From a virus (lineage: Duplodnaviria > Heunggongvirae > Uroviricota > Caudoviricetes): a stretch of 6,337 nt of DNA. The DNA is taken from the IMG/VR virus record IMGVR_UViG_2693429524_000012. The stretch is one strand, 5' to 3'. Below the pieces are notes generated by a model. The model did no database searches. It was given only the letters and a program-made list of their open reading frames with translations, and was not told the DNA's origin. The translations under genes were made by a program, and so were the position numbers. This document shows, piece after piece, positions 1 through 6,337 of the stretch. Numbering within the stretch: position 1 is the first letter of the stretch; every line of letters begins with the position of its first letter.

Positions 1-70
1 CCTGACTTTCCAGAACCATACGAATCGCCCGCTGACGGACTTCGGGGGAAAAACGAGTATTTTTAGTCAT
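1..70 (-). CDS. IS3-family transposase OrfA, N-terminal 23 codons (partial, runs off window)
   Basis: Complement of 1..70 translates MTKNTRFSPEVRQRAIRMVLESQ, with ATG at complement 68..70 and AAAGAGG 8 nt upstream. The N-terminus matches my recollection of IS629-group OrfA. Confidence 0.8.
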   Translation of the reverse strand, partial: MTKNTRFSPEVRQRAIRMVLESQ

Positions 71-124
71 CCTGTTTACCTCTTTCTCAGGGAGTTTAGT
101 CTCCAGGATTTCCGGGGCGGTTCA
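1..124 (-). mobile_element. IS3-family insertion sequence (IS629/IS1203/IS3411-like), left end; element continues beyond the window start
   Basis: Reverse complement of 71..124 reads TGAACCGCCCCGGAAATCCTGGAGACTAAACTCCCTGAGAAAGAGGTAAACAGG, a typical IS3-group terminal inverted repeat (5'-TG...), followed by a GAGG ribosome-binding site and the orfA start. Shares TGAACCGCCCCGG...TCCTGGAGA with the IS end at 6227. Family name is from memory of IS629 termini. Confidence 0.8.
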
Positions 125-139
125 CCGCGAGGAATCAGT

Positions 140-358
140 ATGCAGAAACGAGAACCCGTCATCATCGCGCCAGACTATACCGATGATGAACTTTATGAGT
201 GGATGCGCCAGAAAATTAATGCAGCGCAGGATCTGAAATGGGCCAATGAAGCCAGGGCTAAGCAGGCTGAAAATCTGTCCGCTCTGGAGCAGGATATCAC
301 TAATCTGGAAAAAGCAGCGACATTAAGCATTGCCAGAATGATTACATACCCGCGTTAA
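140..358 (+). CDS. ydfC: Small prophage early-left protein, 72 aa, YdfC-like by length and synteny
   Basis: ATG at 140 with GAGGA (129..133) 6 nt upstream; 72-aa ORF immediately upstream of the spacer and dicF, as in the Qin ydfABC-dicF-dicB-ydfD arrangement. The symbol rests on synteny and length (K-12 YdfC is 72 aa), not on a verified alignment. Confidence 0.6.
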   Translation: MQKREPVIIAPDYTDDELYEWMRQKINAAQDLKWANEARAKQAENLSALEQDITNLEKAATLSIARMITYPR

Positions 359-699
359 TAGCTAACCAACGAAGCTAAGGTTGGTAATTAAGGAGTTCTC
401 CACGGATGAGGTGGAGTGCGTGCGCCGGACACGGGTGAGCATCCGGCACTGACAGTTTACTGAAAGGATATTTCCCTGAAAAGTCAGACCATAACGCGAA
501 AGCGCACGGCGAGGTAGCTGGTTCATAGATAGCCTGTCGTTAAATTTTCGTCGACCGTGCGCTTCCGGTTGTGGCAATCCGCGAAATGGCGCGGCGGTAA
601 GTATGGCGGGGTTATTCCTTCCCCCGTTGAGGACACCGGGTTGTCAGGTTGACCATACGCTTAAGTGACAACCCCGCTGCAACGCCCTCTGTTATCAAT

Positions 700-752
700 T
701 TTCTGGTGACGTTTGGCGGTATCAGTTTTACTCCGTGACTGCTCTGCCGCCC
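700..752 (+). ncRNA. dicF: DicF small regulatory RNA (ftsZ translation inhibitor)
   Basis: Sequence TTTCTGGTGACGTTTGGCGGTATCAGTTTTACTCCGTGACTGCTCTGCCGCCC followed by TTTTT (753..757) matches the 53-nt DicF sequence as I recall it. GC-rich stem (GGCGG...CCGCC) plus U-run gives a terminator-like 3' end. It lies between the ydfC-like ORF and dicB, as in Qin. Confidence 0.85.
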
Positions 753-926
753 TTTTTAAAGTGAATTTTGTGATGTGGTGAATGCGGCTGAGCGCACGCG
801 GAACAGTTAAAACCAAAAACAGTGTTATGGGTGGATTCTCTGTATCCGGCGTTAATTGTTAACTGGTTAACGTCACCTGGAGGCACCAGGCACTGCATCA
901 CAAAATTCATTGTTGAGGACGCGATA

Positions 927-1115
927 ATGAAAACGTTATTACCAAACGTTAATACGTCTGAAGGTTGTTTTGAAATTGGTGTCACTATCAGTAACCCAGT
1001 ATTTACTGAAGATGCCATTAACAAGAGAAAACAAGAACGGGAGCTATTAAATAAAATATGCATTGTTTCAATGCTGGCTCGTTTACGTCTGATGCCAAAA
1101 GGATGTGCACAATGA
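927..1115 (+). CDS. dicB: Cell-division inhibitor DicB (62 aa)
   Basis: ATG at 927 with GAGGA (915..919) 7 nt upstream. The 62-aa product MKTLLPNVNTSEGCFEIGVTISNPVFTEDAINKRKQERELLNKICIVSMLARLRLMPKGCAQ matches DicB in length and, from memory, in sequence; it lies directly downstream of dicF. The 97-aa ORF-track version (822..1115) is an in-frame upstream extension without an RBS. Confidence 0.85.
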   Translation: MKTLLPNVNTSEGCFEIGVTISNPVFTEDAINKRKQERELLNKICIVSMLARLRLMPKGCAQ

Positions 1116-1303
1116 ATTCAGCATTTGTGCTTGTTCTGACAGTTTTTCTTGTTTCCGGAGAGCCAGTTGATATTGCAGTCAGTGTTCACAGGACAATGCA
1201 GTAGTGTATGACTGCAGCAACCGAACAGAAAATTCCCGGTAACTGTTACCCGGTCGATAAAGTTATTCACCAGGATAATATCGAAATCCCGGCAGGTCTT
1301 TAA
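1112..1303 (+). pseudogene. ydfD: ydfD-like lysis-protein gene interrupted by an in-frame amber codon (TAG at 1202..1204)
   Basis: ATG at 1112 overlaps the dicB stop (ATGA). The frame reads MNSAFVLVLTVFLVSGEPVDIAVSVHRTMQ, then TAG, then CMTAATEQKIPGNCYPVDKVIHQDNIEIPAGL and TAA at 1301..1303. A sense codon at the TAG would give 63 aa, the length of K-12 YdfD. The N-terminal 30 aa are hydrophobic and membrane-anchor-like. Confidence 0.6.
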
Positions 1304-1395
1304 AACAGTTCCGTAATAAATATCCGGTTTCATTCTTATATGCCAGCAATGGCAGGGATTTGTTCATCCTTAAATCTGTCATGAGGTTAAAACAA

Positions 1396-3867
1396 ATGAG
1401 TAAAGTCTTTATTTGCGCCGCTATTCCTGACGAACTGGCAACAAGGGAAGAAGGCGCTGTGGCTGTAGCCACAGCCATTGAAGCTGGCGACGAACGCCGT
1501 GCTCGAGCAAAATTTCACTGGCAATTCCTGGAACATTATCCGGCTGCTCAGGACTGCGCTTATAAATTTCTTGTCTGCGAGGATAAACCCGGTATACCCC
1601 GCCCTGCCCTCGATTCCTGGGATGCTGAATATATGCAGGAAAACCGCTGGGATGAGGCGTCTGCTTCCTTTGTCCCGGTTGAGACTGAATCAGATCCGAT
1701 GAACGTCACTTTTGACAAGCTGGCCCCTGAAGTACAGAACGCTGTCATGGTTAAGTTCGACACATGTGAAAACATCACCGTTGATATGGTGATTAGTGCG
1801 CAGGAACTGTTGCAGGAAGACATGGCAACATTCGACGGACATATCGTTGAAGCGTTGATGAAAATGCCAGAAGTTAACGCCATGTATCCGGAGCTTAAGC
1901 TGCATGCCATCAGGTGGGTTAAGCATAAATGTAAGCCTGGTGCCAAATGGCCCGAAATTCAGGCAGAGATGCGCATCTGGAAAAAACGTCGCGAAGGTGA
2001 ACGCAAGGAAACCGGAAAATACACGTCTGTTGTTGATCTCGCCCGCGCCAGAGCCAATCAACAGTACACTGAAAATTCAACAAGAAAAATCAGCCCGGTC
2101 ATTGCTGCCATTCATCGCGAATACAAGCAGACATGGAAAACACTGGATGACGAACTGGCCTACGCTCTCTGGCCTGGTGATGTGGATGCCGGAAACATTG
2201 ACGGCAGCATCCATCGCTGGGCAAAAAATGAAGTTATCGACAACGACCGCGAAGACTGGAAGCGTATCTCGGCATCAATGCGCAAACAGCCTGATGCCCT
2301 TCGCTACGACCGCCAGACTATTTTTGGCCTTGTCCGTGAACGTCCGATCGACATTCACAAAGACCCTGTGGCACTGAACAAATACATTACTGAATACCTG
2401 ACTACAAAGGGCGTGTTTGAAGATGAAGGAACAAATCAGAGCACAACTGATACTCTCTCGTCGCCAGTACCAGAAACTGATGCAGTGGAAACGGCAATTC
2501 CGGACAACGAAAAAACCGAATGCAAAGTGGAAATCGAACCATCTGTAGAGCGTGAGGGGCCGTTCTACTTCCTCTTCACCGACAAGGATGGCGAAAAATA
2601 CGGTCGCGCAAACAAACTTTCTGGTCTGAATAAGGCGCTGACTGCAGGGGCTACTGAAATCACGAAAGAAGAATATTTTGCCCGCAAAAACGGTACATAC
2701 TCAGGTTCACAACAAAATACTGGTGCATCTGACACGACCGCACAACCAGAGCCGGTAAAAGTTACCGCTGAAGAAGTAAACAAAATTATGCAGGCAGCCA
2801 ATATCAGCCAGCCTGACGCCGATAAGTTGCTTGCTGCCTCTCGCGGAGAATTTGTTGCAGGGATTAGCGACCCGAATGATCCGCAATGGGTGAAGGGGAT
2901 TGAAACCCGCGACTCTGCAAACCAGAACCAGCAAGAATCGGAACAGAACGACCAGAAAACGGAACAAAACAGCCCAAATGCGCAACAAAACGAGCCAGAA
3001 ACGAAACAGGTTGAACCAGTAGCGCAACAGGAGCCGGAAAAAGTCTGCACCGCCTGCGGTCAGACCGGCGGCGGCAACTGCCCTGATTGTGGCGCGGTGA
3101 TGGGCGACGCAACATACCAGGAAACATTCGATGAAGAGTATCAGGTTGAAGTTCAGGAAGATGATCCGGAGAAAATGGAAGGCGCTGAACATCCACACAA
3201 GGAGAACACTGGCGGCAATCAGCATCACGATAGCGATAATGAAACTGGCGAGACGGCAGATCACTCAATTAAGGTGAACGGTCATCACGAAATCACATCC
3301 ACCAGCAGGACGTGTGACCATCTAATGATCGACCTTGAAACCATGGGAAAAAATCCTGATGCCCCGATCATCTCAATAGGTGCAATATTTTTCGATCCGC
3401 AAACCGGAGATATGGGACCGGAATTTAGTAAGACTATCGATCTGGAAACTGCTGGCGGAGTCATTGATCGGGACACCATTAAATGGTGGCTTAAGCAATC
3501 ACGCGAAGCGCAATCTGCCATTATGACCGATGAAATCCCGTTAGATGATGCACTGTTACAATTGCGGGAATTTATCGACGAAAACTCCGGTGAATTTTTT
3601 GTTCAGGTCTGGGGAAATGGAGCCAACTTCGACAACACGATTTTGCGCCGTTCATACGAACGGCAGGGGATCCCCTGCCCGTGGCGTTACTACAACGATC
3701 GCGATGTACGCACAATCGTTGAGCTGGGGAAAGCCATAGACTTCGATGCCAGAACGGCTATTCCATTCGAAGGTGAGCGCCATAATGCACTTGATGACGC
3801 CCGTTACCAGGCAAAATACGTTTCAGTTATCTGGCAAAAACTGATCCCGAGTCAGGCTGATTTTTAA
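1396..3867 (+). CDS. Large prophage early-left protein (~823 aa): uncharacterised N-terminal region, Q/N/E-rich linker, CxxC-x7-CxxC zinc ribbon, C-terminal DEDDh (DnaQ/RNase T-like) 3'-5' exonuclease domain
   Basis: Long uninterrupted ORF; preferred start ATG 1396 (GAGG at 1384..1387, 8-nt spacer); alternatives are ATG 1381 and TTG 1360 (ORF-track start). DEDDh motifs are visible: Exo I MIDLETMG (3325..3348), Exo II WGNGANFDNT (3610..3639), Exo III HNALDDARYQ (3781..3810). Zinc ribbon CTACGQTGGGNCPDC at 3046..3090. It occupies the position of ydfE in Qin (truncated by IS2 in K-12) and of exo/recE in lambdoid phages. Confidence 0.85.
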   Translation: MSKVFICAAIPDELATREEGAVAVATAIEAGDERRARAKFHWQFLEHYPAAQDCAYKFLVCEDKPGIPRPALDSWDAEYMQENRWDEASASFVPVETESDPMNVTFDKLAPEVQNAVMVKFDTCENITVDMVISAQELLQEDMATFDGHIVEALMKMPEVNAMYPELKLHAIRWVKHKCKPGAKWPEIQAEMRIWKKRREGERKETGKYTSVVDLARARANQQYTENSTRKISPVIAAIHREYKQTWKTLDDELAYALWPGDVDAGNIDGSIHRWAKNEVIDNDREDWKRISASMRKQPDALRYDRQTIFGLVRERPIDIHKDPVALNKYITEYLTTKGVFEDEGTNQSTTDTLSSPVPETDAVETAIPDNEKTECKVEIEPSVEREGPFYFLFTDKDGEKYGRANKLSGLNKALTAGATEITKEEYFARKNGTYSGSQQNTGASDTTAQPEPVKVTAEEVNKIMQAANISQPDADKLLAASRGEFVAGISDPNDPQWVKGIETRDSANQNQQESEQNDQKTEQNSPNAQQNEPETKQVEPVAQQEPEKVCTACGQTGGGNCPDCGAVMGDATYQETFDEEYQVEVQEDDPEKMEGAEHPHKENTGGNQHHDSDNETGETADHSIKVNGHHEITSTSRTCDHLMIDLETMGKNPDAPIISIGAIFFDPQTGDMGPEFSKTIDLETAGGVIDRDTIKWWLKQSREAQSAIMTDEIPLDDALLQLREFIDENSGEFFVQVWGNGANFDNTILRRSYERQGIPCPWRYYNDRDVRTIVELGKAIDFDARTAIPFEGERHNALDDARYQAKYVSVIWQKLIPSQADF

Positions 3868-3882
3868 TGTTCAACCCTAATT

Positions 3883-3908
3883 GCCGCTAACCGTATATAG
3901 TTAGCGGC
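3883..3908 (+). promoter_or_regulatory. Perfect 9-bp-stem hairpin (GCCGCTAAC-cgtatata-GTTAGCGGC) between the exonuclease gene and xis
   Basis: Perfect inverted repeat at 3883..3891 and 3900..3908 with an 8-nt loop. There is no U-run after it, so it is unlikely to be a strong intrinsic terminator; it may be an RNA stability or processing element or a protein-binding site. Confidence 0.4.
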
Positions 3909-3925
3909 GGTTATGAGATATAGCT

Positions 3926-4129
3926 ATGAGCAACTTATTTTTAACCGAAGATGAATTGCTAATATTAACGGGCTGCAAATATGCAAGCCACCAGCGAAAA
4001 TGGTTAACGGAAAACGGGCTTCCGTTCTATACCAATCGTAGTGGCAAACCGATTGTCAGCCGGGATCTATTTACCTGCAATAAAACTTTACCACCACGCG
4101 AGGTAGAGCCGAATTTTGGTGCAATCTAA
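3926..4129 (+). CDS. xis: Excisionase-like small DNA-binding protein (DUF4224-type Xis), 67 aa
   Basis: 67-aa ORF directly upstream of int and translationally coupled to it (TAATG overlap at 4127..4131). The N-terminus MSNLFLTEDELLILTGCKYASHQRKWLTENGLPFY resembles the small helix-turn-helix proteins usually found upstream of lambdoid integrases. Function is inferred from position and general resemblance. Confidence 0.7.
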   Translation: MSNLFLTEDELLILTGCKYASHQRKWLTENGLPFYTNRSGKPIVSRDLFTCNKTLPPREVEPNFGAI

Positions 4130-5154
4130 TGGGAAGACGAAGGAAAAATCCTGAACACGAAAAACTACCTCCAAATGTATACCCAAATAAATATAGTTAT
4201 GTATGGAAACCAACATCCAGAGAATCTGTCACACTAACCGCCATCAAGGATGGTTTAGCTGCTTTATGGAAAAAGTATGAGGAAACTGTAAATAATCGCG
4301 ATCGTGCAATGACATTCGGTCGCTTGTGGGAAAAATTCCTCGCCAGCGCCTATTACAGTGACCTCAGTCCAAGAACACAAAAAGATTATCTGCAACATCA
4401 AAAAAAGTTGCTTGCCGTATTCGGTAAGGTGCCGGCAGATTCCATAAAACCAGAACACATCCGTCGATACATGGACAAGAGAGGGGAACAGAGTAAAACG
4501 CAAGCCAACCATGAAAAAAGCAGTATGTCCCGCGTTTACAGTTGGGGGTATGAGCGAGGGTACGTGAAGGCTAACCCATGTGCAGGTGTAAGTAAATTCA
4601 AGGCCAAAAACCGCGAACGATATGTAACCGACAAAGAATACCAGGCAGTATTAAGCGTTGCACCTCTTCCTGTTTTTATCGCAATGGAAATTGCCTATCT
4701 GTGTGCAGCGAGGGTTTCCGATGTGTTATCGCTGAAATGGGAGCAGATTGGAAACGACGGAATCTTTATCCAGCAAGGGAAAACAGGAAAAAAACAGATA
4801 AAAGCATGGAGTCCACGATTACAGGCGGCGATCGAAAAAGCAAAACAGTTACCAACATCCGCCTATGTAATCAGTAATCAATACGGCAACCGATATATGT
4901 ACAAAGGCTTTAACGAAATGTGGGTAGAAGCAAGAAATCGCGCAGGCAAAATTTCAGGTATTTTAACCGACTTCACCTTTCATGATCTGAAGGCGAAAGG
5001 AATTTCAGACTATGAAGGAAGCAGTCGGGATAAGCAACTTTTCTCTGGTCACAAAACCGAGGGGCAAGTGCTAATCTATGACAGGAAGGTTAAAGTTTCA
5101 CCGACACTTGATGTCCCGTTACCTGAAAATATTCCAAGAAAATATTCCAAGTAA
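4129..5154 (+). CDS. int: Phage integrase, tyrosine recombinase of the lambda Int family (341 aa); Lys found where catalytic Arg II is expected
   Basis: By-eye alignment with lambda Int catalytic regions: AARVSDVLSLKWEQI (Arg I), QQGKTGKK (Lys), FHDLKAKG (His present, Lys at 4990..4992 where HxLR Arg is expected), GHKTEG (His), LIYDRK (Tyr). The gene ends 49 bp from the 3' end of serU. Confidence 0.9.
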   Translation: MGRRRKNPEHEKLPPNVYPNKYSYVWKPTSRESVTLTAIKDGLAALWKKYEETVNNRDRAMTFGRLWEKFLASAYYSDLSPRTQKDYLQHQKKLLAVFGKVPADSIKPEHIRRYMDKRGEQSKTQANHEKSSMSRVYSWGYERGYVKANPCAGVSKFKAKNRERYVTDKEYQAVLSVAPLPVFIAMEIAYLCAARVSDVLSLKWEQIGNDGIFIQQGKTGKKQIKAWSPRLQAAIEKAKQLPTSAYVISNQYGNRYMYKGFNEMWVEARNRAGKISGILTDFTFHDLKAKGISDYEGSSRDKQLFSGHKTEGQVLIYDRKVKVSPTLDVPLPENIPRKYSK

Positions 5155-5161
5155 TTCCAAG
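5126..5161 (+). repeat. Tandem direct repeats AAAATATTCCAAG x2 plus a third TAATTCCAAG copy, spanning the int stop codon
   Basis: Perfect 13-bp units at 5126..5138 and 5139..5151, with a third ATTCCAAG at 5154..5161. Position at the int 3' end next to the tRNA/att junction is typical of integrase arm-type binding sites. Confidence 0.6.
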
Positions 5162-5203
5162 TGTGATTTTTGTCACTGACTTAATGATGTATAAGTGATT
5201 GAA

Positions 5204-5293
5204 TTTTGGCGGAGAGAGGGGGATTTGAACCCCCGGTGGAGTTGCCCCCACTCCGGTTTTCGAGACCGGTCCGTTCAGCCGCTCCGGCATCTC
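5204..5293 (-). tRNA. serU: tRNA-Ser (anticodon CGA), 90 nt with long variable arm and encoded CCA
   Basis: Reverse complement is GGAGAGATGCCGGAGCGGCTGAACGGACCGGTCTCGAAAACCGGAGTGGGGGCAACTCCACCGGGGGTTCAAATCCCCCTCTCTCCGCCA. Seven-bp acceptor stem GGAGAGA/TCTCTCC, anticodon loop CUCGAAA (anticodon CGA), class II variable arm, T-loop GGTTCAAATCC. The symbol follows from the anticodon and the adjacent mtfA. Confidence 0.95.
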
Positions 5294-5389
5294 TCCGTTC
5301 AGATGGTTGCCATGATGCCAGGAAATTTGGCATTTTAACAGTCCCTGTCCGTGCAATTTTGTTCAAGTGACGAGTTTGCGAGCAAAACG

Positions 5390-6187
5390 ATGATTAAGTG
5401 GCCCTGGAAAGTACAAGAATCAGCACATCAAACTGCCCTTCCCTGGCAGGAAGCACTATCGATCCCCCTTTTAACGTGTCTGACGGAACAGGAACAAAGC
5501 AAATTAGTCACTCTTGCCGAACGTTTTTTACAGCAAAAGCGGCTTGTTCCTTTACAGGGCTTTGAACTGGATTCATTAAGAAGCTGCCGGATAGCACTTC
5601 TATTTTGCCTACCCGTTCTGGAGTTAGGACTGGAATGGCTGGATGGTTTTCATGAAGTCTTAATTTATCCTGCGCCATTTGTGGTCGATGATGAATGGGA
5701 AGACGATATCGGTCTGGTGCATAACCAACGTATTGTTCAGTCAGGTCAGAGCTGGCAGCAAGGGCCTATCGTTTTGAACTGGTTGGATATACAAGATTCT
5801 TTTGATGCTTCTGGTTTTAACCTGATTATTCATGAAGTCGCTCATAAGCTGGACACCCGTAACGGCGATCGCGCCAGCGGAGTTCCCTTTATTCCGTTGC
5901 GTGAGGTTGCTGGCTGGGAACACGATCTTCATGCTGCAATGAACAACATTCAGGAAGAAATCGAATTGGTTGGCGAGAATGCGGCGAGCATTGATGCTTA
6001 TGCTGCCAGTGATCCTGCTGAATGTTTTGCCGTACTTTCTGAATATTTCTTTAGCGCCCCAGAACTTTTTGCTCCTCGTTTCCCTTCATTGTGGCAACGT
6101 TTCTGCCAATTTTATCAACAAGATCCTTTGCAGAGACTGCATCGCACTAATGATACAGACTCGTTTTCGGCGACGAATGTTCATTAA
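5390..6187 (+). CDS. mtfA: MtfA (Mlc titration factor A; zinc-dependent peptidase), 265 aa
   Basis: Product starts [28 protein letters not shown], contains the HEVAH zinc-binding motif, and is 265 aa, matching E. coli MtfA (YeeI). The ORF-track start at GTG 5351 is an in-frame upstream extension; ATG 5390 is the likely start. Confidence 0.95.
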
Positions 6188-6226
6188 TTAACAACTTTGC
6201 AGATTAATTAACCAATTGAAATGGCT

Positions 6227-6337
6227 TGAACCGCCCCGGGTTTCCTGGAGAGTGTTTTATCTGTGAACTCAGGCTGCCAGATCATCGTTTCCGATGGAAG
6301 CATAATAAGCTTTTTCTGCTTCTGCCGGAGGAGTATG
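6227..6337 (-). mobile_element. IS3-family insertion sequence (IS629-like), right end; element continues beyond the window end
   Basis: From 6227 the sequence reads TGAACCGCCCCGGGTTTCCTGGAGAGTGTTTTATCTGTGAACTC, an IS3-group terminal repeat related to the one at 71..124. The complementary strand encodes a transposase C-terminus. Same orientation as the copy at the window start. Confidence 0.8.
6269..6337 (-). CDS. IS3-family transposase OrfB, C-terminal fragment (partial; frame chosen by motif)
   Basis: Complement of 6272..6337 translates HTPPAEAEKAYYASIGNDDLAA followed by TGA (complement 6269..6271). The TP-x-E-x-E-K-x-YY pattern resembles the C-terminal tail of DDE transposases. A second frame is also open here, so the frame is uncertain. 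Confidence 0.45.
   Translation of the reverse strand, partial: HTPPAEAEKAYYASIGNDDLAA

Follow-up and report, generated by a model that had tools for sequence, protein, structure and literature searches.

The window, which is the whole 6337-bp stretch of DNA analysed here, is a complete short-read contig that ends in two IS1203 junctions, and these junctions most probably record two independent insertions into an ordinary locus. It constitutes the entire contig CYFD01000113.1 of the E. coli draft assembly GCA_001284405.1; an identical contig is recorded for two samples, and the source proteins are labelled Escherichia coli. In the 6102-bp segment between the junctions, serU and mtfA follow an ordinary prophage arm, the integrase-proximal one of a DicB-type lambdoid element at serU. 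Rearrangement at either site, or at both, is a realistic alternative to simple insertion. The finding is an ordinary one of small biological importance, since IS1203/IS629 insertions in E. coli prophages and intergenic spacers are already well documented and the locus is standard. The features of the window are as follows.

1–124, minus: IS1203 stub, the IRL-proximal 124 nt; the copy runs leftwards off the contig
125–127: CCG, 3 bp that a simple insertion would have duplicated on the outer side of the left IS (empty site in L001)
140–358, plus: ydfC, 72 aa, dicB operon gene of the prophage (open reading frame; annotated ydfC in collinear complete genomes)
701–752, plus: DicF small RNA (Rfam RF00039, 76.7 bits against a gathering score of 48, E = 3.6e-16, full-length)
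927–1115, plus: dicB, cell-division inhibitor, 62 aa (Pfam PF05358; annotated dicB in relatives)
1112–1303, plus: ydfD, probable pseudogene, in-frame TAG at 1202–1204 (read from the sequence)
1396–3867, plus: phage exonuclease, 823 aa, with YdfE_N, YdfE_C and Rv2179c-like 3'-5' exonuclease domains (gene call, Pfam)
3926–4129, plus: DUF4224 protein, 67 aa, in the excisionase position (PF13986)
4129–5154, plus: tyrosine integrase, 341 aa, intact (PF00589)
5207–5296, minus: serU, tRNA-Ser (anticodon CGA), the prophage attachment site (ARAGORN; Rfam tRNA, 57 bits)
5390–6187, plus: mtfA, 265 aa, Peptidase_M90, chromosomal core gene (gene call, Pfam)
6224–6226: GCT, 3 bp that a simple insertion would have duplicated on the outer side of the right IS (empty site in L001)
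6227–6337, minus: IS1203 stub, the IRR-proximal 111 nt; the copy runs rightwards off the contig

Identity of the two window ends

The two ends of the window are genuine same-direction ends of IS1203, an IS629 isoform of the IS3 family. By alignment, positions 1–124 (minus strand) are the last 124 nt of a 1310-bp IS1203 copy (124 of 124 positions), while positions 6227–6337 (minus strand) are the first 111 nt of that same copy (111 of 111), in a single orientation throughout; all 235 visible IS nucleotides are thus identical to the reference. The reference copy (L024, 415–1724) corresponds to NZ_AP018488.1 80757–82066 of E. coli O157:H7 PV15-279, and is annotated there, as in strain 503025 (L025), as "IS3-like element IS1203 family transposase". 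The sequence-only reading had described two same-orientation IS629-like ends around some 6.1 kb, and this description holds, at 100% identity to IS1203 and with both ends in minus orientation.

Several features of the stubs mark them as true element termini. The motif TGAACCGCCCCGG has two sites only in the window, at 112–124 (minus strand) and 6227–6239 (plus strand), against a chance expectation of 0.10 matches, and two matches were reached in none of 200 shuffles. The terminal inverted repeats, 25 nt long at 100–124 and 6227–6251, are imperfect (88% complementary) and have 6102 nt in between. The termini read 5'-TG and CA-3' (TGAACC.../...GGTTCA), matching IRL and IRR in the reference copy. 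Read on the minus strand, the left stub holds the start of orfA (ATG at window position 70, MTKNTRFSPEVRQRAIRMVLESQ, with 23 codons visible), and the right stub holds the end of orfB, 22 codons and the stop spanning 6337 down to 6269, with ...HTPPAEAEKAYYASIGNDDLAA as the final residues; both are as in the reference. The IS1203/IS629 reference copies share with the window their terminal inverted repeats, orfA start and orfB end. Unlike the full reference element, however, the window shows two stubs only, from two different copies, and the programmed -1 orfA/orfB frameshift site and DDE (rve) domain carried by reference IS1203 copies both lie beyond its contig ends.

The IS of the window corresponds to subtype I (IS1203-like), which is 4–5% divergent from the Shigella and O26 subtypes (PMC3271280). 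Other IS629-type copies in the loci examined have 94–96% identity to the IS1203 reference copy. The idea that the two ends represent different IS629 subtypes was rejected, as one IS1203 copy matches both at 100%; it had come from a copy in L023 whose right end matches at 100% and whose left end matches at just 95%.

Because the window is an entire draft contig, the IS stubs are contig-terminal repeat fragments, and the contig breaks were probably caused by repeat collapse at a multi-copy 1.3-kb IS during short-read assembly. That the two stubs share an orientation is a one-in-two outcome and carries no statistical weight alone. Their lengths are unequal (124 versus 111 nt), which a single k-mer size does not explain. 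There is a lesson on method here: where a window finishes in an IS stub on either side, the stubs may do no more than show where a draft contig stopped, and they give no grounds for inferring deletion, trimming or mobilisation.

The elements had also been read as a hint of Shigella or of heavy genome decay, and this part of the sequence-only reading did not stand. A Shigella origin is ruled out by the Escherichia coli labels on the source proteins. Furthermore, the IS629-type end sequence occurs in 3589 of the 5426 complete E. coli genomes, at a median of 3 places and at up to 50, and because it is so distributed, an IS1203 end is not diagnostic of a decaying lineage. The sole decay visible in the window is the nonsense codon of ydfD, which is common to IS-free relatives; in the CD45 locus, which has 99.2% identity, ydfD carries the annotation "lysis protein YdfD, internal stop". 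Literature on the accession yielded nothing usable.

The prophage arm at serU and its IS-free relatives

The content between the IS1203 ends is as first described, namely a prophage arm, serU and mtfA. The integrase gene ends 52 nt from serU, a gene in the excisionase position lies alongside it, and the site is empty elsewhere. In the prophage-free genomes L008–L013, a gene with a Ni_hydr_CYTB domain (PF01292), which we take to be yodB, is found directly upstream of mtfA (~750 bp) with no prophage genes between, a comparison drawn from the protein gene table, which does not list tRNAs. From its position, the DUF4224 protein is a putative excisionase.

The same arrangement is common in E. coli. 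Positions 123–6227 are present uninterrupted, and IS-free at both sites, in 802 of the 5426 complete genomes, with identity up to 99.2%. In the DicB-type (Qin-like) serU prophages, such as Escherichia phage Tritos and those of CD45 and many other E. coli, the order ydfC-DicF-dicB-ydfD-exonuclease-DUF4224-int adjoins tRNA-Ser as in the window, at 96–99% identity. Compared with prophages of the Tritos and CD45 type, the window differs in that the IS, with the end of the contig, severs the arm from ydfB, ydfA and dicA.

By exact-protein look-up, the exonuclease, named "exonuclease from phage origin [Escherichia coli]", was found only in this contig, in two samples, while the integrase spans 7251 index blocks and mtfA 35,800; the look-ups of the last two returned other lineages only, without these IS junctions. 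An Rfam scan of the window detected DicF and the tRNA and nothing else, and a repeat scan of the window gave no further repeats of note.

Insertion sites and IS629-type elements in related loci

Comparison with the empty sites in L001 places each junction precisely. The left site falls within a 29-nt spacer, 14 nt past the point where ydfB stops in relatives and 15 nt ahead of the ydfC ATG, and reads ...taagcgaaacagca/ccgcgaggaatcag when empty (the slash marks the site). The right site, ccaattgaaatgact/tatgaaatttagtgTTGACA... when empty, lies 39 nt past the mtfA stop and 61 nt before the asnT of relatives; a promoter scan found a promoter-like site, TTGACA-17-TAATAT, 14 nt downstream of it. 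By BLAST of each junction against the 5426 complete E. coli genomes, no single-piece match was obtained at either site, and exact 30–32-mers of both junctions had 0 matches in the GTDB species representatives and JGI metagenomes.

Two separate copy-out-paste-in events would account for this configuration. One would have placed an IS1203 copy between ydfB and ydfC of the DicB-type serU prophage, and the other a second copy in the chromosome backbone, between mtfA and asnT, both in minus orientation. An assembler unable to cross the 1.3-kb repeat would then have stopped inside the IS at both sides. Beyond the contig ends there would be full-length IS1203 copies, each a simple insertion, with the duplication CCG on the left and GCT on the right. 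A simple left insertion predicts the outer junction ...GCGAAACAGCACCG/TGAACCGCCCCGGGTTTCC, with CCG duplicated and ydfB as the outer neighbour; likewise, a simple right insertion predicts ...GGGGCGGTTCA/GCTTATGAAATTTAGTG, with GCT duplicated and asnT as the outer neighbour. The left insertion would be expected to separate DicF and dicB from the dicA-controlled promoter.

Related loci illustrate how such elements behave in this part of the prophage. Perfect 3-bp duplications flank 8 of the 10 full IS629-type copies examined in relatives; in the literature, IS629 duplications are reported as 3–4 bp (PMC3271280). The IS629-type copy of E. coli HCM-22C-2 (NZ_AP038228.1, L026) is a simple insertion with the duplication AAC, 28 bp from the left site of the window and in the same orientation. 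It lies in the first codons of ydfC, with the prophage intact on both sides, and represents an independent event, being inside ydfC, whereas the left site of the window is upstream of that gene. L002 has a simple insertion in dicB of this prophage arm (duplication CGA), and L027 has a copy just upstream of ydfC in a related DicB-type prophage (CTA). In E. coli E110019 (NZ_CP035751.1, L028), the same prophage arm adjoins serU-mtfA-asnT, and part of it is bracketed by two same-orientation 1310-bp IS629-type copies. Unlike those of the window, the E110019 copies are in plus orientation, and one falls between ydfC and dicB, the other at the 3' end of the exonuclease gene. Each has its own 3-bp duplication (GGG and ATA), with no deletion. 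Together, these sequences show that the ydfB-ydfC-dicB stretch of serU prophages is struck repeatedly and independently by IS629-type elements, for the most part through simple insertion with 3-bp duplications.

Rearrangement, mobility and assembly as alternative origins

The principal rival to two simple insertions is that IS1203 sits at a rearrangement junction, formed by adjacent deletion or by recombination between IS copies, with loss or displacement of the asnT side or of the part of the prophage beyond ydfC on the left. Recombination between direct repeats of 1.3 kb is possible in principle. The sequence-only reading had suggested IS-mediated trimming of this kind and called the prophage a remnant, for which the window gives no support, as the contig simply stops inside the IS. 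A precedent is found in L023 (AP026739.2), where two IS629-type copies without duplications lie beside a truncated exonuclease gene of the same prophage, of which the last 281 codons are left, joined to late or lysis genes; in L014, an IS adjoins a gene-poor remnant of this prophage arm. Moreover, matching duplications were reported at just 21 of 47 IS629 sites in O157:H7 (PMC3271280). Conversely, all five of the IS629-type insertions in or just upstream of the arm (L002, L026, L027 and L028) are simple and have 3-bp duplications, and the inner flanks in the window are perfectly collinear with the ancestral locus. The window, which covers inner flanks only, gives no positive sign of rearrangement in this isolate, and a rearranged origin is considered distinctly less probable than two simple insertions, if one to be taken seriously.

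Four observations were counted against two simple insertions: the window has the inner flank only of each IS1203 copy, the L023 copies are without duplications, the O157:H7 survey found matching duplications at a minority of sites (PMC3271280), and the stub lengths are unequal.

It is also conceivable, though very improbable, that in this E. coli lineage a 7.4-kb unit delimited by the two direct IS1203 copies is in flux, excised as a circle, tandemly amplified or deleted in part of the population. Such a unit would consist of one IS plus ydfC-DicF-dicB-exo-int-serU-mtfA, and as an IS-bounded cassette it would carry a tRNA gene and a core regulator gene along with a phage integration module.

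Even more doubtful is the general proposal that the segment and its IS are mobile or amplified, whether as a composite transposon bounded by direct IS copies, a tandem array or an excised circle of 7.4 kb made up of one IS and the 6102 bp. All these forms would yield the same contig, with IRR at the right end and IRL at the left, and the pattern of segment, IRR...IRL, segment formally fits a loop through a single IS node in the assembly graph. The citrate transposon Tn3411 is flanked by direct copies of IS3411, an IS629 isoform, and this was counted in favour of a mobile unit; a search on Tn3411 and IS3411 found no usable source in the literature. As for a composite transposon, the window presents two junctions in the correct relative orientation, through their inner ends only, yet instead of occurring in multiple genomic contexts the passenger DNA retains its ancestral chromosomal order, with serU and mtfA in native order adjoining the prophage attachment site as in the 802 IS-free genomes. 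The IS junctions of the window were found nowhere else in the collections searched (5426 E. coli genomes, GTDB representatives and JGI metagenomes). Nor did any of 72,556 plasmids have the segment at high identity together with IS ends: the only plasmid record with at least 80% coverage of the segment is 90% identical, in a 439-kb replicon. Mobilisation of the segment to plasmids was accordingly rejected, and the earlier suggestion that it could be mobilised as a composite unit is unsupported.

Finally, an assembly artefact, in which one stub is a chimeric join and the segment is not truly linked to both IS junctions, is scarcely credible. In its favour, short-read assemblies are least reliable at the ends of contigs, and the stubs differ in length. 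Against it, the identical contig is recorded for two samples, and each junction coincides exactly with a canonical IS terminus (TG...CA), as true insertions would, unlike random chimeras.

Identity of the IS ends and gene content of the window

The IS pieces at the two ends of the window were compared with fetched full-length annotated copies of the element. Positions 1-124 are identical (124/124) to the last 124 nt of a 1310-bp element, and positions 6227-6337 are identical (111/111) to its first 111 nt, in the same orientation. E. coli O157:H7 PV15-279 and strain 503025 have identical copies of this element, which PGAP names 'IS3-like element IS1203 family transposase'. The minus strand of the left stub includes the start of orfA (ATG at 70, 23 codons), and that of the right stub the last 22 codons and stop of orfB. 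Furthermore, the terminal motif TGAACCGCCCCGG is present exactly twice in the window, at 112-124 (minus) and 6227-6239 (plus), with a chance expectation of 0.10, and 25-nt imperfect inverted repeats at 100-124 and 6227-6251 face each other with 6102 nt between them. Since both stubs match one element, the boundaries at 124 and 6227, the family and the shared orientation proposed by the sequence-only reading are borne out. Its description 'IS629-like' also holds, IS1203 being the narrower name: IS1203 is subtype I of IS629, 4-5% divergent from the subtypes of Shigella type and O26 type (PMC3271280). Other IS629-type copies in the compared loci are only 94-96% identical to the 1310-bp element. 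One copy matched the right end at 100% and the left end at only 95%, which at first hinted at stubs of two different subtypes; this idea was dropped, as a single 1310-bp copy fits both ends at 100%.

When the exonuclease protein was searched for by exact match, the only place found was contig CYFD01000113.1 in assembly GCA_001284405.1, whose 6337 bp are the window and which is on record from two samples. Protein records CTZ62378.1 and CTZ64363.1 carry the name 'exonuclease from phage origin [Escherichia coli]'. The window thus corresponds to one entire draft contig from an E. coli isolate, and the suggested link to Shigella falls away, the source proteins being labelled Escherichia coli. Sequences matching the IS end are found in 3589 of 5426 complete E. 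coli genomes (median 3 places per genome, maximum 50). Contigs end in short IS stubs because a short-read assembler cannot cross such a multi-copy repeat, and we infer that the window starts and stops in IS sequence for this reason. The map below was built from the ORF list, a tRNA scan, an Rfam scan and the gene calls of the source record.

Features of the window
1-124, minus: IS end
140-358, plus: ydfC
701-752, plus: DicF sRNA (Rfam RF00039, 76.7 bits, full-length)
927-1115, plus: dicB
1112-1303, plus: ydfD, with an in-frame TAG at 1202-1204
1396-3867, plus: exonuclease, 823 aa (YdfE_N, YdfE_C and Rv2179c-like 3'-5' exonuclease domains)
3926-4129, plus: DUF4224 protein
4129-5154, plus: tyrosine integrase
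5207-5296, minus: serU, tRNA-Ser(CGA)
5390-6187, plus: mtfA
6227-6337, minus: IS end

Antisense to the ydfC-DicF spacer lies a 54-aa ORF (362-526, minus), which is a gene call in the source record and in many relatives and has no Pfam hit. The internal stop of ydfD is annotated likewise in CD45, whose IS-free locus is 99.2% identical to the window; the decay of ydfD is therefore older than the IS insertions and has nothing to do with them. In the exonuclease, a long linker rich in Q, N and E and a CxxC...CxxC motif (~3046-3095) precede the C-terminal 3'-5' exonuclease domain; the exact sequence of this protein is on only 2 contigs of the whole collection, although the 90% cluster to which it belongs counts 23,183 members. 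The window encodes an intact integrase (341 aa) with the same sequence as a very widespread protein; several of the nearest complete genomes (CD45, OkiPb01684, E110019) have the integrase gene annotated with a frameshift.

The uninterrupted locus and the two insertion points

The stretch 123-6227 is uninterrupted in 802 of the 5426 complete genomes, at up to 99.2% identity, and both insertion sites are free of IS there. In these IS-free genomes ydfC is preceded on the left by ydfB, ydfA, dicA/dicC and the remainder of the lambdoid prophage, and mtfA is followed on the right by asnT and then by either yeeJ or the yersiniabactin island. In prophage-free genomes, the gene immediately upstream of mtfA, at a distance of ~750 bp, encodes a Ni_hydr_CYTB domain (PF01292) and is taken here to be yodB; the protein gene table used for these genomes has no entry for serU.

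In CD45, the empty left site reads ...taagcgaaacagca up to the insertion point and ccgcgaggaatcag beyond it, and the empty right site ccaattgaaatgact followed by tatgaaatttagtg. The left IS thus sits in the ydfB-ydfC spacer, with 14 nt between it and the stop of ydfB and 15 nt between it and the ATG of ydfC. The right IS follows the stop codon of mtfA by 39 nt, and asnT comes 61 nt further on. Two simple insertions would be expected to have duplicated CCG (125-127) on the left and GCT (6224-6226) on the right. A simple left insertion would give the junction ...TAAGCGAAACAGCACCG then TGAACCGCCCCGGGTTTCCTGGAG, with CCG duplicated and the prophage intact on the far side; a simple right insertion would give ...CTCCAGGATTTCCGGGGCGGTTCA then GCTTATGAAATTTAGTGTTGACAG, with GCT duplicated and asnT intact on the far side.

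IS629-type insertions in relatives

Locus variation among relatives, which the sequence-only reading had proposed looking for, does exist: the prophage arm is a recurrent IS629-type target.

IS629-type copies at compared loci, with flanking triplets
L026: 1315-2624, within the opening codons of ydfC, oriented like the window's left IS and 28 bp from its insertion point; AAC / AAC
L027: 1315-2624, upstream of ydfC by a few hundred bp, an IS1203 of identical sequence; CTA / CTA
L002: 5803-7112, in dicB; CGA / CGA
L028 (E110019): two direct copies, 3490-4799 and 8010-9319, around dicB-ydfD-exonuclease, nothing deleted; GGG / GGG and ATA / ATA
L023 (AP026739.2): two copies, with the neighbouring exonuclease gene cut to its last 281 codons; flanks not matching

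The clustered insertions in L026, L027, L002 and L028 all have 3-bp duplications. They are independent events in unrelated E. coli, all in the ydfB-ydfC-dicB-exonuclease arm of serU prophages, which may thus form a regional hotspot for insertion. In L023 the IS copies go with a rearrangement: the two, identical to each other (7201-8510 and 19073-20382), are flanked by AAC/GAC and TAC/CTT and lie beside the truncated exonuclease gene and in the yeeJ region, which suggests recombination between IS copies or adjacent deletions in that genome. Both outcomes therefore exist in nature, with simple insertions predominating (8 of 10 copies examined). In O157:H7, matching duplications were found at only 21 of 47 IS629 sites (PMC3271280).

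Probable origin of the junctions and possible effects on neighbouring genes

The best-supported reading, and a probable one, is that the window is a draft contig broken at repeats, with IS1203 junctions in direct orientation at its two edges and an otherwise standard locus between them. Copy-out-paste-in transposition is established for the IS3 family, and two such independent events would most probably account for two junctions in direct orientation. That both copies are full-length, each with its own duplication, is a joint inference with slightly better than even chances. The sequence-only reading, whose observation of the IS ends is confirmed, is supported only in part in its interpretation. 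The main rival, its 'trimmed prophage', in which at least one of the two copies sits at a junction made by deletion or recombination, is unlikely, and nothing in the window speaks for it. A composite transposon, circle or tandem is formally compatible with the pattern of contig ends, yet very improbable given the native gene order and the lack of a second context. Chimeric assembly is the least credible, since each junction coincides precisely with a canonical IS terminus and the same contig occurs in two samples.

No complete E. coli genome (n=5426) contained either junction in one piece, and exact junction 30-32-mers gave 0 matches in GTDB species representatives and JGI metagenomes. The 6.1-kb segment was IS-bounded on no plasmid searched, and the genomes, plasmids and metagenomes searched held no sign of its movement. 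Both insertions are private to the window's lineage. The finding is already known in kind: IS1203/IS629 is a known element, the prophage a Qin-like, DicB-type lambdoid prophage at serU, and the backbone the conserved serU-mtfA-asnT. For E. coli, deletions driven by IS629 and recombination of IS copies in direct orientation are likewise textbook or published matter (PMC3271280 and references in it). The only new facts, two insertion sites unrepresented among complete genomes, are trivial.

Because the left IS lies between ydfB and ydfC, the ydfC-DicF-dicB stretch is cut off from the dicA-controlled promoter, which is upstream of ydfA in relatives, and its cell-division inhibitors are probably silenced. 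Should asnT still follow the right IS, its upstream promoter context would be replaced by the IS end; a TTGACA-17-TAATAT promoter-like site, which precedes asnT in relatives, lies 14 nt downstream of the right insertion point (12119-12147 in the CD45 locus, L001).

Follow-up and report, generated by a model that had tools for sequence, protein, structure and literature searches.

DicF and DicB are inhibitors of cell division that also change metabolism and protect against some phages, and in enterohaemorrhagic Escherichia coli (EHEC) they promote virulence-gene expression; the four dicF copies of EHEC are the subject of a 2019 paper by Melson and Kendall. IS629 (also called IS1203 or IS1203v) is an element of the IS3 family that is abundant in Shiga-toxin-producing E. 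coli and Shigella and is highly active in prophage regions. The classical polar insertions are those of IS1, IS2 and IS3 in gal and lac, which act via Rho-dependent termination in the untranslated RNA of the insert; Rho typically acts on long RNA that is untranslated and rich in C.

In the Qin prophage of E. coli K-12, the dicBF transcript starts at dicBp, a DicA-repressed promoter located upstream of ydfA (PMC10448788), on which 2 other studies agree (PMC5069750, PMC9438474). dicBp is the only promoter that was found for DicF in K-12, no further one being detected, and DicF is released from the dicBp transcript by RNase III/E processing (PMC10448788). Genomic SELEX is reported to place an in vitro binding site for RNA polymerase in the interval from dicF to dicB (PMC3946193). 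As for the insertion element, IS1203v is a synonym of IS629, the outward −35 element of the IS3 family is located in the right inverted repeat (IRR), and IS629 yields adjacent deletions with the excision enhancer IEE (PMC9330008).

Here, we describe a prophage locus in which the distal part of such an operon directly follows an IS629 end. The window, that is, the whole stretch of DNA that was analysed, is the entire 6337-bp contig CYFD01000113.1 of the short-read draft assembly GCA_001284405.1, and the source genome is evidently rich in insertion sequences. This IS load first pointed to Shigella, a source that was dropped because the protein records carry the label Escherichia coli. The contig stops inside IS629 at its left and right ends alike; repeats are where short-read contigs typically break off. 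The other flank of the left IS is out of view because the contig ends within this repeated element. The reading that we prefer, with a probability of about 0.6, is that a simple IS629 insertion is polar on ydfC-dicF-dicB and has uncoupled these genes from the DicA/DicC/Rem switch. The features of the window are as follows.

1–124, minus strand: left (5′, IRL) end of an IS629/IS1203 copy, IS3 family; 124/124 match to the L004 element
68–70, minus strand: orfA start codon (as reverse complement); the first 23 orfA codons run off the contig start
71–99, minus strand: transposase leader
about 100–124, minus strand: IRL terminal inverted repeat, matching complete IS629 copies
125–139, plus strand: residual 15 nt of the 29-nt ydfB-ydfC spacer, CCGCGAGGAATCAGT, identical to IS-free relatives and K-12
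140–358, plus strand: ydfC, 72 aa; 71/72 against K-12 YdfC (A61T)
701–753, plus strand: dicF small RNA with terminator hairpin and T-run; Rfam RF00039, 53/53 against K-12 dicF
927–1115, plus strand: dicB, 62 aa, cell-division inhibitor; 62/62 against K-12 DicB, Pfam PF05358 on record
1112–1303, plus strand: ydfD with a premature stop, 30-aa product; codon 31 GAG>TAG at 1202–1204 (E31*)
1396–3867, plus strand: YdfE-type 3′-5′ exonuclease, 823 aa, intact; Pfam YdfE_N, YdfE_C and Rv2179c-like on record, exonuclease in relatives
3926–4129, plus strand: DUF4224 excisionase-like gene
4129–5154, plus strand: tyrosine integrase, 341 aa, intact
5207–5296, minus strand: tRNA-Ser (CGA), prophage attachment site (ARAGORN and Rfam)
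5390–6187, plus strand: host gene mtfA, by annotation of relatives
6227–6337, minus strand (same strand as the first IS): right (IRR) end of a second IS629; 110/111 against the first 111 nt of the L004 element, plus-strand reading

The IS629 end abuts the ydfC leader

On the minus strand, bases 1–124 of the window match the final 124 nt of a full-length IS3-family element of 1310 bp (5815–7124 of L004, from E. coli HCM-22C-2); in RefSeq, such full elements bear the label IS3 family / IS1203 family transposase, programmed frameshift. L004 and L005 carry copies whose ends are identical; these measure 1310 bp and have the frameshift annotated, and the window itself shows the first 23 orfA codons. 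The terminal inverted repeats begin TGAACCGCCCCGG..., with IRL at 100–124 (reverse complement) and IRR, from the second copy, at 6227–6251. The IS terminal ...CCGGGGCGGTTCA finishes at base 124 and the ydfC ATG is located at 140, which bears out to the base the initial annotation that an IS end lies 15 bp upstream of this start codon. The orientation that it gave, with the promoter of the IS pointing away from the operon, is likewise correct: the orfA ATG is the reverse complement of 68–70, and the transposase therefore reads away from ydfC. The designation “ydfC-like” understated the identity, as the gene is a true ydfC with 71 of 72 residues shared with K-12 YdfC, and ydfC is the annotation in genomes that are 100% identical over window 123–420.

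The Shine-Dalgarno sequence of ydfC (GAGG, 129–132) is kept between the IS tip and the ATG. The alignment of the IS-free relatives and K-12 Qin begins at window 123, and bases 123–124 (CA) are common to the IS tip and the target by chance. In the IS-free locus L001, the breakpoint falls 14 nt past the end of ydfB and 15 nt before the start of ydfC, inside the 29-nt spacer. The IS-ydfC join is not a chance one, because the IS piece matches thousands of IS629/IS1203 copies and the junction falls at the exact terminal base of the element.

The identical junction was found in 0 of 5,426 complete E. coli genomes (BLAST of window 1–420). Exact-pattern scans returned no match to the left or the right junction in the genome contig collection, to the observed or the predicted junction in viral contigs, or to the junction in metagenome contigs. 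Relative to these 5,426 complete genomes the exact insertion site is new, but it only adds a further case to a familiar class: polar-type IS insertions in prophage operons are textbook events, and no new mechanism is involved.

The distal dicBF operon is retained

The order ydfC-dicF-dicB-ydfD is kept, with DicF (RF00039; 76.7 bits against a gathering score of 48, E 3.6e-16) upstream of dicB (PF05358), as in a Qin-type operon. Comparison with K-12 thus agrees with the initial annotation, which had read the region downstream of the IS as the distal part of that operon, ydfC-dicF-dicB-ydfD′, and had placed the DicA-repressed promoter that drives the Qin operon upstream of ydfA, in line with the K-12 work (PMC10448788). 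dicBp, ydfA and ydfB are missing from the window, and IS629 stands at their position; the missing promoter-proximal part is not evidence against the homology of the distal part. Of the 11 IS-free loci matched by the probe, 9 share the TAG of ydfD E31* (L001 has the annotation “internal stop”, and K-12 has GAG), so the premature stop predates the IS.

Two further observations concern these genes. The E31* form of the lysis gene ydfD is a widespread inactivating allele. Opposite the ydfC-dicF spacer, on the minus strand, a 54-aa ORF (362–526) is listed among the predicted genes here and in several relatives; it has no Pfam family on record and may be a spurious call.

The prophage arm and the second IS629

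The gene content of the remaining window (exonuclease, excisionase-like gene, integrase, tRNA-Ser(CGA), and mtfA) identifies the region as the left arm of a Qin-like lambdoid prophage located at serU/mtfA and not at the Qin site. An exact-protein look-up of the YdfE-type exonuclease returned the window's own contig only, present in 2 samples. The integrase is intact in the window, and its orthologue is annotated as frameshifted in the close relatives L001 and L002.

Beginning 39 nt past the mtfA stop, the second IS629 is cut short by the end of the contig; the IS-free relatives stop aligning at 6227. In the relatives, this position is occupied by the spacer before tRNA-Asn (asnT). The outward direction of the IRR of this copy points antisense into mtfA. 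The 6.1-kb segment from ydfC through int-serU-mtfA is bracketed by direct IS629 copies, an arrangement that is composite-transposon-like and prone to deletion by recombination.

The ancestral state upstream of ydfC

In all 10 long-contig places with an identical YdfC, the genes immediately preceding it are a cro-like gene, a repressor gene, ydfA (DUF1391), and ydfB, and the spacer is the same; the exact-protein look-up of YdfC that revealed them returned IS-free long contigs only. Strain CD45, which carries a 99.2%-identical prophage at the same serU/mtfA site, has dicC, dicA, ydfA, and ydfB upstream. Judged by these sequence comparisons, dicC-dicA-ydfA-ydfB upstream of ydfC is the ancestral state.

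IS629-type insertions in finished genomes

We compared the window with 7 IS629-type elements that lie close to ydfC/dicB in finished genomes of E. coli (HCM-22C-2, CEC13002, NCCP 13907, O157:H7 F8798, O111:H8 2009C-3675, OkiPb01684, and E300082), which were inspected at the base level. Six of the 7 are simple insertions with target duplications of 3–4 bp, and 1 is a deletion junction.

L004: IS in ydfC codon 5; duplication AAC
L005: IS in the ydfA-like gene; duplication CTA
L019: IS in the ydfA-like gene; duplication GTA
L018: IS about 280 bp upstream of ydfC; duplication CTGG
L017: IS about 17 nt upstream of ydfC; duplication AAC/ACC, imperfect
L002: IS 5 nt upstream of dicB; duplication CGA
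L020: paaK′-IS-′ydfC deletion junction; no duplication

A clean AAC duplication in L017 was considered and rejected, as the uninterrupted sequence of L018 shows AAC/ACC. The assignment of L017 (H29) to the same insertion site as that of the window was also rejected: it has a different spacer variant and the opposite orientation and is a separate event. In L020 (1391–2805, from strain E300082), what remains of a truncated paaK is connected through an IS3-family element to the 3′ half of ydfC; the deletion took out the entire immunity region together with ydfA and ydfB, as well as the 5′ half of ydfC, and left dicB, ydfD, and the exonuclease gene. In L002 (8803–10112, E. coli OkiPb01684), an IS629-type element lies in the direction of the operon with its IRR facing dicB, 5 nt from the ATG. 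This IRR could create a hybrid promoter for the toxic dicB.

In the genomes with simple insertions, the repressor, the promoter, and the upstream genes are intact 1.3 kb away where inspected. The initial annotation had held that everything upstream of ydfC was replaced by the IS; this is unsupported, given that the contig ends inside the IS and that 6 of 7 comparable events are simple insertions with target duplication. For the window, a simple insertion is the better bet over a deletion, by our estimate at roughly three to one, because 6 of the 7 comparable finished-genome events are of that type.

According to this model, a full-length 1310-bp IS629 would have transposed into the 29-nt ydfB-ydfC spacer of a Qin-type prophage at tRNA-Ser(CGA)/mtfA of an E. 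coli strain, such that the transposase gene would be antisense to the operon and the IRL end would abut ydfC. The predicted target duplication is CCG (3 bp, 125–127), and the predicted other junction is ...GCGAAACAGCACCG / TGAACCGCCCCGGGTTTCC, that is to say, a simple insertion would give GGCTGATAAGCGAAACAGCACCG then TGAACCGCCCCGGGTTTCC at the ydfB side of IS629. dicC-dicA-dicBp-ydfA-ydfB would then remain about 1.3 kb upstream, on another contig.

Alternatively, as the initial annotation in essence held, the IS could mark a deletion or rearrangement junction at which dicA, dicC, dicBp, ydfA, and ydfB were lost, leaving the module fully orphaned and the prophage truncated at ydfC. The paaK′-IS-′ydfC junction of strain E300082, without target duplication, is an exact precedent, and adjacent deletions by IS629 with IEE are documented (PMC9330008). 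The 2 direct IS629 copies that bound the contig, 6.1 kb apart, are consistent with such an event, and the assembly breaks at both. However, the breakpoint lies in an intergenic spacer and leaves ydfC and its ribosome-binding site whole, no feature of the window specifically favours a deletion, and 6 of the 7 comparable events were simple insertions. We regard this alternative as the less likely one, though a live one; it could have come about by an IS629-mediated adjacent deletion, an IEE-promoted deletion, or IS-IS recombination.

Transcription of DicF and DicB

The IS end that faces ydfC is IRL and not IRR. No plus-strand sigma-70-like site with a score of at least 9/12 was found in window 1–1400, and none with at least 8/12 was found upstream of dicF or starting in 1–170. 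The antisense strand of the full IS copy likewise yielded no sigma-70-like site toward the operon. Neither an outward IS3-family −35 element nor a complete outward promoter is evident beside ydfC.

On the antisense strand of the IS, no convincing intrinsic terminator was found; there is only a weak 5-bp hairpin in IRR, and the site count is not above that of shuffled sequence. Polarity would therefore act through a Rho mechanism, which we infer. The same strand has 29.8% C versus 24.0% G, with 80-nt windows of up to C/G 2.25, and most of its open stretches are shorter than 90 codons. Rho-dependent polarity in the antisense RNA is likely, because this strand is C-rich and without long ORFs.

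Under the simple-insertion model, translation of ydfB on the dicBp transcripts would stop 14 nt short of the IS, and the transcripts would then cross 1310 nt of untranslated C-rich RNA antisense to the transposase gene, where Rho-dependent termination, together with collision with IS transcription, would stop most of them. The IRL end would supply no outward promoter to the operon. As a result, ydfC, DicF, dicB, and the genes beyond would be intact in sequence and largely uncoupled from the DicA/DicC/Rem switch. This uncoupling of DicF/DicB is likely under either structural scenario, insertion or deletion, because dicBp is the only DicF promoter found in K-12, IRL faces ydfC, no sigma-70-like site was found, and the antisense RNA is C-rich. 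On this point the initial annotation, which took the module to be probably transcriptionally orphaned, is plausible.

The only plus-strand sigma-70-like match of at least 8/12 between the IS and dicB is a weak one, GTGACT-16-TAAAGT (735–762, 8/12). It overlaps the DicF terminator and lies in the interval of polymerase binding by SELEX (PMC3946193). Judging from this site, dicB might still be transcribed to some extent on its own, though DicF would not.

It is distinctly unlikely, in our view, that the module escaped silencing, with read-through from dicBp or a cryptic or hybrid promoter making enough DicF and DicB that the insertion only dampens or re-tunes their expression. Such a reading draws on the lack of a detected strong intrinsic terminator on the IS antisense strand, on the polymerase binding between dicF and dicB (PMC3946193) with the weak match at 735–762, and on the fact that DicF and DicB are fully conserved, as are the processing region and the site of ribosome binding for ydfC. 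By contrast, no promoter-like site points toward the operon from the IS or from upstream of dicF, the K-12 experiments gave no additional DicF promoter (PMC10448788), IRL is not the IS3-family end with the outward −35 element, and a long untranslated C-rich RNA is the kind on which Rho typically acts; conservation is uninformative if the insertion is recent.

That the IS-ydfC junction is an assembly artefact, in which a chimeric IS629 read path was joined to the ydfC region of a short draft contig ending in repeats on both sides, is scarcely credible, as the join falls at the exact IS terminal base, as transposition predicts, the same contig and protein are present in 2 assemblies (the sister assembly carries protein CTZ64363.1), and analogous real insertions occur within 30 bp of the window site in finished genomes.

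Clustering of IS629-type insertions

Each of 3 independent insertions is no more than about 30 bp away from the start of ydfC (window, −15; CEC13002, about −17; HCM-22C-2, +13), and 3 more lie within about 35 bp of one another in the ydfA-like gene, roughly 300 bp upstream of ydfC. They occur in both orientations and in unrelated strains, and each is strain-specific. The clustered IS copies of the finished genomes are located at 5815–7124 of L004, 3716–5025 of L017, 5815–7124 of L005, 1391–2700 of L019, and 1391–2700 of L018. This is an incidental count, for which the BLAST queries set the ascertainment window. It is doubtful that IS629-type elements hit the leaders of dicBF-type operons non-randomly, be it through a sequence- or structure-directed hotspot or through repeated selection for uncoupling the toxic DicF/DicB; if selection were at work, the module would be cut from the prophage immunity switch with its genes kept intact.

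Implications and comparison with known systems

Whether DicF/DicB can be induced in a strain depends on the link to the DicA/DicC switch. The window strain is a natural example in which this link has probably been broken by an IS while the effector genes are intact, and finding dicF or dicB in a genome is no proof that they can be induced. The locus also adds one data point on how IS629 reshapes prophages.

Compared with complete 1310-bp IS629 copies, the window shows 124 nt and 111 nt of 2 copies, and both visible ends are identical or near-identical to those of the complete elements. The insertions in finished genomes involve the same element and the same operon leader, and 2 of them lie within 30 bp of the window site, at about −17 and +13 counted from the ydfC ATG. 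The insertion point differs in each, both orientations are represented, every one is specific to its strain, and, unlike in the window, both junctions can be read. As in the classical polar IS cases, the IS is located between promoter-proximal and distal genes, upstream translation stops before the insert, and the RNA of the insert is untranslated and C-rich. In the window, polarity is predicted from sequence, with the promoter presumed to lie beyond the IS.

The closest relative is the dicBF operon of K-12 Qin, to which window 123–2162 is 98.4% identical with the same gene order, the identity running from 17 nt upstream of ydfC to the IS2E cut in K-12 ydfE. Comparison between the 2 prophages revealed that (i) the window prophage is located at tRNA-Ser(CGA)/mtfA, whereas K-12 Qin is near ynfA/rspA; (ii) the window, unlike K-12 Qin, has an intact 823-aa exonuclease, an excisionase-like gene, and an integrase; (iii) its ydfD carries E31*; and (iv) the dicBp-ydfA-ydfB part, which is continuous with the distal genes in K-12 Qin, is split off by IS629 and lies outside the window.

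Follow-up and report, generated by a model that had tools for sequence, protein, structure and literature searches.

Introduction

The serU gene, which encodes tRNA-Ser(CGA), is a published integration site of lambdoid and Stx phages, and according to the literature the Salmonella phage ST64B also inserts there. Prophages at this site (those of ESBL 15 and CD45, 'PP at serU' of STEC O145:H28, vB_EcoS-689R5, and vB_EcoM-606R7) are seen complete, with a size of approximately 50 kb, lysis, head and tail genes, and the T3SS effectors nleB2, nleC, nleH, nleF, and espK. A second described system, the dicBF operon, has been documented in multiple prophages of pathogenic E. coli, and it is transcribed solely from the promoter dicBp, upstream of ydfA. 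The prophage Qin of E. coli K-12 carries one such operon, with an IS2 insertion that breaks off ydfE after codon 256.

The stretch of DNA analysed here (the window, 6,337 nucleotides) is in full, end to end, contig CYFD01000113.1 (6337 bp) of the E. coli draft assembly GCA_001284405.1. The original prediction placed the Qin-like gene order ydfC, dicF, dicB, ydfD, exonuclease gene, xis, and int beside tRNA-Ser(CGA) and mtfA, and all of these elements were found at about the predicted positions (Table 1). With a probability of about 0.93, a widespread lambdoid prophage is inserted into serU tRNA-Ser(CGA) of this draft genome and the window shows its int-proximal (attL) end; no evidence contradicting the identification as a prophage end was found. 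The window covers this end, and the immunity, replication, lysis and structural genes and attR lie outside it.

Table 1. Positions of the features in the 6337-bp window and the evidence for each.
Feature	Position	Strand	Evidence
IS3-family end, left contig boundary	1..124	-	transposase-proximal inverted repeat TGAACCGCCCCGG... and first 23 orfA codons (MTKNTRFSPEVRQRAIRMVLESQ)
ydfC, 72 aa	140..358	+	71/72 aa identical to K-12 YdfC; phrog_1744, 2.7e-39
dicF small RNA gene	700..752 (start 700/701)	+	Rfam RF00039, 76.7 bits, E 3.6e-16
dicB, 62 aa, cell-division inhibitor	927..1115	+	Pfam DicB PF05358, 1.9e-40; 62/62 aa identical to K-12 DicB
ydfD	1112..1303	+	read-through translation 62/63 aa identical to K-12 YdfD
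Full-length ydfE-type gene, 823 aa	1396..3867	+	YdfE_N and YdfE_C regions, precomputed hits
DUF4224 gene, 67 aa, excisionase-like (xis)	3926..4129	+	Pfam DUF4224, 2.8e-16
int, 341 aa, lambda-type tyrosine integrase	4129..5154	+	tyrosine recombinase; full length
Three direct ATTCCAAG repeats	5131-5138, 5144-5151, 5154-5161	+	putative P' arm-type Int-binding sites; overlap int stop codon
attL duplicated segment, 78 nt	5191..5268	.	phage-borne copy of serU 3' 62 nt and 16 nt downstream
serU, tRNA-Ser(CGA)	5207..5296	-	ARAGORN; Rfam tRNA, 57 bits; alignment with K-12 serU
mtfA, host gene outside prophage	5390..6187	+	Pfam Peptidase_M90, 4.6e-60
IS3-family other terminus, right contig boundary	6227..6337	-	110/111 nt identical to far end of OkiPb01684 element

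The dicBF operon and comparison with K-12 Qin

Positions 123-2162 of the window (2040 nt) were aligned with K-12 Qin at 98.4% nucleotide identity. Judged from this alignment the match is far beyond chance; it ends exactly at the IS2E insertion point that truncates K-12 ydfE, and it upholds the predicted homology of the small genes with DicF, DicB, YdfC, and YdfD. The genes ydfC, dicF, dicB, ydfD, and ydfE stand in the same order in the window and in K-12, which identifies the operon as a member of the dicBF type. The window differs from Qin in its complete ydfE (823 aa), in a nonsense codon in ydfD, and in a xis-int module and attachment site that are unrelated to those of Qin; further, ydfA, ydfB, dicA, and dicC lie outside the window because the IS and the contig end intervene.

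The first gene, ydfC, is annotated as such in relatives, and the Pfam search returned no family for its product. The dicF sequence is identical to that of K-12, and its match to RF00039 (gathering score, 48) covers the full model from 1 to 52. Codon 31 of ydfD is an in-frame TAG (1202-1204), which is GAG in K-12 and three other relatives; the TAG allele is also found in CD45 and ESBL 15, where the PGAP label is 'internal stop'. The nonsense codon makes ydfD a pseudogene in this genome.

Relatives carry ydfA and ydfB together with dicA/dicC or another CI/Cro pair upstream of ydfC, and in the window the same place is occupied by the IS, followed by the contig end. The promoter scan found no sigma-70-like plus-strand site at 125-927 and none upstream of dicF, and promoter and terminator scanning gave nothing beyond shuffle expectation. 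The IS between ydfB and ydfC physically separates dicF and dicB from the only known promoter. Expression of both genes is probably reduced, with polarity as the presumed cause, because the IS3-family element cuts off dicBp.

The ydfE-type exonuclease gene

The first 256 aa of the ydfE-type protein were identical to K-12 YdfE at 251 of the 256 positions up to the breakpoint, after which the reading frame continues to 823 aa; as had been predicted, the gene is, by this alignment, the intact form of the IS2-truncated ydfE of K-12. The centre of the protein is a RecE-like zinc-ribbon region. Its C-terminus (approximately aa 642-813) is a DEDDh-type 3'-5' exonuclease domain, assigned by a match to Pfam Rv2179c-like PF16473 (2.4e-67, 226.5 bits against a cut-off of 27 bits, model positions 2-177 of 177). 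In addition, phrog_2082 'exonuclease' was aligned over the entire protein (1-823/823), and the exodeoxyribonuclease of PDB entry 8kel was matched at 7.5e-8.

The gene shares its early-left operon position with recE (exonuclease VIII) of the Rac prophage, and aa 262-625 of its product are 39% identical to RecE aa 278-591, including a CxxC...CxxC stretch that is nearly identical. The RecE C-terminal domain is a 5'-3' nuclease, whereas the catalytic domain of the ydfE-type protein is of the DEDDh 3'-5' exonuclease type, and there is no recT partner downstream of the ydfE-type gene. BLASTP against K-12 RecE gave no significant match to the RecE C-terminal nuclease domain. Identification of the gene as RecE (exonuclease VIII) was ruled out since the two proteins resemble each other over RecE aa 278-591 only. 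Given a catalytic domain of the DEDDh 3'-5' exonuclease type, the name 'exodeoxyribonuclease VIII' that some records give to ydfE-type genes is misleading. The literature was also searched for ydfE in connection with exonucleases and prophages, without a hit.

The xis-int module

The DUF4224 protein was matched to PHROG excisionase families at 1.7e-21, 1.6e-12, and 2.8e-12, and the stop of its gene overlaps the int start codon. Small size, a position directly upstream of int and the family matches make it a predicted excisionase (Xis).

Amino acids 1-313 of Int were aligned with residues 1-338 of lambda Int (1z1b), the N-terminus with lambda residues 1-60, which form the arm-binding region. 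The resemblance to lambda thus extends over an end-to-end alignment with the N-terminal MGRRR...LPPN.Y arm-binding region, and includes xis immediately upstream of int, int adjoining att, and arm repeats arranged as a tandem of three beside int and a pair on the opposite arm. In contrast to lambda, whose core lies between gal and bio, the core here is in a tRNA gene, and the excisionase is of the DUF4224 type. The catalytic residues R195, K218, H285, H308, and Y317 are present in comparison with 1z1b, and Lys288 stands where lambda has the catalytic Arg311. This lysine is invariant in 17 aligned members of the family, one of which matches ST64B-type phage integrases. The closest named phage integrase is that of ST64B (Sb28), with 58.7% identity over 96% of the protein, although this is a phage of another genus and otherwise different. 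Identity between Int and IntQ was only 23% over 173 aa, and their genes gave no match at the nucleotide level, in keeping with the prediction that the integration module differs from that of Qin.

At least 1000 contigs encode exactly this 341-aa Int, which RefSeq lists under a MULTISPECIES name, and homologues from other genera with 60-85% identity retain its C-terminus, ...ENIPRKYSK. PGAP calls int 'frameshifted' in all five PGAP-annotated relatives inspected. This flag is probably wrong, since homologues from other genera keep the 341-aa frame; it may be attributed to the use of rare slippage variants as reference, the activity of Int itself being a prediction. A 13-nt tandem repeat at the 3' end of int was considered as a frameshifting duplication and dropped, since the ...YSK frame is kept in the 60-85% homologues, and variants with the 'unduplicated' form of 345 aa are rare. 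Tail variants in the databases give Int lengths of 341, 345, 346, and 349 aa, with the variants on 2-4 contigs versus at least 1000. The rare tail variants could be sporadic mutations or sequencing errors.

At the ATTCCAAG array, TRF reported periods of 13 and 10. In ESBL 15, two further copies of ATTCCAAG were located on the phage side of attR, at distances of approximately 40 and 105 nt, and only one other copy was present in the 49.9 kb examined. Int would accordingly combine an arm-binding N-terminus with ATTCCAAG repeats flanking the core, which motif clustering marks as putative arm sites.

Attachment site and host flank

The attachment site was compared three ways, between attL of the window, attB of the empty K-12 site, and attR of ESBL 15, and a segment of 78-79 nt was common to the three. 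A 19-nt block within it (5250-5268, the anticodon stem-loop) does not differ between the three sites, and the crossover must have fallen within that block. The 3' part of serU in the window is phage-derived and carries a compensatory pair in the variable arm (G at 5238 and C at 5249, where K-12 has A and T). The 3' end of the tRNA is duplicated at both junctions and the tRNA is still recognised, as in prophages that target tRNA genes; this is a true tRNA attL junction. On the host side, the mtfA region was 98.8% identical to the K-12 empty site, and mtfA itself was 99.9-100% identical to that of many E. coli genomes. The IS ends had raised the thought of a Shigella origin, which was dismissed because the record is assigned to E. 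coli and the backbone around mtfA is of the usual E. coli kind.

IS3-family elements at the contig ends

The two contig ends are the opposite termini of one type of 1310-bp IS3-family element. The left end was identical at 117 of 124 positions to the start of a 1310-bp element of OkiPb01684 (8803-10112), annotated as 'IS3 family transposase, programmed frameshift', and membership of the IS3 family follows from the terminal inverted repeats and the orfA N-terminus, both of which match this annotated element. The element may be IS629-like. Coordinate 125 is the exact inner boundary of the left end, which is situated 15 nt upstream of the ydfC ATG within the ydfB-ydfC spacer (junction determined against the intact relative ESBL 15). 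The right terminus lies 39 nt past the mtfA stop in the normal mtfA-asnT spacer, and the two copies have the same (minus) orientation.

The window is one complete contig of a short-read assembly and breaks at IS repeats, which accounts for the single att junction and the apparent truncation. The original prediction had concluded from the single junction that the element cannot excise. That conclusion is unsupported: int, xis, and attL are intact, and the missing junction is not evidence of loss because the contig stops within IS repeats, which is a limit of assembly.

It is nevertheless possible, as a tentative alternative, that the window represents a cryptic remnant in which an IS-mediated deletion to the left of ydfC removed the immunity genes, the lytic genes, and attR and left a fixed, non-excising stump of 5 kb. 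An IS3-family end adjoins position 125 inside the ydfB-ydfC spacer, ydfD already has its nonsense codon, and IS-associated decay is seen both in relatives (OkiPb01684, with an IS in dicB) and in K-12 Qin, all of which would suit such a history; however, exactly the same draft contig would result if a 1.3-kb IS had simply inserted and the prophage went on past it, the closest relatives CD45 and ESBL 15 hold full prophages of approximately 50 kb, and the int, xis, and attL sequences are intact.

The occurrence of opposite termini of the same IS type in the same orientation at both contig ends would also be expected if two direct IS3-family copies bracketed the 6.1-kb dicF-dicB-int-serU-mtfA segment as a composite-transposon-like unit, movable or deletable together. 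Such a unit is highly improbable, since int-serU-mtfA is the native chromosomal order in hundreds of genomes without flanking IS, the right IS sits at the normal mtfA-asnT spacer, short-read contigs of an IS-rich strain are expected to end in IS repeats, and neither a second copy nor a plasmid context of the segment was seen.

Relatives and distribution

Hundreds of complete E. coli genomes carry the segment 123-6227 at 98% identity or more (98-99.2%), and its genes are annotated there. Of 5426 complete E. coli genomes, 802 (about 15%) contain at least 80% of the window, and the xis-int module alone was found in 1156 of the 5426 (21%), including O157:H7 and ST131. The closest relatives are CD45 and ESBL 15 (99.2%). 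In ESBL 15, the search for intact prophages at serU that the original prediction had proposed recovered a complete prophage of approximately 50 kb, extending from serU to yodB, with both att sites and a serU 3' fragment in attR. No second copy of the serU core (attR) was found in 73 kb of CD45. In CD45, the prophage is followed in tandem by another lambdoid prophage, which has a dicBF operon of its own. As a group, the serU prophages named in the Introduction are 96-99.2% identical to positions 123-6227 and share int, attL, and the host flank with the window, whereas in the window their 5-kb int-proximal end alone is visible, interrupted by an IS. The same left arm occurs with other integrases in Tritos and PPompW phages.

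The novelty implied by the original prediction did not stand, given the hundreds of annotated genomes and the serU literature; the element is what that prediction had itself named as a refutation, a known and fully annotated prophage. The differences between Int and IntQ and between the site and that of K-12 Qin might point to a Qin-family phage that had escaped recognition and has a new integration specificity, but this is scarcely credible: complete genomes by the hundred and phage records carry the element in annotated form, serU prophages have been described, the integrase clade includes the serU-using ST64B, and dicBF operons are documented in multiple prophages of pathogenic E. coli. The element is already known, common and annotated, it reflects ordinary lambdoid mosaicism, and it carries little weight as a discovery.

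Discussion

If the window is the attL end of a widespread serU prophage, it would consist of two standard phage modules, a lambda-type recombination module and a Qin-type early-left dicBF operon, joined by ordinary mosaic exchange among lambdoid phages. The recombination module would comprise the heterobivalent tyrosine integrase, the excisionase-like DUF4224 protein, three ATTCCAAG copies on the P' arm, and the 78-nt serU 3' copy, and integration would proceed by crossover inside the anticodon stem-loop, by which a functional tRNA is rebuilt. In intact relatives, a PL-like promoter situated upstream of ydfA would drive the operon, controlled by a DicA/CI-type repressor. With activities taken from the literature or predicted, its products would be DicF, a small RNA targeting FtsZ, DicB, a MinC-dependent inhibitor of division that also blocks phage entry, the lysis protein YdfD, and a 3'-5' exonuclease.

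It may be asked whether the ATTCCAAG array serves both as P' arm sites and as a slippage-prone tract that alters the Int tail, so that, together with the family-wide lysine at the Arg-II position, the serU/ST64B integrase clade would be mechanistically atypical. We regard this as very unlikely. If true, the copy number of ATTCCAAG could tune integration and excision.

In general, contig ends that fall within IS repeats are not to be taken as biological truncations. For the prophage itself, the ydfD pseudogene and the uncoupling of dicF and dicB from their promoter by the IS represent small steps in prophage domestication.

Gene content and the Qin-type early-left operon

The window was annotated from a mechanical listing of its ORFs, scans for tRNAs and Rfam families, and searches of Pfam and PHROG, and the results bear out the gene order and coordinates of the original prediction.

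Features annotated in the window
Feature	Coordinates	Strand	Remarks
ydfC	140-358	+	
dicF	700/701-752	+	RF00039, 76.7 bits, full model
dicB	927-1115	+	Pfam DicB, 1.9e-40
ydfD	1112-1303	+	in-frame TAG at 1202-1204
exonuclease gene, 823 aa	1396-3867	+	C-terminal Rv2179c-like 3'-5' exonuclease domain, 2.4e-67
xis (DUF4224 gene), 67 aa	3926-4129	+	PHROG excisionase families
int (tyrosine integrase), 341 aa	4129-5154	+	start overlaps DUF4224 stop
tRNA-Ser(CGA)	5207-5296	-	
mtfA	5390-6187	+	

Positions 123-2162 were 98.4% identical to the annotated Qin region of Escherichia coli MG1655 over 2040 nt (32 mismatches, one gap), and the match stops exactly at the IS2E interruption of K-12 ydfE. Identity to K-12 was complete for dicF and DicB (62/62 residues) and 71/72 for YdfC. 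No nucleotide similarity to Qin was found in the xis-int part, and Int shared 23% identity with the intQ pseudogene product across 173 aa; the proposed union of a Qin-type left operon with a different integration module thus stands. YdfD agreed with K-12 at 62 of 63 residues, the sole difference being a stop codon in place of Glu31. Since this codon is TAG in the window and in its two closest relatives, E. coli CD45 and ESBL 15, but GAG in OkiPb01684, CFSAN067215 and Z1323HEC0393, as in K-12, the lysis gene ydfD is a pseudogene lost in a lineage-specific manner, with dicF and dicB still intact.

The large exonuclease gene

The large gene proved, as proposed, to be an intact ydfE: the protein is identical to K-12 YdfE at 251 of its first 256 residues, after which K-12 ydfE enters IS2 whereas the window gene runs on to its full length. 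It matched phrog_2082 ("exonuclease") end to end and had precomputed Pfam hits to YdfE_N and YdfE_C; its nearest solved structure was 8kel, a 227-aa exodeoxyribonuclease. Only the central part could be aligned with K-12 RecE (aa 262-625 against RecE 278-591), with near-identity to Rac RecE at window 2830-3270 (aa ~478-625), around a CxxC...CxxC stretch. This non-catalytic region is common to both proteins, whereas their catalytic domains are unrelated, so that one non-catalytic module is joined to two different nucleases at the same operon position. Because the likeness to RecE is limited to this part, the name "exodeoxyribonuclease VIII" in several phage records is a label transferred through the common region. 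An imperfect 21-nt tandem repeat (2926-3008, 4 copies, 69% matches) encodes a low-complexity linker, rich in Q, N and E, that comes just before the RecE-like zinc-ribbon stretch.

Attachment site at serU

At the unoccupied K-12 site (yodB-serU-mtfA), homology to the window begins at 5191, 16 nt past the tRNA 3' end, and amounts to 98.8% over 5191-6227. A search for intact relatives, as originally suggested, led to ESBL 15, in which the whole serU-to-yodB interval is filled by the same element (~50 kb). This prophage carries int, xis, exonuclease, ydfD, dicB, ydfCBA, a repressor/cro pair, genes for replication, Q, genes for lysis, terminase through J, lom and tail fibre genes, together with nleB2, nleC, nleH and nleF; its far junction (attR) consists of the 3' 62 nt of serU and native downstream sequence.

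The duplicated att segment corresponds to window 5191-5268. The copy at attL, the int-side junction, differs from attB and attR at 5238 and 5249, a compensated pair that changes A-U of the K-12 serU variable-arm stem to G-C. Because the 3' part of serU is phage-derived and carries this change, lysogens would express a slightly different tRNA-Ser(CGA). The 19 nt at 5250-5268, spanning the anticodon stem-loop, are identical in attL, attR and attB, which places the crossover within them. The pattern is the classical one for temperate phages that target a tRNA gene, the tRNA being rebuilt from the attP copy of the phage. Judged by homology and att anatomy, Int would bind the serU anticodon stem-loop core and the arm repeats and recombine attP with attB, and the DUF4224 protein would direct excision (attL x attR).

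Integrase and excisionase module

Int could be aligned with lambda Int over its whole length, including the N-terminal arm-binding region. Its closest named phage integrase is that of ST64B (58.7% identity), a phage that inserts at serU (PMC10100743). int was flagged as "frameshifted" (1051 nt) by PGAP in 5/5 PGAP-annotated relatives inspected, and the flag is probably caused by a tandem repeat at the int 3' end (TRF, 5125-5161). A real frameshift lesion was rejected, since the 341-aa frame is conserved, its exact sequence common and longer forms rare. Briefly, the frame, ending in ...ENIPRKYSK, is kept in 60-85% identical homologues of E. albertii, Siccibacter and Salmonella; the exact Int, which has a MULTISPECIES RefSeq name, is encoded by at least 1000 contigs; and the rare forms of 345, 346 and 349 aa look like products of repeat slippage. 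int appears intact.

The 8-mer ATTCCAAG occurs as three tandem copies overlapping the int stop codon and as two copies near attR of ESBL 15, lying ~40 and ~105 nt into its phage side, with only one further copy in the 49.9 kb of the ESBL 15 sequence L007. Because these 3 + 2 copies on the two att arms match the layout of lambda P'1-3 and P1-2, the int-end "duplication" is read as a putative P' arm-site array. Lys288 of Int (window 4990-4992) stands at the position of the lambda catalytic Arg311 (FHDLKAK against FHELRSL) and is invariant in 17/17 aligned family members from several genera; lysine at this position is unusual for a tyrosine recombinase. In UTAK-8 (NZ_CP168991.1, 2060387-2061200), the xis-int query was matched over no more than its last 61%, under features annotated as integrase and exonuclease, probably through an internal deletion of xis and the int 5' end.

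Distribution among genomes and phages

Complete E. coli genomes contained window 123-6227 at 98-99.2% identity, and at least 80% of the window lay in one place in 802 of 5426 genomes, where ydfC, dicB, ydfD, exonuclease, DUF4224, integrase, tRNA-Ser and mtfA are annotated. The xis-int module alone was present in 1156/5426, including O157:H7 (93%) and ST131 (97.7%), and the phage records vB_EcoS-689R5 and vB_EcoM-606R7 have the same int and flank. serU is a regular insertion site of lambdoid and Stx phages (PMC7067040; PMC8065619; PMC9505746), and several dicBF-bearing prophages occur in pathogenic E. coli (PMC6832061). The novelty suggested originally is contradicted by these genomes, phage records and literature: the observation is confirmed and its interpretation partly supported, the feature being a prophage end that was known before and is annotated widely. 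Tritos, PhiR42_1 and the PPompW phages have in common with the window only the left arm, from 123/140 to 3875/3877, and possess other integrases, which is direct evidence for module exchange.

In CD45, the serU prophage is followed directly, in tandem, by another lambdoid prophage (NZ_CP182220.1, 2113054-2135000) that has an integrase, excisionase, exonuclease, DUF1482, dicB and ydfCBA set of its own, so attR was not found within 73 kb. The complete serU prophages (ESBL 15, CD45) carry sodC and lom and, beside attR, T3SS effector cargo (nleB2, partial nleC, nleH and nleF, with espK in CD45). In view of this cargo, the window may derive from a strain of a LEE-positive or related lineage.

Contig ends and insertion sequences

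An exact-protein lookup showed that the window makes up all 6337 bp of contig CYFD01000113.1 in the E. coli draft assembly GCA_001284405.1. OkiPb01684 has an annotated 1310-bp element of the IS3 family, probably IS629-like; positions 1-124 (reverse complement) matched its transposase-proximal end at 117/124 nt, and 6227-6337 matched its distal end at 110/111. The two copies, in the same orientation and with opposite termini, bracket a 6.1-kb dicF-int-serU-mtfA segment; the left one sits in the 29-nt spacer between ydfB and ydfC, 15 nt ahead of the ydfC ATG, and the right one 39 nt beyond the mtfA stop. Short-read assemblers break at repeats such as IS copies, and the contig is therefore uninformative on the flanking sequence. 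The statement that the element cannot excise, drawn from its single att junction, is accordingly unsupported. Simple IS insertion and IS-mediated deletion would be expected to yield the same contig; truncation of the prophage beyond the left IS by such a deletion is given about one chance in three.

The early-left operon is transcribed from dicBp, which lies upstream of ydfA, and DicA acts as its repressor; the Rem antirepressor can lift this repression, as can urea or high temperature, and a subpopulation of cells also turns the operon on spontaneously (PMC6832061; PMC10448788). DicB acts through MinC to inhibit division and prevents phage entry that depends on ManXYZ (PMC6832061; PMC10448788), and YdfD is a lysis protein (PMC10448788). 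The left IS, with a transposase that is read in the direction away from the operon, stands between dicBp and the genes ydfC to int, and no sigma-70-like plus-strand site was found in 125-927; dicF and dicB expression is therefore probably reduced in this strain. Recombination between the two IS copies would delete serU and mtfA.

Follow-up and report, generated by a model that had tools for sequence, protein, structure and literature searches.

An E31amber allele of the prophage lysis gene ydfD beside an intact dicB in a Qin-like remnant at serU/mtfA of Escherichia coli

Introduction

In the DNA analysed here, a stretch of 6,337 nucleotides that we refer to as the window, the reading frame behind dicB is open from its ATG to its TAA except for one in-frame amber codon, and the question arises what this codon represents. 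It could be an error of the assembly, a stop that is read through or that separates two functional peptides, the ordinary decay of a prophage lysis gene, or the outcome of selection against a toxic product, the last being how a preliminary description of the locus had understood it.

The YdfD protein, which the restored frame would encode, has been divided into an N-domain (residues 1-28) and a C-domain (residues 29-63), both of which are required for killing, the N-domain alone being inactive in cells (Lu et al., 2022; PMC8835842). In the same study, the deletion of just 1, 2 or 5 residues at either end of YdfD abolished killing on plates, and the N-domain alone was found to bind IspG in pull-downs. 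According to earlier work, in the form in which it is cited there, the C-domain is essential but by itself shows far less killing activity than the whole protein.

Results

The lesion in ydfD

The frame and its two remnants are made up of the following features.

1112..1303, plus strand: ydfD pseudogene (DUF1482 lysis protein; 63 codons, amber at codon 31), from the translation, Pfam and the comparison with K-12
1202..1204, plus strand: the lesion, TAG arisen from the Glu31 codon GAG through G→T at 1202, from the comparison with K-12, PhiR42_1 and the sampled loci
1112..1204, plus strand: 30-residue ORF left on the N-terminal side, comprising the hydrophobic N-domain and 2 further residues, from the translation, with the domain boundary taken from PMC8835842
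1208..1303, plus strand: residual C-terminal ORF of 31 residues from Met33, its ATG lying 3 nt past the TAG, with a weak SD-like AGGA

The frame runs from ATG 1112-1114 through the in-frame TAG at 1202-1204 to TAA 1301-1303, i.e., over 63 codons plus the terminal stop, and its translation reads MNSAFVLVLTVFLVSGEPVDIAVSVHRTMQ, amber, CMTAATEQKIPGNCYPVDKVIHQDNIEIPAGL, stop. Every coordinate that the preliminary description had given for a single frame broken solely by this TAG is thereby borne out. If codon 31 is restored to Glu, the product scores 91.1 bits against the Pfam profile DUF1482 (PF07358; cut-off 25) and covers profile positions 1-57 of 57, and the region 900-1400 is 99.8% identical to K-12, so that the continuity of the frame reflects homology and not chance and the gene is, as proposed, ydfD. 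A search of NCBIfam gave no model matching the restored protein or either of the two fragments.

Over ydfD, the sole difference between the window and K-12 MG1655 is the T at 1202 in place of G, and the same base alone sets it apart from the ydfD of PhiR42_1, a complete phage of 48.7 kb in which the gene is intact. From these two comparisons it follows that the ancestral codon was GAG (Glu31) and that the change was a G→T transversion. The lesion is hence a single point change in an otherwise intact gene, as had been suspected; the argument by which this had been reached, namely that the amber is preceded by CAG, has to be abandoned, as that CAG encodes Gln30 and is irrelevant to the lesion, the mutated codon being GAG.

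With regard to the YdfD/DUF1482 family, the gene matches the profile and occupies the expected position, behind dicB with overlapping stop and start and 5' of a ydfE-type exonuclease gene. The unbroken ORF of ~62-67 codons that characterises the family is, however, interrupted by the TAG at codon 31, and we therefore file the gene as a pseudogene member of the family rather than as a functional one.

The exact 30-residue amber product is on record for 13 public contigs. A 48-residue ORF from ATG 1058 to the amber codon is absent from the protein collection and was thus not counted as a gene. On the minus strand, a 71-codon ORF (1118-1333) overlaps ydfD, in which the amber change is synonymous (CTC→CTA, Leu); nothing points to a gene there.

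The prophage remnant and its boundaries

Around ydfD, the window contains the following features.

1..124, minus strand: end of an IS3-family element and end of the contig; the matches to other genomes begin at 123, and the terminal TGAACCGCCCC and the start of the transposase orfA were read directly
140..358, plus strand: ydfC, the first of the dicBF operon genes still present here, matching annotated ydfC in E2348/69, K-12 and CD45
701..752, plus strand: DicF small RNA gene (Rfam RF00039, 76.7 bits, full length)
927..1115, plus strand: dicB, intact, 62 aa, its TGA overlapping the ydfD ATG as ATGA (Pfam DicB, 136.8 bits; WP_000854559.1 as in K-12)
1396..3867, plus strand: full-length ydfE-type exonuclease gene, 823 aa (Pfam Rv2179c-like, 226.5 bits; YdfE_N and YdfE_C listed)
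3926..4129, plus strand: DUF4224 gene in the excisionase position (Pfam DUF4224)
4129..5154, plus strand: tyrosine integrase gene (Pfam Phage_integrase)
5207..5296, minus strand: serU, tRNA-Ser (CGA), the prophage attachment site (ARAGORN, Rfam tRNA)
5390..6187: mtfA, a host gene (Pfam Peptidase_M90; annotation in CD45 and FORC 064)
6227..6337, no strand assigned: second IS3-family terminal repeat at the other end of the contig; the matches to other genomes end at 6227, and TGAACCGCCCCGGG was read directly

The window contains that end of a lambdoid, Qin-like prophage at serU/mtfA which lies towards the integrase gene. The integrase gene lies beside a tRNA gene, and the early region of this type, dicA/dicC-dicBF, is seen in the closest complete genome, where the window has the end of an IS element. 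As claimed in the preliminary description, dicB is intact, with an unbroken 62-codon ORF whose product is identical to the DicB of K-12.

At both ends, the contig stops in IS terminal repeats, which is where short-read assemblies break. Bases 1-122 find matches solely at an element of H41 whose annotation is IS3-family transposase. The left IS end stops 15 nt upstream of ydfC and occupies the place that ydfB, ydfA, dicA and dicC have in the closest complete genome; as it stands in place of ydfA, ydfB and dicBp, the genes ydfC-dicF-dicB-ydfD are severed from their main promoter dicBp in the source strain. A scan of positions 1-1500 for promoters and terminators returned sites no more numerous than in shuffled sequence.

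Several observations on related prophages can be added. The integrase gene is an open ORF of 341 codons in the window (4129-5154), and its counterpart is annotated as frameshifted in CD45 (L236, 16007-17057), in the second prophage copy of FORC 064 (L238, 4817-5867) and in OkiPb01684. In another serU prophage, that of E. coli OkiPb01684 (L237, 3700-5306), an IS3-family element lies beside a partial dicB duplicate, upstream of an intact dicB-ydfD pair. Among the IMG/VR loci that were anchored on dicF (L139-L232), the DUF1482 gene after dicB can be grouped by length into at least three classes (62, 63 and 67 aa), with identities down to ~45% and a GTG start in some copies, and at six of these loci with the exact DicF sequence no recognisable dicB start motif was found downstream. 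The ydfD lengths of 62 and 67 aa are genuine family variants and were not regarded as knock-outs.

Frequency of the amber allele

The window corresponds to a whole contig of a draft assembly (CYFD01000113.1, GCA_001284405.1). Its exact 81-bp amber haplotype was found in 25 complete E. coli genome records, compared with 1,848 for the GAG haplotype, and of the complete E. coli genomes with ydfD, ~3,890 in number, ~25 (~0.6%) have the allele. The region 900-1400 matched at 100% in 23 complete-genome records; no complete E. coli genome matched the full window at 100%. The seven closest full-length matches (99.0-99.2% identity), which represent the serU-mtfA site, all have TAG in that prophage. Among the 118 readable loci sampled from IMG/VR, codon 31 is GAG in 112, TAG in 3-4 and GAA in 2, namely in E. 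albertii and one other diverged locus.

For the identical sequence, RefSeq/PGAP gives the label 'lysis protein YdfD, internal stop' (pseudogene) in E2348/69, CD45 and FORC 064, among others, and a literature search on ydfD together with 'pseudogene' found no account of the E31amber allele. Judged from these genome records, the amber allele is real, heritable and rare, and it is already catalogued as a pseudogene in public genomes.

Haplotypes and spread

The amber codon occurs on two haplotypes. On a K-12-like one it is found in the window, in E2348/69 and in one sampled locus (L089); on a diverged one, set apart by 16 sites that all lie within 930-1129, it is found in a further locus (L037) and in the second copy of FORC 064. 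Between 1130 and 1569, all haplotypes, whether amber or GAG, are nearly invariant in a comparison of the flanking SNPs, and recombination or gene conversion is hence not separable from recurrent mutation by these SNPs.

In E. coli O127:H6 E2348/69, the allele lies beside potC, within a prophage that has another integrase, and it is found next to at least two different integrase modules. In FORC 064 (NZ_CP022664.1, 1970699-1999783), the serU site is occupied by a tandem pair of prophage remnants, both of which contain dicB-ydfD. Since these tandem copies have different DicB alleles and yet the same amber in both ydfD genes, gene conversion between co-resident prophages would be a plausible explanation in this strain. 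Overall, the frequency of the allele in E. coli is low; it is seen chiefly within the serU prophage lineage and also in other prophage backgrounds, which it has probably entered by recombination.

One amber carrier at serU-mtfA (L026, IMGVR_UViG_2690316269_000009) has a second nonsense change, CAG→TAG, at the position equivalent to 1271 of the window (Q54*), as would be expected given that the downstream half is no longer translated after the amber codon.

Other lesions in ydfD and the constraint on the gene

Apart from the amber codon, a number of independent ydfD lesions were encountered, namely +T and -T in the T-run 1143-1147, +C at 1180, a change of the start codon from ATG to ATA at 1114, IS insertions at ~1134 and ~1145, an IS2 near codon 44 and two other truncations. 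The equivalents of 1129-1147 in four loci (L130, L132, L135 and L136) are affected by +T or -T in the run of five Ts and by two separate IS insertions, and this stretch may be a local hot spot for lesions. In a human gut metagenome contig (L131), G→A at the equivalent of 1114 turns the ydfD start into ATA and at the same time the overlapping dicB stop from TGA into TAA, with the consequence that ydfD is lost and dicB is exactly preserved.

A crude pN/pS estimate gave 0.31 for ydfD and 0.49 for dicB. Across ~130 loci, which were drawn by one sequence pattern inside ydfD and one in dicF, 6-8 knock-outs of ydfD were counted vs 1-3 of dicB, a difference that is non-significant, underpowered and partly biased by the choice of loci.

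Discussion

From our point of view, the locus very probably represents an ordinary E31amber nonsense pseudogene of ydfD, belonging to the dicF-dicB-ydfD module within a lambdoid prophage remnant of Qin-like type at serU/mtfA. A G→T change at 1202 would have turned GAG into TAG, and translation coupled to dicB would still begin at 1112 and stop after 30 residues. As such, only the hydrophobic N-terminal domain would be made and the C-terminal domain, with most of the conserved residues, would be lost, whereas DicB and DicF would be unaffected by the lesion. By default, such a change would be put down to neutral decay, the gene being one of a cryptic prophage and normally repressed.

With regard to function, the earlier claim that the product is truncated to its N-terminal 30 residues, i.e., the hydrophobic, IspG-binding domain, stands; for the claimed loss of lysis, the evidence comes from published deletion mutants and not from the amber allele itself. 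Since residues 1-30, which the amber allele leaves, nearly correspond to the ΔC35 construct of Lu et al. (PMC8835842) and since both domains are needed, the allele should be null, and the 30-residue product should not lyse cells. Most of the invariant residues of the family are encoded 3' of the stop, namely C32, E38-Q39-K40, G43, C45, P47 and K50-V51. It is, however, possible that some activity is left, as the C-domain alone retains weak killing in the earlier work, to the extent that it is cited in PMC8835842, and as reinitiation could make this domain. E2348/69 and the other amber carriers are in any case predicted to be without YdfD-mediated lysis upon derepression of dicBF.

Selection against the toxicity of YdfD is possible. 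The more far-reaching explanation that the loss of YdfD was favoured, that the functions of DicB and DicF were kept and that the amber allele spread between prophages for that reason appears unlikely to us, even though several observations can be cited in its favour. Public genomes contain ydfD knock-outs of many independent origins, and dicB is at these loci usually still 62 aa in length, a contrast that is biased inasmuch as the catalogued knock-out loci were selected for a broken ydfD. DicB confers phage resistance, a phenotype for which ydfD is dispensable (PMC6832061). Lastly, the amber codon is found on two haplotypes, next to at least two different integrase modules and in the two tandem copies of FORC 064, a wider distribution than might be expected of a simple neutral mutation that arose once.

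Against this explanation stands, first of all, the rarity of the allele among the complete genomes that carry ydfD. Most ydfD copies, including those of complete phages, are intact, and the pN/pS of ydfD is no higher than that of dicB, which points to a constrained family. The knock-out contrast in the ~130 loci is, as stated above, non-significant and partly biased. The dicBF operon is, furthermore, normally repressed by DicA (PMC10448788), and the cost of an intact ydfD is consequently probably small; in the window, the operon has also been severed from its promoter by the IS element. The view that the amber codon is a sign of selection against prophage toxicity hence finds no firm support in an allele that is rare, a gene family that is constrained and an excess of knock-outs over dicB that is non-significant.

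A second alternative would be a functional split gene, in which translation terminates at TAG 1202 and reinitiates at ATG 1208, such that a 30-residue IspG-binding peptide and a 31-residue peptide act separately or jointly. ATG 1208, the next one in frame, is just 3 nt away from the stop, and the N-domain by itself pulls down IspG (PMC8835842), both of which would fit such an arrangement. We nevertheless consider it very improbable, and the same holds for the idea of a two-peptide form of YdfD that has become a milder modulator of isoprenoid synthesis and spread between co-resident prophages as a tolerated or useful variant. If true, the latter would mean that a lysis toxin has been turned into a mild modulator of isoprenoid synthesis.

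The homologues of ydfD, which would have to share the stop in either a recoding site or a two-gene arrangement, each consist of one continuous ORF of 62-67 codons, in which position 31 is taken by a sense codon that is followed by the invariant Cys32. In distant homologues, codon 31 encodes Glu, Ser or Thr. Given that the stop is thus conserved neither in the sampled loci nor in the distant homologues or the complete genomes, the locus is neither of the two, and the possibility of two short genes with a conserved stop, which had been named at the outset, finds its answer in the same comparison. The sole SD-like element in front of ATG 1208 is an AGGA ~14 nt upstream, which is badly spaced and weak (-4.0 kcal/mol, compared with -5.9 to -6.3 kcal/mol for dicB, ydfD and the exonuclease gene), and any 31-residue product would therefore depend on termination-reinitiation. 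In addition, even small terminal deletions end killing (PMC8835842).

The 31-residue C-terminal ORF has been called by gene callers on 80 public contigs, where it is left by several different upstream lesions. We would argue, from these sequences, that it is a by-product and not a gene, since the same ORF remains after frameshifts, loss of the start codon and IS insertions and since one amber carrier has the second stop, Q54*, within it.

Read-through of the amber codon, whether natural or by a host suppressor tRNA, and often enough to provide functional full-length YdfD, is highly improbable, as the stop is unconserved in relatives, as nothing within the window was found to support it, the only tRNA there being tRNA-Ser (CGA), and as the common amber suppressors of E. 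coli insert Gln, Tyr, Ser or Leu and not Glu. Suppression would consequently yield a missense variant (e.g., E31Q with supE), and the wild-type protein would, other than had been expected, not be restored. A sequencing or assembly error in the short-read contig, with G as the true base at 1202, is hardly conceivable, even for a window that amounts to one whole draft contig, because the same base is present in the 25 independent complete-genome records, in several IMG/VR contigs and in each of the seven nearest relatives, which share the chromosomal site; the concern that the TAG might be an artefact is thereby settled.

The reading of the locus as an ordinary nonsense pseudogene makes it a case that, taken by itself, matters little: it would be one more point-mutational decay of a toxic cryptic-prophage gene beside the intact and useful dicB and dicF. 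The wider interest is of a population-genetic nature, considering the many natural knock-outs of ydfD and the presence of the amber codon on a second haplotype and in both tandem prophages of one strain. A genome-wide count could test whether prophage lysis genes vanish faster than their neighbours.

Comparison with known systems

The closest known system is ydfD of the Qin prophage of K-12 (Masuda et al., 2016; Lu et al., 2022, PMC8835842), with which the window shares the place of the gene behind dicB, the ATGA overlap and the order dicF-dicB-ydfD-exonuclease. The two genes are one base apart, codon 31 being GAG in K-12 and TAG in the window, which leaves residues 1-30 only. The prophages also differ in their site, as Qin lies beside rspB in K-12 and the remnant in the window lies at serU/mtfA, and in the exonuclease gene, which is cut by IS2 in K-12 and full length in the window.

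The pseudogenes catalogued by RefSeq in E2348/69, CD45 and FORC 064 represent the identical allele. Two of these strains differ from the window in the setting of the allele, E2348/69 by its other integrase and its location at potC, and FORC 064 by having two copies, one of them on the diverged dicB haplotype. The other ydfD knock-outs likewise disrupt ydfD, usually with an intact dicB, and leave the same residual 31-residue ORF. They do so, however, by different lesions, and the amber allele alone leaves the frame otherwise perfect.

Follow-up and report, generated by a model that had tools for sequence, protein, structure and literature searches.

What is the short, perfect tandem repeat that runs through the last codons of the integrase gene at the edge of this prophage: a row of binding sites for the integrase, a row of sites for some other protein, a signal in int expression, or a by-product of slippage that binds nothing?

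A tandem array at the 3′ end of int

The DNA that we analysed, a stretch of 6337 bp hereafter called the window, covers the int side of a lambdoid prophage in serU, beside mtfA. Its int gene (4129-5154, + strand) encodes a lambda-type tyrosine integrase of 341 aa with the catalytic tyrosine at Y317 and a TAA stop at 5152-5154. Upstream of int are the genes for a 67-aa DUF4224 protein (3926-4129, + strand), whose counterparts in ST64B and mEp390 are annotated as excisionases, and for an Rv2179c-like exonuclease (1360-3867), together with dicB, the DicF RNA and ydfC. The DicF small RNA (701-752, + strand; Rfam RF00039, 76.7 bits) sits in the usual Qin/Rac-like block of ydfC (140-358), DicF and dicB (927-1115). 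Of 5426 complete E. coli genomes, 1092-1147, or about one fifth, have this int at serU; O157:H7 is among them, and there the serU prophage is CP-933U.

On either side the window ends in part of a multicopy insertion sequence of the IS3 family (1-124 and 6227-6337, in the same orientation), whose terminal repeats at 100-124 and 6227-6251 are seen as a 25-nt inverted repeat. From the N-terminus of its orfA product, MTKNTRFSPEVRQRA..., this element presumably resembles IS629/IS1203. One IS copy belongs to the prophage interior, on the upstream side of ydfC; the second follows mtfA at a distance of 40 bp. At the position of the mtfA-side copy, E. coli RM14723 has plain intergenic sequence, with tRNA-Asn about 60 bp further on, and the exact mtfA-IS junction was absent from all complete E. 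coli genomes in our collection.

Read directly from the window, the order at the end of int is ctgAAAATATTCCAAG / ...ctg, then AAAATATTCCAAG, AAAATATTCCAAG and TAATTCCAAG, then tgtga. The two 13-mers are both perfect (5126-5138 and 5139-5151, + strand, together 5126-5151), and the partial third copy TAATTCCAAG (5152-5161) opens with the int stop codon. Tandem Repeats Finder reported a period of 13 with 2.1 copies and 100% matches over 5125-5151, and an additional period-10 row over 5144-5162. We estimate the chance expectation for a perfect 13+13 tandem at about 1e-4 per such window (4^-13 per position), and the array was unchanged in an alignment of six independent E. coli lysogens; it is not a chance feature. 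A preliminary description of this DNA had reported two perfect tandem 13-mers and a partial third spanning the last int codons and the stop, some 45 bp from the 3′ end of a tRNA, and all of this was borne out, with the TAA inside the third copy and a measured distance of 45 bp.

Within the array, the 8-mer ATTCCAAG has exactly three perfect matches, which are also its only perfect matches in the 6337-bp window. Counting offsets from the centre of the tRNA anticodon loop at 5262, these candidate arm-type sites lie on the + strand at 5131-5138 in copy 1 (-131, P'3-like and furthest from the core), at 5144-5151 in copy 2 (-118, P'2-like) and at 5154-5161 in TAATTCCAAG (-108, P'1-like and nearest the core).

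The att core lies in the 3′ half of serU

The tRNA next to the array is tRNA-Ser(CGA), serU (5207-5296, - strand), the 3′ part of which is supplied by the phage. A 62-bp identity block (5207-5268), reaching from tRNA position 29 to the 3′ CCA, is the same in attL, attR and attP and forms the att common core. Comparing attL and attR examples that come from different strains within the same lineages, we found the phage-type pair G..C at 5238/5249 in the attL of lysogens and the host-type pair A..T in empty sites and in several attRs. This difference, together with the end of attP/attB identity at 5268, places the strand exchange within 5250-5268, an interval that comprises the anticodon stem-loop (loop, 5259-5265). 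Crossover in the anticodon stem-loop is typical for tRNA-integrating lambda-like integrases. The preliminary expectation that the repeats could help to locate the att core was thus realised.

The serU gene itself is dimorphic in E. coli at 5238/5249 (tRNA positions 59/48, in the variable arm), where it has a compensating G..C or A..T. The phage-type pair also occurs in some empty serU sites (for example hit H39, 99% identical), which would fit past integration followed by an excision that left phage sequence behind.

Between P'1 and the 3′ end of the tRNA is a spacer of 45 bp (5162-5206) that contains a palindrome and, at 5191-5202, the sequence ATAAGTGATTGA, which resembles host DNA just downstream of serU. 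We had considered the conserved TAAGTGnTTGAAT by the tRNA end as an IHF H' site and dropped it, since it resembles the host sequence downstream of serU (ATAAGTCATTGA in attB). The palindrome, TGTGA-N6-TCACT at 5162-5177, is near the CRP consensus and abuts P'1, the core-nearest site. At an equal offset it is partly kept in relatives of the serU(CGA) type (CGTGA-N6-TCACT in ST64B, CGTGG-N6-TCACA in locus L044), and it is absent from relatives of the Ser(TGA) type, which have the tRNA terminator hairpin in its place. An accessory factor may bind there.

The same motif occurs on the other arm of attP

The complete prophage of E. coli RM14723, an element of about 48 kb that is 100% identical to the window over 3900-5400, allowed the opposite arm to be read. 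Across the 49.9-kb RM14723 locus, ATTCCAAG has five exact matches, three at the int end and two at the other att site, within the prophage close to its far end and adjoining the 62-bp tRNA 3′ duplicate. The proximal copy is inverted and lies at +46 (P2-like), and the distal copy is direct and lies at +111 (P1-like). The preliminary description had proposed looking for further copies near the att sites of intact prophages, and here they were, 46 and 111 bp from the core. One motif, distinct from the core, is therefore present on both arms of attP, with three copies on P' and two on P in 49.9 kb.

The same confinement to attachment sites was seen in FORC 064, where all seven ATTCCAAG matches in 40.7 kb fall at att junctions. 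This strain carries two elements in tandem at serU (NZ_CP022664.1, 1950000-1990700), beginning with an 18-kb remnant beside the tRNA, which has three P' sites; an internal attP-like junction, where there are only two, separates it from a second prophage. The internal junction is a contiguous attP-like site and matches the attP that we had reconstructed. Two further phage-database records, ON470580 and ON470583, were considered as free attP and rejected, being prophage extractions that include host flanks.

The P arm of an O157 lysogen is strongly diverged from that of RM14723, yet TTGGAATAAAT and AGAATATTCCAAGC are invariant within it, with changed flanks. Also retained, in three diverged P arms, is an IHF-consensus match at +22 to +34 (AATCAAAAGGTTA / AATCAAnnnnTTA); the 2.6 kb of the attP locus contain no other exact match to WATCARNNNNTTR. 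Another conserved island, GAAAAATCA at about +77, fits the IHF consensus in some alleles only, and no clear IHF site was found on the P' side.

Related integrases share the site geometry and differ in motif

Int relatives that are 47-65% identical to the window Int show the trio at -131/-118/-108, then an inverted copy at about +47 and a direct copy at +111, each with a motif of its own. Relatives in phage genomes, with Ints 48-62% identical, are ST64B, KpF5, Chris1, Evi, BUCT708 and mEp390; a lineage-specific motif stands at the -131 offset in ST64B, KpF5, Chris1 and BUCT708 as well as in many genome loci. To put the geometry on a footing independent of any chosen motif, we made a blind count of exact 8-mers in seven attPs, the window element included, against 500 block shuffles. 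The top 8-mer of these attPs fell at nearly equal offsets (-131/-118/-108, +46 to +48 inverted, and +110 to +112 direct), and its sequence differed by lineage, being ATTCCAAG, ATTCTAAG, TATACCAA, TTTTCTCA or ATGGCGAA. For five of the seven, the count was reached in no more than 4 of 500 shuffles; ST64B and BUCT708 were weaker, and in BUCT708 the P-arm copies are degenerate only. Counts allowing one mismatch were discarded as too noisy in AT-rich DNA, where AT-rich words won, and exact counts were used instead. Evi has its att site flipped relative to int, and its trio stays on the tRNA 3′ side.

A wider sample, with one genome per species, gave 80 further loci, 48 of which have a class-II tRNA (in one case tRNA-Cys) right after int. 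In 34 of these 48 we found a trio of 8-mers in direct orientation whose mismatches sum to no more than 4; all but one of the 34 beat 20 of 20 shuffles, and all but one are spaced by 13 + 10/11 bp. The other 14 loci lacked a trio within this limit of 4, and about 10 did no better than some of the shuffles. The trio keeps to about -131/-118/-108 at the 15 loci with a Ser-tRNA and at the one with tRNA-Cys, and the int stop lies anywhere from 107 to 477 bp from the core. Since the offsets stay constant whatever the distance of the int stop, the sites belong to the att architecture, and the overlap with the int stop codon appears incidental: the sites are fixed relative to the tRNA and not to the stop. 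In the Leu-tRNA branch, at Leu(TAA) loci, the trio is often further out, at -166/-153/-142, with the 13/11-bp spacing kept, and in mEp390 there are four sites in tandem; from branch to branch, then, both the count of P' sites and how far from the core they lie can change.

Which protein reads the motif

Arm-type sites call for an integrase with a DNA-binding domain besides those that act at the core, and we looked for one at the N-terminus of Int. Pfam and NCBIfam gave no confident assignment for this domain; the Pfam Arm-DNA-bind_1 family (PF09003) had a below-threshold match to residues 1-20 only (E = 0.016). For this reason we turned to a structure model. The AlphaFold model of Int (73 homologues, pLDDT 86.9) begins with a three-stranded sheet and a helix, and its best PDB matches in Foldseek were full-length lambda Int structures (1z1b_A, E = 8.6e-16, 345 aligned columns). 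In a phmmer comparison, Int aligned with lambda Int from residue 1 (MGRRR..LPPN.Y; E = 8e-13). On the model, Int carries a lambda-like N-terminal domain in addition to its core-binding and catalytic domains, and we delimit the predicted arm-binding domain to residues 1-60 (4129-4308, + strand; strands at residues 17-19, 23-26 and 34-38, helix at 39-58). At its other end, the conserved part of Int stops at ...SPTLD (residue 328), and the tails beyond it differ in every lineage. Here residues 333-341 (ENIPRKYSK) are encoded by the candidate arm sites, and the tail is predicted to be disordered, with pLDDT < 50 for 334-341.

The main competing possibility is that the repeats are read by the excisionase-like DUF4224 protein, or else by some other factor, accessory or from the host, in place of the Int N-terminal domain. 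The DUF4224 gene sits just upstream of int, and direct repeats in tandem, set roughly a helical turn apart, serve as excisionase sites in several systems, as at the lambda Xis sites X1/X1.5/X2. Xis sites, however, are confined to one attP arm, whereas the motif here is on both arms with one copy inverted, which is the pattern of lambda Int. Co-variation pointed the same way. Among 37 family members, the motif class was predicted by Int 1-60 with an AUC of 0.95, by Int 70-325 with 0.83 and by the DUF4224 protein with only 0.62, values that are descriptive, being computed over pairs that share ancestry. Motifs can differ even where the DUF4224 proteins are 93% identical, and conversely a shared motif can go with DUF4224 proteins of less than 40% identity. 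As for a host factor, its motif would stay constant from phage to phage. The comparison of sequences thus favours the Int N-terminal domain over the excisionase-like protein as reader of the motif, and we regard the competing assignment as decidedly improbable.

Positions and orientations are kept among related integrases, and the motif shifts with the N-terminal domain of Int. The ATTCCAAG trio at 5131-5161 very probably represents the P'3, P'2 and P'1 arm-type sites in the attL of a serU lambdoid prophage of the CP-933U/ST64B family. The preliminary description had suggested arm-type Int sites from the position of the repeats, and that suggestion now draws support from the copies on the other arm, the recurring five-site geometry, the co-variation with the Int N-terminal domain and the lambda-like fold.

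The 13-bp tandem varies in copy number

The perfect 13-mer tandem is an unstable array, present in 1, 2 or 4 copies among E. coli. The two-copy form of the window is the majority form, matching most of 1147 lysogens at ≥95% identity; a synthetic query for the one-copy form matched about 110 genomes without gaps, and the four-copy form occurs in one genome. The Int tail changes accordingly, from ...ENIPSNSKCDFCH with one copy (344/345 aa) to ...ENIPRKYSK with two (341 aa), and four copies give a protein of 358 aa. Two O157 alleles differ by one SNP and a 13-bp indel, and the same is true of the window and the internal copy in FORC 064, a strain that holds both array lengths in one chromosome. 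The O157 and the window/FORC 064 backgrounds are 83 positions apart, so that the 13-bp change must have arisen at least twice. Two of the sites fall within this perfect tandem, and a slippage event therefore changes at one stroke how many sites there are and in which frame the Int tail is read.

Such instability could be all there is, the array being a mere tandem duplication made by slippage, a minisatellite at the 3′ end of int that binds nothing. The variable copy number speaks for this, as does its change on at least two occasions in int backgrounds 6% apart. The 8-mer, however, also stands singly at two fixed places on the other arm, where no tandem is involved and its copies are invariant within a diverged sequence, and relatives have three sites at equal offsets with imperfect flanks and different motifs. 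Slippage would account for the perfection of the array but not for the existence of the sites: copy number is polymorphic, but the motif is conserved outside the array at fixed offsets. We find this account, which is largely refuted by the P-arm copies, extremely hard to credit, and keep to arm-type sites that happen to lie in a slippage-prone tandem. Equally hard to credit is that the repeats act on int expression (as a terminator, in retroregulation or in programmed frameshifting) and not in recombination: although they overlap the stop codon and their copy number shifts the C-terminal reading frame, scanning the attP region for terminators and promoters gave no hit at the array (no G+C-rich hairpin with a T run), the relatives' trio lies 30 to 370 bp past the int stop and in Evi even beyond the att site from int, and the Int tail past residue 328 is unconserved and predicted to be disordered.

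The common two-copy form has acquired a misleading label, since the frame in which the Int tail is read depends on the copy number. RefSeq/PGAP presents the two-copy int as a "frameshifted" pseudogene extended to the TGA at 5177-5179, and the one- and four-copy forms as intact. The label was on every two-copy lysogen that we inspected, the attL copy of FORC 064 among them. As the two-copy form has the family-wide three-site layout, the label is best read as an artefact, and RefSeq/PGAP probably mislabels about a thousand putatively functional int genes.

One-copy variants, with two P' sites, are present in many genomes, and three sites are therefore not strictly needed for a prophage to persist. 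A more speculative proposal, which we hold to be rather unlikely, is that the number of P' sites (2, 3 or 5) is a recurrently mutating, heritable setting of prophage mobility, changed by way of the 13-bp tandem. In lambda, P'3 is needed for integration and not for excision. If the proposal were true, then by analogy with lambda the one-copy alleles, which include many O157:H7 CP-933U prophages, would still be able to excise yet would be poor at integrating anew, and alleles with extra copies might show yet another behaviour. Slippage would then be switching a recombination site, and not a promoter or an open reading frame.

A model of the attachment site

We propose that the Int N-terminal domain (residues 1 to about 60) binds the ATTCCAAG sites, and that the core-binding and catalytic domains of the same protomers would bind the core, in the anticodon stem-loop, some 100-130 bp away. 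The full attP would extend from about -131 to +118, with P'3, P'2 and P'1, the 45-bp spacer and the tRNA 3′ half containing the core, followed by the IHF-consensus site at +22 to +34, the inverted P2-like site at +46 and the direct P1-like site at +111. DNA bends between the sites would build a lambda-type intasome for integration and excision and would set the direction of the reaction; we infer a part for IHF in this, and an allotment of individual sites to integration or to excision. The int reading frame, for its part, would simply run into the P' arm until it meets a stop.

The map gives this integrase family a concrete attP/attL layout, which places the core in the anticodon loop of serU and adds five probable arm sites and a likely site for IHF, and it covers both the effector-carrying O157 prophage CP-933U and Salmonella ST64B. 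It also corrects the annotation artefact by which the two-copy int is labelled "frameshifted". Ten or more natural arm-motif specificities appear to be set on one fixed geometry in this family, a variety that should be useful for learning how Int N-terminal domains read DNA and for designing orthogonal integration tools. The concept of arm sites is textbook knowledge. These particular sites appear undescribed in the literature that we searched, and the same appears to hold for the family-wide fixed geometry and for the slippage polymorphism.

Comparison with known systems

The lambda genome, examined as a control, has P1 direct, P2 inverted and P'1-P'3 as direct tandem sites spaced by 10 and 11 bp at the 3′ end of int, where P'3 (27806-27815) overlaps the int stop codon (27812-27814). 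The serU system resembles it in that a short motif, different from the core, is present five times, with three direct tandem sites about a helical turn apart beside the int 3′ end, the last reaching the stop, and with a proximal inverted and a distal direct copy on the other arm in the manner of P2 and P1. Further likenesses are the three-domain fold of Int, here as modelled, a candidate IHF-consensus site between the core and the proximal P-arm site, and an overall attP of about 250 bp. The two systems differ in motif (ATTCCAAG here, C/AAGTCACTAT in lambda) and in tandem spacing (13 + 10 bp against 10 + 11). The P' trio here lies 101-131 bp from the crossover as against 54-84 bp in lambda, a larger distance that arises because the phage carries the tRNA 3′ half between trio and crossover, and the P-arm sites are at +46 and +111 where those of lambda are at 102-111 and 133-142. 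Unlike lambda, moreover, this element targets a tRNA anticodon loop and has a DUF4224 protein where lambda has Xis as the adjacent small protein.

Closer at hand, the O157 lysogens examined carry this very array in CP-933U/Sp14, and the ST64B record notes a similarity to CP-933U. The window Int is 59% identical to ST64B Sb28, and the two elements have the target tRNA and the site geometry in common. ST64B differs in its motif, TTTTCTCA, and in that its int stops before the sites, with a hairpin between.

The sublocation classes that Williams reportedly set out in 2002 for tRNA-integrating tyrosine integrases include an anticodon-loop crossover and are said to cover the core only. Our element is like that class in that it supplies the identity block, which extends from the anticodon stem as far as the 3′ end of the tRNA, and in the symmetric anticodon stem that flanks the presumed overlap region.

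In the literature searched we found no description of arm sites for serU elements, ST64B or CP-933U, and no binding or recombination experiment on the arm sites of this Int or its close relatives; a 2025 NAR paper reported in vitro recombination with ST64B IntA and defined no arm sites. For the IntS integrase of KplE1/HK620, attL arm-type sites are reported to overlap the intS promoter and thereby to give autoregulation (PMC2951348). The serU system is similar in that its recombination sites share DNA with features of the int gene, and different in that the overlap here is with the int 3′ codons and appears incidental.

Follow-up and report, generated by a model that had tools for sequence, protein, structure and literature searches.

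The int–serU junction of a 6.3-kb Escherichia coli contig as the probable right-hand attachment site of a lambdoid prophage, with a likely crossover in the tRNA anticodon stem-loop

The window analyzed here is the entire 6337-bp draft contig CYFD01000113.1 of assembly GCA_001284405.1, on which ydfC, DicF, dicB, an exonuclease gene, xis, int, serU, and mtfA follow one another in this order. Both of its ends are termini of IS3-family (IS629/IS1203-like) elements, namely the opposite ends of two copies in the same orientation (minus strand). At the left end, the terminal 122 nt of the transposase-proximal side (IRL) of one copy (positions 1–122, minus strand; matching annotated IS3-family copies at their 5' ends by 94–95%) sit between the prophage genes ydfB and ydfC, and homology to intact prophages begins at position 123. 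At the right end, the terminal 113 nt (IRR end) of the second copy (6225–6337, minus strand; 99% match to the IS3-family 3' end) sit between mtfA and asnT, with K-12 homology ending at approximately 6224–6227.

The genes upstream of int form the early-left arm of a lambdoid prophage resembling Qin and Rac. The DicF sRNA (701–752; Rfam RF00039, 76.7 bits) is located between ydfC and dicB and belongs to a Qin-type cell-division-inhibition operon carried by the prophage, which also comprises 140–358 and 927–1115. The exonuclease of 823 aa (1396–3867) contains YdfE_N, YdfE_C, and Rv2179c-like 3'-5' exonuclease domains as well as a long low-complexity middle part rich in Q, E, and N; in the collection, its exact sequence was found only in the source contig and in one other short contig. 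The chromosomal flank of the att site is formed by mtfA (5390–6187, plus strand), and since this gene lies to the right of the tRNA gene, the latter was identified as serU, as annotated in K-12. Scanning of 4900–5450 for promoters and terminators gave no signal above that of shuffled sequences.

Two genes of a recombination module precede the tRNA. The first, xis (3926–4129, plus strand), encodes a 67-aa excisionase-type directionality factor of the DUF4224 family (PHROG phrog_1266, E-value 1.7e-21; PF13986, E-value 2.8e-16), and its stop codon overlaps the start codon of int (4129–5154, plus strand), which encodes a lambda-Int-like tyrosine integrase of 341 aa with Phage_integrase and Phage_int_M domains (PF00589, above cutoff, and PF22022). 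Lambda Int was the best PDB match of this protein (E-value 7.9e-13), with an alignment to full-length lambda Int that begins at residue 1 (MGRRR..LPPN.Y); the match to the Pfam model Arm-DNA-bind_1 remained below threshold (E-value 0.1; 13 bits vs. a cutoff of 22). In the alignment of Int homologues, the nucleophile Tyr317 and both His285 and His308 were invariant, as were Arg195 and Lys218, which were read as Arg-I and the beta-hairpin Lys from the alignment with lambda Int. The position of the catalytic Arg311 (Arg-II) of lambda Int is occupied by Lys288 (codon 4990–4992; HDLKAKG) in 17 of 17 aligned homologues, which is unusual. Judging from hundreds of precise attL/attR pairs, the integrase subfamily with Lys288 is evidently active, and the member encoded here may still be so at present.

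A single tRNA gene was predicted in the window by ARAGORN, an intact tRNA-Ser(CGA) at 5207–5296 on the minus strand (Rfam tRNA model, 5210–5296), i.e., serU. Its 3' CCA end (5207) faces the stop codon of int, so that the geometry of an int ORF (4129–5154) pointing at the serU 3' end, described in an earlier reading of the sequence only, is real; the distances of that reading had to be corrected, as the gap measured 52 nt (5155–5206) instead of 49 bp and the span predicted by ARAGORN extends to 5296 instead of 5293. The 52 nt between the int stop codon and the tRNA 3' end have no K-12 homology and constitute phage DNA, the inner part of the P' arm. Within the tRNA, the anticodon stem is formed by 5253–5257 and 5265–5269, enclosing the loop at 5258–5264 with the anticodon at 5260–5262. 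Compared to the K-12 tRNA, the window differs at two positions, 5238 (G vs. A) and 5249 (C vs. T), which together turn an A-U pair of the variable-arm stem into G-C; this change is compensatory and preserves the cloverleaf. According to ARAGORN, Rfam, and a check of the cloverleaf, serU remains intact after integration, and the tRNA 3' segment occurs in the window in a single copy.

The att site was delimited by comparison with empty and occupied loci. Relative to the prophage-free serU-mtfA locus of K-12, homology runs from mtfA across the entire tRNA and ends exactly at 5206/5207; colinearity does not continue through the gap between int and the tRNA, and the comparison called for in the sequence-only reading does not refute it. 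In strain ESBL 15, a complete prophage of ~50 kb fills the interval between serU and yodB, with yodB as the far flank. At the attL of this prophage, K-12 homology spans the serU 3' flank plus 62 nt of the tRNA (TGGCGG...TTTTCGAGACCG) before phage DNA begins, and the order is yodB flank, 62-nt serU fragment (pattern TGGCGGAGAGAGGGGGATTTGAACCCCCGGT[AG]GAGTTGCCCC[TC]ACTCCGGTTTTCGAGACCGATGATAC), and ATGATACCGAATCGC. The displaced 62-nt serU 3' fragment hence adjoins yodB, and the distance from block to block is about 50.1 kb. A displaced fragment of this kind was also detected in about 880 further genomes. In genomes with an empty site, the match to the ESBL 15 attL query covers precisely the flank and the 62 nt and goes no further. 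In Citrobacter phage Chris1 (ON041214), the record of which is described as a complete, circular genome, the same 62-bp tRNA-Ser block follows int, and its identity to the tRNA stops at the same nucleotide. From the comparisons with K-12, ESBL 15, the empty sites, and Chris1, the identity block shared by attP and attB was determined to be 5207–5268 (62 bp, minus strand). It comprises the 3' strand of the acceptor stem, the T arm, the variable arm, the anticodon loop, and 4 nt of the distal anticodon stem; the phage contributes 62 of the 90 nt of serU, and 5269–5296 are the host-derived 5' part. Weak similarity to the host flank extends over 15–17 bp downstream of the tRNA (~5190–5206; ATAAGTGATTGA-ATTT vs. 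host ATAAGTCATTGATAAAG). The statement that the att core cannot be delimited from the window alone holds for the window itself, but comparison readily delimits the 62-bp block. The proposal of the earlier reading that the gene is made whole again by a tRNA 3' segment carried on the phage is supported by the 62-nt serU fragment displaced to the attL of ESBL 15.

These observations led us to regard 5125–5296 as the attR of a lambdoid prophage (with a Qin/Rac-like early region) integrated in serU by a lambda-type heterobivalent tyrosine integrase, an assignment to which we give a probability of roughly 90%. Points that speak against it are the Lys at the Arg-II position of Int, the subthreshold Arm-DNA-bind_1 match, and the frameshift label of int in the E. 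coli annotation (see below). If, instead, the adjacency of int and the tRNA were incidental and the element ended downstream of a serU gene derived wholly from the host, divergence from the empty site would be seen to start exactly at the tRNA 3' end, as it does. Against this stand the duplication of the 62-nt serU fragment at the other end of the prophage, the presence of the 62-bp serU block also in the attP of the circular Chris1 genome, and the association of the allele found at attR with the phage (see below), which together make an incidental adjacency extremely improbable.

The two serU alleles, G/C and A/T at 5238/5249, were used to narrow down the position of strand exchange. Both segregate in E. 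coli, with G/C dominant at attR and rare (7% or less) at empty sites, and ESBL 15 holds both of them, A/T at attL and G/C at attR. Strict linkage of G/C at 5238/5249 to the prophage was rejected, as exact matches exist for the phage flank with A/T and for the empty site with G/C. Allele frequencies were then counted under E-value gating in genomes that are phylogenetically related and do not represent independent events: at attR (P' arm plus tRNA), 1046 of 1153 genomes (91%) had at most one mismatch from the G/C allele; among empty sites, 3596 of 3856 genomes (93%) had at most one mismatch from the A/T allele; and at attL with an ESBL 15-like P arm (~94 genomes), A/T outnumbered G/C by 89 to 5. 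By these frequencies, the 3' part of the tRNA at attR is phage-borne. Since the allele at attR is phage-associated and the distribution at attL is host-like, exchange is placed on the anticodon side of 5249, and because the alleles are not strictly linked to their context, the interval rests on frequencies, which would confine strand exchange to the 19 bp of the anticodon stem-loop at 5250–5268. Based on the known behavior of integrases that use tRNA genes, the 7-bp overlap is most likely the loop at 5258–5264. Integration into serU, as proposed in the earlier reading, is upheld by the K-12 and ESBL 15 comparisons, but the crossover would lie in the anticodon stem-loop instead of at the 3' end of the gene.

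The finding of both alleles in both contexts, due to which a single genome cannot reveal the host allele, would leave room for strand exchange near the tRNA 3' end or in the T loop (5207–5237), with the longer identity block being incidental. Exchange at that position predicts the host allele at attR and the phage allele at attL, and the counts show the opposite; in addition, the end point of the block, 4 nt beyond the anticodon loop, is shared to the nucleotide with Chris1, the Int of which is only 58% identical. We thus consider an exchange near the 3' end to be very unlikely and retain the anticodon stem-loop as the probable crossover region. As a matter of speculation, the empty sites with the G/C allele could be natural variants or else scars of prophage loss via homologous recombination in the 31 bp of direct repeats at 5207–5237.

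The region next to the tRNA was further found to contain a repeated motif. Three copies of the octamer ATTCCAAG, all of them in 5131–5161, were counted in the window, compared to an expectation of 0.27; none of 200 shuffles reached three. These three direct repeats on the plus strand (5131–5138, 5144–5151, and 5154–5161) are predicted arm-type Int sites of the P' arm and overlap the last codons of int; the first two fall in tandem 13-bp units, and the second provides the final codons of int (TAT TCC AAG TAA, i.e., Y, S, K, and stop). The ESBL 15 locus (49.9 kb) contains ATTCCAAG three times, two of which are in the phage arm of attL. In the reconstructed attP, the repeats flank the core on both sides (three plus two), at offsets of -130, -117, -107, +47 (inverted), and +111 from the loop center. 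In the 5-kb locus of Chris1, a variant motif, TATACCAA, is present exactly five times, at offsets of -132, -119, -108, +47 (inverted), and +111. A layout that is kept while the motif has changed is good comparative evidence for these repeats being arm-type sites that would be bound by Int. The conserved layout also fits a lambda-like integrase, given that lambda Int is the best match of this protein among solved structures.

The last codons of int require separate consideration, as the NCBI annotation (PGAP) labels this gene “frameshifted” in E. coli and places its end 27 bp from the tRNA. The label probably goes back to a tandem of two 13-bp units, GAAAATATTCCAA (5125–5137 and 5138–5150); with one unit only, the ORF would end in ...PENIPSNSKCDFCH (C-terminus ...SNSKCDFCH). 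This one-unit form was found in only 46 genomes, and the two-unit form (...RKYSK) is common (about 1100 genomes). The C-terminus ...YSK is conserved in Int homologues down to 60–69% identity and reads YTK in Chris1. A recent frameshifting duplication of the 13-bp unit was ruled out by the conserved ...YSK, the three-site layout of Chris1, and the rarity of the one-unit form. By these comparisons, the 341-aa ORF is most likely the functional form of int, and the “frameshifted” flag probably arose as an artefact of the chosen reference protein. Each 13-bp unit contains one predicted arm-type site, so that the polymorphism alters the number of P' sites from three to two. In the Enterobacteriaceae-wide Lys288 subfamily, the Lys substitution or the 13-bp switch in the copy number of the C-terminal arm site might tune the chemistry or directionality of recombination; we regard this as doubtful, and if true, it would add a new kind of variation to what is known of lambda-type recombination.

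According to the proposed model, 62 bp of serU would be copied in the phage attP, starting at the 3' end of the gene and extending into the 5' strand of the anticodon stem. Int would bridge the core and the predicted arm-type sites, i.e., the three copies of ATTCCAAG beside and inside the end of int and the two on the other arm, and strands would be exchanged within the anticodon stem-loop at 5250–5268, with cleavage most likely bounding the 7-nt loop (5258–5264). The serU gene expressed after integration would be a hybrid of 28 nt of the host at the 5' end and 62 nt of the phage at the 3' end, and the displaced 3' fragment of the host would stay at attL, some 50 kb away beside yodB. The role of excisionase would fall to the DUF4224 protein, whose gene directly precedes int.

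The sequence-only reading had further held that only one att junction survives and that the partner junction was probably removed by an IS-associated deletion. The first is a claim about the genome that goes beyond what the window, a draft contig bounded by repeats, can support; in an intact relative, the partner junction is found ~50 kb to the left. Since the window is a 6.3-kb contig and attL is normally ~50 kb away, the absence of attL is expected and uninformative with respect to a deletion. A remnant prophage in the source strain, which lost its attL by IS-mediated deletion so that attR alone survives, would nevertheless be compatible with the IS3-family element that borders on the prophage upstream of ydfC (122/123) and with the second copy in the same orientation after mtfA. 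The IS/ydfC junction of the source contig was not found among the complete E. coli genomes of the collection, which implies that the source lineage is unsampled there, and the numbers of genomes with attR (1153) and with attL of a recognized type (883) indicate that loss or replacement of attL does occur. On the other side, repeats such as these IS ends would be typical break points of short-read assemblies, and the window comprises a complete draft contig with repeats at both ends, beyond which the sequence was simply not assembled. Between the two IS ends, the prophage is colinear in one piece with intact prophages (99.2%); regardless of this, attL would lie about 50 kb away. On balance, a deletion of attL in the source strain appears unlikely, with a likelihood clearly above that of the other alternatives considered here, and the deletion proposed in the earlier reading is not supported.

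Across 5426 complete E. coli genomes, the int–serU junction was present in 1153 (21%) and the empty site in 3856. The attR reading of this junction corresponds to an ordinary right-hand attachment site at a common and documented insertion site and is already known biology. A serU prophage, PP_SE11-6, is listed for E. coli SE11 (PMC2608844), and the table of that paper gives 77 nt for it, which we read as the length of the att repeat; the 62-bp block and the imperfect 15-bp extension of the present locus add up to this value. Insertion at serU is also described for Stx phages (PMC8065619, PMC13188871) and for effector-carrying prophages of O145:H28 strains (PMC7067040), and the nleB/nleH/nleF cargo of the ESBL 15 prophage agrees with the description of the latter (PMC7067040). 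These published prophages occupy the same chromosomal site as the source prophage, which is known over 5 kb only. The cited passages on serU prophages contain no mention of arm sites or of a crossover interval.

With respect to its architecture, the locus appears to be a standard lambda-type Int/Xis module combined with a tRNA attachment site of the anticodon-loop class. It resembles lambda in the gene order of int and xis, in the position of attP immediately 3' of int, and in an attP of ~250 bp. In lambda, the P' arm, next to int, carries three direct arm-type sites and the opposite arm carries two, and the predicted sites of the serU prophage are distributed likewise. In contrast to lambda, the serU prophage targets a tRNA gene, has an identity block of 62 bp instead of a 15-bp core, encodes an Xis of the DUF4224 family and an Int with Lys at the position of Arg311, and has predicted arm sites reaching into the 3' end of the int ORF. 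P22 and HP1 are examples of phages that integrate into tRNA genes at the anticodon-loop sublocation, and this sublocation is reportedly part of the classification of tRNA and tmRNA integration sites by K. P. Williams from 2002. The serU site shares with this class an identity block that begins in the anticodon stem-loop and reaches the 3' end, a tRNA restored by the phage, and a displaced 3' fragment, and nothing essential differs. A further parallel is provided by Chris1, with 58% identity in Int, an identical 62-bp block, and five predicted arm sites at corresponding offsets and in the same orientations; it differs in the arm-site motif (TATACCAA instead of TATTCCAA) and in having a host of another genus. 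The present analysis adds exact coordinates for the serU att site, i.e., the 62-bp block and the predicted 19-bp crossover interval. The prophage family concerned is found in about one-fifth of complete E. coli genomes, often with T3SS effectors or Stx as cargo, and its probable arm-site motif is provided as well. A further lesson is that a contig end in an IS repeat should not be taken for a deletion. Beyond annotation, these results matter little.

The phage collection yielded no free-phage attP with the same int. Two candidates for such an attP, vB_EcoM-606R7 and 689R5, were rejected as prophage excerpts that include the host genes mtfA and asnT, and a match in mEp332 was rejected as a fossil attL with 278 bp of the host yodB-serU spacer. 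In strain CD45, no serU fragment was detected within 36 kb to the left (late region of the serU prophage). Immediately after the serU prophage of this strain comes another lambdoid prophage, the integrase of which is a different one with a lambda-Arm domain, which suggests tandem or recombined prophages at the serU locus, and because of this second prophage in tandem, CD45 is uninformative for attL. Fossil serU attL sequences were located near tail-fibre genes in the lambdoid records mEp332 (2051–2509 of the locus), ev099, PhiR70_1, and SerU-LTIIb. They consist of 278 bp of the E. coli yodB-serU spacer (96.7% identity to K-12), ~60 nt of the serU 3' end, and P-arm DNA with arm-site motifs, and look like host DNA captured by imprecise excision.
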